The notes under the pieces: generated by a model
What the model saw: the letters and a program-made list of their open reading frames with translations, nothing else
The model's database searches: none
What the model was told of the DNA's origin: nothing
Shown here: positions 1-64,000 of the stretch, in pieces
Layout of the letters: each line of letters opens with the position of its first letter
Position numbering within the stretch: the stretch's first letter is position 1
Position numbers and translations under genes: made by a program
Source of the DNA: Candidatus Omnitrophota bacterium
Lineage (GTDB): Bacteria; Omnitrophota; Gorgyraeia; Gorgyraeales; Gorgyraeaceae
Direction of reading: 5' to 3'
Length of the DNA: 64,000 nucleotides
Assembly: GCA_030649895.1 (NCBI GenBank)
Contig: JAUSEX010000026.1
Coordinates: 16,823 to 80,822 of the forward strand

Positions 1-292
1 GAATGCGCTCCAGAATTTTCTGCATCACAGGCCTTGAATCCATAAAGGATATTCCGAAATCAAACCTCGCGAATCTCTTCAGCCATGCAATATACTGGAT
101 ATGAAGCGGCTTATCCAGGCCGTATAAATGCGAAATCCTCTCTCTCGCTTCCATTGAAACCTTGGGATTAAACTGCGCCTCCAGATCAGTGGGTTTCCCT
201 GGCGCGATATGAATAACGCTGAACGTAATAATAGTTATACCGAGTAAAAGCACGACCAGCCCGATAATTCTTTTTAAAATATACTTTCCCAT
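1..292 (-). CDS. ABC transporter permease (OppB/DppB-like), N-terminal part; the gene continues past the window start
   Basis: The reverse-complement translation from the ATG at 292 reads MGKYILKRIIGLVVLLLGITIITFSVIHIAPGKP..., a typical peptide-ABC permease N-terminus. It lies directly downstream of the substrate-binding protein gene. Confidence 0.6.
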   Translation of the reverse strand, partial: MGKYILKRIIGLVVLLLGITIITFSVIHIAPGKPTDLEAQFNPKVSMEARERISHLYGLDKPLHIQYIAWLKRFARFDFGISFMDSRPVMQKILERI

Positions 293-338
293 TTTTTACT
301 TTCTCACCCAAACAACTGGAAAAAACGACATTGTTGGA

Positions 339-1946
339 CTAGTAGGTGTAACGCTGTTGGGCGCTAGGCACAAACCACTTTATAAAATTATGTCCTATGC
401 CGCTGGGCGCGACTTCAATGCCTTTAAAGCGGCTGTTTAATATAGGCAGGGCATCAGGAACAAATAAAAATAGATACGGCTGATCCCGATACAGGATCTC
501 GTGTATCCTGTGGTAGATAATCTTGCGCTCCTCCTGATTAAAAGTCCTTCTTCCCTTCAAAAGCAAATCATCCACTTCGGGATTGCTGTAACCTACAAAA
601 TTAAATTCGCCTTGTTTTGTTTTGGAAGAATTCCATATATCATACATGTCAGGGTCCATAGATAATCCCCATCCCAAAAGAACAGCTTCAAACCTCCTCT
701 TGTCTATAAACTCGCTGACAAACGCGCTCCATTCTATTATTTTTATTTTAACCTCGATACCTACTTCCTTAAGCCTTCTCTGAATTATTTCCAATACCAT
801 CTTGCGTTCGTCATTGCCCTGATTAGTAATAACAGTAAATGAAAATTTCATCCCGTCTTTTTCCAGGATCCCGTCTCCGTCTTTATCCATCCAGCCGGCT
901 TCTCTTAAAATCTCCCTGGCCTTTTCCGGATTATATTCCAAAGGCTTGACATCTTTATTGTACGCCCAGGATTCAGGTATAAAAGGCCCTGTTGAAACCC
1001 TGCCAAGGCCCAAAAGCACCCCTTTTATAATCTCCTCTTTGTTTATGGCGTAATTTATCGCCCGCCTCACATTGACATCTTTAAACTTCTGGTCCTTTAA
1101 GTTATATCCCATATAAGTATATCCAAAACTTGGAAAATTAAACCTCTGAAAATTCTTTTTGAAAAACTCTGTTTCTGTCTGGCGCCTGAATTGTATGGGC
1201 GTCAAAGACGAGTAATCCACTGCCTGGGCCCTTAATTCAAGAAATAGAGTCGCTGCATCAGGTATGATCCTGTAGATATACCTGTCTATATGAGGCCGGC
1301 CTTCAAAATAACCGCGATTAGAAACCAGCTCCACCCTTTCGCCTGTCTTCCATAATTTAAATTTATATGGCCCTGTGCCGATAGGATTTCTGGCGAATTT
1401 TGTAGTATTAAGGTCTTCTCTTTCCAATAAATGCCTGGGCATAATATTCATTCCCCAGCTGGCAAGCCCTGGACTAAAAGGCTCTTTGTAATAAACCTTT
1501 AATGTGTAATCGTCTACAACCTCAAGATTTTTTACCATCAGAAAATCCCCGCCGTAAGGGGTTCTCACTGCTGGATTAATCAGACTTTTATAGGTAAACT
1601 CCACGTCTTTGGAGGTAAACAGTTCTCCATCGTGCCACTTAACGCCTTTTCTTAAATAAAACGTGATCTCGAGTCCATCCTGCGAGACTTCCCATTTTTC
1701 TGCGAGGTCTCCTGTAAGATTCAGATCTTTATCGTATTTTATAAGGCCGTTAAAAATAAGGCTACAGATAGTGCCTGAAGAACTGTCAGACGCAAGGATC
1801 GGCACAAAGGTTCTTGGCTCGCCTATGGACCCCGTAACTATAGCGTCACCGTAATCAGGCGTAAACCCAAGCAAAAATAAAACCATAAATAAAAAGGCCG
1901 TCCGCCTAAGGCGGACGGCTAATATATTGTTAGTATATTTGTTCAT
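339..1946 (-). CDS. ABC transporter substrate-binding protein, family 5 (peptide/nickel, OppA/DppA-like)
   Basis: Family-5 SBP fold motifs are present, with a signal peptide (MNKYTNNILAVRLRRTAFLFMVLFLLG). The track ORF extends to 1973, but those extra codons are encoded by a repeat arm. The ATG at 1946 is preferred. Confidence 0.8.
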   Translation of the reverse strand: MNKYTNNILAVRLRRTAFLFMVLFLLGFTPDYGDAIVTGSIGEPRTFVPILASDSSSGTICSLIFNGLIKYDKDLNLTGDLAEKWEVSQDGLEITFYLRKGVKWHDGELFTSKDVEFTYKSLINPAVRTPYGGDFLMVKNLEVVDDYTLKVYYKEPFSPGLASWGMNIMPRHLLEREDLNTTKFARNPIGTGPYKFKLWKTGERVELVSNRGYFEGRPHIDRYIYRIIPDAATLFLELRAQAVDYSSLTPIQFRRQTETEFFKKNFQRFNFPSFGYTYMGYNLKDQKFKDVNVRRAINYAINKEEIIKGVLLGLGRVSTGPFIPESWAYNKDVKPLEYNPEKAREILREAGWMDKDGDGILEKDGMKFSFTVITNQGNDERKMVLEIIQRRLKEVGIEVKIKIIEWSAFVSEFIDKRRFEAVLLGWGLSMDPDMYDIWNSSKTKQGEFNFVGYSNPEVDDLLLKGRRTFNQEERKIIYHRIHEILYRDQPYLFLFVPDALPILNSRFKGIEVAPSGIGHNFIKWFVPSAQQRYTY

Positions 1947-1953
1947 ACAATGG

Positions 1954-2025
1954 AAAATAGGGACAGCGACCATTTTTAAAACAGTAGGAACTAAAAAAAT
2001 AAAAAATGGTCGCTGTCCCTATTTT
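1954..2025. repeat. Palindromic element, TAGGGAC-arm family copy 1: two 24-bp perfect inverted arms (AAAATAGGGACAGCGACCATTTTT) around a 24-nt spacer, overlapping the secG stop
   Basis: The inverted repeat was read directly from the sequence. The same arm motif recurs at 12406-12486 and 41241-41303. Confidence 0.7.
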
Positions 2026-2339
2026 ACAGGTTCTGCCGGAGTCGGAACTTGAGCCTCTGGCGCAGCAGTAGTAGCCTGCGGTATACTTACATTATCTACT
2101 ATAGATTTGGTTTTATGGCTTGATATAACTGCCAGGCTGATACAAGTGACTATAAATCCTATGGCACACACAGCAGTAAGCTTAGTAAGGACCGTCGTGC
2201 TTTTTGTTCCAAACATGTTCTGCATCTGAGAGCCGCCAAATGTATCTGCAACGCCTCCTCCCTTACCTGCCTGCAGCAATATCACAGCAATCAAAAAAAG
2301 GCTGATAATCACATGGATTACGATTAAAATAGAATACAT
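2019..2339 (-). CDS. secG: Preprotein translocase subunit SecG
   Basis: A small membrane protein with the LLQ.GKGGG motif. It has the classic position downstream of tpiA. Confidence 0.8.
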   Translation of the reverse strand: MYSILIVIHVIISLFLIAVILLQAGKGGGVADTFGGSQMQNMFGTKSTTVLTKLTAVCAIGFIVTCISLAVISSHKTKSIVDNVSIPQATTAAPEAQVPTPAEPVK

Positions 2340-2386
2340 CTAAGAACCCCTTCCTATTATCCACCTGTCAGGTGGATATGGTGACG

Positions 2387-3145
2387 TTATAATATAGAAT
2401 TCTCTACGATCTGGACAAAGGTATTCACATCCAGGCTTGCGCCGCCCACAAGAGCGCCGTCGATATCTTCCTCTGACATTAATTTGGCTATGTTGTCCGG
2501 CTTTACGCTTCCGCCATACTGAATCCTGACCTTCATCGAAGTCTCTTTTTCGAAATTCTTCTCTATAAAATCTCTTATAAATTTATGCGCCTCCTGCGCC
2601 TGCTGAGGAGTAGCTGTCCTGCCTGTGCCTATCGCCCACACAGGCTCATACGCGATAATAAGCCTTGCCGCTTCTTCTTTCATTAAATCCTTAAGACCTC
2701 TCGTAAGCTGTTTTTCAAGGATCTCGTAAGTTGTGCCATTGTCTCTTTCTTCCAGCCTTTCTCCAATACACATTATAGGAATCATGCCATATCTTAGCAC
2801 TACTTTTACTTTTTTATTTACAGCCTCATCTGTTTCTCCAAATAAACTCCTTCGCTCAGAATGTCCGACAATTACATATCTGACTCTTGCATCCTTTAAC
2901 ATTTTAGGAGAAACCTCTCCTGTAAAAGCGCCTTCCTCTTCCCAGTAAACATCCTGGGCGCCCAGCATAATACTTGAATCAGAAATCTCATCGCCTACCT
3001 TGCTCAAGGCTGTAAAAGGAGGGCAGATTACGATATCAGCTTCTCCAAACGTGTAAAATTTTCTCTTCAGCCCAACAGCTATATCGAGAGCGTCCTGAAT
3101 TGTCTTATGCATCTTCCAATTCCCTGCAATAATAGGCCTTCTCAT
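2387..3145 (-). CDS. tpiA: Triosephosphate isomerase
   Basis: IAGNWKMHKT, the active-site region and full length all match TIM. Confidence 0.95.
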   Translation of the reverse strand: MRRPIIAGNWKMHKTIQDALDIAVGLKRKFYTFGEADIVICPPFTALSKVGDEISDSSIMLGAQDVYWEEEGAFTGEVSPKMLKDARVRYVIVGHSERRSLFGETDEAVNKKVKVVLRYGMIPIMCIGERLEERDNGTTYEILEKQLTRGLKDLMKEEAARLIIAYEPVWAIGTGRTATPQQAQEAHKFIRDFIEKNFEKETSMKVRIQYGGSVKPDNIAKLMSEEDIDGALVGGASLDVNTFVQIVENSIL

Positions 3146-3158
3146 ATTTTTTTACCTT

Positions 3159-4340
3159 TTATTTATCGTTTAAGGCAGCTACCCCGGGAAGGACTTTGCC
3201 TTCCATGTATTCCAATGACGCCCCGCCGCCTGTAGAGATATGCGTCATAGCGTGTTCCAGTCCAAATTTTGCTATTGCGCTAGCTGTATCGCCTCCGCCT
3301 ATAATACTGATCGTTTTAAGGCCTGCTATAAATCTTGCCACATCTTCTGTGCCTCTTGAAAATTTGGTTATCTCAAATACCCCTAAAGGCCCGTTCCATA
3401 TAACCATCTTTGCGTTTCTCAATTCTTTTTTAAACTCGTCCACTGTCTTTGGCCCAACGTCCAAGGCCATCCATCCCTGAGGTATAGTGTCAGTCACGAC
3501 CTTTGTATTGCTAACAGCGTCGAATTTATCAGCAATAAGATGGTCCACGGGTAATACAATTTTAACGCCAAGCTCCTTCGCCTTTTTCATGATAGACTTC
3601 GCAATATCAATTTTATCCGCCTCAAGCTTTGAGCTGCCTATCTCCATTCCCTGGGCCTTTAAAAACGTATACGCCATTCCACCGCCGATAAGAATAGTGT
3701 CCACCTTTTTCATTAGGTTTTCAATGACCATTATCTTATCAGAAACCTTTGCGCCTCCTAAAATAGCCACAAAAGGTTTTGGCGGATTTGAAAACGCTTT
3801 TTCAAAGTACTCTATCTCTTTCGCCAGTAAAAACCCTGCCACGCAGATCTTTATATATTTTGTAACGCCTTCCGTGGAAGCGTGTGCCCTGTGAGCTGTT
3901 CCAAATGCGTCATTTACGTAAATCTCTCCCAAGTTAGCCAGCTTTTTAGCAAACTCAGGATCGTTCTTTTCTTCCTCCGGGTGAAATCTTAGATTTTCAA
4001 GCAACGCTACATCCCCGTCTTTCATGGCTGAAGCAGCCTTTTGAACCTCAGGCCCTATGCAATCATCCAGTTTCTGAACAGGTTTTCCCAGAAGTTCTGA
4101 AAGCCTTTTAGCGACAGGCGTAAGTCTTTCTGATTCATTGACGCCTTTCGGCCTTCCCAAATGGCTCATCAGTATAAGCCTTGCGCCATTATCAATAGCA
4201 TATTTTATGGTAGGCACTGCCGCGGTTATTCTCGTATCGTCTTCAATCTTCAGGTCTTTATCGAGCGGCACATTAAAATCCACCCTCATTAAGACCCGCT
4301 TACTTTTGATATTTATGTCTTTAATGGTCTTTTTGTCCAC
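3159..4340 (-). CDS. pgk: Phosphoglycerate kinase (GTG start)
   Basis: PGK N- and C-domain motifs (RVDFNVP, GGGA..). The start codon at 4338-4340 is GTG, preceded by GGAGGG. Confidence 0.95.
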
Positions 4341-4408
4341 ACCCCTAACCCTCCGTATATATGAGATATTATATATAACATATATCCTTATTTAAATCAA
4401 CTAAAAAA

Positions 4409-6424
4409 TCAAATTGACCAGACAATACTAAGATTAATTTCTTTGCCGCTTGGGATCTCGAGGCTCCATCTGGGCAATATGCAGGACGCCTGAAAGTTGA
4501 GCTCGTAAGCCCTTTCAGACTGGGATACTGTCTTGACCGGGAAATACCATATGTTTTCCGGCTTTTTTGAAAATGTAAAATAAATGTCTATCTCTTTTCC
4601 TGAATCCTTTATTGAAAACGAATCAGTCCCTGGAACCGCGCCCTTTTCATTGAGGCTAGCCAGAATTTTATCGCCTGCGGAATAACTATATCTATCTGAA
4701 TTTAAATAAGGCATTGTCAGATTGAATTCTATCCCAAAAACAGTCTCTATGGCGTCCTTGCTTAAATTTCTTAAACTATACAATATTTCTACCTGCTTCC
4801 TGCCTTTTAATTTTATTTCTTTTGTAACAGCTATGGCCTTACCATCCGCTTTACCTTCCCTCGCAAGCGCAACTTTATCTTTTCCCTTATTAGCCTTATA
4901 ACTTGCATTTATAAAATCTCCTGATTCTTTAGACTTACAATCTATAAAATCGTCTAACCCTGTTGACCTATCGATAAAATGGTCTATAAGGCATCCTCTT
5001 ACATGGCTATCATAACAAAATTCGGATTTAAGCCCCGGGTCGATAACCTTGGTATCTTCGTGAATAGTGCGCACAGCTTTTGCGTCACCGGATTCCCCCA
5101 TCTTTGCCAGTATTTTTTTGTGATACGTTTCTTCATGCCTCGCTATCGAATTGATAAGGTTCGTAGATACTTTTTTTGCGTCCAATTCCCTTATTATCCC
5201 GCCTTTGTCAGGGTCTATACACAAAGAAATCTCTTCATTCTCAATAATAAATGCCTTTTTGCCGTCCTCATAAAAATCTAACTCTTTTATCTCGACCCAG
5301 CCTTTTTTAGCTTTATGTAAAATCTTGTCTGCTATTTTTTCAGCATTTATAAGATGCTCGTAGATAGCCTTCCTTAAATGATAAAGATATAGCCCTCCGA
5401 ATACGCCATGCCAGTAAGCGCAGTTACATTGGCCTTTATATAATTCCCGTAGAGCCAGTTTTGGCTGAAGGCCGAAGGCTGAAGGCTTAATAGAATTTAC
5501 TTTTTTGCTCACATAATGCATTTTTCTGGCCATCTGATTGGCTTCAGGATAAATTCTCAGGAAATTCAGCCATGAACCATGCGACCACTCCATCATCTCC
5601 TGATATGACGCGTCAGGTATCCTTATTTTTTTCACAGGCGAATTTGAATTCAGATAATCCGACAATTTAATAGTAACAACCCAATCCTTATTCCTGGTTA
5701 ATTCCTCAAAGAATTTATTAAGCCAGTTCTGCTTATAGACCCAGTCATAGGTGAAAGGCCATTCCCCGAATTTTTCAGCGTCATCTCCGTATGTAAACAA
5801 AGGCTCATGCCTTCTTGAAGAAATTCCTTTAAAATAATCCATGATCTCGCCTGGCATTTTAAAAGGTATCATGTAGCGCAGCCTTTTGCTTGAAGGGAAG
5901 ATAGCTATCTCTTTATTTTTTTCGCCTGTTGTAAAATAACCGAACAGTTCATCTATATGCAAACCTGCTTCTATAAAATGCTCATCGTCAAGAATAGAAT
6001 ATTTCATGCCGGCCTTATTGAAATCCTTGGCAAGTTCAGGAGCCCAAACCCTTTCAGGCGTCCACATGCCTTGGGCTTTTTGGCCGAATCGTTTTTTTAC
6101 ATAATCAGCCATCATCTTTATCTGGCCGATCCTGTCAATTTCCGGTATGCTTGTAAAAATAGGTTCGTAGTAACCGCCTCCTATGATTTCCACCTGGCGC
6201 CTGTCAACCATGGCTTTAACTCTGTCCATATAATCAGGATGCTTGTCCTCAAAATAATCCAGAAGACATCCTGAAAAATGAAACGCCATTTTTATATCAG
6301 GGTATTTCTCGAATACGTCAAGGAAAGGCTTATAGCAATTTTGATAGGCCCTCTCTACAATATTATCAAAATTACCTACAGGCTGGTGAAAATGCAAACA
6401 CATCCCAAAGTAAACTTTATTCAT
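4409..6424 (-). CDS. GH57 4-α-glucanotransferase (Thermococcus litoralis-type)
   Basis: HFHQP, the GGGYYEP nucleophile region and the DDAEKFG and CNCAYWHG motifs are collinear with the characterised GH57 4-α-glucanotransferase. Confidence 0.8.
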   Translation of the reverse strand: MNKVYFGMCLHFHQPVGNFDNIVERAYQNCYKPFLDVFEKYPDIKMAFHFSGCLLDYFEDKHPDYMDRVKAMVDRRQVEIIGGGYYEPIFTSIPEIDRIGQIKMMADYVKKRFGQKAQGMWTPERVWAPELAKDFNKAGMKYSILDDEHFIEAGLHIDELFGYFTTGEKNKEIAIFPSSKRLRYMIPFKMPGEIMDYFKGISSRRHEPLFTYGDDAEKFGEWPFTYDWVYKQNWLNKFFEELTRNKDWVVTIKLSDYLNSNSPVKKIRIPDASYQEMMEWSHGSWLNFLRIYPEANQMARKMHYVSKKVNSIKPSAFGLQPKLALRELYKGQCNCAYWHGVFGGLYLYHLRKAIYEHLINAEKIADKILHKAKKGWVEIKELDFYEDGKKAFIIENEEISLCIDPDKGGIIRELDAKKVSTNLINSIARHEETYHKKILAKMGESGDAKAVRTIHEDTKVIDPGLKSEFCYDSHVRGCLIDHFIDRSTGLDDFIDCKSKESGDFINASYKANKGKDKVALAREGKADGKAIAVTKEIKLKGRKQVEILYSLRNLSKDAIETVFGIEFNLTMPYLNSDRYSYSAGDKILASLNEKGAVPGTDSFSIKDSGKEIDIYFTFSKKPENIWYFPVKTVSQSERAYELNFQASCILPRWSLEIPSGKEINLSIVWSI

Positions 6425-6435
6425 ATATATAACCC

Positions 6436-6479
6436 ATCCGACTCACGAAGTCGCCATACGGCGACTTCGTGAGTCGGAT
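6436..6479. repeat. Perfect 20-bp-stem hairpin (ATCCGACTCACGAAGTCGCC-atac-GGCGACTTCGTGAGTCGGAT) directly after the glgA stop. Family-2 CCGACTC..GAGTCGG element with an inner palindrome
   Basis: Read from the sequence. Related shorter hairpins are at 24885-24907 and 58572-58596. Confidence 0.7.
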
Positions 6480-6487
6480 AAGGTTCT

Positions 6488-7924
6488 TTATAGGTTTTTA
6501 TATAGTTTCAGATATTTTTCTGCTGATGATTCCCAGGAAAAATCGCAGGATACGCAGTTTTTGAGAAGCGCGCCCCAAAGTTTTTTATCCTTAAACGTGG
6601 CTACTGCTTCTTTAATGGCCTCTAAAAACGCCTCATTGGTAGCGTCTTTAAATTTGAACCCGTTTCCTTTTTTAGCGGAAGGGTCGAAATTCTGTATAGT
6701 ATCGTCCAGTCCGCCCACCGCCCTTACCACGGGCACGGTCGCATATTTCAGGCTATACATCTGATTTAGTCCGCAAGGCTCATATCTGGAAGGCATTAAA
6801 AACATATCTGCCCCAGCCTCTATTTTATGAGACAGGGCATTGTCAAATTTTATACTGACGCCTACATTGCCCTTATGCTTCTTAGCCATATCCTGAAATA
6901 TCTTATTATATTTTTCGTCGCCGAACCCAAGGATTACAAAATCAGAATCTTTCAGTATATCCTTCATGATATTTACAACCAAGTCTATGCCTTTCTGTTC
7001 CGCGAGACGGGTTATCATCGCTAGAATCGGCCTCTTTGCGTTATATTTTATTTCAAATGTCTTGGCAAGGTCTTTTTTGCATTCTTCCTTAGCTTTCAAA
7101 TCCTCTTCGTTGAATTTCTTAGCTATAAACTGGTCCACTGCCGGATTCCAGACAGAATAATCAACTCCATTCACTATCCCATGAAGGTCTTTTTCTCTGG
7201 TCTTTAACAAGCCATCCAGCCCGCATCCGAATTCAGTAGTCAGGATTTCTTTGCTATAGCCCTTGCTCACAGTGCTTATCGCGTCTGAAAAAACTACGCC
7301 TGTTTTCATAAAGCTTATCTTATCCCAGAATTCAATCTTGTCCTGATTAAACAAATCCCAGGATATATCAAGATACGGAACTACATCTTTGATAAAAAGC
7401 CCTTGATAAGCCATGTTATGTATCGTGAACAGCACTTTTACATTATTAAACAACGGGTCATCTTTATAATGGGTCTTTATATATAAAGGCACCAGGCCTG
7501 ACTGCCAATCATTGCAATGAAATATGTCCTGTCTGCCTATGTAAGGTATAGACGCCAGTATTGCCTTTGCGTAAAAACCGAACCTAAAGGCATTGTCCTG
7601 GTAATCGCCCTTAGGCGTGCCGTATAAAAATTCCCTGTCGTAATATTCATTTTTCTCTATAAAATACACGTCCACGCCGTTATGTTTTAAAAGGAGCAGA
7701 TTGAAAAGCTCTTCCCTGTTATTTATCTTCAAAGAGATATTTTTCTTAAACATAACGGGCTTAAAACCGTTTTTCTTAACCAACTGATAGAAAGGCATGA
7801 TCGTACTCGTCTTATGGCCTTTTTTAACAATAGCCTCTGGCAGCGCACCTACTACATCAGCTAAACCGCCGGTCTTAGCGAACGGAAAAACCTCCGGGGA
7901 AATAAATAAAATGTTCATTTTCAT
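6488..7924 (-). CDS. glgA: Glycogen (starch) synthase, GT5
   Basis: N-terminal KTGGLADV motif, about 478 aa. Confidence 0.9.
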   Translation of the reverse strand: MKMNILFISPEVFPFAKTGGLADVVGALPEAIVKKGHKTSTIMPFYQLVKKNGFKPVMFKKNISLKINNREELFNLLLLKHNGVDVYFIEKNEYYDREFLYGTPKGDYQDNAFRFGFYAKAILASIPYIGRQDIFHCNDWQSGLVPLYIKTHYKDDPLFNNVKVLFTIHNMAYQGLFIKDVVPYLDISWDLFNQDKIEFWDKISFMKTGVVFSDAISTVSKGYSKEILTTEFGCGLDGLLKTREKDLHGIVNGVDYSVWNPAVDQFIAKKFNEEDLKAKEECKKDLAKTFEIKYNAKRPILAMITRLAEQKGIDLVVNIMKDILKDSDFVILGFGDEKYNKIFQDMAKKHKGNVGVSIKFDNALSHKIEAGADMFLMPSRYEPCGLNQMYSLKYATVPVVRAVGGLDDTIQNFDPSAKKGNGFKFKDATNEAFLEAIKEAVATFKDKKLWGALLKNCVSCDFSWESSAEKYLKLYKNL

Positions 7925-7989
7925 CCTTTCTTTGCCTATCCCGCTCTCCGGACGGGAATCATTCTGTCCGGGGGAACGGGATCAAGCTG

Positions 7990-9201
7990 TCATTGCAGAA
8001 TTTCGTCCCTGATTTTGCTGGCTATATGCCTTGCAGCAATCACTTTCCCGTAGCATTTTTTCTTTTCGAAATTCCTGCACCCTGAGCTGGCAACTGCCAG
8101 GTACGCATTAAACACTACTTCCTCTTGAAGGATAAGGCCTTTATTTACAAGATTTTCGCTCCACATCCTGCCTTTATTAGCCCACCAGAACTGGCAGCTG
8201 TGCAAAGCCATGTCCAGGTTTTCCCTGGCTGTATTAAAAAATTGCGCTGACTTTTCATTATCATTCTTATCTTCCGCTTCCCGGAATATCTCCAGGCATG
8301 TATCCATATATTCCCACTGCAGCCTGTGGATTGTATTGTGAGGCGTGTTCCATAGTGGATAATAGTTTCCCGCCATTATTTCTTCATTGGAGGTGCTCCA
8401 GGAAGAAGGCCTGGGAGGCTTTACCTTAACTGCTGGAAATATTTCCGATAAATCGCTGATCTTAACCACCTTTACTTCCTTTGAATCTCTTATTATTTCA
8501 TACGCTTTCCCCAAAAACATATTTTCCCAGCCATGGATATGATGGCCGAACGTTTCCGCGTCCATAGCCGTTATTATATAAGCATTTTCCTTGCCTTCCG
8601 CCAATTCTTTAATCCTTGACACAAACCCCGCGGCATCTATATTTTTAAAACTTATCATATTGCTGATTATATCGTCTCTGAAAAATACCTTCATGGAACC
8701 TGAGCCAAGCTTAAAATTTGACGTATAATCCATAGGCCATTTCCCCTGGCATGCGATCCCGCTCACTATAACCCACTCATAACCCATGCCTCTTACAATA
8801 GAGCCTGCTGCGTCAGAGTAGCACATCTCTGGCGGGAAAAATCCTTTTGGCTTATAGCTGTCTTTAAAAAAAGACAGGTTTGTTTTTTTATTCAGCTCTA
8901 TCTGCCTCCTGGCTTCATTCTCGGGTATCAAAGGTAGTATCGCGTGAAATTTCGCTGATTCTGTAAATTCTATCTGTCCAAGCCTGCCTAGTTCCATAAG
9001 GCCGGTTGGGACATCTCCAAAGCCATGATCAGCCAGCATCTCAGTCAGCACCCCGCACATATTTATCGTAACCCTGGATTCGGGATGATCTTTAAAGACC
9101 TTAACCAGAGGCCTGTAAGATTCTTCACAAATCTTTGCCAATACGCCATGCGACTGCGTCGGAGGTTGATAAAAATGTAAAAGCGGCGCCCAATATATCA
9201 T
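7990..9201 (-). CDS. Glycoside hydrolase family 57 protein of unknown specificity (about 400 aa class)
   Basis: N-terminal HFYQP motif and a DAETFGHH catalytic-Asp region. It overlaps the DUF2934 gene by 4 nt (ATGA). Confidence 0.7.
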   Translation of the reverse strand: MIYWAPLLHFYQPPTQSHGVLAKICEESYRPLVKVFKDHPESRVTINMCGVLTEMLADHGFGDVPTGLMELGRLGQIEFTESAKFHAILPLIPENEARRQIELNKKTNLSFFKDSYKPKGFFPPEMCYSDAAGSIVRGMGYEWVIVSGIACQGKWPMDYTSNFKLGSGSMKVFFRDDIISNMISFKNIDAAGFVSRIKELAEGKENAYIITAMDAETFGHHIHGWENMFLGKAYEIIRDSKEVKVVKISDLSEIFPAVKVKPPRPSSWSTSNEEIMAGNYYPLWNTPHNTIHRLQWEYMDTCLEIFREAEDKNDNEKSAQFFNTARENLDMALHSCQFWWANKGRMWSENLVNKGLILQEEVVFNAYLAVASSGCRNFEKKKCYGKVIAARHIASKIRDEILQ

Positions 9202-9386
9202 TTCATACCTAGTTCTTCTTTAGCTAATCTTTCAGCTTTAAGCCAGTCTTCCAGATCGTTTCCTGACTTACAGCCCCTTTTTTCATAAATCTCATACGCC
9301 TTTTTCTGGACTAGCTGCATAAATTCTTCGCGGCTTACCCTGTTTTCATTATCCAGCGACAGTATCTTTTTTAGTTTCTTTAACAT
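9198..9386 (-). CDS. DUF2934 family small protein (62 aa)
   Basis: KKAYEIYEKRG....GNDLEDWLKAE matches the DUF2934 signature. It is translationally coupled (ATGA overlap) to the downstream GH57 gene. Confidence 0.6.
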   Translation of the reverse strand: MLKKLKKILSLDNENRVSREEFMQLVQKKAYEIYEKRGCKSGNDLEDWLKAERLAKEELGMK

Positions 9387-9446
9387 TTATCCTCCTCTGT
9401 TACGTTTCATTGACTATATCAGATAACAAAATCTCTGTCAACGAGT

Positions 9447-10775
9447 CTATCCCAGCGCTTCCATGCCCCTGCGGCAAATCTCCTTTGCGTAATCTGTCCA
9501 TGCGCCTGTGCCCCAGTATCGGAAGCAGCTGGTCTGGGATAATAATAGATAAAGAAGCGCCTTTCTGTAGGGAACAGTTTGAAGCCGCCCTCTAACTATT
9601 TCATTGTCAAATTTTTTATGAAATGCCGCGCTAAGCCGGGTTATAGGATCCATTATATCTTTATATCCGCTCACCCAATCTTTATCATTTGTCCAGGACG
9701 CCTTTTCCAGGCTAAAGCCAGGATATTTTTGTTTTGCTTTCTCAATAGCCATGTCAGCTGCGCCAGGAGAATATCCTTTTATGAATTCCCAGATCCTAGC
9801 CTGAGAAATCGGTTGCACCGGCATAAAAGAATTTTCTTTAAGGCCTGAGTTTTTTACAAATTCAAGATATTCTGTAGCGTTCATGCTGACTACGCCTTCC
9901 CTGCCTATTTCCTGAAAAACTATTTTATACATATTCGGAAACTCGTTCATCATGACTCCGCCGTTTTCCCCATCCCCTATCTGTGCCACAAAAGGCGGCA
10001 GATCTACCCCGCAATATTTTTCATTGCCAAGGCCTTTAGCTTCATAATACGGCTGCATCTGCCCGATCAGCTTATTGTCAGAACCCTGGGTTTTTATAAC
10101 GGCTATAATTTCAATCTTTTCCCCTAGAGAATTTTTAGCGACTAATTTGTGCGGAAAATGCGGCCTTCTTACAGGCGTGCCGTCGAGATTCTCTATTGTA
10201 TGCTCCTGGACCATGAGCCATTTATATCCACACTCTTTCAGGGCCTTTATATATTCAAAACACACATCGGGATGTATGGGAAGGTGCATCTCAGGCGCAG
10301 AAAAACCCTTCACCCTCTCAAGCGCTTTCTGACCGAATATTGAGGCAAAATGCTCTCGCCATTCTTGTATATGAAGCCTGATATCCGGGACAGGCGTAGA
10401 GCTGACAACGGCGTGCGACCACATTGTCCCGAGCCATTCAACATAGTTATAATATTTTTTGTCACAGGTCACAAGTTTCAAATTTTCCAGGACCTTTTCT
10501 TCGCCCATGTCTTTAAGGCCCCAGAGAAGGTTTCCCGAATAATCCAGCATAATCCTTGGATCTTTACCTTGACTGGAAAGTTCTCTTATAAAATCAGATA
10601 TCCTGGTATAGCAATTCAAAAATACAGGCGCATTGTGATTATCCCCTGTATTCTGATGCTCCATCATATACTGCAGATTGGAAATTAGCTTTGCCGTCCT
10701 GAGATCCTCGCCGCCTGCAGGAATAATAGGCTGATGCATATGAAGCGCTACGCCAAAACATGATTGTATCTTCAT
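9447..10775 (-). CDS. Glycoside hydrolase family 57 protein (third paralog, unknown specificity)
   Basis: HMHQP, a GFSAPEMHLP nucleophile-like region and GDGENGG. It overlaps the upstream branching enzyme by 4 nt. Confidence 0.7.
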   Translation of the reverse strand: MKIQSCFGVALHMHQPIIPAGGEDLRTAKLISNLQYMMEHQNTGDNHNAPVFLNCYTRISDFIRELSSQGKDPRIMLDYSGNLLWGLKDMGEEKVLENLKLVTCDKKYYNYVEWLGTMWSHAVVSSTPVPDIRLHIQEWREHFASIFGQKALERVKGFSAPEMHLPIHPDVCFEYIKALKECGYKWLMVQEHTIENLDGTPVRRPHFPHKLVAKNSLGEKIEIIAVIKTQGSDNKLIGQMQPYYEAKGLGNEKYCGVDLPPFVAQIGDGENGGVMMNEFPNMYKIVFQEIGREGVVSMNATEYLEFVKNSGLKENSFMPVQPISQARIWEFIKGYSPGAADMAIEKAKQKYPGFSLEKASWTNDKDWVSGYKDIMDPITRLSAAFHKKFDNEIVRGRLQTVPYRKALLYLLLSQTSCFRYWGTGAWTDYAKEICRRGMEALG

Positions 10776-12397
10776 GCCACGCCTTCCTTTATTTTTGCCT
10801 GGATATAGTATTCAGCGCAATCCATGTCAGAAAAAATGTTATCTCTCGATTCGACTTCCCGAAGCCATTCTCCTTCAATAGATCCGGCAAGCATGCCATT
10901 ATAAATATGCGTGAATCTGTTTATATGAAGCTTCACCCTTTTATCGGCATACTCTACCATGGTGCCTGTTTTCATTATAAACGGCCAATCGCTTGCCTGC
11001 GCCAAAAGAAGCTCTCTAGCTGCCTGATTCAGCGCCCGCCTCGCAAGCTCGTTTTTGCCATTATTCATGCAATTAGAAAATTTTCCGGCCAGCTCTTTCA
11101 TCCTCTCGCCTGCGACATGCAAATGCCTGTATATCCAATCATTGCTGCCTTCCAGCCAGACTTCGTTATAACCTTTATAACCCCACGTAGATGTTGACGG
11201 AACAGACATTTGATTTACCGAATATTCCCTCAGGTAATCTGAAGGCGTAGCAAGTTTTACTGTCTTCTGATCATATGCGATTTTACGAATCAGAAAATCT
11301 ATCCACATCGGGCCTTCGAACCACCAGTGGCCGAATAACTCCGCGTCATAAGGAGAAATAATCATGGGCTTTCTGTCCATATGATACGCGACATGCTCTA
11401 TCTGTTTTTCCCGGTTAAACATAAAATTCCCTGCGTGCATAGCTGCCTTTTCCTTTGCCCATTCAGGGACATATGGCTCTTTATGATCGGTATTTCCTGT
11501 AATCCTCCAGTATTTAAGGCCCGTATTTATTCTGAATCCTATCGGATGAATGTAGGGTTTTATATAGTCGTATTCCAATTCATATCCTATATCCCTGTAG
11601 TATTCCCTGTAATCGGAGTCTCCCGGATAACCTTCTTTTGAGCTCCACACCTGTTTGGAAGATTCCCAATCTCTTCCAAATGCTGCAACGCCTGAAGGAC
11701 AGTACAGAGGCGCGTATACGCTATATCTCGGTTCTGGATCCGCATTTACAATACCATGCGAATCTACAAAGAAATATTTAATGCCTGCTTCTGCCAAAAA
11801 ATTATCAACGCCAGGAGTATATCCGCATTCAGGCAGCCAGAACCCTACGGGGTCTCTGCCAAATGTTTTTCTGTAATGATCCACTCCAATCTTTACCTGA
11901 GCCTCTGCGTCTGTAGGATTTACGCTTAATATAGGCAAAAATCCATGAGTAGCGCACGAAGCCAGGATCTCTACGAAACCAAGATCCTGGAATTTCTTAA
12001 ACGCAGCCACCAGATCTTTTTTATATTTACCTACAAATACCTCTTTCGCCTCTACAAATTTCCTGTAATACATCAGAGCGAGGCCGTGATATTTAGGGTC
12101 GAAACCCGTGCGCTGGACTTCCTTGTCTGCGAGTTCGATTAATTTATCAATATGCCTTATATATCTATTCTGGAGAAGCTCATCCCGGAGCATTGACGCC
12201 AATGTGGGCGTCAGGGACATTGTTATGCGGAAATCCACATGGTCTTCTACTAATTTTTCAAAAACCTGAATCAGCGGTATATAAGTTTCTGTAATGGCTT
12301 CATAGAGCCAGTTCTCCTCGAGAAAATCTTCCTCTTCAGGATGCCTGACAAATGGCAGGTGCGCGTGCAATACTAAACAAAGATAACCTTTATGCAT
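10772..12397 (-). CDS. GH57-type 1,4-α-glucan branching enzyme
   Basis: LHAHLPFVRH, PYDAELFGHWWFEG and EASDWPF-like motifs are collinear with the Thermus and Thermococcus GH57 branching enzymes. Confidence 0.85.
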   Translation of the reverse strand: MHKGYLCLVLHAHLPFVRHPEEEDFLEENWLYEAITETYIPLIQVFEKLVEDHVDFRITMSLTPTLASMLRDELLQNRYIRHIDKLIELADKEVQRTGFDPKYHGLALMYYRKFVEAKEVFVGKYKKDLVAAFKKFQDLGFVEILASCATHGFLPILSVNPTDAEAQVKIGVDHYRKTFGRDPVGFWLPECGYTPGVDNFLAEAGIKYFFVDSHGIVNADPEPRYSVYAPLYCPSGVAAFGRDWESSKQVWSSKEGYPGDSDYREYYRDIGYELEYDYIKPYIHPIGFRINTGLKYWRITGNTDHKEPYVPEWAKEKAAMHAGNFMFNREKQIEHVAYHMDRKPMIISPYDAELFGHWWFEGPMWIDFLIRKIAYDQKTVKLATPSDYLREYSVNQMSVPSTSTWGYKGYNEVWLEGSNDWIYRHLHVAGERMKELAGKFSNCMNNGKNELARRALNQAARELLLAQASDWPFIMKTGTMVEYADKRVKLHINRFTHIYNGMLAGSIEGEWLREVESRDNIFSDMDCAEYYIQAKIKEGVA

Positions 12398-12405
12398 AGC
12401 TATAT

Positions 12406-12486
12406 AATAGGGACGGTTCTATAAGTAAAGCTAGATATGTCCCTTTAGGGGACATATCTCCGATTGGCTCTAGAACCGTCCCTATT
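12406..12486. repeat. TAGGGAC-arm palindromic element copy 2. Outer 16-bp inverted repeat AATAGGGACGGTTCTA..TAGAACCGTCCCTATT enclosing an inner 11-bp-stem hairpin (AGATATGTCCC-tttag-GGGACATATCT). It overlaps the DUF4912 stop
   Basis: Read from the sequence. It shares the terminal AATAGGGAC with copies 1 and 3. Confidence 0.7.
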
Positions 12487-13723
12487 CTGTTTTTCTTTCT
12501 ACAGTTGTAGAAATTTTTCTTGTCTCTACTTTATCGTGCGAAGTTGCGGTAAAAGGCAATGGGATTTTCGCGTCCGGAAGCGCAAACCTCATGCTGAAAG
12601 TCCCGTCCGGTTTAAGGTCTATTTTTTTATCTCCCAGTTTTACCTCCGCGTCAGGCTCTGTGCGGCCATACACTATAAGCTCTGCGCCTATCTCAAAAAA
12701 GAATTTGCGTTTCTTATCCGGCTGGACAAATTCACTCGCGCCTCCCTGCAAGTTCTCGCTCCCCCCAAGATATGCAAATTCAGATGCCCCGATCATAATC
12801 TTTCTGCCAAATTTCACGTTGTGCAGCCTTTTGAAATAAAGCAGGTCGTGCCATTCTTTTCCTGACATATTGGAATATAAATACCTATATAGCTTCTTTC
12901 TTGAAATCCTGGAAAACATCGCATCTCTTAATAAAGGAGAAAGCCTTGAATAATAAGCCCTCAGGTCCGCCTCGGTAAGATATATCTTTCTTCGTTTAGA
13001 TACAGCCGAGTAACTGAACCTGCCTGCTGCGTCATATTGAACCCCTCGGCTTCGCTCAAAGCAGGCAGCTCCTTCGGTCTTCATAGGCGTAGCCTGTTCG
13101 CTACCTGCCTCCTGAGTCAGGTCCATCCATATCTCTTCAAATCTGCTAGATGTGCCAGATCTAGGGGTATGTACGAAATTAGACCTGGCCATAGGAAAAA
13201 ATCTTCCGGAGTGATGAACTATACCTATCTCTCCCAGATACGAGGCATTATCATTCCACAGACTTATATACCAGTTATTAGAATAGCGGCCCACCTCTAT
13301 GTCAAACCAATGGTTAGCGTTAAACCCGTTAAAATCTTTATATGTGACGTCATACATGCGGACAACAAACCTTGCGCCGTCCAGATTCCCGCCTAATTTG
13401 CGTTTAACGTCCTCTATCGAACTCTCCGCTATTTCCCAGTAAGCGTATATCCAGAAAGGGTCTTTTGCTATTAAAGTAATTCTTGTTGTAGTGTTATACG
13501 AAGGAAGTTCATATTCATTTATTGCCGCAGGCCTAAACGCGCCTTTACGTTCTTGTATTACGCAGGAAGGTTCCTGAACAGTAGCTGCTGGCCTTAAAAC
13601 AACCGGTTGCTTATATTTTATCCTTCTCTTAACAGTCCTGACAGTAGCCTCTCTGCCGTCTCTGTAAACACGCTCTATGGGTTTTCTTTTCTTAAGTTTT
13701 ATTTTTTTACCTGGCATATACAT
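12482..13723 (-). CDS. DUF4912 domain protein with a Lys/Arg-rich N-terminal tail and an uncharacterised C-terminal domain
   Basis: DPFWIYAYWEI and the downstream block match the DUF4912 signature. Its 5' end overlaps the GT4 gene by 17 nt. Confidence 0.65.
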   Translation of the reverse strand: MYMPGKKIKLKKRKPIERVYRDGREATVRTVKRRIKYKQPVVLRPAATVQEPSCVIQERKGAFRPAAINEYELPSYNTTTRITLIAKDPFWIYAYWEIAESSIEDVKRKLGGNLDGARFVVRMYDVTYKDFNGFNANHWFDIEVGRYSNNWYISLWNDNASYLGEIGIVHHSGRFFPMARSNFVHTPRSGTSSRFEEIWMDLTQEAGSEQATPMKTEGAACFERSRGVQYDAAGRFSYSAVSKRRKIYLTEADLRAYYSRLSPLLRDAMFSRISRKKLYRYLYSNMSGKEWHDLLYFKRLHNVKFGRKIMIGASEFAYLGGSENLQGGASEFVQPDKKRKFFFEIGAELIVYGRTEPDAEVKLGDKKIDLKPDGTFSMRFALPDAKIPLPFTATSHDKVETRKISTTVERKTE

Positions 13724-14867
13724 CCATAACCTGGTCAGCTACAATATCCCAGGAAAAAGCGGTCTCAACTGCAATTCTTCCGTTAGCCCCCATCCATCTT
13801 GCGTGGTCAAAATCTGAAAATACCGTGCCTATGCCCCATGCTATTGACTCGGGATTTGCGTATACCTTTAGACCTGTGATATCATGCCATATTATTTCCC
13901 CTGGCCCGCCGTTTGAGGTGGCGACTACAGGTTTTCCTGCGCTCCACGCCTCCAGCAAAACTATGCCGAACGGCTCGTTTCTTGAAGGCATGCACACAAC
14001 ATCCGCAGCTTTATAAATATCAGAGAGCTTCCAGCCATTGCTAAAGCCTATAAACCTTGTAGCGTGATGAACGCCTATCTCTTTTGCCCTGTCTTCCACG
14101 CACCAGCGCATTTCTCCGTCGCCTACAAAAACAAATTTTGCATTATTGTGGTATCTAAGTATGTGAGGCATGGCTTCTATCAAAAGATCCGGGCCTTTTT
14201 GATAAACCATCCTGCCGACAAAAAGCACCATCGGATCTAACGGCCCAATACCATAATAATTCCTGACAGCCGCAGAGTCTATCCACCCGTCAAAATTCTT
14301 GCAATTGACGCCATTATACACTACGTCCACTTTCCAATCAGAGGTATTATACATCCATTGTATTTCTCCCTTGAGAGCCCTAGACACAGCTATCACATGA
14401 TCAGCGCAGTATGTGCCATGCCTTTCATGATCGCGAATCCTAGCAGAATTTCCGTCATTAAAATTATTACCGCACCTGCCGTATTCAGTCGAATGGATTG
14501 TCAGTACAGCTTTGGAGGGACGCACATGCTTTATCCAGACCATTGCGTTTGACGTAAGCCAATCGTGGCTGTGTATCACGTCAAACGGACCCGTAACGCC
14601 CTCTGTACGAAAAAACGTATCCACAAAAGAGCGGCACATGTTATTTATCTCTTCTACGAAATCAGGATTCTTATCAAAGGGGCATCTGTGGTAATGCACT
14701 CCTTGAATGCACTCATACCATGGCTGGTTAGCGCTTCCCATCCGCGTAAAAACATGGACTTCATTACCTTTGCGCTCAAGGGCTGCTGCGAGCTCTGTAA
14801 CGTGCACGCCCACCCCGCCCACGCAAATAGAATGCATAGATTCCCAGGAAAATATCGCTATTCTCAT
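13707..14867 (-). CDS. Glycosyltransferase family 4 (archaeal glycogen-synthase-like or GlgM-like retaining GT)
   Basis: N-terminal GT4 Rossmann domain (RIAIFSWESMHSICVGGVGVHV) and a C-terminal GT1-type domain with the E..G-P motifs. Confidence 0.75.
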   Translation of the reverse strand: MRIAIFSWESMHSICVGGVGVHVTELAAALERKGNEVHVFTRMGSANQPWYECIQGVHYHRCPFDKNPDFVEEINNMCRSFVDTFFRTEGVTGPFDVIHSHDWLTSNAMVWIKHVRPSKAVLTIHSTEYGRCGNNFNDGNSARIRDHERHGTYCADHVIAVSRALKGEIQWMYNTSDWKVDVVYNGVNCKNFDGWIDSAAVRNYYGIGPLDPMVLFVGRMVYQKGPDLLIEAMPHILRYHNNAKFVFVGDGEMRWCVEDRAKEIGVHHATRFIGFSNGWKLSDIYKAADVVCMPSRNEPFGIVLLEAWSAGKPVVATSNGGPGEIIWHDITGLKVYANPESIAWGIGTVFSDFDHARWMGANGRIAVETAFSWDIVADQVMDVYAR

Positions 14868-14880
14868 AAATTATTTCCGC

Positions 14881-15000
14881 GTCAGTTTCGCAATTGCTCC
14901 TCGACTCGCTTCGCTCATTGCCTCCTCCTGTCGCTCACTCGAAGAATACTGTTCGAGCGAAACCACGAAATGGCTGAATCGAGAATTTTCGCGTTATTCC
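14881..15000. repeat. Degenerate tandem or inverted copies of the GTTCGAGCG family-3 repeat, filling the CBM48–GT4 intergenic spacer
   Basis: TGTTCGAGCGAAACCACGAAATGGCTGAATCGAGAATTTT aligns with the copies at 18957 and 35817. The upstream half is an inverted relative. Confidence 0.5.
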
Positions 15001-15005
15001 GCGAT

Positions 15006-15320
15006 TTAAAGTTCTATCACTGAGTTTTCCGAGCCGAAAGTATTTACCACGAAAAGATTGTTTAAGGGGTCTCTCTGCCACTGGCCATCAACTAAATATT
15101 TATACTCGTAACGGCCGGATTTTAGGGTTAAGTCTCTTTTCCAGACTCCATCTTTAGACTTTTTGAGGCTGGCGTTTGATGCGTCCCATGAATTAAAATC
15201 GCCCGCAAGGCGAACATCCTTTGCGTTTGGAGCGCTTATCTTAAAAGCCACCTTTTTTGTTAAATTTTTCTTAACAGCCATTTCCCCCTCCTTTTTTTGG
15301 CACCACGCACCATTCTGCAT
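15006..15320 (-). CDS. Stand-alone CBM48 / AMPK-β-like glycogen-binding domain protein (about 100 aa)
   Basis: VRLAGDFNSWD...W...L.L..G.YEYKYLVDGQWQRDP is the CBM48 signature. The start could instead be the internal Met (MAVKKN). Confidence 0.7.
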   Translation of the reverse strand: MQNGAWCQKKEGEMAVKKNLTKKVAFKISAPNAKDVRLAGDFNSWDASNASLKKSKDGVWKRDLTLKSGRYEYKYLVDGQWQRDPLNNLFVVNTFGSENSVIEL

Positions 15321-15408
15321 TAATTATGTGAGATCAAATGATACCAGATAGGCCTGCTTTTGTAAATAGGCACAAATACCTACTTTAAGTAGCTTTTCTG
15401 CTTATACA

Positions 15409-16059
15409 CTATATAGTGGTTATGCCTTCTTTGAGTGCGTACCTGATGAGGTCTGCGTGGCGATGAATGCCCAATTTCTGCATTATATTGTTTCTATGCG
15501 CTAAAGCGGTTTTTAAAGAAATCTTAAGGTGGGCAGCAACTTCTTTATTTGTATAGCCCTCAGCAACGAGCTGGAGGACCTCTCTTTCCCTGTCAGTAAG
15601 GCTGACTATCTTTTTTCCCTTTATCTTTTGGCCTCTTGAATCAATATAATCCTGTATCACAAAAGTGGATATCCTCTGGCTGAGAAAATATTCATCTTCA
15701 TAAACTACGCGTATAGCCTGGATGATTTCATCAGCCGCGGAATCTTTTAAAACATACCCTCTGATACCTAAACTCAACGCCCTTTCTATAAACGCCCTGT
15801 TGTCATGCATGCTCAATATAATAATTTTATTTTTTGGATTAATCTGCATTATCTGGCTTGAGGCCTCTAAGCCATTCAATATCGGCATTGTTATGTCAAT
15901 TATAAATATATCTGCGGAACTTTTTTTTGCTATATCCACGGCCTCTTTGCCGTTCGATGCCTCTGCGACAACCTTCATATCCTGTTCCTGGAATATCACG
16001 GCGCTCAAACCCTGCCTTACTATCGCATGATCATCTGCCAGAACTATCTCTATAGCCAT
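15409..16059 (-). CDS. Response regulator, NarL/FixJ (LuxR-HTH) family
   Basis: REC domain plus a C-terminal LuxR HTH (LTDREREVLQLVAEGYTNKEVA). Confidence 0.9.
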   Translation of the reverse strand: MAIEIVLADDHAIVRQGLSAVIFQEQDMKVVAEASNGKEAVDIAKKSSADIFIIDITMPILNGLEASSQIMQINPKNKIIILSMHDNRAFIERALSLGIRGYVLKDSAADEIIQAIRVVYEDEYFLSQRISTFVIQDYIDSRGQKIKGKKIVSLTDREREVLQLVAEGYTNKEVAAHLKISLKTALAHRNNIMQKLGIHRHADLIRYALKEGITTI

Positions 16060-16103
16060 AATTTTTTCTCTATCGCCTCCGTTCGCAGAACGAAGGCAGT
16101 AAC

Positions 16104-16781
16104 TTACATTTCTTCGATTATCGGGAAAGTCACATTTATCTTCGTTCCGTTTTTAGGCTTAGACTCCAGTAAAAATTTACCGTTCAATAAATCCACCCGC
16201 TCCCTCATGCCGCGCAAACCAAGCTTATCTATATTCGCGTCTTTGAAAAATGCCCCTGTGTCGAACCCTATGCCATTGTCCTCTATTGTAAGAATTATTT
16301 CCCCTCCCTTAAGCAATAAATCTATCTTTACATTTTTCGCCTTCGCGTGCTTTACAATATTATTAAACGCCTCCTGAATAACCCTGTAAAGAGTTATTGC
16401 CATATCGTCTTTTATGCTAACGCCGGCCAGGTTTTCTCTAAATTTTATATTTAAAGGGTGCGATTTTGTATAATGGGAAAAAAGTTCTCGCAAAACCGAT
16501 GGCAGGCCCAGCATACCTAACTCTGCAGGCCTCAGGTCTATAAAAAGCGTTCTGAATCTTTCCGCTGTATTAGCCAGGATTGTTTTTGCGTCTTTTATTA
16601 TGCTAAGGGCGCTATCAAAATTGCGCTTCGATATTTCTTTTTCAATTATATTCAATGCTGAGCCAAGAGATACCGAAAACTGGCCTATCTCATCATGAAG
16701 ATCCCGCGATATCCTGTGCCTTTCCTCTTCCTGGATAGCGAGTATCTTCTTCGAAAATTCCCTTGCTGCTATATCTTTCAT
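16104..16781 (-). CDS. Cytoplasmic histidine kinase (HisKA_3 + HATPase_c) with no membrane or sensor domain
   Basis: LHDEIGQ H-box and N, G1, G2 boxes. It is 225 aa with no hydrophobic segments. Confidence 0.85.
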   Translation of the reverse strand: MKDIAAREFSKKILAIQEEERHRISRDLHDEIGQFSVSLGSALNIIEKEISKRNFDSALSIIKDAKTILANTAERFRTLFIDLRPAELGMLGLPSVLRELFSHYTKSHPLNIKFRENLAGVSIKDDMAITLYRVIQEAFNNIVKHAKAKNVKIDLLLKGGEIILTIEDNGIGFDTGAFFKDANIDKLGLRGMRERVDLLNGKFLLESKPKNGTKINVTFPIIEEM

Positions 16782-16792
16782 ACAATAAAAAA

Positions 16793-16823
16793 CCGCGCAG
16801 GCTGCCGAAAGCCTCCTGCGCGG
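16793..16823 (-). terminator. Intrinsic terminator after gap: 9-bp GC stem (CCGCGCAGG/CCTGCGCGG) followed on the minus strand by UUUUUUAUUGUA
   Basis: Hairpin plus U-tract read from the sequence. The U-tract overlaps the histidine kinase start codon. Confidence 0.65.
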
Positions 16824-16836
16824 CTGAAGATGGTTA

Positions 16837-17931
<1,095 letters not shown>

Positions 17932-18936
17932 TTACTTTGCCGTGCAAGCTTCTCTCAAGCATTTAGCGGTCAGTTCAGGCGAGGTAGGGTTTATATAAAG
18001 GCCTGAACCCCATTCAAAACCAGCCACATTTGTCAATTTCGGCATTATCTCCAAGTGCCAGTGGAATTCTTCATAAATACCGTCTCTTATGGGCGCTGTG
18101 TGAATTATAAAATTATACGCAGGATCATTGAGCCTCAGCTTAAGCCTCAAAAGAATTTCTCTTAATATGCCCGCCATATCATAAATCGTAGAATCGTCTA
18201 TAAGCTTAAATTCTGGGCTATGCGCCTTAGGCAATATCCATGTCTCAAAAGGAAAGCGGGACACAAAAGGACAAAATGCGATAAAATGTTTATTTTCTAA
18301 AATTATTCTTTCTTTTTCCTGCTGTTCCTGGGATATCATATCGCAAAAAACACATCTCTCCTTGTACTTAAAATAATTCTGAGCGCCCTTAAGTTCTTCC
18401 TTGACCCTTTTCGGGACAATAGGCAGCGCAACAAGCTGGGTATGGGAATGCTCCAGAGACGCGCCCGCAGCTTCTCCGTGATTTTTAAAAAGCAGGATAT
18501 ACCTGAATCTCGTATCGTTTTCCAGGTCCACGCTCCTTGATTTATACTTAGATATCACATTGACTATCTCGTCCTGCGTCAGATCAGCAAGATCCTTATT
18601 GTGGTCTGTGTTTTCAACTATAACTTCATGAGCGCCAATGCCGTTTGACATATCAAACATACCGATAGCGCGATTATCCAGATCTCCCTCTATTTTCAAG
18701 GCGGGAAATTTATTCGATACCACTCTGACTGTCCAGCCAGGCGTGTCAGGCCTTGTTTTAATGTCCCTTACAGCCTCTATTTCCGGCGGAGTCATCTTTT
18801 CGTTCCCCTGGCAAAACGGGCAAGTCCCGCCTTTTTTAGTCTGCGGCTTAATATCAAACTCATCGCATCTCTTTGGATTAGAGACAGCTATCTCTACCCA
18901 TCTTCCCGTTATCGGATCGCGCCTTAATTGAGACAT
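17932..18936 (-). CDS. galT: Galactose-1-phosphate uridylyltransferase-like HIT-family nucleotidyltransferase (intact HxHxQ)
   Basis: CPFCQGNE zinc motif and an intact EHSHTQ active site. The track start at 18948 is a TTG. The ATG at 18936 gives MSQLRRDPITGRW, which parallels the paralog. Confidence 0.85.
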   Translation of the reverse strand: MSQLRRDPITGRWVEIAVSNPKRCDEFDIKPQTKKGGTCPFCQGNEKMTPPEIEAVRDIKTRPDTPGWTVRVVSNKFPALKIEGDLDNRAIGMFDMSNGIGAHEVIVENTDHNKDLADLTQDEIVNVISKYKSRSVDLENDTRFRYILLFKNHGEAAGASLEHSHTQLVALPIVPKRVKEELKGAQNYFKYKERCVFCDMISQEQQEKERIILENKHFIAFCPFVSRFPFETWILPKAHSPEFKLIDDSTIYDMAGILREILLRLKLRLNDPAYNFIIHTAPIRDGIYEEFHWHLEIMPKLTNVAGFEWGSGLYINPTSPELTAKCLREACTAK

Positions 18937-18956
18937 GTGTCCCTTCAATACTAGTT

Positions 18957-18999
18957 AATATTATTCGAGCGAGGCACCAAAAGTGCCGAGTCGAGAACT
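18957..18999. repeat. Family-3 repeat copy A (AATATTATTCGAGCGAGGCACCAAAAGTGCCGAGTCGAGAACT), abutting the galT paralog stop
   Basis: About 90% identical to the copy at 35817-35859. As RNA it contains a GGCAC/GUGCC hairpin. Confidence 0.65.
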
Positions 19000-20028
19000 T
19001 TATAGCACAACTTCCCGTAAATATTTCGCTGCTTCTTCCGGCGGAGTAGGATTTATATAAAAACCTGAACCCCATTCAAAACCAGCCACCTGAGTAATCC
19101 TGGGCATAACTTCTATATGCCAGTGATAATCTTCCTCGATAGTATGCCAATACCCAAGCCTCTTTGACCGCCTAAAGGGGGCCGTGTGCAGCATATAATT
19201 GTACGGCGGATCATTCAATGCCTTTGAAAGCTTTGCAAATACTGTCTTCAAAACACTTGCCAGGTCTTTTATCTCGTCGCCTTGTATGTTCATAAAATCC
19301 GCCCTGTGGACTTTTGGCATTATCCATATTTCAAAAGGGAATCTTGAGGCAAAAGGCGCTATCGCCACCACTGTTTTTGTATCCATGACAACCCTGGAGC
19401 CTGTATCTATTTCCTGGCTTATGATATCGCAGAAAATACATCTTTCTTTGTATTCAAAATAAAAGCGCGAACCCCTAAGCTCTTCCTTCACCCTGGTAGG
19501 GGTAACAGGTGTTGCGATAAGCTGAGACCTTAAATGTTTTGTCCTGCTGCTCCCGCCCGCTTTTAATCCATGATTCTTAAACAAAAGGCAGTATTTAAAC
19601 CGAATATCTTTCTCAAGCTCGCTAATACGATAAATAGAAGTATTAATGACATCCTGTATCTCAGGTTCTGATAACTGATATACATCCGTAAGATGTTTTG
19701 GAGATTCTATTATGATCTCATGCGCGCCTATAGGGTTCATAACATCGTACATCCCGACCCCGCGCCTGTTCAGGTCCCCTTCTATTATAAATTTAGGGGC
19801 TATGCTAGGGACAACCCTGACATTCCAGCCGGGCGTATCTTTCTTTGTGTCCGGCTTTCTGATCGCAAATATCTCCGCAGGGGTTTTATTTTCACGCCCC
19901 TCGCAAAAAGGGCATTCCATTTCAGGCTCATCCGCATGTTTTATATTAAAATCGCTCGGCCTTTTAGCCCTTTCAGTGGATATTATAACCCATCTTCCTA
20001 TTACCGGATCTCTTCTTAGTTCTGGCAT
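19000..20028 (-). CDS. GalT-like HIT-family paralog with the nucleophilic His replaced (HLRSQ instead of HxHxQ)
   Basis: Collinear with the adjacent galT and keeps CPFCEGRE. The active-site segment reads KHLRSQ, so the second His is Arg. Confidence 0.8.
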   Translation of the reverse strand: MPELRRDPVIGRWVIISTERAKRPSDFNIKHADEPEMECPFCEGRENKTPAEIFAIRKPDTKKDTPGWNVRVVPSIAPKFIIEGDLNRRGVGMYDVMNPIGAHEIIIESPKHLTDVYQLSEPEIQDVINTSIYRISELEKDIRFKYCLLFKNHGLKAGGSSRTKHLRSQLIATPVTPTRVKEELRGSRFYFEYKERCIFCDIISQEIDTGSRVVMDTKTVVAIAPFASRFPFEIWIMPKVHRADFMNIQGDEIKDLASVLKTVFAKLSKALNDPPYNYMLHTAPFRRSKRLGYWHTIEEDYHWHIEVMPRITQVAGFEWGSGFYINPTPPEEAAKYLREVVL

Positions 20029-20121
20029 ATATTTAATCTCAAGTTAACGCAAAACTCCGCGCAAAAAAGAAATGCCCGCGCTGTAAATTTACGGCCCTGC
20101 TAATACAATGGATGGATTATA

Positions 20122-21081
20122 TCATAAAAAACTGTCTCCGCAAGAAAAATTTTTATGGCCGGCTATAAATTCTTCAGCGGTCATTCTGCGCGAGCCTTCC
20201 GGCTGCAACTCTTCTATTTTTAATAAACCTTTTCCTGTTTTAACAAGTATGCCATTTTTATTGATTTCCAATATTGCGCCGGGCTTATCTTTGATCCACC
20301 TGTCAGGTGAGACGCCTAGCTCGCCTGACAGGTGGGCAGGCCCGGCTTTCCATATCTTAAACATCTTCCCGTTCAAATAAGTAAAACATCCCGGCCACGG
20401 CACAAAGGCCCTGACTCTATTATAAATTTCATCGGCGCTTTTCTCCCAATTAATCAAGCCGTCTTCTTTTTTTAACTTAGGCGCATAGGTTGCCTCGCTG
20501 TTATCCTGGCTTGTAAATTCAATTTCATCGCCCCTTATCAATCTTATGACATCCAGCAGCAGGCCTATCCCTTTTTCGGAAATTTTTTCCAACAATATAA
20601 TAGCGTCATCCTGCAGGTCCAGGGGCAAGGTTGCCTTAGAGATAATATCGCCTTCGTCCATTTTTTCATTCATCCGTATAATAGTTACGCCCGTTTCTTT
20701 TTCCCCATTTGCAATGGCCCAGCTTACAGGCGCCGCGCCTCTATATTTCGGCAAAAGAGAAGCATGAATATTCAGGCAATATAATTTTGGCAGATCCAAT
20801 ACCGCCTTTGAAAGTATCTGGCCAAAGCTCGCCACTATAAACAAGTCCGCGTTAAATTTCTTCAGAAATTCTATGGATTCTTTGGTGTTAACCTGTTGAG
20901 GCTGAAACGCCTTAATCCCCAGCTCTTCCGCCTTTAATTTCACGGCCGTAGGCGTTATCTTGAGAGACCTGCCCTTTTCCCTGTCAGGCTGCGTAACCGC
21001 CAGAATCACCTCTTCGCTCTTAGCAAGCTCTTCCAATATAGGCACGGCAAAGCCAGAGCTTCCAAAAAATATTATTTTCAT
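20122..21081 (-). CDS. fmt: Methionyl-tRNA formyltransferase
   Basis: Formyltransferase N-domain and C-terminal domain. It has the conserved position next to def. Confidence 0.9.
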   Translation of the reverse strand: MKIIFFGSSGFAVPILEELAKSEEVILAVTQPDREKGRSLKITPTAVKLKAEELGIKAFQPQQVNTKESIEFLKKFNADLFIVASFGQILSKAVLDLPKLYCLNIHASLLPKYRGAAPVSWAIANGEKETGVTIIRMNEKMDEGDIISKATLPLDLQDDAIILLEKISEKGIGLLLDVIRLIRGDEIEFTSQDNSEATYAPKLKKEDGLINWEKSADEIYNRVRAFVPWPGCFTYLNGKMFKIWKAGPAHLSGELGVSPDRWIKDKPGAILEINKNGILVKTGKGLLKIEELQPEGSRRMTAEEFIAGHKNFSCGDSFL

Positions 21082-21082
21082 A

Positions 21083-21589
21083 TTAGAACTCCATACAGAA
21101 CTTTACGCCAAGCTGCTTAATGATCTTCTTGCGTTTTAAGAACCCTACCTTATCTATAAACACTATTCCGTCAAGATGGTCTATTTCATGCTGTATTATT
21201 CTCGCCAGGATCCCGCCTGTATTTATTTTCAGCTCATCTCCGTCAAGATTTAACGCTTCTACCGTAACAAACTCGGGCCTCACAACATCATTGGAAACGC
21301 CGGGTAAACTTAAACATCCTTCGCAGAGTTTTACCTTGCCTTTCTTCTGGGTTATTCTTGGATTGATTAACGTTAAAACAGCTCTGTTGTCGCCTTCCAC
21401 ATCTTCTGCGACTACAATACGCCTGCTGATGCCCACCTGCGGGGCTGCCAGGCCGACTCCATTGGCAAAGCGCATCGTCTCTATCATATCGTAAGCGAGT
21501 TTCCGCTCATTATCGCCTACCTTTTCCACCCGCCTCGCTTTTTTCCGAAGGACTGGATCCGGATATATCTTTATCTCTAATTTTGCCAT
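21083..21589 (-). CDS. def: Peptide deformylase
   Basis: GVGLAAPQVG, EGCLSLPG and QHEIDHLDG. The track start at 21625 is a TTG and the ATG at 21589 (MAKLEIKIYPDPVL) is preferred. Confidence 0.9.
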   Translation of the reverse strand: MAKLEIKIYPDPVLRKKARRVEKVGDNERKLAYDMIETMRFANGVGLAAPQVGISRRIVVAEDVEGDNRAVLTLINPRITQKKGKVKLCEGCLSLPGVSNDVVRPEFVTVEALNLDGDELKINTGGILARIIQHEIDHLDGIVFIDKVGFLKRKKIIKQLGVKFCMEF

Positions 21590-21655
21590 ATTTTTAATTT
21601 TACCACACCTCTTCTGTCTTGACAATCACATAAGATTATTGTAAACTTAATACAT

Positions 21656-22231
21656 ATGATGACTGAACAGGAATTAAAAGAATTTTACAGTAAAGGCCTT
21701 TTGGCGTTCGAAAAACAAAACTACGATTACGCTATTGAGATCTTCTCTCGGATAATTTCGTTCCAATACGACCACCTGGAAGCCAGGCATTATCTGCATC
21801 TATCTCTCCAGAAAACAGCAGAAGGCTCCAAGCCATCCATAATAAGTTCTATTAATAGACTATTTCTTACAATGCAGGCAGATGGGCTATTAAAAAAAGA
21901 CAATATCCTCGGCTGCCTGGAAATACTAGAAAAAATAATAGCGTCTAACCCGAACGATTCGGAAACATTGAAAAAAATTGGCGGTATATTTCATAAAAAA
22001 GGGTTGCTGTCCCACGCTATAAACAATCTGGAGGAGGCAAGGCTTGCTAATCCTAAAGATATAGATGCGCTAAAAAAACTCGGCGAGTTATATGTAAGAA
22101 AGGAAGATTACCGTAATGCCAAAACAGTCTACGAAGCAACCCTTAAAATAAACCCCGGCGATACCGAAGTCCTGAAATCCCTTAAAAATCTTGACGCCCT
22201 CGGAACCATGAAGCGCGAATTCACAAGCTAA
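21656..22231 (+). CDS. TPR-repeat protein
   Basis: Multiple TPR-like helical repeats. It is one of only two plus-strand genes. Confidence 0.7.
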   Translation: MMTEQELKEFYSKGLLAFEKQNYDYAIEIFSRIISFQYDHLEARHYLHLSLQKTAEGSKPSIISSINRLFLTMQADGLLKKDNILGCLEILEKIIASNPNDSETLKKIGGIFHKKGLLSHAINNLEEARLANPKDIDALKKLGELYVRKEDYRNAKTVYEATLKINPGDTEVLKSLKNLDALGTMKREFTS

Positions 22232-24243
22232 GACGGATCAACATCAACTGTTATTATAATTCCTGAACTTTTACTTCTATTCAGCGCCTTTTTCAAGATA
22301 GAGGTTATGTCTTCCGCGGCTTTAGCCCTTAAAAATATATTCCACCTGTACATGCCTTTCATTTTAGAGATCGGCGCAGGCGCAGGTCCCAGAATATCTA
22401 TATCCTTAGATTTAATTTCTTCTTCAAGGCTGGCTTTTAAATCATCGCTTACCTTAAAAACCCTTTCTTCTTTTCTTCCCCTGATAGTCAGGCTGACCAT
22501 GTGGCAGAACGGCGGAAGAAATAATTCTTTGCGCAGCGATATTTCTTTGTCGTAGAACGTATTGTAATCATGGGTTTTTGCGGCCTGTATTGAATAATGC
22601 TGCGGGGTGTAACTTTGTATTATCACCCTGCCGCCCAGGTCGCTCCTTCCTGCGCGGCCTGCAACCTGGGTCAATAAATTGAATGTGCGCTCCGCTGCCC
22701 TGAAATCTGGAAGATTTAAAGCTGTGTCAGCTGATATGACCCCCACGAGAGTAACCTTTGGAAAATCCAGGCCTTTGGCTATCATCTGCGTCCCTATAAT
22801 AATATCTATATGCCCGTTCTTAAATTTTAAAAGCACCTTGTCGTGGCTACCCCGTTTATGAGTGGAGTCCGTATCCATGCGCGCTATAGAGGCTTGAGGA
22901 AAAAACCTGTTGAGCTCGCTTTCAACCTTTTCTGTCCCAAGGCCCCAGTATTTTAAATAAGCCTCATTGCACTCAGGGCATATCTCAGGCGGTTCCATGT
23001 TGAAATTACAATGATGGCACGTTAATTTTTTCTTATCAAAATGATATGTAAGGCTGACGCTGCAGCGCTTACACTTAATGACATACCCGCATTTCCTGCA
23101 ATTTATAAAAGTTGAAAAGCCGCGCCTGTTTAAAAAAAGTATTACCTGTTTTTTTTCGGAAATATCCTTCTCTATCCATTCCCTGAGCTTCTGCGAAAAT
23201 ATCGGGATCTTTTTAGCTCTCGTCATTTCTTCGCGCATATCCACTATATCAACCGCTGGCAAAAGCCTTGAATCTATCCTCTCGGAAAGCTCGATAAGAA
23301 TAAATTTCCCGTTTTTGGCAGCATAAAAAGATTCCAGCGACGGGGTAGCGCTCCCGAGTATCACAATAGCCTTTGAAATCTCAGCCCTTTTTATCGCCAC
23401 GTCCCTGGCGTTATACCTTGGCGCGTCTTCCTGTTTATAGGATGTCTCGTGCTCTTCGTCCACAACTATCAGCCCAAGATTTCTGACAGGCGCGAATATG
23501 GCCGAGCGCGCGCCTATGACTATCTGAGCTTCTCCGGAGCTTATTCTATGCCATTCCGAAGCCCTCTTGGATCCGAGAAGCCTAGAATGGAGAATGGCTA
23601 TTTTATCCTTAAACCTGGATTTAAAACGCGCTACAGTCTGCGGGGTAAGCGAGATCTCCGGGACAAGTATTATGCTGGAAAGCCCGAGCTTTAGCGCGTG
23701 GGCGATCGATTGGAGATAAACCTCTGTCTTGCCGCTCCCCGTAACTCCATGTAAAAGAAAAACCTTGTGGCTCTTAGCGTCCATTGAGCTCATTATGAAA
23801 TCAAGGGCGTCTTGCTGCTCTTCGTTGGGCGTAAGGTGTGTATCAGAACCGTCTATGAATTCAAATTCCGCTGCATCTTCTTCATGTTTTTCTTTTCTAC
23901 TTCTTTTTCCTGAAACGCTTTTTTTAAGCACGCCTGGAACAGCAGCCGAGATCGCCTCGCCCCAGGAAGAGTAGTAATAATCCGAAATCCATTTCGTAAG
24001 CTCCAGTATATCCGGAACCAGGCGCAGATTTTTATCAATTATGCTATTGATCGGTTTGATATTTTCTATGTCGCATTTATCGGAAAGCCCTATTACATAA
24101 CCTATGACTATCTTATTTCCGAAAGATACCTCTACCACGCTGCCTACATCAAGATCATCCTTGATAGATTCAGGGATAGAATACGTAAAAGGCCCTTTTA
24201 TAGGCCGGTTAATAACTATATTGGCGAACTTATAATTACCCAT
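22228..24243 (-). CDS. priA: Primosomal protein N' (replication restart helicase PriA)
   Basis: Walker A GVTGSGKTEVY, DEEH and CxxC zinc-binding pairs, about 670 aa. Confidence 0.9.
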   Translation of the reverse strand: MGNYKFANIVINRPIKGPFTYSIPESIKDDLDVGSVVEVSFGNKIVIGYVIGLSDKCDIENIKPINSIIDKNLRLVPDILELTKWISDYYYSSWGEAISAAVPGVLKKSVSGKRSRKEKHEEDAAEFEFIDGSDTHLTPNEEQQDALDFIMSSMDAKSHKVFLLHGVTGSGKTEVYLQSIAHALKLGLSSIILVPEISLTPQTVARFKSRFKDKIAILHSRLLGSKRASEWHRISSGEAQIVIGARSAIFAPVRNLGLIVVDEEHETSYKQEDAPRYNARDVAIKRAEISKAIVILGSATPSLESFYAAKNGKFILIELSERIDSRLLPAVDIVDMREEMTRAKKIPIFSQKLREWIEKDISEKKQVILFLNRRGFSTFINCRKCGYVIKCKRCSVSLTYHFDKKKLTCHHCNFNMEPPEICPECNEAYLKYWGLGTEKVESELNRFFPQASIARMDTDSTHKRGSHDKVLLKFKNGHIDIIIGTQMIAKGLDFPKVTLVGVISADTALNLPDFRAAERTFNLLTQVAGRAGRSDLGGRVIIQSYTPQHYSIQAAKTHDYNTFYDKEISLRKELFLPPFCHMVSLTIRGRKEERVFKVSDDLKASLEEEIKSKDIDILGPAPAPISKMKGMYRWNIFLRAKAAEDITSILKKALNRSKSSGIIITVDVDPS

Positions 24244-24874
24244 TCAGCGCTTCCATTATTTTTTTCACGTCTTCCCATACAAGCTTCTTATCTCTGGGAT
24301 TCCGCAGAAGATAGGCAGGATGATATGTGGGCATAAATTTTATCCCTCTATATTCATGCCAGCTGCCTCTCAATTTACTTATAGGGGTTTCTATCTTTAG
24401 GAGGGTCTGACTTGCAAATTTTCCAAGCCCGCATATTACCTTGGGCCTTACCATCTCTATCTGACTGTAAAGATAATCTATGCACGCTGATATTTCTCCA
24501 GGCAAAGGGTTTCTATTCTGCGGAGGCCTGCATTTTAAAATATTGCAGATATAGACGTCTTCTCTTTCGATCCCCATAGCCTCTATTATTTTTGTTAGAA
24601 GCACGCCTGCCTCTCCGACAAAAGGCATTCCCTGGATATCTTCGTCGTGGCCCGGCGCCTCTCCTACAAACATAAGCTTCGCATCAATCCTTCCCGACCC
24701 AAATACGCTATTTGTCCGCATTTCCCCCAGAGGGCACTTTCGACAACCAGATACCTGGTTTTTGACCAAAGATAGCCTGACATCTTTCGGCTTGGATGAA
24801 AAAAGATATTCAGACACTCCGCTCTCTTTTTCCATCTCAAAATAGCTTCGTATAGATTTTAAAATATTCTCCAT
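24236..24874 (-). CDS. Uracil-DNA glycosylase, family 4 (Fe-S)
   Basis: GEAPGHDEDIQGMPFVGEAGVLL and Cys clusters. The track start at 24886 is a TTG and the ATG at 24874 is preferred. Confidence 0.8.
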   Translation of the reverse strand: MENILKSIRSYFEMEKESGVSEYLFSSKPKDVRLSLVKNQVSGCRKCPLGEMRTNSVFGSGRIDAKLMFVGEAPGHDEDIQGMPFVGEAGVLLTKIIEAMGIEREDVYICNILKCRPPQNRNPLPGEISACIDYLYSQIEMVRPKVICGLGKFASQTLLKIETPISKLRGSWHEYRGIKFMPTYHPAYLLRNPRDKKLVWEDVKKIMEALNG

Positions 24875-24884
24875 ATATTTAACC

Positions 24885-24907
24885 AATCCGACTCCGTGAG
24901 TCGGATT
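24885..24907. repeat. Family-2 hairpin AATCCGACTC-cgt-GAGTCGGATT, directly after the xerC/D stop
   Basis: Perfect 10-bp stem. It shares its core with the copies at 6436-6479 and 58572-58596. Confidence 0.65.
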
Positions 24908-25795
24908 TTACGGTCTGGGGTGAAACTTCTGATGGATTGATTTTAACCTGTCTTTGCTCACATGCGTATAAATCTGCGTAGTAGAAATATCCGAATGCCC
25001 TAGCATTTCCTGCACTATCCTTAAGTCAGCGCCCCTTTCAAGTATATGCGTAGCGAAAGAATGCCTTAAGCTATGAGGGCTGACTTTTTTCTTTATCCTG
25101 GCTATCTTCACATATCTTTTTATGATCTTCCAGAACGTCTGGCGAGACATGGGCTTACCAAGCCTTGTTAAAAATAAAGAGTTTGAGATTTTCTTCTTTA
25201 GAAACTGCGGCCTGGATTTTTCCAGGTACCGTTCAATGCTTTCTTTCGCCTTTTTGCCAAAAGGCACTATCCTTTCCTTGGAACCTTTACCGAAACATTT
25301 TACAAAACCAACCGCCATATTTATATCGTCCATCTTGAGGTTTACAAGTTCTGAAACCCTCATGCCGGTAGCGTACATAAGCTCCATACAGGCCTTGTCC
25401 CTTATTTCCATGGGGTCCCTAGTGTTCGGGGCATTCAATAAAACCTCGACCTCGCTAATACTCAGAGTGAACGGAAGCTTCTTCCATAATTTAGGGGATT
25501 CGATAATAGTCGCGGCGTCTTCCTTGATTATATTTTCTTTTAGAAGGAACTTAAAAAAACTTTTTATACACGCGAGCTCTCTTGAGACAGAGTTGGAACC
25601 AAGGCCTCTTTCTTTTTCCGACATCATGAACGAATTTATCAGTTGCCTGGAAACCTTATCTATAGAATCAATTTTCTTGGATTTTAAAAAATCGGCAACC
25701 CTGGAAAGATCTCTTTTGTAAGAGCTGAGGGTATTATTCGCCATGCCCTTTTCAACAGATATATAACTTAAAAATTGTTCGATTAATTCATTCAT
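24908..25795 (-). CDS. Tyrosine recombinase XerC/XerD (chromosome dimer resolution type)
   Basis: HSLRHSFATHILE...LGHSDISTTQIYTHV catalytic region and an N-terminal SAM-like domain. Confidence 0.85.
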   Translation of the reverse strand: MNELIEQFLSYISVEKGMANNTLSSYKRDLSRVADFLKSKKIDSIDKVSRQLINSFMMSEKERGLGSNSVSRELACIKSFFKFLLKENIIKEDAATIIESPKLWKKLPFTLSISEVEVLLNAPNTRDPMEIRDKACMELMYATGMRVSELVNLKMDDINMAVGFVKCFGKGSKERIVPFGKKAKESIERYLEKSRPQFLKKKISNSLFLTRLGKPMSRQTFWKIIKRYVKIARIKKKVSPHSLRHSFATHILERGADLRIVQEMLGHSDISTTQIYTHVSKDRLKSIHQKFHPRP

Positions 25796-25815
25796 AATTA
25801 TCGCCTAGCCAGGTT

Positions 25816-26418
25816 TTAGAAACAAATGCCCTGCTTCTCATGTCCGATCGTAGATTCAGGCCCGTGCCCCGGATAAATAACATACCCATCATCCAGCGTA
25901 AATAACTTTTCTTTTATGGAATCCTTTATATCTTTTTCCGAACCGTACGCAAAATCTGTCCTACCGATGCCTTCGCAAAAAAGCGTATCCCCTGTAAATA
26001 CGGCTCTTTCGGTTTTAAGACAGATAGATCCCGGCGTATGGCCCGGCGTATGGATAACCTCAAGCTTGTATTTACCGATATTCAAAATATCCCCGTCTTC
26101 CAGCAACCTGGATGCGGTTTTCGTTCTGAGAAGGAACCCGAATGCGCTTGAAAGGTTCTTGGAAGGATCCATTAAAAAATCAGCGTCCAGCCGGTGTATC
26201 CATACGGGAATACCAAACTCCTTATTGGCGCCTATATGATCTCCATGGCCATGGGTATTGATAACAGCCTTCGGATTCAGGCCGTCTTTATCTATAACGC
26301 TTTTGATTTTCCTGTAATCTCCGCCTGGGTCTACTACAAAGATCTCTTTCGTAGTTTCATCCCCGAAAAGATAGCAGTTTGACTCCAGAGGGCCTACAAC
26401 TATTCTTTTTATAAACAT
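25816..26418 (-). CDS. MBL-fold metallo-hydrolase (hydroxyacylglutathione hydrolase-like)
   Basis: HGHGDHIG metal-binding motif, about 200 aa. Confidence 0.75.
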   Translation of the reverse strand: MFIKRIVVGPLESNCYLFGDETTKEIFVVDPGGDYRKIKSVIDKDGLNPKAVINTHGHGDHIGANKEFGIPVWIHRLDADFLMDPSKNLSSAFGFLLRTKTASRLLEDGDILNIGKYKLEVIHTPGHTPGSICLKTERAVFTGDTLFCEGIGRTDFAYGSEKDIKDSIKEKLFTLDDGYVIYPGHGPESTIGHEKQGICF

Positions 26419-26421
26419 TGT

Positions 26422-29207
<2,786 letters not shown>

Positions 29208-29211
<4 letters not shown>

Positions 29212-30245
29212 TGTTTTTGCAGATATTCTTCGAACTTACCCCAGAAAGGATCTATCTTAGGATGCTCTAACTTATATTTTTTATCTTTTTCTATAACATA
29301 GATACCTTGATTTTTTCGGGTCACTTCTCCTGCTATGCTGGCTGGGATAGATTCATCGTTCAAAGCATTAACGACGTCTTTTGCCTTTTTACTGCTGACG
29401 GTCGCGAGCAAAGTGCCTTCGCTTATCGCTTTATACGGGTCTATATCAAAACATTCGCAGGTCTTCTTAACCTCATCCTGTAAAACTATTTTTTCAATGT
29501 AAATATCCATGCCGACATCGCTATGCATCGCCATCTCATAAAGCCCTCCGAATATCCCGCATTCAGTAGCGTCATGCATTGCTGTGACGCCGCCTGCCTT
29601 CGCTGCAATAAGCGCGTCTTTAACAGTAGACATCTGGTAATAAACATTCTGGGCTTTTTTTACAAAATTTTTTCCATATTTTTCTTCTAGGAATTTCGGG
29701 AAATACGCTGACATGAGGCCTGTCGTCTCTATAGCAGGGCCTTTTGAAATTACAATAGCATCTCCAGGCATGCATCTGGGCGCTATTAATTTTGCTTTTT
29801 TACCGATCCCGAATACAGTAGCCCCTCCGACCATAGGATAATTACAGCCTGCGTACCTCGCTGTGTGGCCTGTAATTACCGTTATTCCTAATTTTTCGCA
29901 TTCTTTATGCACGCTATCCCACATCCTGGTAAGCTCGTCTTCCGTCATGTCCGGGGGAAGATTCAGATCCACTGCCAGGTATTTAGGCGCTATTCCGCTT
30001 ACAGCTACATCGGAAGCAAGGATATGCACAGCAAACCAGGCCGCCTTTTCCATTCCCAATTCTTTTGCTATGTAAAAAGGGTCTGATGACAAGACCATGA
30101 CCTTATCTCCGAGATCAATGACCCCGAAATCAACCCCGTGCTGAGGCCCCACCAAGACAGATTTATCTTTTTTGCCTAATCTGGGATATATAACCCTGTT
30201 GAAAAAATCAGGATGTATTTTTCCTAATTCCGGCAACTTTTCCAT
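29208..30245 (-). CDS. PurM-like (AIR synthase-related) protein, HypE/ThiL superfamily
   Basis: PurM N and C domain architecture with no HypE PRIC C-terminal motif. It is 4-nt coupled to acyP. Confidence 0.5.
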
Positions 30246-30314
30246 TTGGTAATAATCTCCGTTTTATTATTCGTTGTTTTACGCTTCGTAAGTGTGAGCG
30301 GAAGGGTATTTTTA

Positions 30315-30392
30315 TGGTCGGGGAGGGCGGATTCGAACCGCCGGCCTCTTGCTCCCGAAGCAAGCGCGCTAAGCCAACTGCGCTACTCCCCG
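30315..30392 (-). tRNA. tRNA-Pro (anticodon CGG), CCA encoded
   Basis: A cloverleaf was folded by hand: C1-G72, A73, D-stem GCGC/GCGC, anticodon loop UUCGGGA, T-loop GGTTCGAATCC. Confidence 0.85.
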
Positions 30393-30405
30393 CCCTAAAT
30401 CTAAA

Positions 30406-30435
30406 AAGCTGGGCAGGTTTAAACCTGCCCAGCTT
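30406..30435 (-). terminator. Intrinsic terminator after rmuC (12-bp stem AAGCTGGGCAGG/CCTGCCCAGCTT, loop TTTAAA, then a U-rich tract on the minus strand)
   Basis: Read from the sequence. It starts directly at the rmuC stop. Confidence 0.65.
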
Positions 30436-31464
30436 CTATCCTTTACTTTCTAGTTTCTTTTTATCTTCCAGTGAATCCGCAGATAGCAGCTTGTCTTCGA
30501 ATTTATCCAGACTCTTTGCTGCCCTTTCGTAGCTTGATTTTATATTGTCAATATGGCTGCCCATTACCTCGAAATCCTGCGTAAATTTCCCAAGAGATCC
30601 TTTCAAAGTAATCAGCATCTTTATCACTTCCTGCGCCTTCTCCTCCACTTTCAAACCTCTCATACCCAGAATAATCACCTGCAAATACGCGTAGAAACTA
30701 TTCGGAGACACAGGTATGACTTTTTTGGATATAGCGTGCGTAAATATGGACTTTTCTTCTCCGAAACCTTCGTCTTTTATAATCGTTTCGTAATAGACAT
30801 TTTCCGCTGGGATATACATAAGGGCAAAATCATAAGTGCCCTCGTCAGGAAGTATATATTTAGCGGCAATATCATCTATATGCGTTTTTACCGCTTTTAT
30901 AAATTCCTTTTTAGCGCGTTTTTTATCTTCGTCTCCTGTTACCTCCACAAAACGTTTAAAACTCTCCAGCGGAAATTTTGAATCCACAGGCACAAGCCTT
31001 GTCCCTATCTTAATAGCGGCATCAACCCTTTCGCCTGTCTTAAAACAATGCTGAAGCTCATAAAAATCCTTACTGGGCATTATCTGGGCTAAAAGCGATT
31101 CAAGAAACAATTCTCCCAGTCCACCTCTCATTTTAGGCGCCTTGAGTATCTCTTGCAGACTCGCTATATCTTTTCCTACTTCATAAATTTGCTGGGTCTT
31201 TTCATCCAGGGAGCCAAGGCTTTTCTGGACATCGCCAAAAACCCTTGCGGCATTATCCAGTCTCTGGCCAACGCCGCTATTTACTGACGCCAGCTGGGTT
31301 AAAATCAAATCTGTATTTTTTGAAAGCGTATCGCTCCATTCCCTGCGAAGCGCGTTTATTTTTTCTTCACCCTCTTTTGACGCAGAATTGCTCATCTTTC
31401 TGCTAAAAAAGTATATTAGGACCGCTATAACGCAAAAACCTATAATGTTTACCGCTATTATCAT
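30436..31464 (-). CDS. rmuC: DNA recombination protein RmuC
   Basis: N-terminal transmembrane segment, coiled-coil and RmuC C-terminal domain, about 340 aa. Confidence 0.8.
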   Translation of the reverse strand: MIIAVNIIGFCVIAVLIYFFSRKMSNSASKEGEEKINALRREWSDTLSKNTDLILTQLASVNSGVGQRLDNAARVFGDVQKSLGSLDEKTQQIYEVGKDIASLQEILKAPKMRGGLGELFLESLLAQIMPSKDFYELQHCFKTGERVDAAIKIGTRLVPVDSKFPLESFKRFVEVTGDEDKKRAKKEFIKAVKTHIDDIAAKYILPDEGTYDFALMYIPAENVYYETIIKDEGFGEEKSIFTHAISKKVIPVSPNSFYAYLQVIILGMRGLKVEEKAQEVIKMLITLKGSLGKFTQDFEVMGSHIDNIKSSYERAAKSLDKFEDKLLSADSLEDKKKLESKG

Positions 31465-31465
31465 T

Positions 31466-31984
31466 TTATTCCCCGGCCTTCTTCTCCTGAATTTTTTTGA
31501 CGTACATCTGCTGGACCTCTTCTACAGAAATCCCGTTCTTGGCTGCGATAGCTTTATATATAACCATGCGATCTGCGTTCTCCGCTTCAACCAAAGCCCT
31601 TACCGAAGAATCCGCGTTTCCTTTTATTTCAACCAGTCCAAGATTATTTTCTCCGACTGCCCCATTCTCTTCCAGCGAAACAAGCTGAGGCTTCCTATCT
31701 CTGCGGCCATATGCTGCCTGTTCAACCTCAGGCCCGAATGAATCCTGGGCATAAGCCTCTGTTATAAATATATCCATCATACTTCCTTTTTTACCAGGCG
31801 CTGGCTTTTGTGTGTTTCCGGAAACTATATCTTCTATGGCGTCAAGATCCTTTTCAACATGCTGATAGATATCCAGCCTCATTGAGATATCAAGTTTTAT
31901 GGCTTCTTTAGGCGCTTCCACCCTTACCCTGGCGCAGCCAAAAAATGCAACCAACGCTACGAATATTACCCAAAATTTTTTCAT
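31466..31984 (-). CDS. YdbL-like (DUF1318) periplasmic lipoprotein
   Basis: Signal peptide with Cys, and a C-terminal GLVE..G...VRALVEAENADR..IYKAIAAKNG signature. Confidence 0.5.
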   Translation of the reverse strand: MKKFWVIFVALVAFFGCARVRVEAPKEAIKLDISMRLDIYQHVEKDLDAIEDIVSGNTQKPAPGKKGSMMDIFITEAYAQDSFGPEVEQAAYGRRDRKPQLVSLEENGAVGENNLGLVEIKGNADSSVRALVEAENADRMVIYKAIAAKNGISVEEVQQMYVKKIQEKKAGE

Positions 31985-33135
31985 GGCTTCTCCCTCCTGT
32001 TAAAATCGTGCAATACTACCGTCAAGCTCCTCTTCCCGGATTTTCCGTCTAAGCTCATACCCATCGTAAAATTTCTATTTTCCATGCCGAGTCTTATTAT
32101 CCCATTATTATAGTTGTAATTCCTGAAACTTTCCACAATTATATCTAGCGATTGATTTGACTGCTTAGCGACATTTTCCAGAAATGTCTTGTCTTTTATT
32201 ACCAGCATGCCCCCGTTCGCATCCGTACTAAAATAACCTTTTATATCTTTTATATCCTGGCCTTTCCCCGATAAAGAAAATTCCCCGTCCAACCTGCCTG
32301 TCATATCAAATTTCTCATTAAACTCCATCTCATTCACAAGCCTTTTAATATCCAGGCCCTGGCTGTTTAATCTGAGATTATAATTCATATCCTGATCCAA
32401 TGAAATATTAAATTCCCCCTTGACGTTACCGCCAAAAAGACTAACCAGCATGGGGCTTATAGCAAGGATATTGCCTTTCAGGCAGGTTTTTCCTACAACA
32501 TCGCCTATTTTAAGTTTATTGTAATTAATGGTCTTTATATAAAATTCCCCCTCGTCCTGATCCTGGATCGCATTCAACGTTATGCCTTCCGCCTGGAATA
32601 AACTAGTAGCTAAAGAGGTTATATTCAATTTTACATAATCAATCGCATTCGCAGGGATATCCCATCCCAGAGACACCTTCCCTTTTATTTTTATACCCTC
32701 TTTTGTCAGATCAAGATTGATGTTCGTAGCTTCAAACTTGGCTATGGAAAATTTTCCGCTACCCCCGGATGCAACGCCCGGAAAAGGATAAAGACCGAGC
32801 AATCCGTCCTTACCTATATTTATTTTTACAGAAATTTCATTTAAAAGCACCTTTTCTATTTTCTTGTCTACTATTGAATTGAGAGAATAATAAATCCTCG
32901 CCTCTTTTATTTTGAAATCATACGAAGCGCTTCCCTTGATTTCTATGCCCTGAAATTCCATGAAATCTCTTGTCAGCCTGAAGCCTGAAACAGAGCTTTC
33001 CTTGAATACCTTATGAAGTTCTTTATTTATTATAGGAAGTAAAATCGGCTTGGCAAGAAGATAAGCCGCTAAGGAAAAGATTATTATTAATATTACTGAT
33101 ATGAAAAATATTTTAGCGAATATTCGGCGTCGCAT
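31981..33135 (-). CDS. Membrane-anchored AsmA-like/YdbH-like protein
   Basis: N-terminal transmembrane segment and an AsmA-like C-terminal repeat (TGRLDGEFSLSGKG). It is paired with the YdbL-like gene as in ydbH-ynbE-ydbL loci. Confidence 0.35.
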   Translation of the reverse strand: MRRRIFAKIFFISVILIIIFSLAAYLLAKPILLPIINKELHKVFKESSVSGFRLTRDFMEFQGIEIKGSASYDFKIKEARIYYSLNSIVDKKIEKVLLNEISVKINIGKDGLLGLYPFPGVASGGSGKFSIAKFEATNINLDLTKEGIKIKGKVSLGWDIPANAIDYVKLNITSLATSLFQAEGITLNAIQDQDEGEFYIKTINYNKLKIGDVVGKTCLKGNILAISPMLVSLFGGNVKGEFNISLDQDMNYNLRLNSQGLDIKRLVNEMEFNEKFDMTGRLDGEFSLSGKGQDIKDIKGYFSTDANGGMLVIKDKTFLENVAKQSNQSLDIIVESFRNYNYNNGIIRLGMENRNFTMGMSLDGKSGKRSLTVVLHDFNRREKP

Positions 33136-33139
33136 TATA

Positions 33140-33772
33140 TTACTGCATGTATCCGTATTCCCTCAGGATATCTTTAAAATCGCTGGCCTTTGCCTTATCC
33201 TTTGCTACGTATTTTCCTATTATATCCGTTTCCACGTTGATAAAATCGCCTTTTTTCTTTGCGGAAAATGTAGTGCTTTTAAGCGTCTGCGGTATAAGAT
33301 ATACCGTAAAATCCTCTTTTGTTACGCTTGCCACTGTAAGGCTTACGCCGTCCAGCCCCACAGAGCCTTTTTCAACCAGAAAGGCGGCGTATTCTTTCGG
33401 AAGATAGATCTTGAAACCTGTCCCGCCTGATCTTTCAGACACATCCGTAATGGTTCCTTTATAGTCCACATGGCCCGTCAGAAAATGCCCGCCCATCCTG
33501 GCGTCAGCCTTCACGCTTCTTTCCAAGTTTACCGCATCGTTGATCTTTAAACCAGCCAATGTAGTCCTTTTAAGCGTTTCAGGAATTACGTCAAAACTTA
33601 AAATATTCCCGCTGATTTCCGTAACGCTCAGGCACGACCCGTTCACGCAAATACTATGCCCTATCATAGCGTCGAGACGCACCTTATCAGCCTTTATCTT
33701 CAATAAAGCGCCTGTCCCTGTCCGGCTAATTCCCTTTACAACGCCTATCTCTTCAACAATTCCAGTAAACAT
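33140..33772 (-). CDS. ribE: Riboflavin synthase α subunit
   Basis: MFTGIVEEIG N-terminus and the duplicated lumazine-binding domains. The 12-codon upstream extension in the track is encoded by a family-3 repeat. Confidence 0.9.
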   Translation of the reverse strand: MFTGIVEEIGVVKGISRTGTGALLKIKADKVRLDAMIGHSICVNGSCLSVTEISGNILSFDVIPETLKRTTLAGLKINDAVNLERSVKADARMGGHFLTGHVDYKGTITDVSERSGGTGFKIYLPKEYAAFLVEKGSVGLDGVSLTVASVTKEDFTVYLIPQTLKSTTFSAKKKGDFINVETDIIGKYVAKDKAKASDFKDILREYGYMQ

Positions 33773-33787
33773 TTTCAGGCTTTCTAA

Positions 33788-33863
33788 ATACTGTTCGGGC
33801 AAGGCCATTAAGCAGCCGGTCGAAAGCTTCTCGGCTTCGTTCGCTCCGCTCGAAAAATATTTA
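33788..33863. repeat. Family-3 repeat, long inverted-repeat form (ATACTGTTCGGGCAAGG...GCTTCTCGGCTTCGTTCG...GCTCGAAAAATATTTA), between ribD and ribE
   Basis: Same architecture and internal GCTTCTCGGCTTCG(C/T)TCG block as the copy at 54813-54886. Confidence 0.55.
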
Positions 33864-34964
33864 ATTTCTCACATTAGCGCTCACCAAAATATCTTCGCCT
33901 ATCATCTCAACCCTTACATCTCTTAGCTTTATCGCCTGGCTCACCTTATCTACGCCCTTGCCTTCAACGGATGTGACAGCTCCTCTTCCTCCTATAATTT
34001 TAGGCGCTATAAAAAATAAAACCTTATCCGCAAGGCCTTGTTCCAAAAAACCCGATATAGTATCGCCTCCGCCTTCTACCAGGAGGCGGCTGATCTCAAG
34101 CTCTGCCAGCTCTTTTAAAAGCCAGGCCAGGTCTATTCTATTATTCCTGCCCGGGCACGCTATAACCAGTATCCCCTTTTTATTAAATTTCTCTACTTTT
34201 TTAAATATGCGCGGGTCATTTAGAGATTTTCTTAAAATTGCCACTATATTCAAAGCCGGAGATTTTTTTGAAAAGATATTTGCGTCTTCAGGCGCCCTCA
34301 GGTTTGAATCCAGTACAATCTTTATAGGGGATCTGTTTCTTCTTGAGGTAAGTACAGGATTATCTCTTATTATTGTATTCACGCCCACTAATACCGCGTC
34401 CATCCCGCTGCGCAATCCGTGCGAATAATCCCTGGAGGCGTCCGTTGTGATCCATTTTGAATCCCTTGTCTTCGTGGCAATTTTACCGTCCAGAGACTCG
34501 GCGGCTTTTATTGTCACAAATGGCATGCTTTTCGTAGCGTACTTTATAAAAACCTCGTTCAGGCCTGACGCTTCTTTATTTAAAACCCCGACCTTGACAG
34601 AAATACCGTTTTTCTCCAGCTCTCTTTTACCCTTGCCGTTATTCAGAGGATTAGGGTCTATTATAGAAAAATAAACTTCTCTTATGCCGCTTTTTATTAT
34701 CGCCTTTACGCAAGGAGGAGTCCTGCCTACATGAACGCATGGCTCCAGATTCACATAAAGAGTGGCTCCTTTTGCGTCCCTGCCGGCTTTTCTTAGGGCT
34801 ATAGCCTCCGCGTGAAGCCCTCCAGGCCTGGCATGATAAGCGCTGGCTATGATCTTTCCTTTCTTCACAACAAGCGCTCCTACCATAGGATTAGGGCTGG
34901 TAGTGAGCCTGCCTTTTTCAGCCAGCTCTAAAACCTTTCTCATAAAGAATTCGTGTTTATTCAT
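33861..34964 (-). CDS. ribD: Bifunctional riboflavin deaminase/reductase
   Basis: HAE..A and PC..C deaminase zinc motifs plus a C-terminal RibD reductase domain. Confidence 0.9.
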   Translation of the reverse strand: MNKHEFFMRKVLELAEKGRLTTSPNPMVGALVVKKGKIIASAYHARPGGLHAEAIALRKAGRDAKGATLYVNLEPCVHVGRTPPCVKAIIKSGIREVYFSIIDPNPLNNGKGKRELEKNGISVKVGVLNKEASGLNEVFIKYATKSMPFVTIKAAESLDGKIATKTRDSKWITTDASRDYSHGLRSGMDAVLVGVNTIIRDNPVLTSRRNRSPIKIVLDSNLRAPEDANIFSKKSPALNIVAILRKSLNDPRIFKKVEKFNKKGILVIACPGRNNRIDLAWLLKELAELEISRLLVEGGGDTISGFLEQGLADKVLFFIAPKIIGGRGAVTSVEGKGVDKVSQAIKLRDVRVEMIGEDILVSANVRN

Positions 34965-35811
34965 ATTGTTTTAATCGTGACGCGTCTCTTAATTTTTCCA
35001 CAAGCTCATAAGAGACTTTCACTTTGCCCAGCAGTACTTCTTTTTTCCCAAGCCCGTGACAATCGGATCCGCCTGTCACAAGCAAGCCGTATTCTTTAGC
35101 TAATGCCTTAAACTCATTTGACTCTCTGGCATTATGATCGGAATGATAAGCCTCTATGCCCTGTACACCCTCGCCTACAAGCATCCCGACCGTATCCCTC
35201 AAAGGTCTATTTTCCGTATTAATAGTCTTAGGATGAGCGAGGACGCTAACGCCGCCTACAGACTTTATCATATCGCTAGCTTCTCTGGGGGATAGTTTGA
35301 ATTTTTTTACATAAGCGGGCGAGTTATTGCCTATATATTTAGTAAAAGCATCCCTTACGCAGGATATCTTTCCTTTTGCATACAAAAGATTCGCTATATG
35401 CAGCCTGCCTACGGAATTCATGCCTGGGCCCGCAAGCTTCAGCAGATCTTCATACTGTAAATCAATTCCCTGTTCACTCAGCCTTCTCAAGATCTCTTTC
35501 GCCCTTTCTTCCCTGACCCTGCATAGCTCTTCCAGTTTTTTTGTAAATTCCTTATTTTGCCAGTCAATAAAATATCCCAGCATATGAACTTCGTCGTCTT
35601 CGAGTTCCGTGGTTAATTCCACGCCAGGGATAATCTCGATATCCATGTCTTTTGCAAACATGATCGCAGGCGCAATTCCTGCGCAAGTATCGTGATCTGT
35701 TATTGCAATAGCGTCCAGTCCAGCCAGTCCGGCCAAACTCACAACCTTTTCAGGAGAAAATGTGCTGTCGGAAATATTCGTGTGAACATGAAGATCAGCT
35801 ACTTTTCCCAT
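34957..35811 (-). CDS. PHP-domain metal-dependent phosphoesterase (TrpH/YciV-like)
   Basis: DLHVHTNISD, HD, HP and DCH metal-binding motifs. It overlaps the ribD start by 8 nt. Confidence 0.75.
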   Translation of the reverse strand: MGKVADLHVHTNISDSTFSPEKVVSLAGLAGLDAIAITDHDTCAGIAPAIMFAKDMDIEIIPGVELTTELEDDEVHMLGYFIDWQNKEFTKKLEELCRVREERAKEILRRLSEQGIDLQYEDLLKLAGPGMNSVGRLHIANLLYAKGKISCVRDAFTKYIGNNSPAYVKKFKLSPREASDMIKSVGGVSVLAHPKTINTENRPLRDTVGMLVGEGVQGIEAYHSDHNARESNEFKALAKEYGLLVTGGSDCHGLGKKEVLLGKVKVSYELVEKLRDASRLKQYE

Positions 35812-35816
35812 TTAGC

Positions 35817-35859
35817 AATATTGTTCGAGCAAGGCACCGAAGATGCCGAGTCGAGAACT
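35817..35859. repeat. Family-3 repeat copy B (AATATTGTTCGAGCAAGGCACCGAAGATGCCGAGTCGAGAACT), overlapping the nusB stop
   Basis: About 90% identical to copy A at 18957-18999. Confidence 0.65.
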
Positions 35860-36274
35860 ACTGTTTACATTCAGTTTTCTTAATTTTATCGAGTATCCCG
35901 TTGACAAACTTCCCGGAATCAACATCACCGTATTTTTTAGCAAGCTCGATGGCTTCATTAATAGAGACATTAAGCGGGATATCATCCTTGTAGAGCATCT
36001 CATACACGCACAGGCGCATTACATTCTTGTCTATGACAGCCATCCTGGATATATTCCAGTTATTCGTATATTTTGAAATAAGATCGTCTATGGCTTTTAA
36101 ATTTTCGCATGTGCCTCTTACCAGAGTTTCGGTGAAGTTATGCGCCTCTTCATCCGCTGAATCCGCTGATTTCGACCAGAAATCCTTAAAACTATCCTCA
36201 ATCGACTCCCTGGAGATCTCTATCCTGTAAAGAATCTTTAAGGCGCATTCCCTCGCAAAAGTGCGTTTACGCAT
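35858..36274 (-). CDS. nusB: Transcription antitermination factor NusB
   Basis: NusB fold motifs, in the conserved position after ribH. Confidence 0.85.
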   Translation of the reverse strand: MRKRTFARECALKILYRIEISRESIEDSFKDFWSKSADSADEEAHNFTETLVRGTCENLKAIDDLISKYTNNWNISRMAVIDKNVMRLCVYEMLYKDDIPLNVSINEAIELAKKYGDVDSGKFVNGILDKIKKTECKQ

Positions 36275-36275
36275 A

Positions 36276-36740
36276 TCAAAGCTCCGCTATCAGATTCGCC
36301 ATTTCAATAGCTGAGCGGGCTGCGTCACGGCCTTTATTGCCCTGTTTCGTGCCTGCCCTTTCTATTGCCTGTTCTATTGAATCAGCTGTAATAATTCCGA
36401 ACATCACAGGCACTCCTGTATTTAAGGAAACATTTGCTATGCCCTTGGATGCCTCGCTCGCCACGTAATCAAAATGAGGCGTCGCTCCTTTAATTATAGT
36501 GCCAAGACATATGACTGAATCATATTTCTTGCTCTTTGCCATATGACTCGCAAGAACAGGTATCTCGAATGCGCCTGGAGCCCACACGACATTAATGTCC
36601 GTTTCTTTTGCCCCATGCCTTAAAAGCTCATCAACGCACCCCTCCAGAAGCCTCTGCGTGATAAAATCATTGAATCTTGAAGCTATAATGCCAAATTTTT
36701 TGCCTTTCGCAACTAGTTCGCCCTGAATTACTTTGTACAT
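36276..36740 (-). CDS. ribH: 6,7-dimethyl-8-ribityllumazine synthase
   Basis: Lumazine synthase motifs, about 154 aa. Confidence 0.9.
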
Positions 36741-36774
36741 ACTGCACCTCCCAAAATTTGATCCCTGGTTATCC

Positions 36775-37998
36775 TTATACTACAGTATATGCGGCTAGGG
36801 ACCTTTTTAATTTATGCCCTAATTTTTTCTTTTTTGTTTCCAGATACCTGACGTTAGCGCAATTAGGCTGCACTTCCATTGGAACCCTCTTTACCACCTC
36901 CAGGCCATAACCGGACAAGCCGACTATCTTACGGGGATTATTCGTGATAAGCTGGATTGTTTTCAACCCAAGATCCGCTAGTATCTGAGCTCCTATGCCA
37001 TAATCCCTTAAATCTGGCTTAAAACCAAGCTGCTCATTCGCCTCTACCGTATCAAAGCCTTTATCCTGTAAAGCGTACGCCTTTATCTTATTAGCCAAGC
37101 CTATGCCCCGGCCCTCCTGCCTCATATACAAAAGAACGCCTCTATTTTTTTCTCCAATAAGCCTCAAAGTTCTTTTAAGCTGGTCCCCGCAATCGCATCT
37201 TCTGGATCCAAATATATCTCCTGTAAGGCATTCTGAATGAACGCGCACCAGAACGTCTTTTTTCCCCTTCACGTCCCCTTTTACTAAAGCCATATGCTGG
37301 TATCTATCAATGCTTGATTCATAAAGATACAATTTAAAAACTCCGTAATCCGTGGGAATCTGGCTATTCGCAATACATGTCACAAGTTTTTCTGACCTGC
37401 GCCTGTAATTTATAAGCTCCGCTATGGTGCCTATTTTAAGCTTATGTTTTTTTGCAAACTTAACAAGGTCTTTCTGTCTCGCCATTGTGCCGTCATTATT
37501 TATTATTTCGCATATAACCCCTGCGGGATAAAGTCCCGCTAATTTCATAAGGTCAACGCATGCTTCCGTATGGCCTGCGCGCGTCAATGTCCCCCCATCC
37601 TTTGCCCTCAAAGGAAATACATGCCCGGGACGAGCCAGATCAGCAGACATTGTCCCGGGATTTATCAGGGCTTTCACTGTAACAGAGCGGTCATGCGCTG
37701 AAATACCCGTAGTAGTATTCTTTTTAGCGTCTACGGAAATAGCCCATGCGGTTTTGAACGTATCCTGGTTTTCCTCATGCATTGGATGCAGGCCCAGTTC
37801 ATCGAGCCTTGAACCTTCCATTGGCATGCATACAAGGCCTTTTGCATGCGTTATAATAAAGTTTATTGCCTGCGGGGTCGCGTATTCAGCCGCAATAACA
37901 AGATCGCCTTCATTCTCGCGGCCTTCATCGTCCACAATAATGACCATCCTGCCTTTTTTCAAGTCCTTGCTGATTTCAGGTATTGTATTAAATTTCAT
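36775..37998 (-). CDS. ribBA: Bifunctional DHBP synthase / GTP cyclohydrolase II
   Basis: N-terminal RibB (DDE.RENEGDL) plus C-terminal RibA (C..C.C zinc motif), about 407 aa. Confidence 0.95.
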
Positions 37999-38012
37999 AA
38001 GTTCCTATCATT

Positions 38013-38066
38013 ACCCTGTCCACCCCGCAGGCGGCCCAATTGGGCCGCCTGCGGGGTGGACAGGGT
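38013..38066. repeat. 54-nt perfect GC-rich palindrome (ACCCTGTCCACCCCGCAGGCGGCCCAA|TTGGGCCGCCTGCGGGGTGGACAGGGT) between the riboswitch terminator and the ribBA RBS
   Basis: Read from the sequence. There are 27 of 27 complementary positions and no loop. Confidence 0.8.
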
Positions 38067-38101
38067 TTAAAATTAAAAATGCCCGAAGAGAGTCTTCGGG
38101 C
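38067..38101 (-). terminator. FMN-riboswitch expression-platform terminator (9-bp stem GCCCGAAGA/UCUUCGGGC + AUUUUUAAUUUU)
   Basis: Hairpin plus U-tract. The CUCUCUUC strand of the loop and stem is complementary to the aptamer 3' segment GAGAGAAGAG, which would act as an anti-terminator. Confidence 0.75.
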
Positions 38102-38104
38102 AAT

Positions 38105-38240
38105 AAAATACAACGCGCTTACCTCTTCTCTCATCTAGCCTTTCACAATCGGTTCCGGAATCACGCCGGATCTGCCCTCTTTTACGAGAGCTCGCGGACT
38201 TTACCGCCGGTGGGGAATTTCACCCTCTCCCGAAGATACT
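38105..38240 (-). promoter_or_regulatory. FMN riboswitch (RFN element) aptamer in the ribBA leader
   Basis: The minus-strand RNA reads ...CUUCGGGAGAGGGUGAAAUUCCCCACCGGCGGUAAAGUCCGCGAGC...GAUUCCGGAACCGAUUGUGAAAGGCUAGAUGAGAGAAGAGG, matching the conserved RFN core (GGGUGAAAUUCCC, ACCGGCGGUA, CAGUGAAAG, GAUGGGAGAAG). Confidence 0.85.
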
Positions 38241-38244
38241 GTGT

Positions 38245-38272
38245 ATTATACCAACTTACGCCTTTTTGTCAA
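38245..38272 (-). promoter_or_regulatory. Consensus σ70-type promoter of the rib operon (TTGACA-16 nt-TATAAT), a few nt upstream of the riboswitch
   Basis: The -35 box is the reverse complement of 38267-38272 and the -10 box is the reverse complement of 38245-38250, both read directly. Confidence 0.6.
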
Positions 38273-38289
38273 TATCTATTTCCCGATAA

Positions 38290-39339
38290 TCACAGGATTT
38301 CCCTGAGAACGGATTGGAGGTTTGCCTGGACAATTTTGGGTTCCTTGACGGATTTTATAGCGCGATCCGGGTCTTTAAGCCCATGGCCGGTAAGCACGCA
38401 TACAAGTTTTGGTTTTTTGAATTTTTTGAAGTACCCTTGTTTATTTAATTTTATCACGCCGGCTACTGAAGCAGCTGAAGCAGGCTCTACGAATACGCCT
38501 TCTTTTGAAGCCAGAAATTTATACGCCTCCAGGATTTCATCGTCAGAAACCATATCTATGAGTCCCCTGGATTCATCCCGCGCCTCTTCTGCCATTTTCC
38601 AGCTGGCAGGATTTCCTATTCGTATAGCAGTAGCGATAGTCTCTGGTTTTTCTACAATTTTGCCTCTGACTATAGGAGCTGCGCCTTCTGCCTGAAATCC
38701 AAGCATGCAAGGAAGTTTTTCTATCTTACCCTTCTCTTTATATTCTTTATACCCTTTCCAGTAGGCGGTGATATTGCCTGCGTTGCCAACCGGAATGACA
38801 TGAAAATCTGGGGCAAAACCTAACTGATCGCATATCTCAAAAGAACCGGTTTTCTGGCCTTCTATCCTGTAAGGATTTATTGAATTCACAAGCTGGATAC
38901 GATGTTTGACGGTAATTTCTTTTACAAGATTAAACGCGTCGTCAAAATTTCCATCTATTGCGATAACCTGAGCGCCATGTATAAGCGCCTGGGCGAGCTT
39001 ACCAAGAGCTATGACGCCTTTTGGTATTAAGACGATACATTTAATTCCAGCCTTGGCGGCATACGCAGCTGCTGACGCAGAGGTATTGCCGGTAGAAGCG
39101 CATATTACAGCTATATGTTTTTCTTCCAAAGACTTTGAGATCGCCATAGTCATGCCTCTATCCTTGAAAGAACCGGTAGGGTTAAGGCCTTCGTATTTCA
39201 GATACGCCTCCCCGCCAATTAATTCTGAAAGATGGCGTGAATACACCAGGGGGGTATCTCCCTCATTGAGAGTAACCACAGGGGTGTCTCCGGTAACCGG
39301 CAAAAATTCCCTGTATTTATCTATAACGCCTTTCCACAT
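38290..39339 (-). CDS. thrC: Threonine synthase
   Basis: PLP-dependent fold with the lysine motif SFKDRG, about 349 aa. Confidence 0.9.
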
Positions 39340-39343
39340 AAGA

Positions 39344-40651
39344 TTATTTCTCCATCCTTATAACAACGCTTTTCTTTTTTATGGCAGGCAGCTTGTTGAT
39401 TCGAGATAATGCGGCTTGCATATTCGACTCTTTCGCCTCATGCGTAAGCATAACTATAGGAACAATGTGCGCCTCGCGTCTTTCTTTTTGCACAACGCTT
39501 GCAATGCTTATATCATGCCTGCCCAAAAGGTCTGCTATGTTTGCAAGCACGCCTGGCTTATCTACTGCGGAAAAGTGCGCGTAGTACCTGGTCACTACAT
39601 CGTCCATCTTTTTGATATTTTTTATTTCAGAATCTTTTGGCGTAACCGGCTTGGCTATCTTGTTTCCGCAGATGACTTTATAACCGATATCTACTATATC
39701 GTTTAATACAGCGCTCGCGGTAGGTAATTTACCCGCTCCCTGGCCATAGAAAAGCTGCTTGCCCACTAGATCAGCTTCTATAAATATCGCGTTATACACG
39801 CCTGAAACGGATGAAAGCAGATATTCGGATGGCAATAGAGTGGGATGAACCCTTACCTCTAATTCATTTCCATAACGCTTCGCTATTGCAAGAAGCTTTA
39901 TCACGTAACCCAGTTCTTTTGCATACTGTATATCAAAGCTAGAAATATCCTCAATACCCTCAACAAAGATATCTTTTATATCCACTCTCTTTTCAAAGGC
40001 CAGAAGAGAAAGTATGGCAAGCTTGTGGCTGGAGTCCAAGCCCTTTATATCAAGAGAAGGATCTTTTTCAGCGTAGCCTTTCAACTGCGCCTCTTTAAGA
40101 ACAGCTTTAAAGCTTGAGCCCTGGTTTGACATATTTGATAGTATATAATTCGAAGTGCCGTTCAAGATTCCAAAAATACTAGAAAATCTATTACCCACCA
40201 TACCTTCCCGTATTGCCTTTATAATAGGAATCCCTCCGCCTACGCTAGCCTCAAAATATATTTCCCTATTCAGGACCTTGGCCTTTTTGAATATTTCATC
40301 TCCCGCATACGCCAGAAGCAGCTTATTGGCGGTAACCACATGTTTTCCTTTAGATAACGCCTTCATCACAATCTCTTTCGCAGGGTGAATCCCGCCTATC
40401 AACTCAACAACAATGTCAACAGCCGGATCATTAACCACTTTATCAAAATCTCTGGTAAGGATTTCTTTAGGCAAATTTACGTCTCTTTTAGAAGACAAAT
40501 CTTTGTCGCAAACCAATGAAAGATTAAAATCTATTCCTGTGCGCTTAAATAGCAGCCCTCTCTTTTCCAGGAGAAACCTTGCGACCCCGGAACCTATTGT
40601 GCCGAAACCTATCAATCCAATGTTTATTCTATTCTTAATTTTTTTATTCAT
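39344..40651 (-). CDS. hom: Homoserine dehydrogenase (with C-terminal ACT domain)
   Basis: NAD-binding GFGTIGSGV, the catalytic domain and an ACT domain. Confidence 0.9.
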
Positions 40652-41093
40652 GATCCACCAGTTTTCTTATAGACTCTCTTACCTTCTGTTCCACCTCTAT
40701 AAATTTCACCCTGGTATCATACATAATATCTTTTACCAGCTGCGTTGATTCTATAACCTGGGTCCTGACTGTAACATAATCTGAAAATTCAGGCAATCTA
40801 AGTTTTATTTTTAAAATAGCGCCTTTTTCGAATTCCCTGTCAGACATAAATAATAATCCCCCTTCGCTCAGATTCCTGGTTTGAGATACGTCAAATTTTA
40901 GATCTTCGCCTTTTACAATAGCGTATGAAACAATATAGCTTCTGTTTATCCTTTTAAATTTCCTTCTCTCAGGCTTAATATCGTCCGGCTGCAATTCTTC
41001 TTTATTTTCCATGATAATACCTTTTTTTAGCCCTGTACCAGCCGGTATAGGGCACAGCGAGCGTCGAATCAAATTAACGTAATGGCCTGCCAT
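40644..41093 (-). CDS. PilZ-domain protein (candidate c-di-GMP receptor)
   Basis: RRKFKR and D.S.GG (RNLSEGGLLF) PilZ motifs. The internal ATG at 41012 (MENKEEL) is a plausible alternative start. Confidence 0.65.
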   Translation of the reverse strand: MAGHYVNLIRRSLCPIPAGTGLKKGIIMENKEELQPDDIKPERRKFKRINRSYIVSYAIVKGEDLKFDVSQTRNLSEGGLLFMSDREFEKGAILKIKLRLPEFSDYVTVRTQVIESTQLVKDIMYDTRVKFIEVEQKVRESIRKLVDHE

Positions 41094-41142
41094 GAACCCT
41101 AGCGAAGCTGCTTCTTAAGTGTAATTCTTAGCGAGTAGTTCA

Positions 41143-41219
41143 TGGTCGGGACGGCTGGATTCGAACCAGCGACCCCTTGAACCCCATTCAAGTGCGCTAG
41201 CCAACTGCGCCACGCCCCG
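41143..41219 (-). tRNA. tRNA-Pro (anticodon GGG), CCA encoded
   Basis: Hand-folded cloverleaf: C1-G72, A73, anticodon loop AUGGGGU, T-loop GGTTCGAATCC. Confidence 0.8.
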
Positions 41220-41240
41220 CCACTTTAATAGACTTTAATA

Positions 41241-41303
41241 GGGACAGCGCCCTATTTTAACTTGTCCTCTGAAATTTTCGCGTATAAAATAGGGCGCTGT
41301 CCC
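41241..41303. repeat. TAGGGAC-arm palindromic element copy 3 (18-bp arms GGGACAGCGCCCTATTTT / AAAATAGGGCGCTGTCCC, 27-nt spacer), between the gpsA stop and the tRNA-Pro 5' end
   Basis: Read from the sequence. Each arm is also internally palindromic (TAGGG-ACAGCG-CCCTA). Confidence 0.7.
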
Positions 41304-41336
41304 TTAATTATACCACATATAAAGCGCGGTTTCAAA

Positions 41337-42326
41337 TCATTCGGCTTTAGGCTCTCTGGTCATCAGTTCATTAACCGCTAAAAGAGGCGATTTGTTTTCA
41401 AATAAAACCGCGCGCACCTGCTGGGTGATAGGCAGCTCTATATTGTATCTTTTACCTAACTCCACTGCTGAGCAGGAAGTCCACGCGCCTTCTATCTCCA
41501 TCACGCTTTTATTCAGGAGTAACTCCGGCTTATTGCCTTTGCCTATCTCTTCGCCGAACCTGTGATTCCTGCCTTCAGGGCTGATGCACGTGGTAATCAT
41601 ATCCCCCAGCCCGCTCAAGCCCTGTAGAGTATCCCTGTTAGCGCCCATTGCCAGGCCCAAACGCGTCATCTCTGCCAGACCTCTTGTAAGTATCGCTGCC
41701 TTTGTATTTGCTCCGAACCCAAGGCCGTCTGAAATACCTGAGGCAATAGCTATCACATTCTTAAGGGCTCCGCCAAGCTCTACGCCTATTATATCTTTAT
41801 TGGTATAAACCCTGAAATGCTCTGCCCTGAATATATCGCTAACCTTTCTTGCGAAAATCTCATCCTCTGACGCCACTACTACAGCTGTCGGAATCCCCCT
41901 CGCCACTTCAGGCGCTATGCTTGGTCCTGACAATACAGCTATTTCCCTGCCTCCTAAGGCTTCCCTGACTACCTCGCTCATTCTTTTAAGAGTTTTTCCT
42001 TCTATACCCTTTGCTACGCTAACAAAACCAGCCTGTAGTTCTCCTAGGATCTTATTATTTTTTGTAATGACATCCCGCAGAAATCGCGACGGTATTGCCA
42101 GAACTATCAGATTGGAATCTCCGCACGCAACACGCATATCGTCTGTAAGCTGAATAGTCTTTGGGATTTTAAAACCGGGCAAAAATTTCTTATTCTCCCT
42201 GTTCTTTTTTATGGCCTCTACATCTTCTTTAAAAGCGCCCCAGAGCGATACGTCAAACCCTTTATTTTTCAATAAAATTGCTAACGCCGTGCCCCATCCG
42301 CCATCCCCTAAAACCGATATTTTCAC
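41337..42326 (-). CDS. gpsA: NAD(P)H-dependent glycerol-3-phosphate dehydrogenase
   Basis: N-terminal GxGxxG (VLGDGGWGTALA) and GpsA C-terminal domain. Confidence 0.9.
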   Translation of the reverse strand: MKISVLGDGGWGTALAILLKNKGFDVSLWGAFKEDVEAIKKNRENKKFLPGFKIPKTIQLTDDMRVACGDSNLIVLAIPSRFLRDVITKNNKILGELQAGFVSVAKGIEGKTLKRMSEVVREALGGREIAVLSGPSIAPEVARGIPTAVVVASEDEIFARKVSDIFRAEHFRVYTNKDIIGVELGGALKNVIAIASGISDGLGFGANTKAAILTRGLAEMTRLGLAMGANRDTLQGLSGLGDMITTCISPEGRNHRFGEEIGKGNKPELLLNKSVMEIEGAWTSCSAVELGKRYNIELPITQQVRAVLFENKSPLLAVNELMTREPKAE

Positions 42327-42460
42327 ATAACCTCCTGAATTTATTCAAGTTTAGCATATGACGACAATGTAGTCAATACATGATTCCAGGGAATTCGGTA
42401 TTATTTAAATAGCTGGATTATAAATATCGCAATATCCAGCCCTGGCAGGCCTAATAATAA

Positions 42461-42543
42461 ACCATAGACACTTCGTAAGCGGGTCAACTAGTTGACCCAC
42501 TTACGAAATATAATAATTAAAAAACAGGCCGTAAACCGTGGCG
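42461..42543. repeat. Family-4 conserved intergenic element (CCATAGACACTTCGTAAGCG ... TAATAATTAAAAAACAGGCCGTAAACCGTGGCGG). It carries a 29-nt palindromic insertion relative to the copy at 61630-61683
   Basis: The two loci align over about 55 nt at roughly 90% identity by manual alignment. Confidence 0.6.
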
Positions 42544-42630
42544 GACAAACGTCTTTTCGTAGGCCAGCTATGGCTGGCAAACACCTGCTAGCGCTATTTG
42601 ACATTGAAAGTATTGCATGGCTCCATAAGA

Positions 42631-43143
42631 TCAGATGATAATCTTGGAAAGGACTATCGTACCTTTGAAAACTGGCGGATTTTGCGAAACAAGGCTGAAA
42701 TCGAATTCCTTCAATATCGCCTGGGTAGGCGGTTTTGCGATTTGCGATATAAATTTAATGATATCAGCCATATCCCCTTCTATTTGAATCTCCATAGAAT
42801 GCTCCCTGTAGAAATCCTTTTCAATTTCCAGCCCAGGTTTTATATTGCTGGTTTTTACGCCAAAGACGTCCGCCTGTCGCTCTATATCATTTAAGATTCT
42901 GGATATATTTTTAGTAACCTTTGCGTGCTCATTGTATTCCTGAACAATAAAATCTCTCCTCTTCATCAATCTTATGCCTTTATTCATTATGGCTCTTCTG
43001 GCAGCTATCTCGCTGTTTAAAACCTGCCACTTCTTAAACCCTGCCTCTATTATAAAATTATATAATAACGCCGTAACGATAAGGGCCATGGCTGCGATAA
43101 AAATATAATTTTCTCTCCTTGAAATCATCATATCAAAACGCAA
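42631..43143 (-). CDS. Putative T2SS/T4P inner-membrane assembly protein (GspM/PilO-like, single TM)
   Basis: N-terminal transmembrane helix plus a periplasmic domain. Position is last in the gsp-like operon. There is no strong motif. Confidence 0.3.
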   Translation of the reverse strand: MRFDMMISRRENYIFIAAMALIVTALLYNFIIEAGFKKWQVLNSEIAARRAIMNKGIRLMKRRDFIVQEYNEHAKVTKNISRILNDIERQADVFGVKTSNIKPGLEIEKDFYREHSMEIQIEGDMADIIKFISQIAKPPTQAILKEFDFSLVSQNPPVFKGTIVLSKIII

Positions 43144-44290
43144 AACACGCTATGTTAAAATCAGTAAATTTCTGATTTTCTATTTCTTTTTTAGTAGTAT
43201 ACCTGACCTCTACTTTTTTAAAATATTTTGATTTCTCGAGAACCTTTATAAAATTAAATACGCTGGGCGTCTCCCTGACCATGCCCTTACAATAAATGAT
43301 GTTTTTGCCGTCATAATCAAACCCTTTCAGGAATATATCATCCGGCACAAGCCGGTAAAATTCCTTTAAAATATCCACGATACGTCCGCCTTCTTTTTTC
43401 TGATATTTTAAAAGGCCCGTCTTTTTAAGAAAGCTGTTCAGCTGATTCATGTCTTTCCGCATCTTATCTGTTTTTTCGGAAAGCATCAAGATTTCCCTGC
43501 TTTTTTCCCGGGTCTTAAAAACAAAAAGACTTGCTATAACGCCTACGGCAACCAACAGGAGAAAACACGTCGCGAAAGCCTGCTTGATATTCTCCGTATT
43601 TAACCTCTTATCAATGTATTCCCCGGGCAAAAGGTTTATTTCCAGAGGGGCGCCAGGGCTTTTCAGAACCCTCCTGTATTCATAAAAATTTACAGGGATT
43701 GAGAAAACCGCTTTTATTTCAGATTCTATATTTCCTCTATCCAGCTTTGATCCATGCATAACAATCAACTCTTCAGCATCTTTGCTGCCCTTGTCTCTTT
43801 TATAAGAAAGAAGAGATCGGTTTGTCTCGCCTAGCCAGCCCTCGGGACTGCTCAAGCCCCTGGAAAAAACAGGCTTGATACCGTCTAATATCATGATCTC
43901 CGGATATTCTGCCTCTATATTTATAACCAGGCTTACCTTATCATGTTTAATTATGCCTCTTGTTAAAAGATATAAATACAATAATTCCGTCTCCAGCCTC
44001 ACGCTGTCAGGCCTGATCTTTTTCTCGGCTAGAATCTCTTCTATCTGCTGTTTTTTTGCAACAACAAGCAATATATAAGAAAATCCTTTTTTGTATGACC
44101 CTAGATTCCTGAAACTTATTATTAACCTTTGTTTTGAGTAAGGAAACTCTTTAATGGCCTGTAATTCTACCATGCCTTTAATATCAAAAAAGTCCACAGA
44201 GGGCAGCTCTACAAACCTCAAAGCCACCTTGTTTCTTGGGATGACCAGGGCGTCTCCTGACCGGTTCAATCTATCCCCTCTTTCCAGCAA
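43133..44290 (-). CDS. Putative GspL-like (PilM-PilN fusion-like) assembly protein
   Basis: Cytoplasmic actin-like N-terminal region, a central transmembrane segment (FATCFLLLVAVGVIASLFV) and a periplasmic C-terminal domain. Operon position supports the call. Confidence 0.3.
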   Translation of the reverse strand: MLERGDRLNRSGDALVIPRNKVALRFVELPSVDFFDIKGMVELQAIKEFPYSKQRLIISFRNLGSYKKGFSYILLVVAKKQQIEEILAEKKIRPDSVRLETELLYLYLLTRGIIKHDKVSLVINIEAEYPEIMILDGIKPVFSRGLSSPEGWLGETNRSLLSYKRDKGSKDAEELIVMHGSKLDRGNIESEIKAVFSIPVNFYEYRRVLKSPGAPLEINLLPGEYIDKRLNTENIKQAFATCFLLLVAVGVIASLFVFKTREKSREILMLSEKTDKMRKDMNQLNSFLKKTGLLKYQKKEGGRIVDILKEFYRLVPDDIFLKGFDYDGKNIIYCKGMVRETPSVFNFIKVLEKSKYFKKVEVRYTTKKEIENQKFTDFNIACFAF

Positions 44291-45111
44291 TAAATTTTCC
44301 CTAGCCTGTCTACTACTGCCATGATGCGTTTTGTTTCATTCTTATCTTCCGGAAAAGACGCTTCTGCCAGTATTCTGAAAAATTCTGATTTTACGTCAAA
44401 TAAAAACTTATGCCTTAAAATAACATCTGGCGCGGTTCCAAAATTTTCGAACACGAGACTGAAATTATCCTCGGTAAATACGCCGTCATCGATTGTGCCG
44501 ATCTTATTGTCGTCTCCCACCCTGAATCCGATAATCTTATTTATTATTGAATCATTTTCGATAACTGCCCTTAACGTATTTTCATCGGATGTATTTATGT
44601 TAATCCTGGGATTAGCGCCCCTGTAAATTGTTACATAATCTTTTATCTTCGAATACATATCTCTTGTCATGCCTTCTATCAAAAATAATTCCTCCATGAA
44701 CTCAAAACCCTTTTCCTCTTTTTTAGCCTTATAATCCAAAAGCCCCTGGCTAGTCCCGTTATCCAGCCCAAGCGTTATTAAATGTTTTTTGCTTAGGCCC
44801 GGGCCATTCAGATTAAACCTTGCGCTTTCGTCATGAGAGCTGTATATAACGCTGCCCCCTCCCAGTTTAAACTCTTTTTCTTTATTCCAACCTTCATTAA
44901 GACTGTCGTAATTATTTTTATCTTCATTAAGATCAATTATAGCTTTTACGACCCCGGCCTTTGCAAGATACGATAACTTTATATCTATAGATTCATGTCT
45001 CGCAAGTTTTATATCAGATGCGGAATTGCGGGATATGGCTATGCTGAATAAAGATAAAATGATCAGCACCCACATCACAAATATCAATATGCTGGCTTTT
45101 TCGTCTTTCAT
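44266..45111 (-). CDS. GspK-like minor pseudopilin
   Basis: Hydrophobic N-terminus (ASILIFVMWVLIILSLFSIAIS) and size similar to GspK. It follows GspI/J-like genes. Confidence 0.45.
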   Translation of the reverse strand: MKDEKASILIFVMWVLIILSLFSIAISRNSASDIKLARHESIDIKLSYLAKAGVVKAIIDLNEDKNNYDSLNEGWNKEKEFKLGGGSVIYSSHDESARFNLNGPGLSKKHLITLGLDNGTSQGLLDYKAKKEEKGFEFMEELFLIEGMTRDMYSKIKDYVTIYRGANPRININTSDENTLRAVIENDSIINKIIGFRVGDDNKIGTIDDGVFTEDNFSLVFENFGTAPDVILRHKFLFDVKSEFFRILAEASFPEDKNETKRIMAVVDRLGKIYCWKEGID

Positions 45112-45689
45112 TCTGCCCCTAATATGCCTTGAGGGATAAGTATTGTTTTATGATACGCGTCTTCGTTCAGTCCAAGCTTAAAATTAATCTTAACCAGCAA
45201 TGGGATTTTCTGCTGAGGCCCTTCCCATATACCTTTCCATTCAAGGCCCTTAAGGCCATATCTTACTCCATACGCGTATTCAAAATCTATTGAATCTGCC
45301 GAAAATATAAATTCGTCAACCGCCTCTTCTTCAAAAAACCTGTCATCCGCAAAAACGGAATTCTTTTTCATTAGAACCTTACGACCTCTATTCTTATCTT
45401 CCGCTATATAATAATTAACCGCGTAGATTTTACCTTCTTCCCCTGCGACCGGAAATGTGATTTCTGACGGCATTCCTTTAAAAGGTACGCCGGAAAAAAA
45501 GAACGAGCCCCGCAATTCTTTCTGCATCCTTAAAAGCGATATCCTGATTTTTTGAAAATCCCTGCTTTCGGCGCTTCTACGCCATGCCTTTATGCCTGCG
45601 TTAAAAGCGCCATAGATAGAAACAACCGCTATAGCAAATATCAACATTGAGATTGCAAGTTCTATGAGAGTAAAGGCTTTGCGCGTCAT
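45108..45689 (-). CDS. Minor pseudopilin (GspJ/GspH-like) with a prepilin N-terminal motif
   Basis: FTLIELAISMLIFAIAVV class-III signal and N-methylation motif. Confidence 0.5.
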   Translation of the reverse strand: MTRKAFTLIELAISMLIFAIAVVSIYGAFNAGIKAWRRSAESRDFQKIRISLLRMQKELRGSFFFSGVPFKGMPSEITFPVAGEEGKIYAVNYYIAEDKNRGRKVLMKKNSVFADDRFFEEEAVDEFIFSADSIDFEYAYGVRYGLKGLEWKGIWEGPQQKIPLLVKINFKLGLNEDAYHKTILIPQGILGAE

Positions 45690-46063
45690 ATATAGGTTAA
45701 AATAGATAAATCTTCTTCTTTGTCTTTATTATGCCAAATGACCTTAAGGTTTATTTCTTTGCAAAAACCTCCTTCTGTGCCGCCAATATCCAATGCCCAA
45801 GAAAATCTATTATCAAAATCGCTGAATTCTCCTCTCGTTGCTCCGTCTTCCACGCTGCTATTATAAAGCTCCAGCATCTTCTCTTCAAGCAAAAGCCCTG
45901 CCTTAAAATAATCCATCGAGAGCTCCGTCGCCCTCATAGGCCTGATAAAAGAATTCAATACAAATAAAACCCCGCAAGCCAATATCGAAACGCTCACCAT
46001 TATTTCAAGCAATAAGAAGCCTTCGCTTTCCCGCCCCTTAAGTTTCCCAGTTAAAGACATCAT
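45686..46063 (-). CDS. Minor pseudopilin (GspI-like)
   Basis: GFLLLEIMVSVSIL prepilin-type N-terminus, about 125 aa. Confidence 0.45.
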   Translation of the reverse strand: MMSLTGKLKGRESEGFLLLEIMVSVSILACGVLFVLNSFIRPMRATELSMDYFKAGLLLEEKMLELYNSSVEDGATRGEFSDFDNRFSWALDIGGTEGGFCKEINLKVIWHNKDKEEDLSILTYI

Positions 46064-46445
46064 CCCCTCCGCCTTCTACCTTGTCAGGGCCATGAGAATA
46101 AAGATCATAATCTATATTATGATCCCCTGGCGATCTATAAATATAGCTGCTTCCCCATGGATCAAGCGGCAATTTTTTAAGATAAGGCCCTTTCCATTTT
46201 AAGCTAGAGCCTGGTTTTGCCAATAACGCGGCCAGCCCTTCTCCGGTTTCCGGGTATTTTCCATTATCCAGTTCATATAAATCAAGCGCGACTGAAATAT
46301 TTGCATTTATATCCGCCCTGGCTGCAACTATTTTGGCTTCTTCGGAACGGCCGACAAGTCTGGGCGCAACCATAGAAACAAGAACACCCACAATAACTAC
46401 TACAAGCATTAATTCAATAAGAGTAAAACCTTCTTTATTATTCAT
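46038..46445 (-). CDS. gspG: Type II secretion major pseudopilin GspG
   Basis: GFTLIELMLVVVIVGVL and the C-terminal DPWG..Y.Y..PG.H...DL.S.G.D...GG..D..N motif. Confidence 0.85.
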   Translation of the reverse strand: MNNKEGFTLIELMLVVVIVGVLVSMVAPRLVGRSEEAKIVAARADINANISVALDLYELDNGKYPETGEGLAALLAKPGSSLKWKGPYLKKLPLDPWGSSYIYRSPGDHNIDYDLYSHGPDKVEGGGDDVFNWET

Positions 46446-46458
46446 TTAATCCTCCGTT

Positions 46459-47658
46459 TTAATGAGAAACCAGGGATATTTGAAAAACAGGCAAAAGCAT
46501 TGCAATTACTATGAAACCTATTACAAGGCCCATTATTAAAATAAAAACGGGCTCCAAAAGAGTAGTTATTGTTTTCACTTTATTTTCCAATTCTTTTTCG
46601 TAACTCCTGGCGACGTTTAATAACGCCTTATCCAAAAAACCGCCTTCTTCGCCAACCGCTATCATATTTCCTACCATCAAAGGAAAAGACCCGGTTTTTT
46701 TTATTGCAATAGCAAGGCTTGCGCCCGATTTAATGTCTTCATAGATTAATCCGGCGTCTTCTTTTATCGCGCTATTAGTTATCACGCCGGAAACTATCTT
46801 TAAAGAACTTAGCATAGAAACCCCGTTTTTTAGAAGCATAGAAAAAGTCCTCGAGAACCTTGCAAACTCCGCATCCTTTATAAGGTTTCCAAAAATAGGG
46901 ATTTTTAATTTTATCTTATCCAGTTTAATTTTTGCAACATGGTCCGAGCCGATGTTCTTAAGCAAAAAAACCGCCCCTGCCGTAAAAAAAATCATCCAAA
47001 TCCAATAAACCCTTACAAAACCGCTTATCGCTATAAGCATCCTTGTAGGTAACGGCAATTTCTCGCCCATCTCTATAAACATATCCACCAATCTGGGAAC
47101 AATAAATGCGACCAAGATAAATATTGTGCCAAGGCCCACCAGCGCCATTAAAACAGGATATGCGGATGCCGTTATAATCTTGGCGCGTATGTCCTCGTCT
47201 TTATCCGATAGATCGGCTATATTTAACAGGGCCTCGTTCAGCGAGCCTGATTCTTCTCCCGCGCGCACAATATTTACATACAACTCTGAAAAAGTGCCTG
47301 GATAATTTTCTAACGCCTCTGAAAATTTTTTTCCATCTTTTATATAACCTTTTACTGCCTTCGTTATTATTTTTAAATTTTTATTTTCAGACTGATTTTC
47401 CATCAGGCTCAACGCATTATAAAGCGTAATTCCCGCGCTTAAGAGTTCAGACAAGTGTCTTGTAAAATCAGCCAGGCGTTTTGAATTAATTCTATAAACC
47501 GCAACCCTTTCAGCATTTTTCAATTCCTCTTTAACCGATATAGGATAATAGCCAAGCCTGACCAATCTATTAATAGCTATTTTTTCTGAGTCAGCCTCAA
47601 TAGCGCCTTCCATAGTTTCAGCCGGGCCTTTTTTCGCTTTATATATAAATCTAGCCAT
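46459..47658 (-). CDS. gspF: Type II secretion / type IV pilus platform protein GspF/PilC
   Basis: Duplicated T2SS_F domains and three transmembrane segments, about 399 aa. Confidence 0.85.
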   Translation of the reverse strand: MARFIYKAKKGPAETMEGAIEADSEKIAINRLVRLGYYPISVKEELKNAERVAVYRINSKRLADFTRHLSELLSAGITLYNALSLMENQSENKNLKIITKAVKGYIKDGKKFSEALENYPGTFSELYVNIVRAGEESGSLNEALLNIADLSDKDEDIRAKIITASAYPVLMALVGLGTIFILVAFIVPRLVDMFIEMGEKLPLPTRMLIAISGFVRVYWIWMIFFTAGAVFLLKNIGSDHVAKIKLDKIKLKIPIFGNLIKDAEFARFSRTFSMLLKNGVSMLSSLKIVSGVITNSAIKEDAGLIYEDIKSGASLAIAIKKTGSFPLMVGNMIAVGEEGGFLDKALLNVARSYEKELENKVKTITTLLEPVFILIMGLVIGFIVIAMLLPVFQISLVSH

Positions 47659-47687
47659 ATCCTTAAAATAGCGCCGCGCGCCATCCG

Positions 47688-49130
47688 CTAGTCCTCTTTT
47701 GTCACCCTGACAACCTCACTGATAGTCGTTATGCCTTTTTTTACCTTTTCCAATCCATCCATCCTGAGAGTGCGCATACCCAATTCCAGCGCCTTATTCT
47801 TTATCTGGCCTGATGGCAAACGTTTTAAGATCATTTCCCGTATCTCGTCTTTCATTATTAAAAACTCATATATAGCTGTCCTGCCTTTATATCCTGTAAA
47901 TTTGCAGTATTCGCAGCCTTTCCCTTTGCAATCAAGGCAGATAACCCTGACAAGCCTTTGCGCAATAAAACATTCTACGGAACTCGCCACAAGATACGGT
48001 TCAATCCCTATATCTAAAAGCCTGGCTATGCCTCCTGCCGCATCATTTGTATGCAGCGTGCTAAAAACTAAATGCCCTGTCAAGGCGACTCTTATGGTTA
48101 TTTCTGCCGTCTCGTAATCCCTTACCTCTCCTAACATCATAACATCTGGGTCATGCCTTAGCATGGACCTCAGCCCTGTGGCAAAATTAAACCCTATCTT
48201 TGGATGAACTTGCATCTGGGTAATGCCTTTCAGCTGATATTCTATAGGGTCTTCTATGGTTATAATTTTTTTATCTGTATTATTTATCTTGGATAAACAG
48301 GCGTAGAGCGTGGTAGTCTTCCCGCTGCCGGTAGGCCCTGTAACAAAAAAAATCCCATGAGGCTTATTGATAAGCCTTTCGAGCGCTTGAAGGTCAGCAA
48401 TAGATAATCCCAGCCCCTCCAAACTATAAAGCATAGAACTGATAAGGATCCTGATATCTACGCTTTCTCCAAACTGCGTGGGCAATATAGACACCCTCAA
48501 GTCCATTTCCTGACCTGCTACTTTAATTTTTATCCTGCCGTCTTGAGGAAGGCGACGCTCTGAAATATCCAGGTTAGCCATAATCTTTATCCTGGAGACA
48601 ATGGCTGATTTAAAATATGCTATATTCCCGGGTATGGGCACATCATATAAAATACCATCCATCCTATATCTGATCCTGACATCTTCTTCGTATGGCTCTA
48701 TGTGTATATCCGTAGCGTTATCATTTACAGCCTGTACCAGCATCTGATTAACAAACTTCACTATAGACGCATCCTGGGCCAAATCATCTATATTTTCCAT
48801 CCCAGCTTCTTGAACCTCGAGCCTGGAGCCTTGAGCCATAATCTCTTCTATCGTTTCAGCGCCCAGGCCATAGCATTCTTTAATAGATTTTAATATATCG
48901 GCAAGACTGGCGTATACAGGCTCTATCTTAAATCCTGAAAATAAACCAATCTCGTCCAAAACATTTAAATTCAAAGGATCTTCTATGGCCAGGGTAAGAA
49001 CATTTTTTTCAAATTTTACCGGCAAAACTTTATAGTGGTATGCAAACTTTGCGGATATCTTCTTTAGGGTATCCGGATTTATTTTTATATCTTTCAGTCC
49101 AATAGAAGCTATGGATTCCAAGGCAGGCAT
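47688..49130 (-). CDS. gspE: Type II secretion / type IV pilus assembly ATPase GspE/PilB
   Basis: GspE N-terminal domain, Walker A GPTGSGKT, Asp box, His box and a tetracysteine motif. Confidence 0.9.
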   Translation of the reverse strand: MPALESIASIGLKDIKINPDTLKKISAKFAYHYKVLPVKFEKNVLTLAIEDPLNLNVLDEIGLFSGFKIEPVYASLADILKSIKECYGLGAETIEEIMAQGSRLEVQEAGMENIDDLAQDASIVKFVNQMLVQAVNDNATDIHIEPYEEDVRIRYRMDGILYDVPIPGNIAYFKSAIVSRIKIMANLDISERRLPQDGRIKIKVAGQEMDLRVSILPTQFGESVDIRILISSMLYSLEGLGLSIADLQALERLINKPHGIFFVTGPTGSGKTTTLYACLSKINNTDKKIITIEDPIEYQLKGITQMQVHPKIGFNFATGLRSMLRHDPDVMMLGEVRDYETAEITIRVALTGHLVFSTLHTNDAAGGIARLLDIGIEPYLVASSVECFIAQRLVRVICLDCKGKGCEYCKFTGYKGRTAIYEFLIMKDEIREMILKRLPSGQIKNKALELGMRTLRMDGLEKVKKGITTISEVVRVTKED

Positions 49131-49204
49131 TAATGCACAGTATAATTCCCGCTAAACAGTCAAATCAATTAAAAATAAGGCAGATTATAATGCCTCAAAG
49201 GATA

Positions 49205-50440
49205 TTATAATTTTTTTACGCAGAGCGTGGCGTTATGGCCGCCGAAGCCGAGTGAATTGGATAAGCAGGAATTGACCTTTACCTGGCGAGCCTTATTGGG
49301 CACGTAGTCAAGATCGCAATCAGGGTCTGGTGTTTCGTAGTTTATTGTAGGGGGAATAATGCCATTTTCTATGGCGAGGCAGCATATGACGAACTCCACC
49401 GCGCCTGCAGCGCCTAGCTGATGGCCGAGCATTGATTTAGTGGATGAAACAGCTACTTTTTTAGCAAAGCTGCCGAATACTTTTTTTATCGCAAGGGTTT
49501 CTATCTTATCGTTAAGCGAAGTGGATGTGCCATGCGCATTTACATAGCTGATATCCTCAGGCTTCAGGTTAGCGTCTTTAAGCGCGTTAACCATGCACCT
49601 GGTAGCACCTTCGCCTTCAGGGTCAGGCGCTGTCATGTGATAAGCATCGCCTGTCATGCCATAGCCCACTATCTCGCCGTATATCTTGGCGTTTCTTTTC
49701 TTCGCGTGTTCCATTTCTTCCAGGATCGCAATCCCGCAGCCTTCTGACATTACAAAACCGTCTCTATCCTTATCAAAAGGCCTTGATGCCCTCTGGGGTT
49801 CATTATTCCTGGTGGAAAGGGCTTTTAATGCGCAGAAACCTCCGATACCAAGAGCGCTAATGCAGCTTTCAGTACCGCCCGCTATCATGACATCTGCGTC
49901 GCCATATTGGATAATCCTCATTGCTTCGCCTATGGCGTGCGAACCTGATGCGCAAGCAGTTGTAGTGCAAAGATTCGGGCCCTTAACACCTGTCATAATA
50001 GAGATATGGCCTGACGCCATATTTACTATAAGCATGGGTATCAGAAAAGGCGTTATGCGGGAAGGGCCTTTTTCCAATATCACCTTATGCTCTTCCTCTA
50101 TTATCCTCAAACTTCCTATGCCTGAACCCACTAACACCCCTATTCTATACGGATCTTCTTTGGATACATCAATGCCTGAATCTTCTATGGCATTTTTTGC
50201 AGCTGTCACGCCGAACTGCACAAATTTCTCCATCCTTCTGAGCTCTTTGCTGGAAATAGAAGGATGAGGCACAAATTCCTTGATCTCTCCTGCGATGCGG
50301 GAATCGTACTGGCTGGCGTCAAAATGAGTCAAGGGACCGATGCCGCTTTTGCCTTTTACAAGATTATCCCAGAAGATCCTATTAACGCATCCTATTGGAG
50401 AAACTATTCCAAGTCCAGTAACAACAACTCTTCGTTTCAT
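49205..50440 (-). CDS. fabF: 3-oxoacyl-ACP synthase II
   Basis: KAS-II active-site Cys (ACASG) and HGTST/HQLGAAG motifs. Confidence 0.95.
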   Translation of the reverse strand: MKRRVVVTGLGIVSPIGCVNRIFWDNLVKGKSGIGPLTHFDASQYDSRIAGEIKEFVPHPSISSKELRRMEKFVQFGVTAAKNAIEDSGIDVSKEDPYRIGVLVGSGIGSLRIIEEEHKVILEKGPSRITPFLIPMLIVNMASGHISIMTGVKGPNLCTTTACASGSHAIGEAMRIIQYGDADVMIAGGTESCISALGIGGFCALKALSTRNNEPQRASRPFDKDRDGFVMSEGCGIAILEEMEHAKKRNAKIYGEIVGYGMTGDAYHMTAPDPEGEGATRCMVNALKDANLKPEDISYVNAHGTSTSLNDKIETLAIKKVFGSFAKKVAVSSTKSMLGHQLGAAGAVEFVICCLAIENGIIPPTINYETPDPDCDLDYVPNKARQVKVNSCLSNSLGFGGHNATLCVKKL

Positions 50441-50520
50441 ATATATCCTTTAAAAATAAGGGGTCAGAAGAGATTTAAAAATTAATTTAAGAACTCTCCT
50501 AACCCCGTATATTCAAACTA

Positions 50521-50760
50521 TTACTTTTTAATGCCTTTTTCTTCTATGTATTTAACAGCATCTCCGACCGTAGTGATTTTCTCGGCGTCTTCATCAGGAA
50601 TCTCTATGCCGAACTCTTCTTCAAGAGCCATTACAAGCTCTACTGTATCAAGAGAATCCGCGCCAAGATCATCTATGAAAGATGCCTCAGGAGTCACTTC
50701 TTCCGCCTTTACTCCTAGCTGTTCTGCTATTATTGATTTTACTTTTTCAGCAACTGCCAT
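50521..50760 (-). CDS. acpP: Acyl carrier protein
   Basis: [20 protein letters not shown] phosphopantetheine-attachment site. Confidence 0.95.
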
Positions 50761-50791
50761 ATAATAATCCTCCTTGTTGTTTGCTTCTAAA

Positions 50792-51547
50792 CTACATCAC
50801 CATTCCGCCATCTACCTGTATCACCTGGCCTGTTATATATGAAGAGCTTTCGCTCGAAAGAAATAAGGCTAAATCCGCCACATCCTTCGCTCCGCCAAAC
50901 CTCCCAAGAGGTATCGCAGAAAGCATTTTTTTCTGGACATCTTCGGGTAATTTAGCTGTCATATCCGTCATGATAAAACCAGGGGCTATTGCGTTCACGC
51001 ATATATTACGCGAAGACAATTCTTTTGCCACGCTTTTTGTGAGTCCTATTATTCCGGCCTTTGAAGCCGCATAATTCGCTTGGCCCGCATTCCCCATTAT
51101 TCCAATGATCGAGGCAAGATTTACTATCTTACCGAAACGCTGTTTAAGCATAACCTTTGAGACAAGCTTGGTGCATATAAAAGTGCCTTTAAGGTTTACA
51201 GCTATTACCTTATCCCACTCGTCTTCCGACATCCTCAGGAGAAGATTATCTTTTGTTATGCCCGCATTGTTAATAAGTATATCTACTTTATTAAATTTGT
51301 CAAGAATTTTATCCACCATATCCTGAACCTGGATTGAATCAGTAACATCTACCTTGAAAGCAAGGCCTTCGCGGCCCAAACCTTCTATTTCTTTTACAGT
51401 TTTCTCAGCCTCTTCGAGATTTACGTCGCATATAGCTATGTTAGAGCCGTTTCTGGCAAAAAGCATTGCTATTTCTTTGCCAATACCCCTGGCCCCTCCC
51501 GTTATAAGGCTAATCCTGCCTTCTAGAGCTGATTCACACATATTCAT
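50792..51547 (-). CDS. fabG: 3-oxoacyl-ACP reductase
   Basis: SDR motifs TGGARGIG and YAASKAG. The track start at 51589 is extended. The ATG at 51547 ([18 protein letters not shown]) has an AAGAAAGGA RBS. Confidence 0.9.
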
Positions 51548-51558
51548 TCCTTTCTTAA

Positions 51559-51596
51559 TTCCGCTATGCGATCGGAAGCCCGATCGCATAGCGGAA
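51559..51596 (-). promoter_or_regulatory. Perfect 17-bp-stem hairpin (TTCCGCTATGCGATCGG-aagc-CCGATCGCATAGCGGAA) between fabD and fabG, with no U-tract
   Basis: Read from the sequence. It lies within the fabD-fabG spacer directly upstream of the fabG RBS. Confidence 0.5.
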
Positions 51597-51604
51597 TCGG
51601 TCTA

Positions 51605-52558
51605 TTAATTCGCAAACTTTTTTATATCTTCCGAAGTTTCTATATTATAAACTGTTAACCCTGGATTTATCCTGCGCAATAAACCCTTAAGCACCTTTCC
51701 GGGCCCTATCTCTAAAAATGTATTACAGCCGGCCTGGCTGATTTTTATTACAGACTCCTCCCACTTTACAGGGCTATATAATTGCTTAACAAGGTTCTCT
51801 TTTATTTCTTCCGCTGTTTTTTCGTAATCAGCCGTTACATTGCTTACGATAGGAATCCCGGGATCTAAAAATTTTGTTTTATCCAGCTCTTTCTTGAGTT
51901 CCCCTGCTGAGTCTTTCATAAAAGAAGAATGAAAAGGCCCGCTTACATTTAAAAGAATAGCTTTTTTTGCGCCTTTTTGCTCAGCCAGGGCCATAGCCTT
52001 TTTTACAGATTCAGTTTTACCTGATATGACTATCTGTCCAGGGCAATTCAAATTAGCTATCTCAGCTCCGGTTTCCATGCAAACTTCACTAAGATCCTCT
52101 GCGGAAATTCCAAGTATTGATGCCATAGTGCCGGGATTATTATTAGCTGCCTGCTCCATCAATTTACCTCTCTGACTCACCAGCCTGACAGCTTCCGGAA
52201 ATTCCAATGCGCCGCTAGCAACTAAAGCGCTATATTCGCCAAGACTCAATCCCGCGCAACACGCTGGCTCAAGGCTGAAGGCTGGAGGCTCAACAAAAGC
52301 CCCTTCAGCCTTCAGCCTAGAGCCTAGAGCCCGCAATGCCGCAATGCTTGTCACAAAAATCGCGACCTGGCTATTTGCTGTCTGCGTCAACTCTTCAGCC
52401 GGGCCTTCAAAGCATAATTTTTTCAAATTCAAGCCAGGCAAAATCTCCTCTGCCTGGTCAAATATGTTTCTTGCCTCAGGGCTATTATCGTACAGATCCT
52501 TTCCCATGCCTACATATTGCGACCCCTGGCCTGGAAAAATATAACAAACCTTATCCAC
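51605..52558 (-). CDS. fabD: Malonyl-CoA:ACP transacylase, carrying an in-frame repeat-derived insertion before the active-site GLSLGEY
   Basis: FabD fold motifs (GQGSQ, G.S.GEYSAL). There is about 13 aa of extra sequence (LGSRLKAEGAFVEPPAFSLEPA) encoded by short tandem DNA repeats. Confidence 0.9.
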   Translation of the reverse strand: MDKVCYIFPGQGSQYVGMGKDLYDNSPEARNIFDQAEEILPGLNLKKLCFEGPAEELTQTANSQVAIFVTSIAALRALGSRLKAEGAFVEPPAFSLEPACCAGLSLGEYSALVASGALEFPEAVRLVSQRGKLMEQAANNNPGTMASILGISAEDLSEVCMETGAEIANLNCPGQIVISGKTESVKKAMALAEQKGAKKAILLNVSGPFHSSFMKDSAGELKKELDKTKFLDPGIPIVSNVTADYEKTAEEIKENLVKQLYSPVKWEESVIKISQAGCNTFLEIGPGKVLKGLLRRINPGLTVYNIETSEDIKKFAN

Positions 52559-52575
52559 CCTTCACCCCTGACCCT

Positions 52576-53556
52576 TCACCATTTAATCACCACGGCTCCA
52601 TACGTCAATCCTGATCCAAAGGCAACAAGCGCCACGTTATCGCCTTTTTTGATCCTTCCTTCTTTATTTGCCTCTGCCAGCGCAACTGCAGTTGAAGCCG
52701 ACGACATATTGCCATATTTCTCTATATTGAAAAAAATCTTTTTTTCGGGAAGCCCCATCTTCTTTGCGACTGCCATTAATATCCTTATATTCGCCTGATG
52801 CGGTATCAATAAATCTATTTCAGTGCATAATAAACCGGCCTTTGTGATAGCCTTATTAGCCGCGTCAGCCATTACTTTTACTGCTAGCTTAAACACCTCG
52901 TTGCCTTCCATTTTCAGAAAATGCAGCTTGTTTCTAACAGTCTCCTCTGTAGCGGGCATCCTTGAGCCTCCTGCAGGAAGTTTTAAAAGATTACTGCCTG
53001 AACCATCGCACCCTATAAAATAAGAAACAATCCGCCTATCCTTGCTTTTACCTATAATACACGCGCCTGCGCCGTCTCCAAACAATACGCACGTAGAGCG
53101 ATCTGTCCAATCCACAAGGTTTGTCATTTTTTCCGCGCCTATTACCAATACATTTTTATAAAGCCCGGAATCCACGAATTGCTTTGCTGTAACTATGCCG
53201 AATACAAAGCCAGAGCATGCGGCATTTATATCAAACGCAGCTGCATTAATAGCTCCTATCTTATCCTGTATAATACATGATGTCGACGGAAATGCCATAT
53301 CCCCCGTTACCGTAGCTACGATAATCAAATCTATGTCTTCAGGTTTCAAGCTTGCGTCTTTAATTGCGGCTTTAGCGGCCTCTGCCCCGAGATCGCTTGC
53401 AGCGAACTCTTTAGGCGCAATCCTTCTTTCTTTAATGCCGGTCCTTGTCATAATCCATTCATCGGAAGTATCCACCATTTTCTCAAGGTCTTTGTTTGTC
53501 ATTTTCCTGGCTGGTAGAAAACAACCTAATCCAAGTATGCCGGCCTGTTCCATCAT
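52576..53556 (-). CDS. fabH: 3-oxoacyl-ACP synthase III
   Basis: KAS-III catalytic Cys (AACSGF) and His/Asn motifs. The track N-terminal extension was rejected. The ATG at 53556 overlaps the plsX stop (ATGA). Confidence 0.9.
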   Translation of the reverse strand: MMEQAGILGLGCFLPARKMTNKDLEKMVDTSDEWIMTRTGIKERRIAPKEFAASDLGAEAAKAAIKDASLKPEDIDLIIVATVTGDMAFPSTSCIIQDKIGAINAAAFDINAACSGFVFGIVTAKQFVDSGLYKNVLVIGAEKMTNLVDWTDRSTCVLFGDGAGACIIGKSKDRRIVSYFIGCDGSGSNLLKLPAGGSRMPATEETVRNKLHFLKMEGNEVFKLAVKVMADAANKAITKAGLLCTEIDLLIPHQANIRILMAVAKKMGLPEKKIFFNIEKYGNMSSASTAVALAEANKEGRIKKGDNVALVAFGSGLTYGAVVIKW

Positions 53557-54554
53557 TGCTCCTTCCTGACAGCAATAGTTTCTACGATATGCTGGTTTAC
53601 GTTCTTGACTACTTCTTCTCCCGCCACCCTTATGGCGTTTTTTATGGCCTTGGGGCTTGAAGAACCATGCCCTATTATGCATACACCATTGACCCCAAGA
53701 AGCGGAGCCCCGCCATATTCAGCGTAATCTAACCTTTTTTTCATTGACATGAAAGCGTTTCTAGACAGCACAGCCCCTATCGCGGATAGAAAACTGCTCT
53801 TTAATTCTTTTTTAAGCATTTCTCCGAACGCATGAGCGACTGCTTCGGTGACCTTGAGAGCTACGTTGCCCACAAGACCGTCGCAAACAATTACATCGCA
53901 ATCTCCTATAAAAAAATCCCTTCCTTCCACATTACCTATAAAATTAAGCCCGGAAGATTCGAGGAGGCCGTAGGCCTCTTTCAAGAAACCAGTGCCTTTT
54001 GATTCTTCTTCGCCTACGTTTAAAAGCCCTACCCTTGGAGACTTTTTATTCAGGATATACTCTGAATAGGCGCTCGCCATAATGCCGTATTGTAAAAGAT
54101 GAGACGCCTTGGCGTCTATATTCGCGCCTCCGTCTATCATTACCATAGGGCCTTTAAGCGTAGGCATGACAATCCCTATGCCCGCTCTTTCTATTCCCTG
54201 AAGAAGCCTGCATTTAAGCGTAGCAGCGCAAACCATAGCTCCTGTATTTCCGGCGCTTACTATCGCGTCTACCTTTTTCTCTTTTGCAAGATTGCAAAGA
54301 ACAACTATAGACGAATCTTTTTTTCTTCTTACGCTCAAGACAGGCTGCTCATGCATGCCTATCAATTCAGAGGCGTGCTGTATTAATATATTAGAAGGAA
54401 CGGGCTTGTGTTTTTCCAGTTCTTTTTTTATTAGGCCCTCATCCCCTACCAATGTAATCTCATAACTAAATTCACGGGCTGCCAGCACGGCTCCTTCTAC
54501 GTCCGAAAACGGAGCGTTGTCAGAGCCCATGGCATCAAGAGCTATTTTAATCAT
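53553..54554 (-). CDS. plsX: Phosphate acyltransferase PlsX
   Basis: PlsX family motifs, about 333 aa, in the conserved rpmF-plsX-fabH context. Confidence 0.9.
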   Translation of the reverse strand: MIKIALDAMGSDNAPFSDVEGAVLAAREFSYEITLVGDEGLIKKELEKHKPVPSNILIQHASELIGMHEQPVLSVRRKKDSSIVVLCNLAKEKKVDAIVSAGNTGAMVCAATLKCRLLQGIERAGIGIVMPTLKGPMVMIDGGANIDAKASHLLQYGIMASAYSEYILNKKSPRVGLLNVGEEESKGTGFLKEAYGLLESSGLNFIGNVEGRDFFIGDCDVIVCDGLVGNVALKVTEAVAHAFGEMLKKELKSSFLSAIGAVLSRNAFMSMKKRLDYAEYGGAPLLGVNGVCIIGHGSSSPKAIKNAIRVAGEEVVKNVNQHIVETIAVRKEQ

Positions 54555-54595
54555 ATAAAACCCTCATTGTGCAACAATAAATGATAACTTAAAAA

Positions 54596-54796
54596 TTATT
54601 TTTTCTCTCTTTTCTTCTTCTCTTTAATCTGCATCACCTGCCTGCCTTTGTAATAACCGCATACGCTGCATACGCGGTGCGGCAGCTTTGGAGCTTTGCA
54701 ATTAGGGCACACAGCGATGCTCTGCACGTGAATCTTTTGAGAACCTCTCCTCTTTCCCTGCCTTGAGCTTGAGTGTCTTCGTTTTGGTAACGCCAT
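54596..54796 (-). CDS. rpmF: 50S ribosomal protein L32 (zinc-ribbon form)
   Basis: MA.PKRR..S.R..RR N-terminus, CPNC...C..CGYY Zn motif and YKGRQV. Confidence 0.85.
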   Translation of the reverse strand: MALPKRRHSSSRQGKRRGSQKIHVQSIAVCPNCKAPKLPHRVCSVCGYYKGRQVMQIKEKKKREKK

Positions 54797-54812
54797 TTTA
54801 AACTCCTTGTCG

Positions 54813-54886
54813 TATTGTTCGAGCGGCCCACCATTGTTTCTGCGGCGGGAAGACGAGAGCTTCTCGGCTTCGCTCGAAACATATTA
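54813..54886. repeat. Family-3 repeat, long inverted-repeat form (TATTGTTCGAGCG...GAGCTTCTCGGCTTCGCTCGAAACATATTA), between yceD and rpmF
   Basis: The terminal arms are the reverse complement of each other. It shares the 5' block with copies A and B and the internal block with 33788-33863. Confidence 0.55.
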
Positions 54887-55291
54887 TTTACTACAATCGC
54901 ATTCCCCTGTGTTAAGATTCTGGCCGCAATTAGGGCAAAGCCCTTTGCATTCAACCTTGCATACAATCTTCATCGGATAATCCAGTATTATCTCCTGCCT
55001 TATCTCGTCGTCCAGCTCTACTATTTCCGCAGGTTTTACCTCCCGGATCAGGTTGAACTTTTTTTTAAAAACTCCTTCGAATTTACTGAGGCATTTATTG
55101 CACGTATATTCCACGGGCGCTTCCAGCGCGATATCTGCGAACATTTCAGCTCCGGCCTTTAAGATATTCGCCTTTATATCCACAGGCTTGACAAAGATTA
55201 TGCCTTCCGTATCTATTAAAAGCGCTTCCGGGTAGATCTTTTCAGTTAATTCTATCCCGCCTTCCGGTATTTTATCAACATATATCTTCAT
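54884..55291 (-). CDS. yceD: YceD/DUF177 family protein (large-subunit rRNA accumulation protein)
   Basis: C-terminal C..CG.NLN.G.C.C motif and the conserved position upstream of rpmF. Confidence 0.75.
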   Translation of the reverse strand: MKIYVDKIPEGGIELTEKIYPEALLIDTEGIIFVKPVDIKANILKAGAEMFADIALEAPVEYTCNKCLSKFEGVFKKKFNLIREVKPAEIVELDDEIRQEIILDYPMKIVCKVECKGLCPNCGQNLNTGECDCSK

Positions 55292-55347
55292 AGTAAACGT
55301 ACGGAAAAAACGCAGAAACCAGCGTTGAGTTTCAGCGCAATTCCGTA

Positions 55348-56400
55348 TTATGTTTTGCGTATTTCCGCGATTTTATAGGTATCGCGGGCTATCATCAACT
55401 CTTCGTCAGTGGAAATCACAAGCGCCTTTGTATCTTTCGAAACAACGCCTTTACAGATTTTCTCGACAAGGCCCGGATTATTCTCGCCTATGCCGCCCGT
55501 GAAAATCACCGCATCGCATCCTGACATTACGCCCGCATAAGAACCTATATATTTTTTTATCCTGTAAATAAAAATATCCAGCGCCAATCCTGCTCTTTTA
55601 TTCTCAGCCTTTGCTTTCATAAGTTCGCGCATATCATTGCTTAGCCCGGAAACGCCTAAAAGCCCGCTTTTTTTATTGAGTATTTCCATAACGGCGTTTA
55701 CGCCTATGTTTTCTTTTTCCATTACGTACGGTATAATTGCCGGGTCCAGATCGCCGGAGCGCGTGCCCATCACAAGGCCTTCCAAAGGAGTAAATCCCAT
55801 GCTTGTGTCAATCGCTTTGCCGTTTTTGACAGCAGTTATGCTGCACCCGTTTCCAAGATGGCACGTGATAAGCCTCAGTCTGTTCAAAGGCCTTTTCAGC
55901 AAACAGGCTGCCCGCTCGGATACATATCTATGGCTGGTGCCGTGAAAACCGTATTTTCGAATCTTATATTTTTCATAAAACTTATAAGGAATTGCGTAAA
56001 TATACGCATGCTCGGGCATATCGTAATAAAATGCCGTATCGAATACAGCCACATGAGGTATACCTGAAAGTATTTTTCTGGATTCGCTTATAGTCAATAA
56101 GCCCGGTGGATTATGCAGCGGAGCCAGTTCAGTAAAATCCTCTATAGCCTTTATGACATTTTTATCTATTAAAACAGATTCGCTGAATTTATCCCCCCCA
56201 TGGACCACCCTGTGCCCCACAGCTTCTATTTTAGCGCCTATCTTACTTAATATAAAATCAATAGCCTCTTTATGGCCTGGGGTCTTTTCCCCTATCCGGT
56301 CTACGATGCCTTTATCCAAAAGCCTTTCTGACCGCTTCTGCGCATCAAAAAGTTTATATTTTATTGAAGAACTTCCGCTATTTAAAACAAGGATTTTCAT
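55348..56400 (-). CDS. ackA: Acetate kinase (short form, about 350 aa)
   Basis: LVLNSGSSSIKYKLF, HRVVHGG, LAPLHNP, VAVFDTAF, YGFHGTSH and FTGGIGEN. Confidence 0.75.
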   Translation of the reverse strand: MKILVLNSGSSSIKYKLFDAQKRSERLLDKGIVDRIGEKTPGHKEAIDFILSKIGAKIEAVGHRVVHGGDKFSESVLIDKNVIKAIEDFTELAPLHNPPGLLTISESRKILSGIPHVAVFDTAFYYDMPEHAYIYAIPYKFYEKYKIRKYGFHGTSHRYVSERAACLLKRPLNRLRLITCHLGNGCSITAVKNGKAIDTSMGFTPLEGLVMGTRSGDLDPAIIPYVMEKENIGVNAVMEILNKKSGLLGVSGLSNDMRELMKAKAENKRAGLALDIFIYRIKKYIGSYAGVMSGCDAVIFTGGIGENNPGLVEKICKGVVSKDTKALVISTDEELMIARDTYKIAEIRKT

Positions 56401-57414
56401 TTAAACTAATAACCCGCCTTGCGCCCTGACAGCTGTTATCGCTACCGCGTCTATAATATCCTGCGAGTCGCAACCGCGCGATAAATCGCTGGCTGGTTTT
56501 TGAAGGCCCTGCAGAAGCGGCCCTATAGCGCGCGCTTTTGCAAGACGCTGTGTCAATTTATAGGAGATATTGCCCGCGTCCAAATTCGGGAATATAAAAA
56601 TATTCGCCCTGCCTTTAATCCTGGAATCAAGATCCTTTCTCCTGGCAATTTCCGGCACCACTGCGCAATCAACCTGTATCTCCCCGTCTATCAATAAATC
56701 CGGCTCTCTCTGCATAACTATCCTGGTAGCTTCCCGGACCTTTTCTATGCTTTTATTAATGCCGCCGCTTCCCTTTGTTGAATAGCTCAACATCGCAATC
56801 TTTGGCTTGTCTTCAAGCAGTATCTTTGCCATGCGGCCGCTTGATATTGCTATATCCGCCAGTTGTTCGGCAGTCGGATCAGGAACTATGCCCGCGTCAG
56901 CGTATATAAACACCCCGTTAGACCCGAACATCTTATCGTTAAGTATCAGAAGAGTTGAGCTTGAAACTGTCTTTATGTCCTCTGCCGGCCCGATACAGTA
57001 TATGGCAGCTTTTGCGACATCGCGGGTAATGGTAGCTGCCCCTGACACAGTACCGTCCGCGTCTCCTGCGCTAACCATGAGGCTAGCGTAAAAAACAGGG
57101 TTTTTAGTTATTATCTTTAAGGCGTCGTCTATGCTTACCTTTTTATTTTTACGCTTTTCGCAATATATAGCTGCATACCTGCCAAGATCTTTCGATATCC
57201 TATTGTCTATTATTTCGAGCCCCTTTAGATCTATGCCCTCTTTTTTAGCGATTTTATACGCCTCTTCAGGGTCGCCTATTAAAACAGGCGCTGCAATCCC
57301 TGATCTTAAAATGCCCTCGATAGCCTTTAAAACTCTTTCATCATGCGCCTCTGATAATAAAATTTTTTTCTTTAACTTTTTGGCGCGTTCATGTATCTTT
57401 TTCAAAAATTCCAT
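56401..57414 (-). CDS. pta: Phosphate acetyltransferase (PTA_PTB family)
   Basis: PTA_PTB fold motifs (SEAHDERVL, GPLLQGL), directly upstream of ackA. Confidence 0.85.
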   Translation of the reverse strand: MEFLKKIHERAKKLKKKILLSEAHDERVLKAIEGILRSGIAAPVLIGDPEEAYKIAKKEGIDLKGLEIIDNRISKDLGRYAAIYCEKRKNKKVSIDDALKIITKNPVFYASLMVSAGDADGTVSGAATITRDVAKAAIYCIGPAEDIKTVSSSTLLILNDKMFGSNGVFIYADAGIVPDPTAEQLADIAISSGRMAKILLEDKPKIAMLSYSTKGSGGINKSIEKVREATRIVMQREPDLLIDGEIQVDCAVVPEIARRKDLDSRIKGRANIFIFPNLDAGNISYKLTQRLAKARAIGPLLQGLQKPASDLSRGCDSQDIIDAVAITAVRAQGGLLV

Positions 57415-57432
57415 AATCCCGCCCTTGTGACC

Positions 57433-57912
57433 CTACTTTAATTTTGATTTAATTGCTTTCTCGATAAATAAAGGCACAAAACCCTTCAAATTCGCCCCAA
57501 GGCTGGCAGCCTCTTTAATCAACTTCGACGAAAGGTAAGAATACGCCTCCGAAGGCATCATAAAAATCGTCTCAACGTCTTTGGAAAGCTTTCTGTTCGT
57601 AAGCGCCATCTGAAACTCATATTCAAAATCTGAAATCATCCTGAGGCCCCTGATAACAACTCTTAATTTTTTCCTTTTTACGTAATCCACCACAAGGCCC
57701 TGAAAATCATCCACTTCCACTCCTTTAATGCCTTTTGTGGCTTTTTTTAATAATTCCACCCTTTCAGCTACGCTAAAAAGAGGGTCTTTTTCGCTATTAT
57801 GGGCAACGGCCACAATAACCTTATCAAACACCTTAAGCGCCCTCTTTATTATATCAAGATGGCCGTATGTAACAGGGTCAAAGCTGCCGGGATATATAGC
57901 TGTATTTTTCAT
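57433..57912 (-). CDS. coaD: Phosphopantetheine adenylyltransferase
   Basis: YPGSFDP.T.GH.DII motif, about 159 aa. Confidence 0.9.
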   Translation of the reverse strand: MKNTAIYPGSFDPVTYGHLDIIKRALKVFDKVIVAVAHNSEKDPLFSVAERVELLKKATKGIKGVEVDDFQGLVVDYVKRKKLRVVIRGLRMISDFEYEFQMALTNRKLSKDVETIFMMPSEAYSYLSSKLIKEAASLGANLKGFVPLFIEKAIKSKLK

Positions 57913-57982
57913 CCTTCGATTCCTTTCAGTCGCTCAGAATAACCCTGAACAAGTAAAGTCAAACTACTACAAGCCAAATGGG

Positions 57983-58555
57983 TCATTTTCTGAAAAACTC
58001 CAATAAAGTGTCGCCGTATTTAGAAGACCTGATTTTTTTGAAAATACCGGATTCCTCAGGAAGGCCCTCTTTTTTAAATACCTCTGCTATAACCAAAGCA
58101 TTGGGCGTTAGTATATCACAATTGGATAATCCTATCAAGGTATTTCTAGCCAGATCTGTGTGATAAGGCGGGTCAAAAAATACAATACCAAACAGATCTC
58201 CTGCAGGGAACGATTGCAGCCGCCCCCTGCCTGTTTGAAGCGTCTTTATGCCATCTATGCAGTCTTTACTATATATATCATATGAACTTTCAGGCGTTCC
58301 AAGCATGCCCAGATTCTTTTTTAAAACAGAAATGCAGTTTCGGCTACTGTCAATAAAAACAACTTTTTTTGCCCCTCTTGACAATGCCTCTATGCCCATA
58401 GCCCCGCTTCCGGAATAAAGGTCTAAAAAAACCGCCCCTTCGACGCGATTCTTCAGTATCTCAAACAAAGACTCCCTGACCTTGTCGGACGTCGGCCTGA
58501 TTCCTTTCGGCATTTCTATTATCCTGCCCTTGTATTCACCTGCTATTATTCTCAT
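57983..58555 (-). CDS. rsmD: 16S rRNA (guanine966-N2)-methyltransferase
   Basis: DLYSGSGAMGIEALSRGA SAM motif and DPPY. Confidence 0.85.
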   Translation of the reverse strand: MRIIAGEYKGRIIEMPKGIRPTSDKVRESLFEILKNRVEGAVFLDLYSGSGAMGIEALSRGAKKVVFIDSSRNCISVLKKNLGMLGTPESSYDIYSKDCIDGIKTLQTGRGRLQSFPAGDLFGIVFFDPPYHTDLARNTLIGLSNCDILTPNALVIAEVFKKEGLPEESGIFKKIRSSKYGDTLLEFFRK

Positions 58556-58571
58556 AATTATATATTTTACC

Positions 58572-58596
58572 TCTTTCCGACTCCGTGAGTCGGAAA
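58572..58596. repeat. Family-2 hairpin CTTTCCGACTC-cgt-GAGTCGGAAAG, after the recG stop
   Basis: Perfect 11-bp stem. On the plus strand it is followed by GTTAAGTTTTTACCC (U-rich). Confidence 0.65.
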
Positions 58597-58606
58597 GGTT
58601 AAGTTT

Positions 58607-60676
58607 TTACCCAACTGAAGCCAATGCCAGGTCCTCTCTGCTAAACTTATTCAAAAGGCTTTCGCGAATCAGTCTGTTGTCAGGAGAGCGTAAAAATCTG
58701 TCCTTCTGAACCAGTTCAAACGCCTCTTTTCTAGCTGCTTCCAGCGCCTCTCTGTCCCTGACTATATTCGCAATCTTTAATTCAGGAAGGCCATGTTGTC
58801 TTGTGCCGAAAAATTCTCCGGGGCCCCTTATTTCAAGGTCAAATTCCGCTATTTTAAAACCGTCCTGGGTTTTAAGCATCGCGCTTATCCTCTGCTTAGC
58901 ATCGTCGGTCCTGGGTTGGCTTACTAAAACACAATAAGACAAGTGCTTTCCCCTGCCGATCCTGCCTCTCAGCTGATGCAGCTGGCTAAGCCCAAACCTT
59001 TCGGCGTGTTCTATGATCATAACCGACGCATTGCTGATATCCACTCCCACCTCTATAACTATAGTTGAAACCAGCATATTTATTTTTTGGTCTTTAAAAT
59101 CACGCATAACAGCTTCTTTTTCCCTGGATTTCATCCTCCCGTGCAAAAGCCCTATCTTTAAATCGGGAAAATTACCGCTGAGTTCTTTATGCATTTTTAT
59201 GGCTGCCCTCAAATCTGATTTTTCTGATTCATCTATTATTGGATAGACTATGTAAGCCTGCCTTCCTATATTTATCTCTTCTTCCGCTATTTTATATGCC
59301 TTTTCCCTGTTTTTTTCTTCGAAGAAAAATGTCTTTACCCCGCCTCTTCCTGGAGGCAATTCGTCTATCACTGAAACATCCATATCCCCGTAAACAGTCA
59401 GCGCCAGGGTCCTTGGTATCGGAGTAGCTGTCATTACAAGTATGTCAGGATTTTGCGACTTGGATTTCAGCATCGCCCTCTGCATCACTCCGAACTTATG
59501 CTGTTCGTCTATTATTGCAAGGCCTAATTTTTTAAAACTAACCCCTTCCTGAATAAGCGCGTGCGTTCCTATAATAATATCAGCCTCGCCTATTTCTATC
59601 ATATGGCGCCTGCGCCTGCGCTCCTCTTCTTTTAAATCTCCAGACAGGATCACTACTTTTACGCCAAGGTTTTCCACAAGCTCCTTTATGTTCCTATAAT
59701 GCTGCTCCGCAAGTATTTCCGTAGGCACCATAATCGCGCCCTGATAGCCGTTCTGGACAGTCAAAATAAGCGCATATAAAGCTACTACTGTTTTACCGCT
59801 TCCGACATCTCCCTGAAGAAGCCTGTTCATTGGTTCCAGGCTTTTCATGTCATCTTCTATTTCTTTTATCACCCTTGACTGACTTTTTGTAAGTTCAAAA
59901 GGTAAGATGGCTTTAAACCTACCTATTAGATCCCCATCCAATTTATGGCTACAGCCTGTCAGGTCAATTTTTACGCTCGCTCTTTTTAACGCAATCCCTG
60001 TCTGTAATATAAAAAATTCGTCAAATATAATCCTCTCTCTGGCTTTTTTTAAGACCAGCTCGCTTGCTGGAAAATGTATATTTCTCACAGCCTCTTTAAG
60101 GACAATCAGATCGTTTCTTCTGCGCATCTCAAAAGGCAGCATGTCTGTAATCCCGTCCGCATAATTATCCACTGTAAACTTTATAATATTCCTGAACCAC
60201 CGCTGATTAAGGTTTTCAGTAAGCGGATACACGGGGACAATCCTTCCTATATGGACAAAATCTTCTTCTGTGCCTGTCAAGATTTCGTATTCGGGACTAT
60301 TCATCTGAAGATAATTATATCTTTCCACCTTTCCGTACAAAATTAACTCCTGGCCTATTTTAAATTTGTCTTTCATGTACGGCTGATTAAACCATGTGGC
60401 GTGAATCACTCCAGTGGAATCCCCTACGGCCACTTGAAATATATTCATGCCTTTTTTTGACATACGGTCGCCAAAAGTAAGGACCTTTGCTTTTATTGTC
60501 TCGAAATTACCAGACCTCGTTTCTTTTATTTTTTTTATTCTACTCCTATCTTCATGCCTTCTTGGAAAACAGTAAAGAAGATCCTGGACAGTCTCTATGC
60601 CCAGCTTGTTCAACGTGCTAAGCCTGGAAGGCCCAACGCCTTTAATAAACCTTGCGGAAATATTAAGATCCTTCAT
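58607..60676 (-). CDS. recG: ATP-dependent DNA helicase RecG
   Basis: Wedge domain, helicase motifs (GDVGSGKT, DEQH) and TRG motif, about 689 aa. Confidence 0.9.
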   Translation of the reverse strand: MKDLNISARFIKGVGPSRLSTLNKLGIETVQDLLYCFPRRHEDRSRIKKIKETRSGNFETIKAKVLTFGDRMSKKGMNIFQVAVGDSTGVIHATWFNQPYMKDKFKIGQELILYGKVERYNYLQMNSPEYEILTGTEEDFVHIGRIVPVYPLTENLNQRWFRNIIKFTVDNYADGITDMLPFEMRRRNDLIVLKEAVRNIHFPASELVLKKARERIIFDEFFILQTGIALKRASVKIDLTGCSHKLDGDLIGRFKAILPFELTKSQSRVIKEIEDDMKSLEPMNRLLQGDVGSGKTVVALYALILTVQNGYQGAIMVPTEILAEQHYRNIKELVENLGVKVVILSGDLKEEERRRRRHMIEIGEADIIIGTHALIQEGVSFKKLGLAIIDEQHKFGVMQRAMLKSKSQNPDILVMTATPIPRTLALTVYGDMDVSVIDELPPGRGGVKTFFFEEKNREKAYKIAEEEINIGRQAYIVYPIIDESEKSDLRAAIKMHKELSGNFPDLKIGLLHGRMKSREKEAVMRDFKDQKINMLVSTIVIEVGVDISNASVMIIEHAERFGLSQLHQLRGRIGRGKHLSYCVLVSQPRTDDAKQRISAMLKTQDGFKIAEFDLEIRGPGEFFGTRQHGLPELKIANIVRDREALEAARKEAFELVQKDRFLRSPDNRLIRESLLNKFSREDLALASVG

Positions 60677-61626
60677 AGTCCTTTCAGATTATCTGTCCAT
60701 TCCGGTATGCGCTTACGCATTATAGTGCTCATAACCTGCCTGAATCCATTTTTTAGCCCTGCTTTTTCAGCCAGCCTTATTGCCTCCATGTATTCCCTGG
60801 CGGTAATCCTGCGGTCTATTTCTGGATATTTATCCGCCAGATAACCGGAATAATATTGCGCCATCACATTAACATATGTATCGGGCGATAACTCATTAGC
60901 GATAAACTCAAATACTTCCTGACTGCCAGCTAAATCCTCAGGCAACACAAGATGTCTTATTAAAAGACCTTTCTTCGCAATGCCTCTATCCATCTTTAAA
61001 TCGCCAACCTGCCTGTACATTTCCTTTACCGCTATTTTATTTATCTCAAAATAATCCGGCGCATTTGAATATTTTTTAGCAGAACTACTATCGGAATATT
61101 TCATATCAGGCATATAAATATCTATTATTCCGTCCAAAATCTCCAAAGCTTCTATCGATTCATACCCACCCGAGTTATAAACTAGAGGAATATTTAAACC
61201 CAATTCTTTTGCAATAAATACAGCTTTTAAAATCTGCGGCATATAATGAGCAGGCGTTACAAAATTTATGTTGTGGCAGCCTTCAGCCTGCAGTTTCAGC
61301 ATCATGCCAGCCAATTCCTCTACGCTTACTTCTTTGCCGCTACCAAGCTGGCTTATAGGATGATTCTGGCAGAATACGCACCTGAGGCTGCAATGTGTAA
61401 AAAATATAGTGCCTGAGCCGGATCTGCCAGAAATAGGCGGCTCTTCTCCGAAATGGGCGTGAAAACTCGAAACCATCGGCAATAATCCTGCCTTGCAAAA
61501 CCCTATCTGGCCCTTAAGCCTGTTCACCCCGCATTTCCTGGGGCAAATACAGCATTTTTCCATCAATTTATAAGCCTTCTTGATTCTTCCTTGCATAACC
61601 GCCTTAAAATTTTGCAATACTTTCAT
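60673..61626 (-). CDS. Radical SAM protein, PflX-like (COG1313-type, N-terminal Cys-rich C.CPR.C)
   Basis: CSLRCVFCQN radical-SAM cluster motif and an N-terminal CCICPRKCGVNR. It is 4-nt coupled to recG. Confidence 0.7.
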   Translation of the reverse strand: MKVLQNFKAVMQGRIKKAYKLMEKCCICPRKCGVNRLKGQIGFCKAGLLPMVSSFHAHFGEEPPISGRSGSGTIFFTHCSLRCVFCQNHPISQLGSGKEVSVEELAGMMLKLQAEGCHNINFVTPAHYMPQILKAVFIAKELGLNIPLVYNSGGYESIEALEILDGIIDIYMPDMKYSDSSSAKKYSNAPDYFEINKIAVKEMYRQVGDLKMDRGIAKKGLLIRHLVLPEDLAGSQEVFEFIANELSPDTYVNVMAQYYSGYLADKYPEIDRRITAREYMEAIRLAEKAGLKNGFRQVMSTIMRKRIPEWTDNLKGL

Positions 61627-61629
61627 AGG

Positions 61630-61683
61630 CCATAGACGCTTCGTAAGCGTAATAATTAAAAAACAGGCTGTAAACCGTAGCGG
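61630..61683. repeat. Family-4 conserved intergenic element, short form, abutting the radical-SAM start codon
   Basis: Aligns to 42461-42543 (minus the 29-nt insertion) at about 90% identity. Confidence 0.6.
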
Positions 61684-61776
61684 CCGGCGAAGCTTTTCTT
61701 AAAACCTGCCAGAGCCAGATACTGTAATATCTATTACCTGACTATTCAAATAATCCAATTATTCCTATCATTTTCC

Positions 61777-61805
61777 TTGCATATTATATCATACTATGCT
61801 ATTAT
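61777..61805 (+). promoter_or_regulatory. Candidate σ70 promoter for rpmB (TTGCAT-17 nt-TATTAT)
   Basis: Spacing and sequence were read from the plus strand, about 38 nt upstream of the AAGGAG RBS. Confidence 0.4.
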
Positions 61806-61842
61806 TTTAATCTCAATAACTTAAAAATAAAAGGAGCTTTAC

Positions 61843-62070
61843 ATGTCAAAGGTTTGCGAAATATGCGGAAAAAGACCTGCTGCAGGAAGAACTATTGCGC
61901 GAAGAGGCCTTGCTAAATCAAAAGGCGGAGTAGGCTTAAAGATCACCGGAGTAAATATAAGAAGGTTTATGCCTAATTTGCAGGTTGCTAAGATCATTAC
62001 AAAAGGAACCGTTAAAAGAATAAAGATATGCACCGGCTGCCTTAGGGCCGGAAAAGTTCAGAAGGCTTAA
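61843..62070 (+). CDS. rpmB: 50S ribosomal protein L28 (C+ zinc-ribbon form)
   Basis: MSKVCEICGKRP...RRFMPNLQ L28 signature and a C-terminal CTGC. There is a strong RBS. Confidence 0.85.
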   Translation: MSKVCEICGKRPAAGRTIARRGLAKSKGGVGLKITGVNIRRFMPNLQVAKIITKGTVKRIKICTGCLRAGKVQKA

Positions 62071-63757
62071 TATCCTCTATCTTCAGCTGAATAGTATTTG
62101 TTCCTTGCCAATTATTAATTGAAACCGTATAAGCCATATCAAAGCTGGAATGATTTTTCAGTATGAGCTCTATATCTCCGTCTTTGGCCATCCCAAAGCC
62201 TATTGTTTCAATTTTTTTTACGCCGTCCGTAACCTGAAATTTTATATGCTCCCCCTTCAATACCCTGACCGGCTGGGCTAACTTGAGATTTCTGGAACAG
62301 AATACCGGTTCAGGATTCCCTTCTCCAAAAGGCTCTAATATTGCTATATCATTTACTGTTTTATAATCCAACAGGCTCAGTTCTATATCCATATCAATAG
62401 ACAAAGACTGGATCAGGTCTTCTGTTGCCATGGCTCCGACAGCCAATTCATTTATAAATTTTATAAATCCGGGAAGATTTTCTTCAAGTATGGTCAGGCC
62501 GCAGGCATATTGATGGCCTCCGTATTCTTTCAAAAATTCTCCGCAGCTAGTAAGCGCTTCAAATAAATGGAAATTTTCAATAGACCTCCCGGAACCTCTT
62601 CCTATGCCATTTTTAGTAGAAATAAGAATTGCGGGCCTGTTAAATTTATCAGATATCCTGGAAGCCACGATACCCATCACCCCTGTATGCCAATCTTCAT
62701 TATGGAGCACTATTACCCTATGATCTTTGAAATTTATATCTCTCTCTATTTTAGATATCGCCTCTTTTAAAGTATTCTTTTCTATTTTTTGCCTTTCCTG
62801 GTTTGCCTCATTTAATTTCTTCGCAAGCCCCCTTGCCTTTTCATCATCATCCGTCAGCAAAAGCTCGACTGCCGTGCCTGCAGAACCAAGCCTTCCGGCT
62901 GCATTTATTCTGGGGCCTAAAATAAAGCCTATTTCAAAAGCTCCTATTTTATCTTTTTTAATGCCGCTTACTTCAATAAGAGCCTTTATCCCTTTATTGG
63001 AACCCGGGCCTTTTAACAACTTTAAACCCTCTTTAACAAGGATCCTGTTTTCTCCCAGTATAGGGGCTACATCAGAAATAGTGCCAAGCGAAACAAGATC
63101 CAGATGCTTCCAGAAATTCCTGTTATTAAGCTCCGCGCTCAATGCCTGGCATAATTTAAATGCGACGCTTACGCCTGAAAGATTTTTATCAGGATAAGCG
63201 CACGCCTTTTGACGCGGGTTTACTATCGCGTAGGCGCTAGGCAATATTTTTGGAGGTTCATGGTGGTCTGTAACTATGACATCTATACCATGTTTATTCA
63301 AAGCGCCTACCTCTTCATGGCTTGAAATGCCGCAGTCAACCGTTATAACCAGATTTGCCTTTATTCTCACAGCCTCTTCAACGCCGCTTGGACTTAAGCC
63401 GTAACCCTCGGTTAACCTGTCAGGAATATAATAAACAGGTTCTGCGCCGAATTCTTTCAAAGTAAAAAATAAAAGCGCTGTGGCAGTCACGCCATCTACA
63501 TCATAATCCCCGTGTATCAGTATCTTTTCCTTCTCGCTCAGGGCCTTTTTTATGCGAGAAACAGCCTCGTGCATCCCTTCCATCAAAAATGGGTTATAAA
63601 GCTCGGAAAGATTGCTGTTTAGGAACGCTCTTATTTTATCAATATCATATATGCCGCGATTTACCAGCAACTGGGAAATTACAGGAGAAATCGAAAGATT
63701 ATCGCGCAAATGTTTCTGCAGGGCGATATCGGGTTGGCAAATATTCCATCGCTTCAT
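62042..63757 (-). CDS. recJ: Single-stranded-DNA-specific exonuclease RecJ
   Basis: DHH motifs (HGDYDVDG, DHH), a DHHA1 domain (GGGH) and a C-terminal OB fold. Confidence 0.9.
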   Translation of the reverse strand: MKRWNICQPDIALQKHLRDNLSISPVISQLLVNRGIYDIDKIRAFLNSNLSELYNPFLMEGMHEAVSRIKKALSEKEKILIHGDYDVDGVTATALLFFTLKEFGAEPVYYIPDRLTEGYGLSPSGVEEAVRIKANLVITVDCGISSHEEVGALNKHGIDVIVTDHHEPPKILPSAYAIVNPRQKACAYPDKNLSGVSVAFKLCQALSAELNNRNFWKHLDLVSLGTISDVAPILGENRILVKEGLKLLKGPGSNKGIKALIEVSGIKKDKIGAFEIGFILGPRINAAGRLGSAGTAVELLLTDDDEKARGLAKKLNEANQERQKIEKNTLKEAISKIERDINFKDHRVIVLHNEDWHTGVMGIVASRISDKFNRPAILISTKNGIGRGSGRSIENFHLFEALTSCGEFLKEYGGHQYACGLTILEENLPGFIKFINELAVGAMATEDLIQSLSIDMDIELSLLDYKTVNDIAILEPFGEGNPEPVFCSRNLKLAQPVRVLKGEHIKFQVTDGVKKIETIGFGMAKDGDIELILKNHSSFDMAYTVSINNWQGTNTIQLKIEDIKPSELFRP

Positions 63758-64000
63758 GGTAGCTGTTTATGGCTGAGAGGCTCTACATGCACAATCACAT
63801 CTGTAATTCCTGGTATCTTTTCTTTCAGGGCATTGCTTATCCTGTGACTAAGCTCGTGCGCAGCGTCAACGTGCATGCTCGTATTAACTGTTACGTGAAG
63901 ATCCACATGCACATCATCTTCTCTTCCTCTAGCCCTTATTTTATGCGTGGATTTAACCCCGGATACCCCGTTTACTACTTTCTCTATCTTTGCTTTTTCA
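63754..64000 (-). CDS. Cation diffusion facilitator family transporter, C-terminal part; the gene continues past the window end
   Basis: Reverse-complement translation gives ...GVSGVKSTHKIRARGREDDVHVDLHVTVNTSMHVDAAHELSHRISNALKEKIPGITDVIVHVEPLSHKQLP*, the CDF cytoplasmic domain. Its stop overlaps the recJ ATG (ATGA). Confidence 0.7.
   Translation of the reverse strand, partial: EKAKIEKVVNGVSGVKSTHKIRARGREDDVHVDLHVTVNTSMHVDAAHELSHRISNALKEKIPGITDVIVHVEPLSHKQLP

Follow-up and report, generated by a model that had tools for sequence, protein, structure and literature searches.

Our analysis of 64,000 nucleotides of Candidatus Omnitrophota DNA (this whole stretch is called the window below) identifies a family of short palindromic units at gene boundaries which, to our minds, are probably small non-autonomous mobile DNA repeats of the REP/BIME/REPIN kind. 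While that kind is already known, the family itself is new, and a literature search found no match for its literal core strings. The traits we observe are units that occur singly or as inverted dimers, lie between genes and often on a stop codon, and are present in one genome and absent from close relatives. An earlier note, made from the letters of this DNA alone, had wavered between a small mobile repeat and a conserved 3'-UTR or terminator module. Presence and absence among close relatives supports the former, and the latter fits poorly with units that are missing at the relatives' orthologous junctions, lack a T/U run and are randomly oriented. The host lineage, Omnitrophota, is an uncultured phylum of ultra-small cells.

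In the 64-kb window, the family comprises five intergenic loci with about eight units and one possible relic (Table 1). The unit has the consensus (A)ATATT-S-TTCGAGCGA-[variable hairpin]-GAGTCGAGAA-S'-TA and a length of ~45 nt, and it stands alone at two loci while inverted dimers occupy those at 14.9, 33.8 and 54.8 kb. All five loci that the earlier note had placed at gene 3' ends are indeed there, and far beyond chance: the degenerate core TTCGAGCRA-N15-GARTCGAGAA is matched exactly at 14952-14985, 18964-18997 and 35824-35857, three hits against none in 100 dinucleotide-preserving shuffles, a test that is independent of our covariance model. A repeat finder likewise groups the copies at 14945, 18957, 35817 and 54811 into one family, the first of them a full copy that reaches to 14987 and the 54811..54853 unit showing 60% identity to the reference copy. 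The two single 43-mers, next to the stops of a galT paralog and nusB, were rightly described as near-identical (88% identity, 5 differing positions), and the 35824 copy has the same sequence in an independent public assembly and thus is not an assembly artefact. The covariance model, trained on class-B copies (the kind found in the window, see below) with three strong window copies among them, reports five window units at E ≤ 0.005, a sixth at E 0.54 and the possible relic at E 0.18, and does not reach the 33787..33829 copy.

Table 1. Units of the repeat family in the window. Model E values at 35816-35865, 18956-19005 and 14944-14993 are partly circular, because these copies helped to train the model.
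Position	Strand	Unit	Setting	Support
14890..14951	-	divergent partner unit with long central insert	left half of head-to-head dimer	model E 4e-4
14944..14993	+	full unit	right half of head-to-head inverted dimer	model E 2.5e-10, exact core
18957..18999	+	single unit AATATT-A-TTCGAGCGA-GGCACCAAAAGTGCC-GAGTCGAGAA-CT	between two galT paralogs	model E 7e-13 (18956-19005), exact core
33787..33829	+	diverged full unit TTCGGGCAA-GGCCATTAAGCAGCC-GGTCGAAAG	half of tail-to-tail dimer, ribD/ribE spacer	by eye and fuzzy head match
33820..33862	-	short partner unit AATATTT-TTCGAGCGG..GCCGAGAAG	AATATT head includes ribD stop	model E 5e-3
35817..35859	+	single unit, G...C closing pair	between nusB and PHP-domain gene	model E 2e-13 (35816-35865), exact core
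54811..54853	+	diverged full unit TATTG-TTCGAGCGG-CCCACC..GGCGGG-AAGACGAGAG	spacer between DUF177/yceD-like gene and rpmF	repeat finder
54853..54886	-	minimal partner unit AATATGT-TTCGAGCGAAGCCGAGAAG, without central hairpin		model E 0.54
57907..57944	-	possible decayed sixth locus TTATTC-TGAGCGA-CTGAAAG-GAATCGAAG, low confidence	rsmD-coaD spacer	model E 0.18

All genes around the repeats lie on the minus strand and every locus is downstream of a stop codon, which four of the five loci touch or overlap and from which the 14.9-kb locus is 18 nt away. The single unit ending at 18999 directly adjoins the galT-paralog TAA (19000-19002), with its purine-rich (GA) strand being the plus strand of the window and hence antisense to the genes; the one ending at 35859 overlaps the nusB TAG by 2 nt, its CTA tail forming part of this stop codon; and AATATT heads hold the TAA codons of ribD (33861-33863) and the DUF177/yceD-like gene (54884-54886). 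At 14.9 kb, in the spacer between a CBM48 gene (15006-15320) and a glycosyltransferase gene (13707-14867), the earlier note had seen a degenerate tandem pair (14881-15000). A pair it is, albeit not a tandem one: on the minus-strand reading the units are inverted head-to-head (..CGCTCGAA-CAGTATTC-TTCGAG..), and the whole dimer folds at -41.6 kcal/mol. Similarly, the supposed longer relatives at 33.8 and 54.8 kb do belong to the family yet turn out to be tail-to-tail dimers, each joining one diverged full unit to one short unit of the form TTCGAGCG(A)-AGCCGAGAAG that lacks the central hairpin.

Evidence for mobility comes from close relatives, about 15 loci of which (RibD 76-89% identical) were recovered in a metagenome search with RibD and keep the gene order nusB-PHP-ribD-ribE. 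The nusB-PHP junction is empty in all 13 relatives that cover it, with genes overlapping or 5-17 nt apart, and the 43-nt unit is found there only in the window. Likewise, the galT-galT junction is empty in four of five relatives (L150, L152, L153 and ERZ1426815), whose stop and start codons overlap or abut (TAATG or TAGATG), and in the fifth (88% identity) this very position is taken by a palindromic insert of 130 nt that is unrelated; in the window, 62 additional bases lie here, namely the unit and 19 nt ahead of the downstream ATG. Because the genes overlap or abut at both of these junctions in the relatives, we regard both single window copies as recent insertions. Moreover, 181 kb of the relatives' orthologous DNA hold no family unit better than E 0.34 which, together with the empty junctions, rules the unit out as a conserved module for the regulation of these genes. 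In other genomes, groups of copies share identical stems, some of them longer identical flanks too, and this indicates recent bursts. The galT-like paralogs themselves (GalP_UDP_transf/DUF4931, in tandem at 17932-20028) have a 131-nt stretch in common (72% identity), and the tandem pair is kept in relatives with overlapping stop and start codons. Homologues of galT bear the label Candidatus Omnitrophota, by which the window is assigned to this phylum.

The flanks of the nusB-PHP insert are two diverged copies of the old ~15-nt overlap segment (gaATGtAAAcAGTAG and aaATGggAAAAGTAG), the first of which keeps the nusB stop while the second supplies the PHP start codon. This points to a possible 9-15-nt duplication at nusB-PHP; none is visible at galT-galT, the other of our two empty-site comparisons. 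Four relatives (L124, L127, L132, L142) have the second segment copy plus GCTAAA, and no repeat unit, at the site corresponding to window positions 35811-35875 (minus strand), a state that could be either the one before insertion or the footprint of an excision. As for the ribD-ribE and CBM48-glycosyltransferase spacers, they are empty in the relatives or filled by other palindromic families (e.g. AAGTTGACA...TGTCAACTT and CACCGCGTAGGTGG...CCACCTACGCGGTG). Unrelated palindromic families were seen at junctions orthologous to the 33.8-, 18.96- and 14.9-kb loci in eleven of the relatives' loci (L124, L127, L142 and L152 again among them), and examples from sister lineages are AAGTTGACACT..AGTGTCAACTT, CACCGCGTAGGTGGGGTTTAAACCCCACCTACGCGGTG and the 130-nt GGTTTAAGG/CCTTTAACC element. 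These gene spacers look like hot spots at which several small palindromic elements settle.

The insertions have left their mark on gene models. The open reading frame at 33140-33808 starts MALPEQYLESLK-MFTGIVEE, and the earlier note had suspected that a repeat copy lends ribE its apparent 12 extra codons. This proves right: in about 20 related loci the ribE alignment begins at MFTGI with unrelated DNA, or none, upstream, so that the extra codons - contributed by the 33787..33829 unit - are translated repeat. The N-terminal extension is therefore an annotation artefact due to the repeat, and the false 222-amino-acid product is already present in a public gene call. Open reading frames at other loci also run into units at their ends. 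More generally, units lying over stop and start codons produce wrong gene models.

What is conserved in the unit is its core and, outside it, pairing. Across 392 kb (47 class-B loci plus the window) the covariance model finds 111 units at E ≤ 0.01, and next to nearly every strong class-B unit, at a distance of a few bases, lies a weaker one that is inverted. Compensatory changes, which the earlier note had proposed to look for, are abundant: in the model alignment 90.7% of cells are paired versus 72.4% after shuffling, double-change cells number 193 versus 76 and the covariation score is 0.248 versus 0.069. The observed pairing values were not attained in any of 500 shuffles, and the structure breaks down once it is shifted by 1-3 columns. 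The GGCAC/GTGCC-type hairpin, which had been ascribed to each copy, is confined to two of them and the rest have other, compensated stems; the AACCAC/ATGGCT hairpin of 14944..14993, for instance, differs from the 18957 copy by three double compensatory changes. As to the pair that flanks TTC...GAA on the outside, 56 units have C-G and 46 have G-C, and class A has T-A. Dimers combine one C...G-type with one G...C-type unit, are joined head-to-head through AATATT or tail-to-tail through a short loop and, when full, give four-way-junction folds in either circular permutation. Pairing across units would generate C.C and G.G oppositions while pairing within a unit is Watson-Crick, which favours each unit folding on its own.

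From this modelling we infer that the purine-rich strand of the unit forms a rod-like hairpin with two tandem G.A motifs. At its base, a stem P1 would pair S-TTC with GAA-S', followed by a tandem sheared G.A/A.G step in a 5'-CGAG-3'/5'-CGAG-3' context, then by a G-C and a C-G pair with a bulged T between them, and by a second tandem G.A step; the outer end would be a variable stem P2 that mostly closes in a triloop (GAA, AAA or GCA). In DNA, the Y-GA-R context makes for stable sheared tandem G.A pairs. Loops of P2 are mainly GAA (16), AAA (8) and GCA (7), and its mismatches on the purine-rich strand are strongly skewed, with G.A (43) exceeding C.T/T.C (7) and G.T (21) exceeding A.C (9). By nearest-neighbour folding, the purine-rich strand is the better folder in 96 of the 111 units. 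In short units, GC-GAA-GC takes the place of the second G.A step and P2, and the bulged T becomes C. For the register of the basal stem, where covariation cannot discriminate, energy models and RNAalifold prefer the invariant TCGA/TCGA pairing. Run on a MAFFT alignment, RNAalifold returns only this TCGA/TCGA stem and outer P2 pairs, because MAFFT misaligns stems of unequal length.

Our findings that units sit at stop codons and fold into covarying hairpins could be read in favour of a functional cis-acting RNA, for example a 3'-UTR stabiliser, a processing site or a factor-dependent terminator, which would punctuate operons and owe its spread to a benefit for the host. Four of the five window loci, and 17 of 64 clusters at a distance of ≤10 nt, are at or near the stop of an upstream gene (a long ORF in the latter count), and tandem G.A motifs are common protein-binding features of RNA. 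Moreover, according to background cited in PMC12306157, E. coli REPs are reported to stabilise upstream mRNA and, when close to stop codons, to affect translation. Complementarity, however, is equally expected of a DNA hairpin element and is therefore not by itself proof of a functional RNA. Against such a role also speak the lack of conservation at orthologous sites, the absence of a U-tract and of an Rfam family (Rfam 15: no gathering-score match for the units in the window or at 18 loci, and nothing relevant at E ≤ 10 on 18900-19060) and, importantly, orientation, which is random with respect to transcription. Thus, 66 canonical units divide 34:32 relative to the coding strand, a cruder test against neighbouring genes gave 18:12 and no bias, and in the mRNA the three single or canonical window units are represented by their pyrimidine strand, which folds poorly. 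Taken as a whole, we consider a cis-acting RNA unlikely.

Improbable, too, is that the unit serves as a duplex-DNA or cruciform site for a conserved host protein - in nucleoid organisation, or gyrase/IHF-like as for BIMEs - with its core kept by selection. Support for this would come from the 9+10-nt core, which stays the same from phylum to phylum and contrasts with a freely varying stem, from the missing orientation bias and from BIMEs, which PMC2817692 presents as binding sites for several proteins. Yet close relatives with the same housekeeping genes do without the family, its taxonomic range is patchy and the strong strand asymmetry of the mismatches is unexpected for a duplex site. Still, it is uncommon for REP families to share a 19-nt core among phyla, and a host function could lie behind this.

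An intrinsic (Rho-independent) terminator, suggested by a GC-rich hairpin right after stop codons, is highly improbable: no T-run follows the hairpin in either orientation, a terminator scan made no calls at these sites and the insertions separate formerly overlapping, co-transcribed genes. A sigma-54 promoter, for which the GGCAC(N5)(G/A)TGC read on the gene strand at the 18957 and 35817 copies would fit GG-N10-GC spacing (GGCAC-N5-GTGC), is next to inconceivable, as the other window copies and about 100 elsewhere are unrelated at these positions where only pairing is constrained; variability of the central stem refutes it, and the spacing is an accident of the stem in two copies. An integron attC site was rejected as well, there being no GTTRRRY box and the neighbours being housekeeping genes rather than cassettes.

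Copies are by no means restricted to the window, a point on which the earlier note had asked for a check, and occur in many phyla. Scanning one genome per species with the core pattern returned at least 118 stretches; among the matches listed, 115 are distinct and 87 have family flanks and/or a stem in the N region, the remainder being chance, and at least four consecutive pairs from the N-region ends are found in 47% as opposed to 2.2% after shuffling. The core is present in Omnitrophota, Patescibacteria, Planctomycetota, Acidobacteriota, Coriobacteriia, Bacteroidota and others, in all more than ten higher-level lineages, with a patchy distribution. Mis-binning cannot explain this breadth, since the matches are on long contigs of very different G+C. 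Class B, (A)ATATT-S-core-S'-TA, accounts for at least 20 distinct units in Omnitrophota, at least 13 in Patescibacteria and at least 8 in uncultured gammaproteobacterial MAGs, and is also found in Auribacterota. Class A, (T/C)GTC-AT-core-AT-CTC, accounts for at least 10 in Planctomycetota, 7 in Acidobacteriota, 5 in Coriobacteriia and 4 in Bacteroidota (each figure again a lower bound), with single cases among the matches listed in Verrucomicrobia, Chloroflexota, Desulfobacteraceae and Lachnospiraceae. Among the matches listed, its tag is TGTC in 26 of 34 and CGTC in 6 of 34 (TGTCAT 24, CGTCAT 6, TGTCGT 2).

Several observations concern individual groups of matches. In an Acidobacteriota MAG (MFD05377), a class-A unit lies inside a ~200-300-nt element with terminal inverted repeats of its own (CTAGAGCGGTTCC..), at least eight near-identical copies of which exist, some with an internal 50-nt indel. 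Several Coriobacteriia MAGs from human gut show, at six loci, a recurrent and unusual class-A stem GCGAAC-GAA-GTGAGC with an internal tandem G.A. Nine matches are conserved sphingomonad/alphaproteobacterial coding sequence (..GC TTCGAGCGATTCTTCCTTGGCCGA(A/G)TCGAGAA AGCCGCAGGTGTTGAC..) which fits the core by chance and comes without hairpin or family flanks. Five matches in IMG/VR viral contigs were discarded as chance, none of them having the hairpin or family flanks. We also considered ATGAC after class-A units as a gene start and dropped the idea; the open reading frames there are short or unrelated, so that ATGAC is part of the repeat.

Among known systems, REP/BIME/REPIN elements of E. coli and Pseudomonas, which RAYT (TnpA-REP) Y1-HUH enzymes mobilise, come closest in showing short imperfect palindromes that are intergenic and often past stop codons, head-to-head and tail-to-tail dimers of two unit types in alternating orientation, within-genome subfamilies whose presence varies between relatives, and stems with mismatches and bulges. 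In contrast to these, our units lack the GT[AG]G foot tag: the head is TATT-S, the tail of the G-type CTA(T/C/A), and in no more than 5 of 47 G-type units does the other strand show GTAG. Also, we found no RAYT gene beside the units, and the 19-nt core spans more than ten higher-level lineages whereas REP families are normally lineage-specific.

With the CGTC-tagged REP superfamily (Di Nocera et al. 2013, PMC3733652), which takes in Neisseria dRS3 and Rickettsia RPE-4/6, class A shares the tag (often as TGTC), the first stem pairs A-T/T-A and a 3-nt tail, and both are multi-phylum and have no dedicated transposase known. The stem in that superfamily, however, is a simple one of 8-9 bp with a 4-5-nt loop, while here a 4-5-bp basal stem is broken by a conserved asymmetric, GA-rich internal loop (GAGCGA/GAGTCGA) and followed by a variable 5-7-bp stem with mostly 3-nt loops. 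Nor do the class-B copies of the window have the CGTC tag, in place of which they carry the AATATT head; the tag is seen only in class-A relatives from other phyla. MITEs with REP-like hairpins (Coxiella QMITE2, PMC5896051; Neisseria Correia elements) resemble our family in being small, lying in gene 3' regions, overlapping ORF ends, having inverted termini (as in our dimer form) and unique flanks per insertion. Unlike them, our units are unrelated in sequence, have no parent IS that we could find, occur also as ~45-nt monomers and show no consistent direct repeats comparable to the 7-11-nt ones of QMITE2.

How might mobile palindromic repeats of this kind move? A DNA-processing enzyme that acts in trans, its gene lying elsewhere in the genome, would recognise the asymmetric hairpin in single-stranded DNA or an extruded cruciform, and would copy or move units into AT-rich gene boundaries. 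Our best guess for this mobiliser would be a RAYT/IS200-like Y1-HUH enzyme, although none such was found here. No protein family recurs beside units at about 100 loci, a sample by which one RAYT per genome may easily be missed; 351 ORFs lying ≤400 nt from a unit, compared all-against-all by BLAST, yielded nothing beyond the sphingomonad (chance) cluster and scattered housekeeping genes (GspE/PilB-type ATPases, kinases, DnaK, ABC-F); by eye, ORFs between closely spaced units resemble GatB, Lgt, IlvC, LeuA, EF-G and similar; and inspection of the window ORF list revealed housekeeping genes and no transposase-like ORF. A lagging-strand bias has been reported for IS200/IS605 elements, and none is seen among our 66 canonical units (32:34 against GC skew). 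Nonetheless, a Y1-HUH mobiliser remains plausible, given that atypical structures, different from the GTAG type, flank some TnpA-Y1 subclasses (Quentin et al., PMC6006769). Once inserted, the unit is a passive passenger in operon mRNA that parts formerly overlapping genes and donates or displaces stop and start codons. Should units also alter mRNA stability or decouple their flanking genes, this would be a secondary matter.

A bolder proposal, which we put forward as doubtful, goes beyond the family in the window and sees the TTCGAGCGA/GAGTCGAGAA 'GA-rod' hairpin as the hallmark of one superfamily of palindromic repeats that is pan-bacterial in range. The orphan CGTC-type REPs would overlap with its tagged form, it would have spread horizontally over more than ten higher-level lineages, and its mobiliser, an enzyme of wide distribution or an ssDNA-processing activity of the host, would read the CGAG/CGAG tandem-G.A core. 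If this were true, lineage-specific recent insertions would make the enzyme identifiable by phylogenetic profiling.

Some features of the window are of interest in their own right. An FMN riboswitch (98.9 bits; 38119-38241, minus strand) lies upstream of the ribBA-ribH-nusB-PHP-ribD-ribE string, and this places two of the repeat loci inside a riboswitch-controlled operon. Another repeat of 34 nt, TAATAATTAAAAAACAGGC(C/T)GTAAACCGT(G/A)GCGG, occurs at 42511-42544 and 61650-61683 (94% identity) downstream of two unrelated genes; with a hairpin and then TTTTTT on the minus strand, it has the look of a terminator-type repeat shared by both. Over window positions 1-64000, a crude ORF picker places about 64 of 68 ORFs on the minus strand and a few short ones on the plus strand, whose GC skew stays between -0.14 and -0.24 throughout; for 64 kb, such a strand bias is unusually strong.

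Returning to the small mobile palindromic repeats that we favour, their units mark very recent genome change, in that two formerly overlapping gene pairs have been split and the downstream gene now starts past the insert. Their invariant 19-nt core, covarying stem, recent insertions and patchy range offer a handle on the mobiliser of such repeats, and the family helps to ask whether a tandem-G.A hairpin is the structure that is recognised. Most worth following up is the invariance of the core across phyla combined with a stem that is free to vary as long as it pairs.

Follow-up and report, generated by a model that had tools for sequence, protein, structure and literature searches.

The window analysed here, a stretch of DNA of 64,000 nucleotides, carries on its minus strand a riboflavin operon with the gene order ribBA-ribH-nusB-PHP-ribD-ribE, headed by a predicted promoter, an FMN riboswitch and a terminator-like hairpin. 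From the upstream end, all on the minus strand, the features are:

38245..38272, minus strand: sigma70-like putative promoter (TTGACA, 16-nt spacer, TATAAT, TG extension), 12/12 consensus match
38119..38241, minus strand: FMN riboswitch aptamer (RF00050), a full-length model match at 98.9 bits against a gathering score of 66.2
38080..38102, minus strand: terminator-like hairpin immediately 3' of the aptamer, with a 10-bp stem holding 6 GC pairs and then the T-run TTTTTAATTT
36775..37998, minus strand: ribBA, DHBP synthase / GTP cyclohydrolase II (NF006803, 619 bits against a cutoff of 569)
36276..36740, minus strand: ribH, lumazine synthase (TIGR00114, 182 bits against 84.6)
35858..36274, minus strand: nusB, transcription antitermination factor (TIGR01951, 147.5 bits against 88.35)
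35812..35857, minus strand: nusB-PHP spacer of 46 nt with a small stable hairpin (MFE -11.9 kcal/mol)
34957..35811, minus strand: PHP phosphoesterase gene, 284 aa (Pfam PHP PF02811, 47.6 bits against 26.4)
33861..34964, minus strand: ribD, deaminase/reductase (TIGR00326, 342 bits against 156)
33140..33808, minus strand: ribE, riboflavin synthase (NF006767, 210 bits against 155)

The PHP gene and all five neighbours score above the curated Pfam cutoffs, and each of the five neighbours also clears one or more NCBIfam cutoffs; in the profile search, the NusB of the window also matches RsmB models. Coordinates and matches thus confirm the gene order given in a preliminary description of this DNA, which had missed the promoter, the riboswitch and the hairpin. 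The promoter at 38272-38245 is the top of 28 promoter-like hits in the scanned region from 31000 to 40000, and the hairpin at 38102-38080 is the probable expression platform of the FMN riboswitch. With these three elements at the head of the operon, co-regulation by FMN is plausible. The earlier statement that the PHP gene is co-encoded, and probably co-regulated, with ribD therefore holds for the former and has become plausible for the latter.

As had also been described, PHP and ribD share 8 nt, the PHP stop codon being at 34957-34959 and the ATG of ribD at 34964. The start of ribD at M1 is supported because residue 5 of the window RibD aligns with residue 4 of E. coli RibD, and because the N-terminal MNKHEFFM is kept in close relatives. 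The overlap is not statistically special, however: 61 of the 63 predicted genes in the window are co-directional with the operon strand, and among the 58 same-strand neighbour pairs 14 overlap (24%) and 28 lie within 20 nt. Translational coupling through this overlap was not accepted as a sign of a special tie to ribD, since overlaps are common here and nusB-PHP junctions overlap at least as often across loci. Downstream of the operon, after a 4-nt gap, the gene string runs on into AsmA/YdbH-like and DUF1318 genes. Neither a second PHP paralogue nor ftsY was found elsewhere in the 64,000-nt window.

Judged by its sequence, the PHP protein is a member of the COG0613 two-lobed PHP group, to which RNase AM, the pAp phosphatase Cv1693 and BAD_1165 belong. 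Its relatives in the PDB, as recovered by phmmer, are 3E0F (1e-35), 7UG9 (3e-31), 9ETK (9e-27) and 2YB1 (4e-26). In the AF2 model (pLDDT 89.8), helices 87-160 make up the insertion lobe, and Foldseek aligns the full-length model with 3E0F, 9ETK and 2YB1 at TM 0.85-0.87. The protein scores 176.3 bits with NF041577 (the 3',5'-nucleoside bisphosphate phosphatase equivalog, cutoff 400 bits) and 163.3 bits with NF047791 (the RNase RNM/AM equivalog, cutoff 375 bits), and being below both cutoffs it represents a distinct subfamily. Assignment as a HisJ/HisK-type histidinol-phosphate phosphatase was rejected, given 36 bits with NF004981 against a cutoff of 117 and a TM of 0.34 to 2YXO.

In RNase AM, metal is bound by H13, D20, H45, E72, H83, H198, D255 and H257, the 5'-phosphate by R107, R110 and R141, while F161 stacks on the adenine (PMC9410882). 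The window protein has nine ligands for a trinuclear metal centre, H8, H10, D15, H40, E65, H76, H193, D250 and H252, which align with RNase AM H13, H15, D20, H45, E72, H83, H198, D255 and H257, and the alignment places R100, R103, R136, H138 and F156 in the pocket; residue roles are transferred from PMC9410882. In the clade alignment of 81 sequences, the ligands, the Arg triad and the Phe are invariant in the rib-linked proteins (44/44), the fusions described below (2/2) and the unlinked homologues (35/35), as they are in the PDB proteins (4/4). The Arg that touches the sulfate at the scissile site, R201 in E. coli and R194 in Cv, is not conserved; the window protein has T196 there. A search for specificity-determining residues peculiar to the rib-linked proteins returned none of substance, just four weakly clade-discriminating positions relative to the unlinked proteins, and none of the four is a ligand or pocket residue. 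As far as the aligned residues tell, the pocket of the rib-linked proteins is indistinguishable from that of unlinked homologues and of RNase AM/Cv1693.

The closest solved relative is BAD_1165 of Bifidobacterium adolescentis (3E0F/3O0F; E 1e-35, TM 0.87), which has K256 in common with the window protein and likewise lacks the proteobacterial Arg. As a structural-genomics protein without an assigned physiological role, it adds no functional information. Cv1693, the pAp phosphatase of Chromobacterium violaceum (2YB1), superimposes at TM 0.86 and has the same ligands and AMP-binding residues at 26% identity. The surroundings of the window PHP gene hold no sulfate-assimilation genes. The RNases AM of E. 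coli (YciV/TrpH; 7UG9) and V. cholerae (9ETK, TM 0.85) show the same PHP fold with its helical insertion lobe, all nine metal ligands, the Phe that stacks on the base and the R-R-R pocket for the 5'-phosphate. They are 24-28% identical to the window protein, which lacks Ec R201, and the E. coli gene adjoins the trp operon, whereas the window PHP gene lies in a rib operon. Activities reported for these relatives include rRNA 5'-end maturation (PMC7261194), diribonuclease activity (PMC11528712), and 5'-P exoribonuclease and deFADding activity (PMC9410882); our statements on their substrate range rest on the latter two studies and on general knowledge.

The preliminary description had suggested looking for PHP-ribD linkage in related genomes, and the linkage is indeed conserved. 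Two scans, one centred on PHP with about 45 loci and one centred on RibD with 12, find the adjacency kept throughout the Omnitrophota. In the latter, PHP lies upstream of ribD wherever the closest rib loci include upstream sequence (12/12), and the rib-PHP order persists in this phylum down to about 40% PHP identity. In L014 an FMN riboswitch lies ahead of ribD, and in loci L002, L006, L011, L012, L013 and L018 one lies ahead of ribBA; in the Omnitrophota it precedes the whole unit, nusB included. The order in L014, ribD-ribE-ribBA-ribH-nusB-PHP followed by tRNAs, and the Omnitrophota order are cyclic permutations of one another, while in L047 PHP is found with ftsY-ribD-ribE and nusB has been lost. 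In the sample centred on RibD, some 11 classical rib operons have nusB at the end without PHP, E. coli clusters ribD-ribH-nusB without PHP, and ribH-nusB linkage without PHP is widespread. ribH is always two genes from PHP, also in the Brocadiia. Taken by lineage, the rib association is thus present in the Omnitrophota, reduced to ribH and without a riboswitch in the Brocadiia, and absent for the homologues of other phyla.

The most constant neighbour of PHP is nusB, adjacent to it in about 45 loci. Unlike in the window, with its 46-nt spacer, the nusB-PHP junction overlaps in most of these loci (by 4-17 nt), and in the anammox bacteria of the Brocadiia the PHP domain is fused to NusB. The fusion was verified with Pfam in L061 and L075, where the order is ribH-nusB::PHP, and PF01029 together with PF02811 is found in 120/120 of the best fusion homologues, which come from Brocadia, Jettenia, Kuenenia, Scalindua and Hypogeohydataceae; more divergent NusB::PHP fusions are present at 35-45% identity. 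In other Brocadiia lineages (L082-L087), every fusion context reads ribH-nusB::PHP-ftsY, with no ribD, ribE or ribBA within 8 kb of the fusion, and no FMN riboswitch was found at the Brocadiia fusion loci. In a neighbour-joining tree, the PHP domains of the fusions fall inside the same clade as the Omnitrophota proteins. For a Brocadia fusion, AF2 gives a disordered linker and a pTM of 0.63, and therefore predicts no fixed interface between NusB and PHP. A literature search on NusB plus PHP domain found no paper describing such a link. This association, phylogenetically deep and class-wide as a fusion in anammox bacteria, is therefore unreported.

An unchanged nucleotide pocket, together with nusB as the most constant partner, suggests that the window protein is probably an RNA or nucleotide phosphoesterase. 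On balance we lean towards the reading that it is a 5'-phosphonucleotide/RNA phosphoesterase that travels with NusB, rather than the missing phosphatase of riboflavin synthesis. As a trinuclear-metal PHP enzyme, it would hold its nucleotide by the 5'-phosphate (R100, R103, R136, H138) and by the base (F156), so that the metal centre could cleave the 3'-phosphate or 3'-phosphodiester. The reactions would be pAp -> AMP + Pi, and/or the 5'-to-3' trimming of 5'-monophosphorylated RNA and short oligoribonucleotides. What the data show directly is the family and fold, which residues are conserved, the gene orders, the fusion and the riboswitch; it is the substrate class that we infer, and the steps of this mechanism are carried over from RNase AM/YciV and Cv1693. 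The evolutionarily constant partner would then be NusB and not RibD, within an old block ribH-nusB-PHP(-ftsY) common to the Omnitrophota, UBP3-like lineages and the Brocadiia. PHP would sit in a riboflavin operon because nusB does, ribH-nusB linkage being widespread, and it would abut ribD in the Omnitrophota because ribD-ribE come after this block there, whereas in L014 they come before it.

What the partnership with NusB is for can be stated less firmly. The role of RNase AM in rRNA 5'-end maturation (PMC7261194) fits it, and suggests, more weakly, that the link may reflect a shared role in rRNA or RNA 5'-end processing. A tentative possibility is that the PHP protein is a dedicated partner of NusB in a group of PVC-related bacteria comprising the Omnitrophota, UBP3-like lineages and the Brocadiia, adjacent or flexibly tethered to it. 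NusB bound to BoxA in nascent rRNA leaders would then recruit an enzyme that trims 5' ends or clears pAp to the machinery of rRNA antitermination and maturation. Precedents for a NusB module with an rRNA-acting enzyme, or with a partner of phosphatase fold, can be named by analogy only, their catalytic partners having no homology to PHP. In RsmB/Sun, a NusB-like domain at the N-terminus is joined to a 16S rRNA methyltransferase, and the rRNA antitermination complex that contains NusB also includes SuhB, a protein of IMPase fold. Loosely like SuhB/RsmB, an RNase AM-type PHP protein at NusB would be a previously undescribed accessory of this complex.

Several observations count against the RNA or nucleotide phosphoesterase travelling with NusB. 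The window protein scores below both NCBIfam equivalog cutoffs, and the equivalent of R201/R194 is not conserved. The gene ribH is always near, and its enzyme uses the compound formed when 5-amino-6-(5-phosphoribitylamino)uracil (ARPP) is dephosphorylated; L047 kept ribD-ribE while losing nusB. The nusB-PHP unit stands behind an FMN riboswitch in the Omnitrophota. AF2 predicts no fixed interface within the fusion, and two overlapping neighbours could become fused through one indel and the product be tolerated.

This last point leads to the reading that survives best among the alternatives, although we consider it rather doubtful: that the PHP protein is a housekeeping pAp phosphatase and/or nano-RNase with no functional tie to its neighbours, the fusion being a tolerated accident. 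Nearly all genes of the window are co-directional and overlaps are frequent, the operon continues into AsmA-like and DUF1318 genes, and the homologues of other phyla occur in several unrelated contexts. The 4-17 nt overlaps of nusB and PHP would make a single-indel fusion easy, and the disordered linker with no predicted interface agrees with this as well. However, at least two lineages of phylum rank have kept the ribH-nusB-PHP order, and the fusion is class-wide down to about 35% identity, a retention longer than neutral gene order usually persists.

The preliminary description had instead proposed that the PHP enzyme could be a non-orthologous replacement for the ARPP/ARAPDP phosphatase. 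It would then be a fourth family for this step, co-transcribed with ribD, whose enzyme makes its substrate, and with ribH, whose enzyme uses its product. The phosphatases known for this step are of the HAD family in E. coli (YigB/YbjI), B. subtilis (YcsE/YwtE/YitU) and plants (PyrP2), a histidine-family phosphatase in Aquifex, and IMPase. Like the PHP family they are phosphohydrolases, but their folds are unrelated, and the window protein gives PHP-type matches only in Pfam and NCBIfam, with no homology to HAD, histidine phosphatase or IMPase. The PHP superfamily does include phosphomonoesterases, such as histidinol-phosphate phosphatase. The premise that this step is performed by differing, often non-dedicated families was right, and those reported are HAD, histidine phosphatase and IMPase, with no PHP example known (PMC12051542, PMC13151069). 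Furthermore, the enzymes acting before and after this step are RibD and RibH, and their genes lie on either side of PHP, ribH stays nearby even in the Brocadiia, and PHP lies between nusB and ribD behind a riboswitch that, like the order, is conserved in the Omnitrophota. Because of this conserved order, the linkage in relatives does not refute the idea.

The active site, in contrast, disfavours it, if indirectly. There is no variation in the Arg triad, the His and the stacking Phe, which would bind a base and a second (5') phosphate; ARPP has one phosphate only, and therefore would not fill a two-phosphate nucleotide pocket. No adaptation to a single-phosphate ribityl-pyrimidine substrate is apparent in the residues compared, rib-linked and unlinked proteins being without substantial clade-specific substitutions, and the fold is the two-lobed one of RNase AM and not HisJ-like. 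Nor does gene context decide in its favour: the Brocadiia fusions lie apart from ribD, ribE and ribBA and have no riboswitch, rib operons of other lineages do without PHP, and overlaps like that with ribD are common in this genome. The operon also carries nusB and, in some lineages, ftsY, so that non-riboflavin genes evidently ride in it; the genes of the known ARPP/ARAPDP phosphatases reportedly lie outside rib operons (PMC13151069). A literature search on COG0613 plus riboflavin found nothing relevant, and the paper on the Aquifex ARAPDP phosphatase makes no mention of a PHP protein. On present evidence an ARPP phosphatase is unlikely. If it were one, it would constitute a fourth enzyme family for a riboflavin step still without a universal enzyme, and the first such phosphatase inside a rib operon, which would be useful for pathway annotation and engineering.

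RNase AM takes intact FAD off FAD-capped RNA in vitro, and its knockout alters cellular levels of FAD-capped RNA (PMC9410882). That the window protein, which keeps the catalytic and pocket residues, removes FAD caps so that the FMN riboswitch of the Omnitrophota couples flavin supply to the turnover of FAD-capped RNA is nonetheless highly improbable, as deFADding by RNase AM was not separable from its general 5'-P exonuclease activity (PMC9410882) and may therefore be a side activity, the Brocadiia orthologues have no riboswitch, and nothing in the protein is flavin-specific.

The same PHP family was once misnamed trpH by like reasoning from operon position (PMC7261194), and the present case shows again how operon position alone can mislead. 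The NusB-PHP association, on the other hand, provides a lead on how, in phyla that have been little studied, transcription antitermination may be linked to rRNA 5'-end processing or to the clearance of pAp and oligoRNA. It could also allow better naming of thousands of entries annotated as 'PHP domain-containing protein'. Among the unlinked homologues two arrangements recur: recX-rny-ymdB-(spoVS)-PHP in 11 loci (RNase Y-YmdB), and PHP-sat-cysC in 3 loci (ATP sulfurylase-APS kinase). The rest, from Elusimicrobia, Saganbacteria, WOR-3 and others, share no repeated context. The homologues of the Halanaerobiales adjoin ATP sulfurylase and APS kinase, a context in which pAp is generated.

The PHP-domain gene lies, as the preliminary description had it, within a riboflavin operon of the order ribBA-ribH-nusB-PHP-ribD-ribE, in which all rib and nusB neighbours match curated models, and its stop codon indeed overlaps the ribD ATG by 8 nt.

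Features of the riboflavin operon
38272-38245, minus strand: sigma70-like promoter, perfect consensus match, heading the operon
38241-38119, minus strand: FMN riboswitch (98.9 bits), 3' of the promoter
38102-38080, minus strand: terminator-like hairpin, 3' of the riboswitch
36775-37998, minus strand: ribBA, upstream of PHP
36276-36740, minus strand: ribH, upstream of PHP
35858-36274, minus strand: nusB, upstream of PHP
34957-35811, minus strand: PHP-domain protein, 284 aa (PF02811, 47.6 bits)
33861-34964, minus strand: ribD, downstream of PHP
33140-33808, minus strand: ribE, downstream of PHP

The ribD start is credible, since residue 5 of the window RibD aligns with residue 4 of E. coli RibD and the N-terminus MNKHEFFM recurs in relatives. 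With promoter, riboswitch and terminator-like hairpin at the head of the operon, the proposed co-regulation of the PHP gene with the rib genes is plausible. The overlap itself is ordinary for this genome: of the 63 genes predicted in the window, 61 share the minus strand, and among neighbours on one strand 24% of pairs overlap and 48% lie no more than 20 nt apart. Alongside this gene orientation, GC skew is uniformly negative over the whole 64 kb. Directly upstream of the rib promoter (38290-40651, minus strand) lie thrC (PALP domain, Pfam) and a gene that by its sequence we judge to be homoserine-dehydrogenase-like; this hom-thrC-rib order is also found in one of the compared loci (L001).

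In a PHP-centred scan of 80 loci, with one genome per GTDB species, the order ribBA-ribH-nusB-PHP-ribD-ribE was found in about 45, even at about 40% PHP identity. These comprise every Omnitrophota-labelled locus and MAGs that cluster with them but are labelled 'uncultured Planctomycetia', and the FMN riboswitch is kept at the operon head in six of the loci tested. Because such a scan is blind to rib operons without PHP, a RibD-centred scan of metagenome contigs was added. Here, PHP adjoins ribD in all 12 closest RibD relatives that have upstream sequence, and every other rib operon in the sample has the classical order ribD-ribE-ribBA-ribH without PHP, about 11 of them ending in nusB. The gene is thus present in the rib loci of related genomes, and its linkage to ribD is conserved and lineage-specific.

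Several loci separate linkage to ribD from linkage to nusB. L014, the one Omnitrophota-like locus whose rib genes stand in the classical order, reads riboswitch-ribD-ribE-ribBA-ribH-nusB-PHP; here PHP follows nusB far from ribD, and nusB-PHP close the operon, with two tRNA genes after them (L014:7862-8085). This order and the common Omnitrophota order are cyclic permutations of one another, which would bring the last gene (PHP) beside the first (ribD); PHP-ribD adjacency would then be a by-product that needs no functional cause. In UBP3-like lineages the SRP receptor gene ftsY is situated between PHP and ribD (L033, 1408-2319; L071, 1594-2508), and a further UBP3-like locus (L047, ftsY at 7836-8750) reads PHP-ftsY-ribD-ribE, without nusB or riboswitch. 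Furthermore, overlaps of 4-17 nt at the nusB-PHP junction are, across loci, at least as frequent as those between PHP and ribD. The pairing of ribH with nusB is old and does not depend on PHP; E. coli K-12 carries the cluster nrdR-ribD-ribE(ribH)-nusB-thiL-pgpA without PHP (L081, 433002-437107), in which pgpA, two genes downstream of nusB, encodes an unrelated phosphatase. A nusB-PHP-ftsY housekeeping block recurs, in some cases inside rib operons, and together with the Brocadiia fusions described below these gene orders and overlaps establish ribH-nusB-PHP(-ftsY) as the conserved core, with ribD adjacency confined to Omnitrophota. While nusB and PHP overlap in most relatives, in the window they are separated by 46 nt (35812-35857, minus strand), a spacer that holds a small stable hairpin (-11.9 kcal/mol) without a T-run, which may act in processing or stability, or have arisen by chance.

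Throughout the anammox class Brocadiia, NusB and PHP form one polypeptide. Two Brocadiaceae loci encode a single NusB::PHP protein of 436-437 aa (L061:6503-7813 and L075:6500-7813), and a database search with this fusion returned both PF01029 and PF02811 in all of the 120 best matches, which cover Brocadia, Jettenia, Kuenenia, Scalindua and Hypogeohydataceae down to 49% identity. An exhaustive search added full-length fusions that are more distant still, with 35-45% identity, including one from a 'Candidatus Brocadiia bacterium'. In the two Brocadiaceae loci the fusion follows ribH, without ribD or ribE. All six contexts examined from other Brocadiia lineages (L082-L087; fusion gene at 8001-9323 in L082 and L084) read ribH - nusB::PHP - ftsY, and ribD, ribE and ribBA are all absent from the surrounding 8 kb. 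None of these fusion loci has an FMN riboswitch. Public annotation names the fusions only 'transcription antitermination factor NusB' or 'PHP domain-containing protein'. In a neighbour-joining tree their PHP domains group with the Omnitrophota proteins in one broad clade of weak resolution. In the AF2 model of the fusion both domains reach a pLDDT near 90, with a linker below 50 and a pTM of 0.63; a direct NusB-PHP interface is neither supported nor excluded by this prediction. No publication that connects NusB with a PHP domain or reports such a fusion came up in our searches, and the association, the more interesting lead here, appears to be undescribed.

Among PHP enzymes the window protein falls in the COG0613 branch, as a new addition to an already known family, and a Candidatus Omnitrophota MAG carries an identical protein in its annotation. 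Its best NCBIfam match, the pAp phosphatase equivalog, stays below cutoff (176 versus 400 bits), as does the RNase RNM/AM equivalog (163 versus 375 bits). Solved relatives are BAD_1165 of B. adolescentis (3E0F), RNase AM of E. coli (7UG9) and V. cholerae (9ETK), and C. violaceum Cv1693 (2YB1). An AlphaFold model of the window protein (pLDDT 89.8, pTM 0.87) superposes over its full length, including the helical insertion lobe, on 3E0F, 9ETK and 2YB1 (TM 0.85-0.87), whereas histidinol-phosphate phosphatase, the PHP superfamily's monoesterase for small molecules, reaches a TM of only 0.34.

In E. coli RNase AM, three Mn ions are held by H13, E72, D255, H83, H198, D20, H45 and H257, while R107, R110 and R141 bury the 5'-phosphate of the first nucleotide and F161 stacks on the base (PMC9410882); the equivalent Phe is strictly conserved in the family (PMC11528712). 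We aligned the window protein with 80 locus proteins and four PDB sequences in a profile alignment, which gives H8, H10, D15, H40, E65, H76, H193, D250 and H252 as ligand equivalents, and R100, R103, R136, H138 and F156 as pocket equivalents. All are invariant in the rib-linked (44/44), fused (2/2), unlinked (35/35) and solved (4/4) proteins. Across all 81 sequences 42 positions are at least 95% conserved, and only four, weakly, separate the rib-linked from the unlinked group (T17, F18, V134, K256), none being ligand or pocket. Compared with the proteobacterial enzymes, only one change stands out, T196 in place of R201 (E. coli) or R194 (Cv1693); every non-proteobacterial homologue, 3E0F among them, shares this loss. 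By homology to these structures, the strict conservation of a site for a second phosphate and a stacked base points to a pAp- or 5'-P-RNA-type substrate, and we consider this biochemical class likely.

Unlinked homologues (40-45% identity) recur in two contexts, recX-rny(RNase Y)-ymdB-(spoVS)-PHP in 11 Dehalococcoidia and Clostridia loci, and PHP-ATP sulfurylase-APS kinase in three Halanaerobiales/Bacillota loci. The two settings match the two activities published for the family, RNA 5'-end/oligoribonucleotide degradation and pAp hydrolysis. RNase AM matures the 5' ends of 5S, 16S and 23S rRNA (PMC7261194) and has diribonuclease activity (PMC11528712).

As a Mn/Zn-type trinuclear hydrolase, the window protein would anchor a nucleotide by its 5'-phosphate (R100, R103, R136, H138) and base (F156) and cleave the 3' P-O bond, converting pAp to AMP and Pi and/or removing nucleotides stepwise, 5' to 3', from 5'-monophosphorylated RNA. 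NusB is its constant genetic partner, tethered in Brocadiia through a disordered linker, and the most economical reading seems to be that the two work together in processing rRNA leaders or 5' ends. Combined with this partnership, the pAp/5'-P-RNA class is, somewhat better than evenly, our best explanation. Alternatively, the same enzyme may be a mere hitch-hiker, which we regard as possible though distinctly less probable; the co-directional, tightly packed gene string runs on past ribE, after a 4-nt gap, into an AsmA/YdbH-like gene (384 aa) and a DUF1318 (YdbL-like) gene that share a 4-nt overlap (31466-33135, minus strand). In L002 both of them likewise come after ribE, and in L003 and L005 the AsmA-like gene does. 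The transcription unit headed by the riboswitch may reach into genes for envelope lipid transport.

That the enzyme dephosphorylates 5-amino-6-(5-phosphoribitylamino)uracil (ARPP) in riboflavin synthesis, as originally proposed, we consider unlikely. Linkage and regulation, the parts of that proposal that hold, do fit it, through the conserved Omnitrophota operon and its FMN riboswitch. However, ARPP has a single phosphate, which would need to sit at the metal centre, leaving the invariant second-phosphate and base pocket unaccounted for, and the core linkage is to nusB, with the Brocadiia fusion standing apart from ribD and ribE and lacking the riboswitch. Known ARPP/ARAPDP phosphatases are HAD enzymes, an Aquifex histidine-family phosphatase and an Aquifex IMPase, with no PHP protein among them, and are reported as encoded outside rib operons (PMC12051542, PMC13151069); we came across no publication that connects COG0613 with riboflavin. 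The only published link of the family to flavins is the removal of FAD caps from RNA by RNase AM, which could not be told apart from its general exonuclease activity (PMC9410882); a specific deFADding role is highly improbable.

In two loci, L017 (7621-8430, a Firestonebacteria MAG) and L023 (1393-2121, labelled Hadesarchaea), a PHP homologue is followed, with a 1-4 nt overlap, by a gene for a HAD-superfamily hydrolase, the L017 pair lying after queD/queE-like genes and before smpB. This pairing may be of interest, HAD enzymes being the usual ARPP phosphatases.

Follow-up and report, generated by a model that had tools for sequence, protein, structure and literature searches.

The closest described system to the leader analysed here is that of B. 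subtilis ribD, in which an RFN element is followed by a terminator platform. The two share a full-length aptamer, a terminator with a U tract, a downstream rib operon and competition between P1 and the terminator, and the sole addition in our locus relative to a ribD-type FMN riboswitch is a 54-nt palindrome after the terminator that is missing in relatives.

Stabiliser hairpins and RNase III stems are known from other 5' UTRs, among them E. coli ompA, the 5' stem-loops of B. subtilis aprE and ermC, and operon-leader sites. Mobile palindromes form another group: Rickettsia palindromic elements, Neisseria Correia elements and the G+C clusters of yeast mitochondria land in permissive non-coding or RNA-loop sites. 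REP and REPIN elements are repetitive extragenic palindromes that carry a GTAG or CGTC tag and are linked to RAYTs (Di Nocera et al. 2013, PMC3733652; Bertels and Rainey 2011, PMC3116915). Tagged REPs occur in eight phyla including Planctomycetes, and O. terrae has many intragenic GTAG repeats (PMC3733652). The literature yielded nothing relevant on palindromic elements in Omnitrophota. Here we compare the rib leader and its palindrome, which lie in a 64-kb stretch of Omnitrophota DNA (the window), with related loci and with these systems.

Results

The leader is a standard attenuating FMN riboswitch

The features of the leader and of the first gene are as follows.

38245..38272, minus strand: sigma-70-type promoter, TTGACA-16-TATAAT with a TG extended -10 (12/12 matches)
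38119..38241, minus strand: FMN riboswitch aptamer (RFN element; RF00050 covariance-model match)
38070..38102, minus strand: intrinsic terminator, the expression platform, with stem UGCCCGAAGA / UCUUCGGGCA and loop CUC, then UUUUUAAUUU
38013..38066, no strand assigned: perfect loop-less 27+27-nt G+C-rich palindrome in the terminator-to-RBS spacer (inverted-repeat search)
38003..38006, minus strand: weak Shine-Dalgarno-like AGGA, 4 nt 5' of the ribBA ATG (direct sequence reading)
36775..37998, minus strand: ribBA (DHBP synthase and GTP cyclohydrolase II), first gene of the operon (PF00926, 3.7e-84; PF00925, 1.2e-73)

An earlier note on this DNA, made from the letters alone, had described a consensus promoter, an RFN aptamer and a classical terminator with a U tract, and all three hold. 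The promoter matches consensus at every hexamer position on the minus strand (38272-38245), and TTGACA..TTGGTATAAT is conserved across relatives L002-L010 in a comparison of leaders. The RF00050 search that the note had called for returned 98.9 bits (gathering score 66.2; E=1.1e-21) over the full model, positions 1-138, which places the element in the family, and orthologous FMN aptamers exceed the gathering score in 19 relatives. The terminator scan found a stem at 38102-38080 (minus strand) with 10 pairs, six of them G-C, a 3-nt loop and TTTTTAATTT directly after it; the terminator is present in both the MFE and the centroid fold. The AGGA lies within a TAGGAAC motif common to the L090 and L004 leaders in the leader alignment. 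After ribBA the operon continues on the same strand with ribH, nusB, a PHP-domain gene, ribD and ribE, and the riboflavin biosynthesis genes ribBA, ribH, ribD and ribE all lie downstream of the FMN riboswitch.

The note had based attenuation on pairing between the 3' segment of the aptamer and the 3' strand of the terminator. This pairing, of the 3' strand of P1 with the terminator 3' arm, is possible (6 bp, -8.7 kcal/mol), but there is a stronger competitor: the 5' strand of P1, UCUUCGGG (38229-38236), is identical to the greater part of the terminator 3' arm UCUUCGGGC and is therefore able to pair with the terminator 5' arm CCCGAAGA (8 bp, -12.2 kcal/mol). Paired with each other, the terminator arms reach -15.6 kcal/mol, compared with -12.2 and -8.7 kcal/mol for the competitors. 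The aptamer is thus followed by an intrinsic terminator and an alternative pairing that excludes it, the arrangement of an expression platform, with ligand dependence that is predicted. The strong promoter would drive transcription of the aptamer; when FMN is bound, P1 would form and the downstream hairpin and U tract would terminate transcription; when FMN is absent, the terminator arms would face competing pairing with the P1 strands, and RNA polymerase would read into ribBA-ribH-nusB-PHP-ribD-ribE. This is a standard FMN riboswitch of the transcription-attenuating type, with nothing unusual in the switch itself.

A real 54-nt palindrome lies between the terminator and ribBA

The perfect, loop-less 27+27-nt palindrome that the note had placed between the terminator and the ribBA RBS is there: its arms (38013-38039 and 38040-38066) are 100% complementary with 0 nt between them. 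It lies between thrC and ribBA, which are on the same strand, within the rib 5' UTR and 15 nt from the ribBA start, and its boundaries read TTTTAA against ACCC on one side and GGGT against AATGAT on the other. The G+C content of about 77% that had been given for it is what direct counting gives for the CCCTG..CAGGG core of 52 nt; it comes to 74% over the full 54 nt, in a window of 39-45%. At up to three mismatches the palindrome is single-copy in the 64-kb window, where shuffles expect none. Directly after it the minus strand reads AAUGAUAGGAACUU and the plus strand TTAAAATTAA, neither of which is a U tract. The predicted RNA is a 25-bp stem with an AAUU loop (-62.9 kcal/mol).

Perfect zero-loop palindromes are a known class of assembly artefact, and the palindrome could on that account be a spurious inverted duplication made by the assembler. 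In an independent Logan assembly (k=31) of run SRR13727527, one contig matches the window at 100% identity over 1737 nt and begins exactly 3 nt beyond the palindrome centre. That the contig breaks at the palindrome might be read as a sign of artefact; however, a k=31 de Bruijn graph must break if the reads carry perfect 27-nt arms, so that a start 3 nt past the centre is what would be expected of a genuine palindrome. Furthermore, the sequences that border it, the terminator and the ribBA RBS, are each unique and make biological sense, and equivalent palindromes are present in many independently assembled relatives. We conclude that the palindrome is real and not an assembly artefact, a spurious duplication being very improbable.

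The palindrome is absent from relatives and its spacer turns over quickly

Our comparison set comprised 23 distinct related Omnitrophota rib leaders, with RibBA identities of 72-89% (amino acids) and ribBA identities of 69-81% (nucleotides). The palindrome is missing from all 23. An exact search with a 22-nt segment of the arm found no match in 185,579 species genomes or in JGI metagenomes, and one with the 30-nt palindrome centre found none in IMG/VR viral contigs. Blastn against plasmids returned only chance G+C-rich matches in Streptomyces and Rhizobium, and blastn-short of the arm against 161 related and other loci returned nothing past 10-12-mers. A known RNA family was considered and rejected: a permissive Rfam scan of the palindrome gave only hairpin noise of the miRNA-precursor type, far under gathering scores.

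The spacer in which the palindrome lies is bare in 12 of the 23 relatives (L002, L003, L006, L007, L009, L010, L011, L014, L015, L091, L092 and L098), where it measures 8-32 nt (MFE about 0 to -4.4 kcal/mol). In the other 11 it holds hairpins of -10 to -73 kcal/mol that fall into at least seven unrelated sequence classes, among them, in L087, another perfect palindrome without a loop (22+22). The distribution of these states over the ribBA tree is patchy: L004, L005 and L006 have near-identical ribBA genes and three different spacer states, and a CGATCG-type spacer hairpin occurs in four separate subclades. This terminator-to-RBS spacer of 16-30 nt turns over quickly, gaining and losing hairpins across the clade. 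It is in this loose sense only that the spacer resembles the recombination hot spot that had been proposed.

The comparison thus indicates that the palindrome is an unconserved, lineage-specific insertion and not a component of the riboswitch. This agrees with the view in the earlier note that such a palindrome lies outside the known FMN riboswitch architecture, and of the outcome that the note had set against a function, a recent unconserved insertion with no effect on expression, the first half is what the 23 leaders and all collections scanned point to. Because ribBA identity to the closest relative sequenced is only about 81%, "recent" can here mean only since the split from the sampled lineages.

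Palindromes are dense and dispersed across the clade

Close Omnitrophota loci and the window together contain 34 perfect stems of at least 12 bp in 241 kb (1.41 per 10 kb), compared with 24 in 863 kb (0.28 per 10 kb) in other taxa, a density five times higher in the clade. The window alone has seven perfect stems of at least 11 bp against 0.16 in shuffles. In a second scan, which allowed up to three mismatches, 23 of 26 hairpins were intergenic and 12 of those 23 had loops of 0-1 nt, and about 15 of the 22 short intergenic gaps of the window fold strongly. Several of the palindromes belong to dispersed families. The GTAGGGACAGCACAaTGTGCTGTCCCTAC family has three copies within 9 kb of L005 and is also found in L006 and L090; the CTGTAGGCCAGGTTTAAACCTGGCCTACAG family has four copies within 6 kb of L098; the TTCTCGACTC..GCTCGAAYAATATT family occurs twice in the window (35812-35857 and 18949-18999) and again in the rib leader of L089 and L099; and the CCGACTCAC family has three window copies, one with a nested palindrome. 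Some families are headed by GTAG, which is paired inside the stem.

Relatives also carry extra hairpins of 50-65 nt in the variable loop of the FMN aptamer. We considered these as insertions and dropped the idea, the site being a loop already modelled as variable by Rfam.

A hairpin at 6894-6945 of L010 (CCTGTCCAACCTCCGAGGTTGCC..) sits in the gap that separates the PHP gene from ribD. Aligned to the arm of the window palindrome, its arm scores 11, the best of 57 arms (the next scores 6), and this score was reached by 18 of 20000 shuffles, or roughly p = 0.05 corrected for 57 comparisons. The similarity is suggestive of a diverged relative of the window palindrome in another gap of the rib operon.

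Discussion

Origin of the palindrome

Altogether, these results lead us to favor, as the probable reading, a model in which the rib palindrome is a lineage-specific, REP/MITE-like insertion drawn from a fast-turnover population in the clade, and a passenger in the leader and not a part of the switch. The members of this population, perfect or near-perfect and often loop-less, would fill gaps between co-directional genes and behave like small dispersed hairpin repeats of the REP/REPIN/MITE type, and one of them would have inserted into the short, A+T-rich stretch that separates the terminator from the ribBA RBS. Mobility is the origin that we infer for the palindrome; since there is one copy in 64 kb and none elsewhere in the sequences searched, its membership of a repeated mobile family is putative.

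Like REPs and REPINs, the palindrome is G+C-rich and extragenic, lies between co-directional genes and would be transcribed in the operon RNA, and the surrounding clade has GTAG-headed families at REP-like density (three copies per 9 kb in L005). It differs from them in being 54 nt long, perfect over 27/27 and without a loop, whereas REPs are 20-40 nt, imperfect and looped; in having no unpaired GTAG or CGTC tag, inspection of its flanks having found neither GTAG/CTAC nor CGTC/GACG; and in being single-copy in 64 kb with no database match and no RAYT in the window. The GTAG families of the clade likewise pair in their stems the tag that REPs leave unpaired. Among 50 window ORFs scanned with Pfam there is no Y1/RAYT transposase (PF01797) and no other transposase, the sole recombinase being an integrase-family protein of the XerC/D type (24908-25795).

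The resemblance to MITEs is likewise partial, as the palindrome has neither terminal inverted repeats distinct from its body nor a consistent target-site duplication, and a multicopy family is putative. It is flanked only by an ambiguous A/T repeat of 2-3 nt. Two candidate target-site duplications, TAA..TAA at the window palindrome and GGTAAA..GGTAAA at the L010 aptamer hairpin, were dropped after a survey of 31 clade palindromes revealed no consistent flanking repeat or target-site duplication. Rickettsia palindromic elements, Correia elements and yeast mitochondrial G+C clusters offer a further parallel: a G+C-rich palindrome in an A+T-rich spacer whose presence varies between close relatives, and extra hairpins in the variable loop of relatives' aptamers.

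The palindrome could instead have arisen de novo by template switching at a replication fork (quasi-palindrome correction or fold-back synthesis) with no pre-existing element. Such a mechanism would account, without selection, for the 27/27 perfection of the arms and for the finding that differences between copies, paralogous and orthologous, are mirrored in both arms of clade palindromes, many of which have perfect arms of more than 20 nt and loops of 0-1 nt. It is also in keeping with a window hairpin at 6436-6479 in which the CCGACTCAC..GAGTCGG unit seems to have been extended inward as a palindrome, and with a stretch of 11 identical nt (ACCCCGCAGGC) that the arm shares with ribBA codons at a distance of 135 nt. 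However, template switching copies local sequence, and no relative has a G+C-rich precursor in its spacer; the match to ribBA codons (37868-37878) is at chance level (E=8.8), and we rejected an origin from nearby sequence. Moreover, dispersed families at non-homologous loci require copy-and-paste and not only local perfection. We therefore regard a purely local origin as improbable.

A further hypothesis, speculative and to our minds doubtful, is that the clade harbors an undescribed class of self-propagating DNA palindromes, distinct from classical REPs in their perfect symmetry, their frequent lack of a loop, their length of up to 54 nt and their arm-for-arm evolution. These elements may insert or grow preferentially beside hairpins such as terminators, stop-codon-proximal stems and RNA loops, nesting as they do so, and may be driven by a single-strand-DNA or template-switch mechanism. 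If so, the palindrome of the rib leader would be their largest and most recent representative, and the spacer between riboswitch terminator and RBS a natural experiment on how a 5' UTR tolerates or recruits palindromes.

Consequences for rib expression

Because the palindrome lies after the termination point, it would be transcribed only in read-through (low-FMN) RNA, in which it would fold immediately, and on its own, into a 25-bp hairpin whose end lies 15 nt 5' of the AUG. The predicted probability that the RBS is unpaired is 0.58 with the native leader and 0.62 with the palindrome deleted. Occlusion or insulation of the RBS was rejected on the basis of this essentially unchanged accessibility. 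A second terminator was also rejected, as the palindrome has no U tract and the scan calls only the riboswitch terminator. With no U tract and no masking of the RBS, the effect on rib expression is most likely nil or confined to RNA processing or stability, and we infer that the palindrome lacks a regulatory role.

The earlier note had raised two regulatory possibilities, a protein operator and a second structural gate. An operator for a dimeric regulator, or a gate adding a layer of control to the riboswitch, would fit the dyad symmetry and the position between promoter and gene. Yet 54 bp is far longer than known operators, the palindrome is conserved in no relative and there is no adjacent regulator gene; it lies downstream of the termination decision, and its arms satisfy each other completely, so that no alternative pairing with aptamer, terminator or RBS is favored. 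We consider either role highly implausible.

More serious consideration is due to the idea that a stable hairpin between terminator and RBS is selected in the clade as an RNA element, of which the window palindrome is the version of this lineage. Such an element could be an RNase III site that severs the aptamer from the mRNA, a 5'-proximal barrier that stabilizes the ribBA message, or an insulator of the RBS from the pyrimidine-rich switch. A strong hairpin at the same site in 11 of the 23 related leaders and in the window, in at least seven sequence classes, is consistent with this idea, as is the spacer hairpin of L083 and L084, whose pairing is kept through one compensated C:G to T:A change and one G-U wobble. 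Sense-strand mismatches in clade hairpins also lean this way (four G-T and no A-C, a very small sample, too few to decide). RNase III requires roughly two helical turns, a length that the 25-bp perfect helix exceeds. Nevertheless, the bare spacers of 12 of the 23 relatives include those of very close kin of hairpin bearers, and the predicted accessibility of the RBS is the same without the palindrome. In addition, hairpins occur in most intergenic gaps of the window, so the rib spacer is not a special site, and half of the intergenic palindromes of the clade have loops of 0-1 nt, a symmetry that points to an origin at the DNA level. Recruitment thus seems to us unlikely, though worth bearing in mind.

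For a passenger palindrome, any effect would most likely be, at most, that of an RNase III substrate or exonuclease barrier, and an RNase III site is a plausible consequence of the predicted 25-bp perfect helix. In this respect it resembles the ompA and aprE/ermC leaders, with a very stable predicted helix of RNase III length near the RBS in a 5' UTR, and differs from them in that it lies away from the 5' end of the primary transcript and is not conserved.

Implications

A conspicuous structure in a riboswitch leader calls for a comparative check before it is taken for a part of the switch, and here the comparison points to a passenger. If the palindrome does alter processing of the ribBA mRNA, it would offer a simple natural case in which a mobile hairpin modifies the output of an operon under riboswitch control. 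More broadly, these data describe a genome-wide feature of an uncultivated phylum, in which most intergenic gaps carry long, often perfectly symmetric palindromes and dispersed families vary between close relatives. Such palindromes matter for the assembly of metagenome-assembled genomes, because contigs break at them as the Logan contig does, for the annotation of operons and UTRs in Omnitrophota, and for understanding how REP-like elements arise and spread.

Architecture of the rib leader

The rib leader and its neighbours all lie on the minus strand, with gpsA, tRNA-Pro, a PilZ protein gene, hom and a thrC-like PALP enzyme gene upstream and ribBA, ribH, nusB, a PHP-domain gene, ribD and ribE downstream.

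Features of the rib leader, in the direction of transcription
38272-38245, minus: promoter TTGACA-16-TATAAT, 12/12 matches, TG extended -10
38241-38119, minus: FMN aptamer (RF00050, full model, 98.9 bits against a gathering threshold of 66.2)
38102-38080, minus: terminator with a 10-pair stem, then UUUUUAAUUU (terminator scan)
38066-38013, minus: perfect palindrome of 27+27 nt with zero spacer, beginning after 13 more nt
ATG at 37998, minus: start of ribBA, preceded by AAUGAUAGGAACUU directly 3' of the palindrome

An earlier note, made from the sequence alone, had described a consensus promoter, an FMN riboswitch with its terminator and a G+C-rich, loop-less perfect palindrome, and these observations are confirmed in every particular; only the attenuation pairing needed refinement. 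The helix proposed in that note, which joins the 3' strand of P1 to the terminator's 3' arm, amounts to just 6 bp (-8.7 kcal/mol). A stronger pairing is predicted for the 5' strand of P1: its sequence, UCUUCGGG, matches most of the terminator's 3' arm, UCUUCGGGC, so that it can capture the terminator 5' arm CCCGAAGA in 8 bp (-12.2 kcal/mol). This motif pair is kept in all relatives. The riboswitch itself is a new but unremarkable RF00050 member. The palindrome is 74% G+C, against 39-45% for the window; its RNA is predicted to fold, at -62.9 kcal/mol, into a helix of 25 bp closed by an AAUU loop, and a search of the 64-kb window found no second copy.

Of the 62 window ORFs (1-64000) that reach 90 aa, 60 are encoded by the minus strand, and the GC skew stays negative from end to end, which indicates a long co-oriented run of housekeeping genes. 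Its content includes glycolysis, a four-gene GH57-family cluster with glycogen synthases, fab genes, pta-ackA and a T2SS/pilus-like cluster.

The palindrome in an independent assembly

The Logan assembly of SRR13727527 contains an identical RibBA on a 1737-nt contig (L001) that is 100% identical to window 36306-38042 and starts at window position 38042, 3 nt past the palindrome centre. If the arms are perfect over 27 nt, a graph built with k=31 must branch at this very point (31-1-27 = 3), since the first k-mer wholly within the palindrome is common to both orientations; from how de Bruijn graphs behave, we take the contig break as read-level evidence for the perfect palindrome. An inverted-duplication artefact is very unlikely, because the flanks are unique and biologically sensible, which is not expected of such an artefact. 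Perfect palindromes of this size break up short-read assemblies of these genomes. For the ThrC protein across the palindrome from L001 there is no complete gene on record.

Comparison with related rib leaders

The nearest RibBA relatives, from Candidatus Omnitrophota, share 85-89% protein identity and at most 81% ribBA DNA identity, and they place the window in that group. A full-scoring FMN aptamer is present in 19 relatives, all of which share the promoter and the CCCGAAGA..UCUUCGGG terminator. Comparison of these leaders, which the earlier note had proposed, found the palindrome in none of them. The arm segment had no exact match in the GTDB representative set or JGI contigs, both of which lack the source species, and the 30-nt palindrome centre had none in IMG/VR.

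What varies among the fetched relatives (L numbers) is the spacer from terminator to ATG. It is bare in L002, L003, L006, L007, L009, L010, L011, L014, L015, L091, L092 and L098 (8-32 nt, MFE about 0 to -4.4 kcal/mol). Elsewhere it is occupied by strongly folding inserts of at least 7 unrelated sequence classes, that of L087 being another perfect loop-less palindrome, ACTTTAACCGCGCAGGTCGCCT|AGGCGACCTGCGCGGTTAAAGT.

MFE of occupied spacers (kcal/mol)
L004: -13.9
L005: -73
L008: -24
L012: -11.7
L013: -28
L083: -37
L084: -44.6
L087: -56
L089/L099: -51
L090: -9.7
L094: -37.7

In the leader alignment the conserved terminator and AUUUUAAUU bound one end of the spacer and the start region bounds the opposite end; the relatives' spacers contain no local G+C-rich precursor. 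The window palindrome appears as an insertion 5' of a TAGGAAC motif and the hairpins of L090, L004, L083 and L084 lie 3' of it; these are therefore separate events, a few nt apart. On a ribBA neighbour-joining tree the spacer states are patchy, with the CGATCG-type hairpin in four subclades, and L004, L005 and L006 differ although their ribBA genes are near-identical: L004 has a CGATCG-type hairpin, L005 has two hairpins and L006 has nothing there. Spacer turnover is much faster than that of the ribBA gene.

Hairpins also occur elsewhere in these leaders. FMN aptamers of 174-188 nt, against about 122, are present in L010 (3763-3937), L087 (2106-2279), L090 (179-359) and L094 (202-389), and similarly enlarged ones in L012, L014 and L092; each has, behind GGCGGUAA, a variable loop that bears a G+C-rich hairpin of 50-65 nt. 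These hairpins form two homologous pairs, L010/L087 and L090/L094, and the aptamers all still score 86-91 bits. In L007, L008, L087 and L089/L099 an imperfect hairpin of about 60 nt, GAAGTCCTGCGAAGCTC..GAGCGAAGCAGGA, inserted after the 3' strand of aptamer helix P1 and before the terminator, makes the expression platform longer.

A clade-wide population of intergenic palindromes

Perfect hairpins (stem at least 12 bp, loop at most 8 nt) number 34 in 241 kb of close Omnitrophota loci and the window, or 1.41 per 10 kb, against 24 in 863 kb (0.28 per 10 kb) in other taxa fetched by the same query. In the window alone, perfect stems of 11 bp or more number 7, where composition-matched shuffles give 0.16. 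When up to three mismatches were permitted in a second scan of the clade, 23 of 26 hairpins were intergenic; in 12 of these 23 the loop measures 0 or 1 nt, which makes them true DNA palindromes, not typical RNA stem-loops. Of the window's 22 short gaps that separate co-directional genes, about 15 fold strongly, their hairpins often beginning a few nt past a stop codon and ending 8-20 nt before the next start. Long palindromes at the rib leader are thus nothing special to that site.

Several families are dispersed. GTAGGGACAGCACAaTGTGCTGTCCCTAC has three copies in 9 kb of L005, recurs in L006 and L090 and lies between ribBA and ribH in several genomes; CTGTAGGCCAGGTTTAAACCTGGCCTACAG has four copies in 6 kb of L098, with same-type centres at window 30406-30435 and L084 3212. 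The TTCTCGACTC..GCTCGAAYAATATT family occupies window 35812-35857 and 18949-18999 (minus strand) and the rib leaders of L089 (86-140) and L099 (2381-2435), and CCGACTCAC(G)GAGTCGG has three window copies (6436-6479, 58573-58597 and about 24880-24904). Copies differ by changes in both arms, such as GTAGGGACAG/CTGTCCCTAC versus GTAGGGCCAG/CTGGCCCTAC; the hairpins of L084 and L083, likewise, differ by a single C:G to T:A change plus one G-U. A head of GTAG characterises one REP superfamily, and tagged REPs are reported from 8 phyla, Planctomycetes among them (PMC3733652). In the Omnitrophota families, however, the GTAG is paired within the stem.

Individual copies show further structure. As TTCTCGACTCGGCA..TGCCYYGCTCGAAYAATATT, the hairpin repeat fills the nusB-PHP gap (35812-35857) and a gap between two GalT-like genes (18949-18999); the orthologous L005 gap (6245-6340) holds an insert of about 58 nt nested in the loop. 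In the 6436-6479 copy a further perfect palindrome, GAAGTCGCC-gtat-GGCGACTTC, takes the place of the loop; the resulting perfect stem of 20 bp looks like nested or inward palindrome growth. The loop-less 15+15 palindrome AAGCTGGGCAGGTTTAAACCTGCCCAGCTT (30406-30435) immediately follows the stop codon of an RmuC-family gene (30436-31464), precedes TTTTAG and tRNA-Pro(cgg), and may double as a terminator; its centre GGTTTAAACC recurs in L098 (four copies) and at L084 3212. Three 60-80-nt elements (1951-2028, 12406-12486 and 41237-41304), one just upstream of tRNA-Pro(ggg), have inverted AATAGGGAC(A/G)G ends, a half-site found 5 times against 1.28 expected, and are similar to the REP-like palindromes with a GTAGGGACAG head in L005, L006 and L090. 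HIP1-like palindromes with a CGATCG or GCGATCGC core occupy different gaps in L083 (883-939 and about 5516-5548), L084 (206-245) and L094 (3528-3573); the single window copy (51558-51597) separates a fabD-like from a fabG-like gene and overlaps the annotated start of the downstream ORF.

The closest candidate for kin of the rib-leader palindrome is CCTGTCCAACCTCCGAGGTTGCC-cactat-GGCAACCTCGGAGGTTGGACAGG (L010 6894-6945), at the junction of the PHP gene and ribD, which overlap in the window. Against the window arm (CCTGTCCA-CC-CCG-AGG--GCCCA) its arm has an alignment score of 11, reached by 18 of 20000 shuffles; it is the best of 57 hairpin arms from all loci, the next scoring 6. After correction for the number of comparisons this kinship is only suggestive, and the resemblance fits a diverged family whose members change symmetrically at different gaps. 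We also considered an origin from nearby ribBA sequence, as an 11-nt identity with the palindrome arm, ACCCCGCAGGC (37868-37878, codons for T-P-Q-A of RibB), lies 135 nt downstream on the same strand; with a BLAST E of 8.8 it is probably chance.

Discussion

The palindrome lies 3' of the U tract, and the FMN decision has therefore already been made when it is transcribed; by the established mechanism of terminator-type riboswitches, it would be present in read-through RNA only. It is fully self-complementary, no U tract stands behind it on either strand and the terminator scan makes no call there. Predicted unpaired probability over positions -12 to +3 is 0.58 in the native sequence and 0.62 with the palindrome deleted in silico. 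Rfam offers no family for it, only miRNA-like hairpin noise well under threshold, and no regulator gene adjoins the rib leader. The best-supported reading is therefore that the palindrome is a passenger, REP/MITE-like, that settled in a non-coding site, one of few permissive ones in a compact and almost uniformly co-oriented genome. The main alternative is an effect on processing or stability of ribBA mRNA, since RNase III would accept a perfect helix of 25 bp as a substrate, and such a helix could also block exonucleases. In its favour, half of the relatives have some hairpin in the spacer, with pairing kept. The other half have none, and hairpins abound outside this spacer as well, which speaks against a function tied to the site. 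We regard such an effect as unlikely.

As to the origin of the palindrome, no consistent target-site duplication was found around the clade palindromes, nor a transposase among the 50 window ORFs scanned. The zero-loop symmetry and mirrored substitutions suggest a process at the DNA level, for which candidates would be single-strand hairpin transposition by RAYT- or IS200-type enzymes, or template-switch perfection. The rib-leader palindrome is real and extreme, yet unconserved, and it is one of many intergenic palindromes, of a broadly known kind, that occur throughout the clade. It is this wider phenomenon in Omnitrophota that is worth pursuing.

Follow-up and report, generated by a model that had tools for sequence, protein, structure and literature searches.

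Two spacers of the window, i.e. the 64,000-nt stretch of a Candidatus Omnitrophota contig analysed here, share a conserved sequence motif, one copy lying ahead of gpsA and the other ahead of a radical-SAM/recG gene pair. This raises the question of whether the motif is a regulatory or leader RNA common to these genes or a fourth class of mobile repeat, the two options left by the original prediction. As set out below, the motifs are very likely what is best preserved of two old copies of an Omnitrophota MITE (a non-autonomous DNA transposon) that have suffered internal deletions.

Results and discussion

A conserved 54-nt motif in two spacers

That the window holds a two-copy conserved element is borne out. 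The 20-mer CCATAGACRCTTCGTAAGCG has two exact plus-strand occurrences in the 64-kb window (42462–42481 and 61630–61649), as has the 34-mer TAATAATTAAAAAACAGGCYGTAAACCGTRGCGG (42511–42544 and 61650–61683), and dinucleotide shuffles yielded no match for either. Together, the 20-mer and the 34-mer are identical at 51 of 54 positions (94%) between copy 1 and copy 2, whereas the adjoining arm reaches only 47 of 81 (~58%). The first interval had been placed at 42461–42543, which captures the motif but is shifted by one base; the correct coordinates are 42462–42544. Searches of the 64-kb window with the exact pattern and with the family HMM (see below) revealed no copy of the motif beyond these two.

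A search for the 55-mer had been proposed along with the original prediction. The exact motif gave no match elsewhere in genome and metagenome collections, and the variant found in the window is therefore regarded as private to the source lineage. A degenerate core pattern, in contrast, retrieved 101 metagenome loci, and in about 70 of these a single long element is present in highly conserved form. A family consensus (325 nt) and an HMM were built from the metagenome loci, and a full-unit HMM was used as well. In Rfam, neither the motif nor the full element has a match at the gathering and E-value thresholds. It is important to note that the original prediction covered the 54-nt identity island alone; the surrounding units measure 145–223 nt, and the units of the parent family ~430 nt.

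The parent family bears the marks of transposition

The family is multicopy, with terminal inverted repeats (TIRs), target-site duplications (TSDs) and filled as well as empty sites, and both motifs of the window lie inside degenerate units of it. Of the two options, it is thus the mobile repeat class that is upheld: each motif forms the core of a degenerate copy of an element that is dispersed and has TIRs and TSDs. A complete unit is non-coding and ~430 bp long. Its termini read TGTAATACTTTCAATGATAGGTAAC… and …GTATTGCA or …AGTACA (TG…CA; TGT…(A/G)CA), and TGTAATACTTTCAATGATAGGTAAC and its complement occur at both family ends as TIRs, which are degenerate in both copies of the window. The family TSDs span 13–16 bp. 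They are exact over 15–16 nt in L150 (TAATATACCATATTT) and over 13 nt in L088 (AATAATATAAAAA), and identical at 15/16 positions in L092 and 12/15 in L005. Among the seven copies for which both termini were located, six have a flank identity of at least 10/14, and in five the flank identity lies above all 3000 mismatched controls. As to filled and empty sites, L184 has nothing inserted at the pilO-gpsA site; at the rpmB/radical-SAM site, L003, L005 and the window carry an insertion, whereas L006 and L007 do not.

The copies are always intergenic and lie beside unrelated housekeeping genes, with no preferred neighbour and no preferred orientation relative to the genes (21 sense, 15 antisense, 4 divergent, 3 convergent). 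By sequence reading, the neighbours comprise pilin-like, ArgS, Mfd-like, DnaA-like, glycosyltransferase and HD-domain proteins, of which only ArgS is confirmed by its source name. A recurrent neighbour that had seemed recG-like reads as Mfd-like, and the remaining neighbours are diverse or represent the same locus in related strains. Contigs of 60–80 kb hold two to three copies of the family. Flanking proteins with an organism name in their source (5 of the 10 looked up) all belong to Candidatus Omnitrophica/Omnitrophota, and members of the family were likewise recognised in named Omnitrophota MAGs, two relatives carrying one at the same rpmB/radical-SAM spacer. Near-identical copies come from groundwater or lake samples, e.g. 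3300029286 and Hainich H43. Locus L106 carries orthologues of window genes at 82–92% identity.

Matches to the TIR pattern are essentially restricted to sites beside family copies; the others have five mismatches and were taken as chance. No transposase gene was found adjoining the family copies or TIR matches, and neither an autonomous partner nor a transposase with matching ends was detected in ~1.7 Mb of retrieved loci, in viral contigs or in plasmids. The viral contigs and plasmids contained no family copies. One candidate ORF for a small protein or type I toxin (start at the conserved ATGCCGAAAC) was rejected, as it is unconserved past ~10 codons and has no Shine-Dalgarno (SD) sequence.

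The family resembles bacterial MITEs and palindromic repeats such as Correia/NEMIS of Neisseria, ERIC/IRU of enterobacteria, RUP of S. pneumoniae and Nezha of cyanobacteria, which are likewise non-coding, shorter than 500 bp, and provided with TIRs and TSDs. Like these, it is multicopy, strictly intergenic in either orientation and prone to form long hairpins when single-stranded, and it shows length variants through internal indels, comparable to the ~70-bp inserts of ERIC. It differs from them, however, in that its TSDs are 13–16 bp rather than 2–9 bp long, and in that its interior is better conserved than its termini, with compensatory changes and a conserved asymmetric side hairpin.

Elements of the IS481 family and the IS1202 group have TGT…ACA ends and discrete TSD classes of ~6, 15–17 and 24–29 bp (PMC10045372). 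The ends TGTAATAC…GTATTGCA or …AGTACA of the present family and its TSDs of 13–16 bp are similar to those of the IS481/IS1202 group (and of IS481EU). Unlike IS481/IS1202 elements, the family has no transposase gene, and an autonomous copy sharing its ends was not detected; its ~430-bp unit forms a hairpin from one end to the other, unlike two joined IS ends. It is a MITE-type family in Omnitrophota, previously undescribed as far as our literature searching went, in which we found no description of this family nor of any Omnitrophota repeat family or ncRNA.

Copy 1 in the pilO-gpsA spacer

Copy 1 is located between the pilO stop codon (42631–42633) and the gpsA promoter, with gpsA starting at 42326 and the neighbouring genes on the minus strand. 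HMM matches and the empty site in L184 delimit a whole inserted unit of 223 nt (42395–42617, minus strand), which, judging from its sequence, is an internally deleted, rearranged derivative of the ~430-bp family. When the full-unit HMM is applied, 42536–42618 corresponds to the family right end (E 4.8e-9), 42394–42453 to the other family end (E 3e-4), and 42546–42518 to the central left arm, i.e. the core (E 1.6e-3). The motif in copy 1 (42462–42544, minus strand) consists of the family's 27-nt central left arm (CCGCCACGGTTTACGGCCTGTTTTTTA on the minus strand), a window-specific segment of 27 nt (ATTATTA CGCTTACGAAGTG TCTATGG) and a 29-nt insert. Half of the 54-mer is thus left arm that is conserved across the whole family.

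The extra 29-nt palindromic insertion that had been described for the first copy is real (42482–42510, GGTCAACTAGTTGACC at its centre). It pairs with the flanking CTTCGTAAGCG to give a near-perfect palindrome with overlapping arms of 21 nt and 95% complementarity. The insert is confined to copy 1, and its sequence was found nowhere else in the window or among 190 loci. Copy 1 folds strongly (z = −5.2) because this palindrome dominates. The palindrome is also the sole terminator-like candidate, with a weak score. In L191, a strain-level relative from another sample (GpsA 98%) that carries the same copy 1, the insert shows one G-to-A change (L191 1–40 compared with window 42472–42507). This change would turn a T·G into a T-A pair and make the palindrome perfect, if the other arm, which lies beyond the contig end, equals that of the window. 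The L191 contig ends at the centre of the insert palindrome, as if the assembly had broken at the hairpin.

Locus L184, with a GpsA that is 89% identical and the same pil-gpsA synteny, has a spacer of 67 nt without the element, versus 304 nt in the window. Counterparts of its single empty-site 14-mer, ATCCTCTGGAATCA, flank the window insert at either end: on the pilO-proximal side ATCTTATGGAGCCA (42618–42631, minus strand; 10/14 identical), which abuts the terminus TGCAATACTTTCAATG, and on the gpsA-proximal side ATTCCCTGGAATCA (42381–42394, minus strand; 12/14 identical). Each of these sequences abuts a degenerate terminus, and beyond them the window matches L184 with two base differences before the gpsA start. 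Since the empty-site 14-mer flanks both ends, copy 1 appears to be a 223-nt insertion with a decayed TSD of 14 bp. The two TSD halves agree with each other at only 8 of 14 positions, which is not significant alone, and the case for this putative duplication is built on the L184 empty site.

The terminal structures of copy 1 are degenerate to different degrees. At its terminus, 15 of the first 16 nt equal the consensus. The TIR TGCAATACTTTCAATGTCAAATAGC (42593–42617, minus strand) is a fuzzy match, from 42593 and with five mismatches, to the family TIR AATACTTTCAATGATAGGTAAC, and its degenerate partner is found at 42395–42413. Further inward, an inverted repeat read from the sequence (CCAGCCCTGGCAGGCC, 42436–42451) pairs with GGCCAGCTATGGCTGG at 42562–42577; it is the counterpart of the CCAGCCCTGGCAGG/CCTGCCAGGGCTGG stem of the family, which covaries (helix 1).

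The position of copy 1 is relevant to the idea that the 54-mer has been exapted as a cis-regulatory signal (promoter, operator or 5′ leader) for gpsA and the radical-SAM/recG operon. On the minus strand, such a signal would consist of TTTAC(G/A)-17 nt-TATATT/TACGCT, followed by the small inverted repeat CGCTT-ACG-AAGCG as a possible dimeric-regulator site. Both copies are indeed situated upstream of the next gene and on the same strand, the core is far more alike than the adjoining arm, and a promoter scan flagged TTTACG-17-TATATT in copy 1. However, a promoter-like site of gpsA (TTGACT-17-TAAACT, TG-extended; 42348–42376, minus strand) lies outside and downstream of copy 1, and it is conserved in L184, L185–L187, L189 and L192 irrespective of the upstream gene. 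Copy 1 is therefore not in the gpsA leader. Moreover, L184 maintains the same gpsA arrangement without the element, and the other gpsA relatives have a different upstream gene, no element and the same gpsA promoter. The earlier statement that the copies lie 5′ of genes is correct as to position; copy 1, however, also adjoins pilO on its 3′ side, and the gpsA promoter is downstream of it.

In L185 and L186, an insert of ~500 nt is present between the gpsA promoter and the SD sequence (about 9460–9985). In L185 an 84-aa GIY-YIG ORF is called in it (9732–9986), and inverted repeats border it (AACCCCGTTAGATAA/TTATCTAACGGGGT). The insert probably represents a further small mobile element that has used this hotspot.

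Copy 2 and the start of the radical-SAM gene

Copy 2 has the divergent rpmB promoter on one side and the radical-SAM/recG genes on the other, the radical-SAM gene being on the minus strand. Its whole unit, delimited by HMM matches and filled orthologous sites, comprises 145 nt (61613–61757, minus strand) and consists of the left terminal repeat, the left outer arm, the central left arm, the window-specific segment and the right terminus. With the full-unit HMM, 61767–61685 is recognised as the family left end (E 4.8e-9) and 61691–61657 as the central left arm (E 1.2e-6); the core HMM matches copy 2 on the minus strand with E 1.3e-7. The motif occupies 61630–61683 (minus strand). An inner inverted-repeat arm, CCTGCCAGAGCCAG (61705–61718), has lost its partner, and the fold of copy 2 is ordinary (z = +0.4/+0.2).

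Orthologous sites in relatives differ in their content. L005 (83% identical protein) has a nested palindrome of ~330 nt in the rpmB/radical-SAM spacer, where the element is full-length; its left arm contains CGCTACGGTTTGCGGCTCGTTTTTTA, the counterpart of CCGCTACGGTTTACAGCCTGTTTTTTA in the window. L003 (87%) carries a shorter element with an inverted centre. In L006 and L007 (77% and 73%) the spacer is without insert, and a single ATGCAAG… represents the radical-SAM start, its ATG overlapping the −35 region of rpmB. L004 has a different gene upstream of the radical-SAM gene. A direct repeat, ATGCAAGGAA, flanks the copy 2 spacer (61773–61782 and 61587–61596) and is not flush with the termini; it may represent a longer TSD class or a second event. 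The element centre is inverted when L003 (5739–5971) is compared with L005 (5641–5959), and the core of copy 1 is also flipped relative to its outer arms, which suggests in-situ inversion via recombination between the element's own arms.

The radical-SAM ORF, which corresponds to the NCBI protein of 317 aa, has its first ATG at 61624–61626, inside the terminal repeat of the element. The motif had been said to end 4 nt from this ATG, which is nearly right: the distance from 61626 is 3 nt. Taking this ATG as the radical-SAM start, devoid of an SD sequence, does not stand up to comparison with homologues. Most of the 120 best homologues are ~10 residues shorter (mostly 305–309 aa versus 317 aa) and cover 95–97% of the query. 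The probable true start is therefore Met11 (61594–61596, minus strand), which is preceded by an SD-like AAGGCGG. Residues 1–10, which derive from the terminal repeat, are probably a product of misannotation.

Once the element has inserted, transcription of the radical-SAM gene requires a promoter within or beyond it, a point in favour of the cis-regulatory idea. Yet the promoter scan left the copy 2 site unflagged, and the candidate −10 hexamer TACGCT agrees with TATAAT at only 3 of 6 positions. A shared regulatory or leader RNA is furthermore at odds with the lack of a fold signal in copy 2 and of an Rfam match, with the absence of the exact motif from public genome and metagenome collections, with the occupancy of half of the 54-mer by the universally conserved left arm of the family, and with the occurrence of the parent family beside unrelated genes in both orientations. 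A leader would be expected at a constant place and in one orientation 5′ of the same kind of gene, which is not the pattern observed. Together with the empty L184 site and the location of copy 1 upstream of the gpsA promoter, these findings make a cis-regulatory role of the shared motif highly unlikely.

Structure and covariation of the full element

The full element is predicted to fold into a branched rod of ~430 nt with one side branch (−228 kcal/mol, z = −14.8). RNAalifold analysis of 30 full-length copies predicted 71 pairs, 27 of which show compensatory double changes. Paired cells amount to 96.9%, compared with 88.3% in shuffles and 37–46% when the partners are slid, and double-change cells number 183 versus 48 in shuffles, with none of 500 shuffles as high. 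Strong covariation is also seen in an asymmetric side hairpin, the loop of which is conserved (helix 12). Sequence conservation is ~95–99% in the central 130 nt, as opposed to 50–70% in the termini and outer arms, and the apex modules are exchangeable.

These features could mean that the family is in essence a multicopy structured ncRNA or ssDNA module, in which the hairpin is selected, mobility is secondary, and the copies in the window are broken RNA genes. The compensatory changes beyond shuffled and slid controls, the covarying side hairpin with its conserved loop, the sharply conserved centre and the low fold z score all speak for it. The TIRs and TSDs, on the other hand, show transposition. 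In addition, no conserved promoter or terminator framing the family unit was found, and the orientation to genes is random. The excess of G-U over A-C, 78:19 overall with pairs predicted on the same strand, is largely gone (27:19) once three dominant pairs are left out. Arms of a DNA palindrome can be homogenised by repair with no need for RNA. The copies in the window cannot form the family structure, because the partner arm has been lost. Overall, we regard a primary RNA or ssDNA identity of the family as quite improbable. Its structure may be selected in RNA, selected in ssDNA, or kept by palindrome repair.

Two candidate transcription signals were rejected. An intrinsic terminator is not predicted in the full element, where the T-run pairs with the A-run of the other arm, and an internal sigma-70 promoter at the invariant apex TTGACA has no −10 at 16–18 nt that is acceptable by eye and was not flagged by the scan. 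At both ends of the element in L165 (10960–11480), outward sigma-70-like hexamer pairs were noticed, five versus 0.6 expected from shuffles, e.g. CTGGCA-18-TATCAT ending near the terminus; these are consensus matches only, and they could drive neighbouring genes.

Long imperfect hairpins are also typical of REP/REPIN-type elements, whose mobility comes from a RAYT (Y1 HUH) transposase with single-stranded hairpins as its substrate. The family shares with REP/REPINs the dispersed imperfect hairpins with conserved bulges or mismatches, vertical persistence and a location between genes. Its conserved arm contains CTAC (GTAG on the other strand), and a Y1_Tnp gene occurs in one relative, L189. However, REPINs are much shorter, have a GTAG/CGTC head, generate no TSD and flank a RAYT gene, none of which is true of the family. 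Its unit measures ~430 bp rather than 20–40 or about 100 bp, its TSDs of 13–16 bp are clear, and the Y1_Tnp gene of L189 is flanked by different repeats with no family copy nearby. An origin as REP/REPIN is accordingly extremely improbable. The L189 gene (14011–14991) encodes a 326-aa Y1_Tnp protein (PF01797), lies downstream of a PALP-domain gene read as thrC, and has its own repeats (…CAACAATGTTGATTTGTCAAGTTGTTAG…).

A probable MITE origin of the window copies

For the MITE, the TGT…ACA ends and the TSD length suggest that an IS481/IS1202-type DDE transposase mobilises it in trans. Such an enzyme would introduce staggered cuts ~15 bp apart into AT-rich DNA at gene boundaries. Having lost the apex and one arm, and with degenerate termini, the copies in the window are probably immobile relics. 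The contrast between 94% and ~58% identity may be explained in part by the family-wide conservation of the central left arm. The shared core could, in addition, be a lineage-specific deletion variant spread by recombination or gene conversion. The centre of copy 1 is flipped relative to its outer arms, and this flip also accounts for an adjoining arm that agrees at no more than 47/81 positions beside a core that agrees at 51/54. The effects of the insertions on their surroundings would be incidental, copy 2 giving the radical-SAM ORF a spurious in-frame ATG and copy 1 separating the gpsA promoter from the pil operon by a strong hairpin.

Two puzzles remain within the MITE explanation. The 51/54 island could reflect selection on the core in the source genome, and a plain MITE would not usually have covarying stems and an interior far better conserved than its termini, which hints at an extra function. 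For both, there is a modest chance that an added function at the RNA or DNA level is involved. On such a view, the element would not be a plain MITE but a transposon carrying a selected structured RNA or ssDNA module, and the 54-mer a still-functional remnant of it. The module would comprise the 99%-conserved central hairpin with its fixed mismatches and the covarying side hairpin with its conserved loop, and it might act as an element-encoded regulatory or guide RNA, or as a structure-specific site at which its recombinase recognises the element. We consider this combination unlikely.

With the MITE as the preferred reading, the motif of the window would be transposon debris and not the signal of a regulon, which removes a false lead, and the start codon of the radical-SAM gene is corrected. 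An abundant repeat family with clear ends, TSDs of ~15 bp and an HMM is now defined in an uncultivated phylum. The HMM can be used to mask the repeat in Omnitrophota MAGs, where palindromes break assemblies (cf. the L191 contig end). The family may also serve as a lineage marker and as an entry point to the search for an IS481/IS1202-like transposase, and its conserved, covarying interior merits attention at the RNA level.

Other repeats and RNA features

The genome is rich in intergenic palindromes. An intergenic hairpin repeat family of 43 nt is represented in the window at 14945–14987, 18957–18999, 35817–35859 and 54811–54853; TTCGAGCGRGGCAC recurs in the left arm of the large element, so that the 43-nt repeats may be a module related to it, or else a REP-like family of their own. 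Small palindromic families were noted at 1951–2028, 12406–12486, 41240–41304 and 38013–38066, as well as at 5463–5490, 48807–48838 and 52265–52331, the types being GGGACAGCG, a perfect 27+27 palindrome, and the GGCTGAAGG type. At the gathering threshold, Rfam identified an FMN riboswitch (38119–38241, minus strand) and two tRNA genes (30318–30392 and 41146–41219, both minus strand) in the window. A c-di-GMP-I riboswitch (4618–4753, minus strand) is present in L092, on a contig that also carries a family copy.
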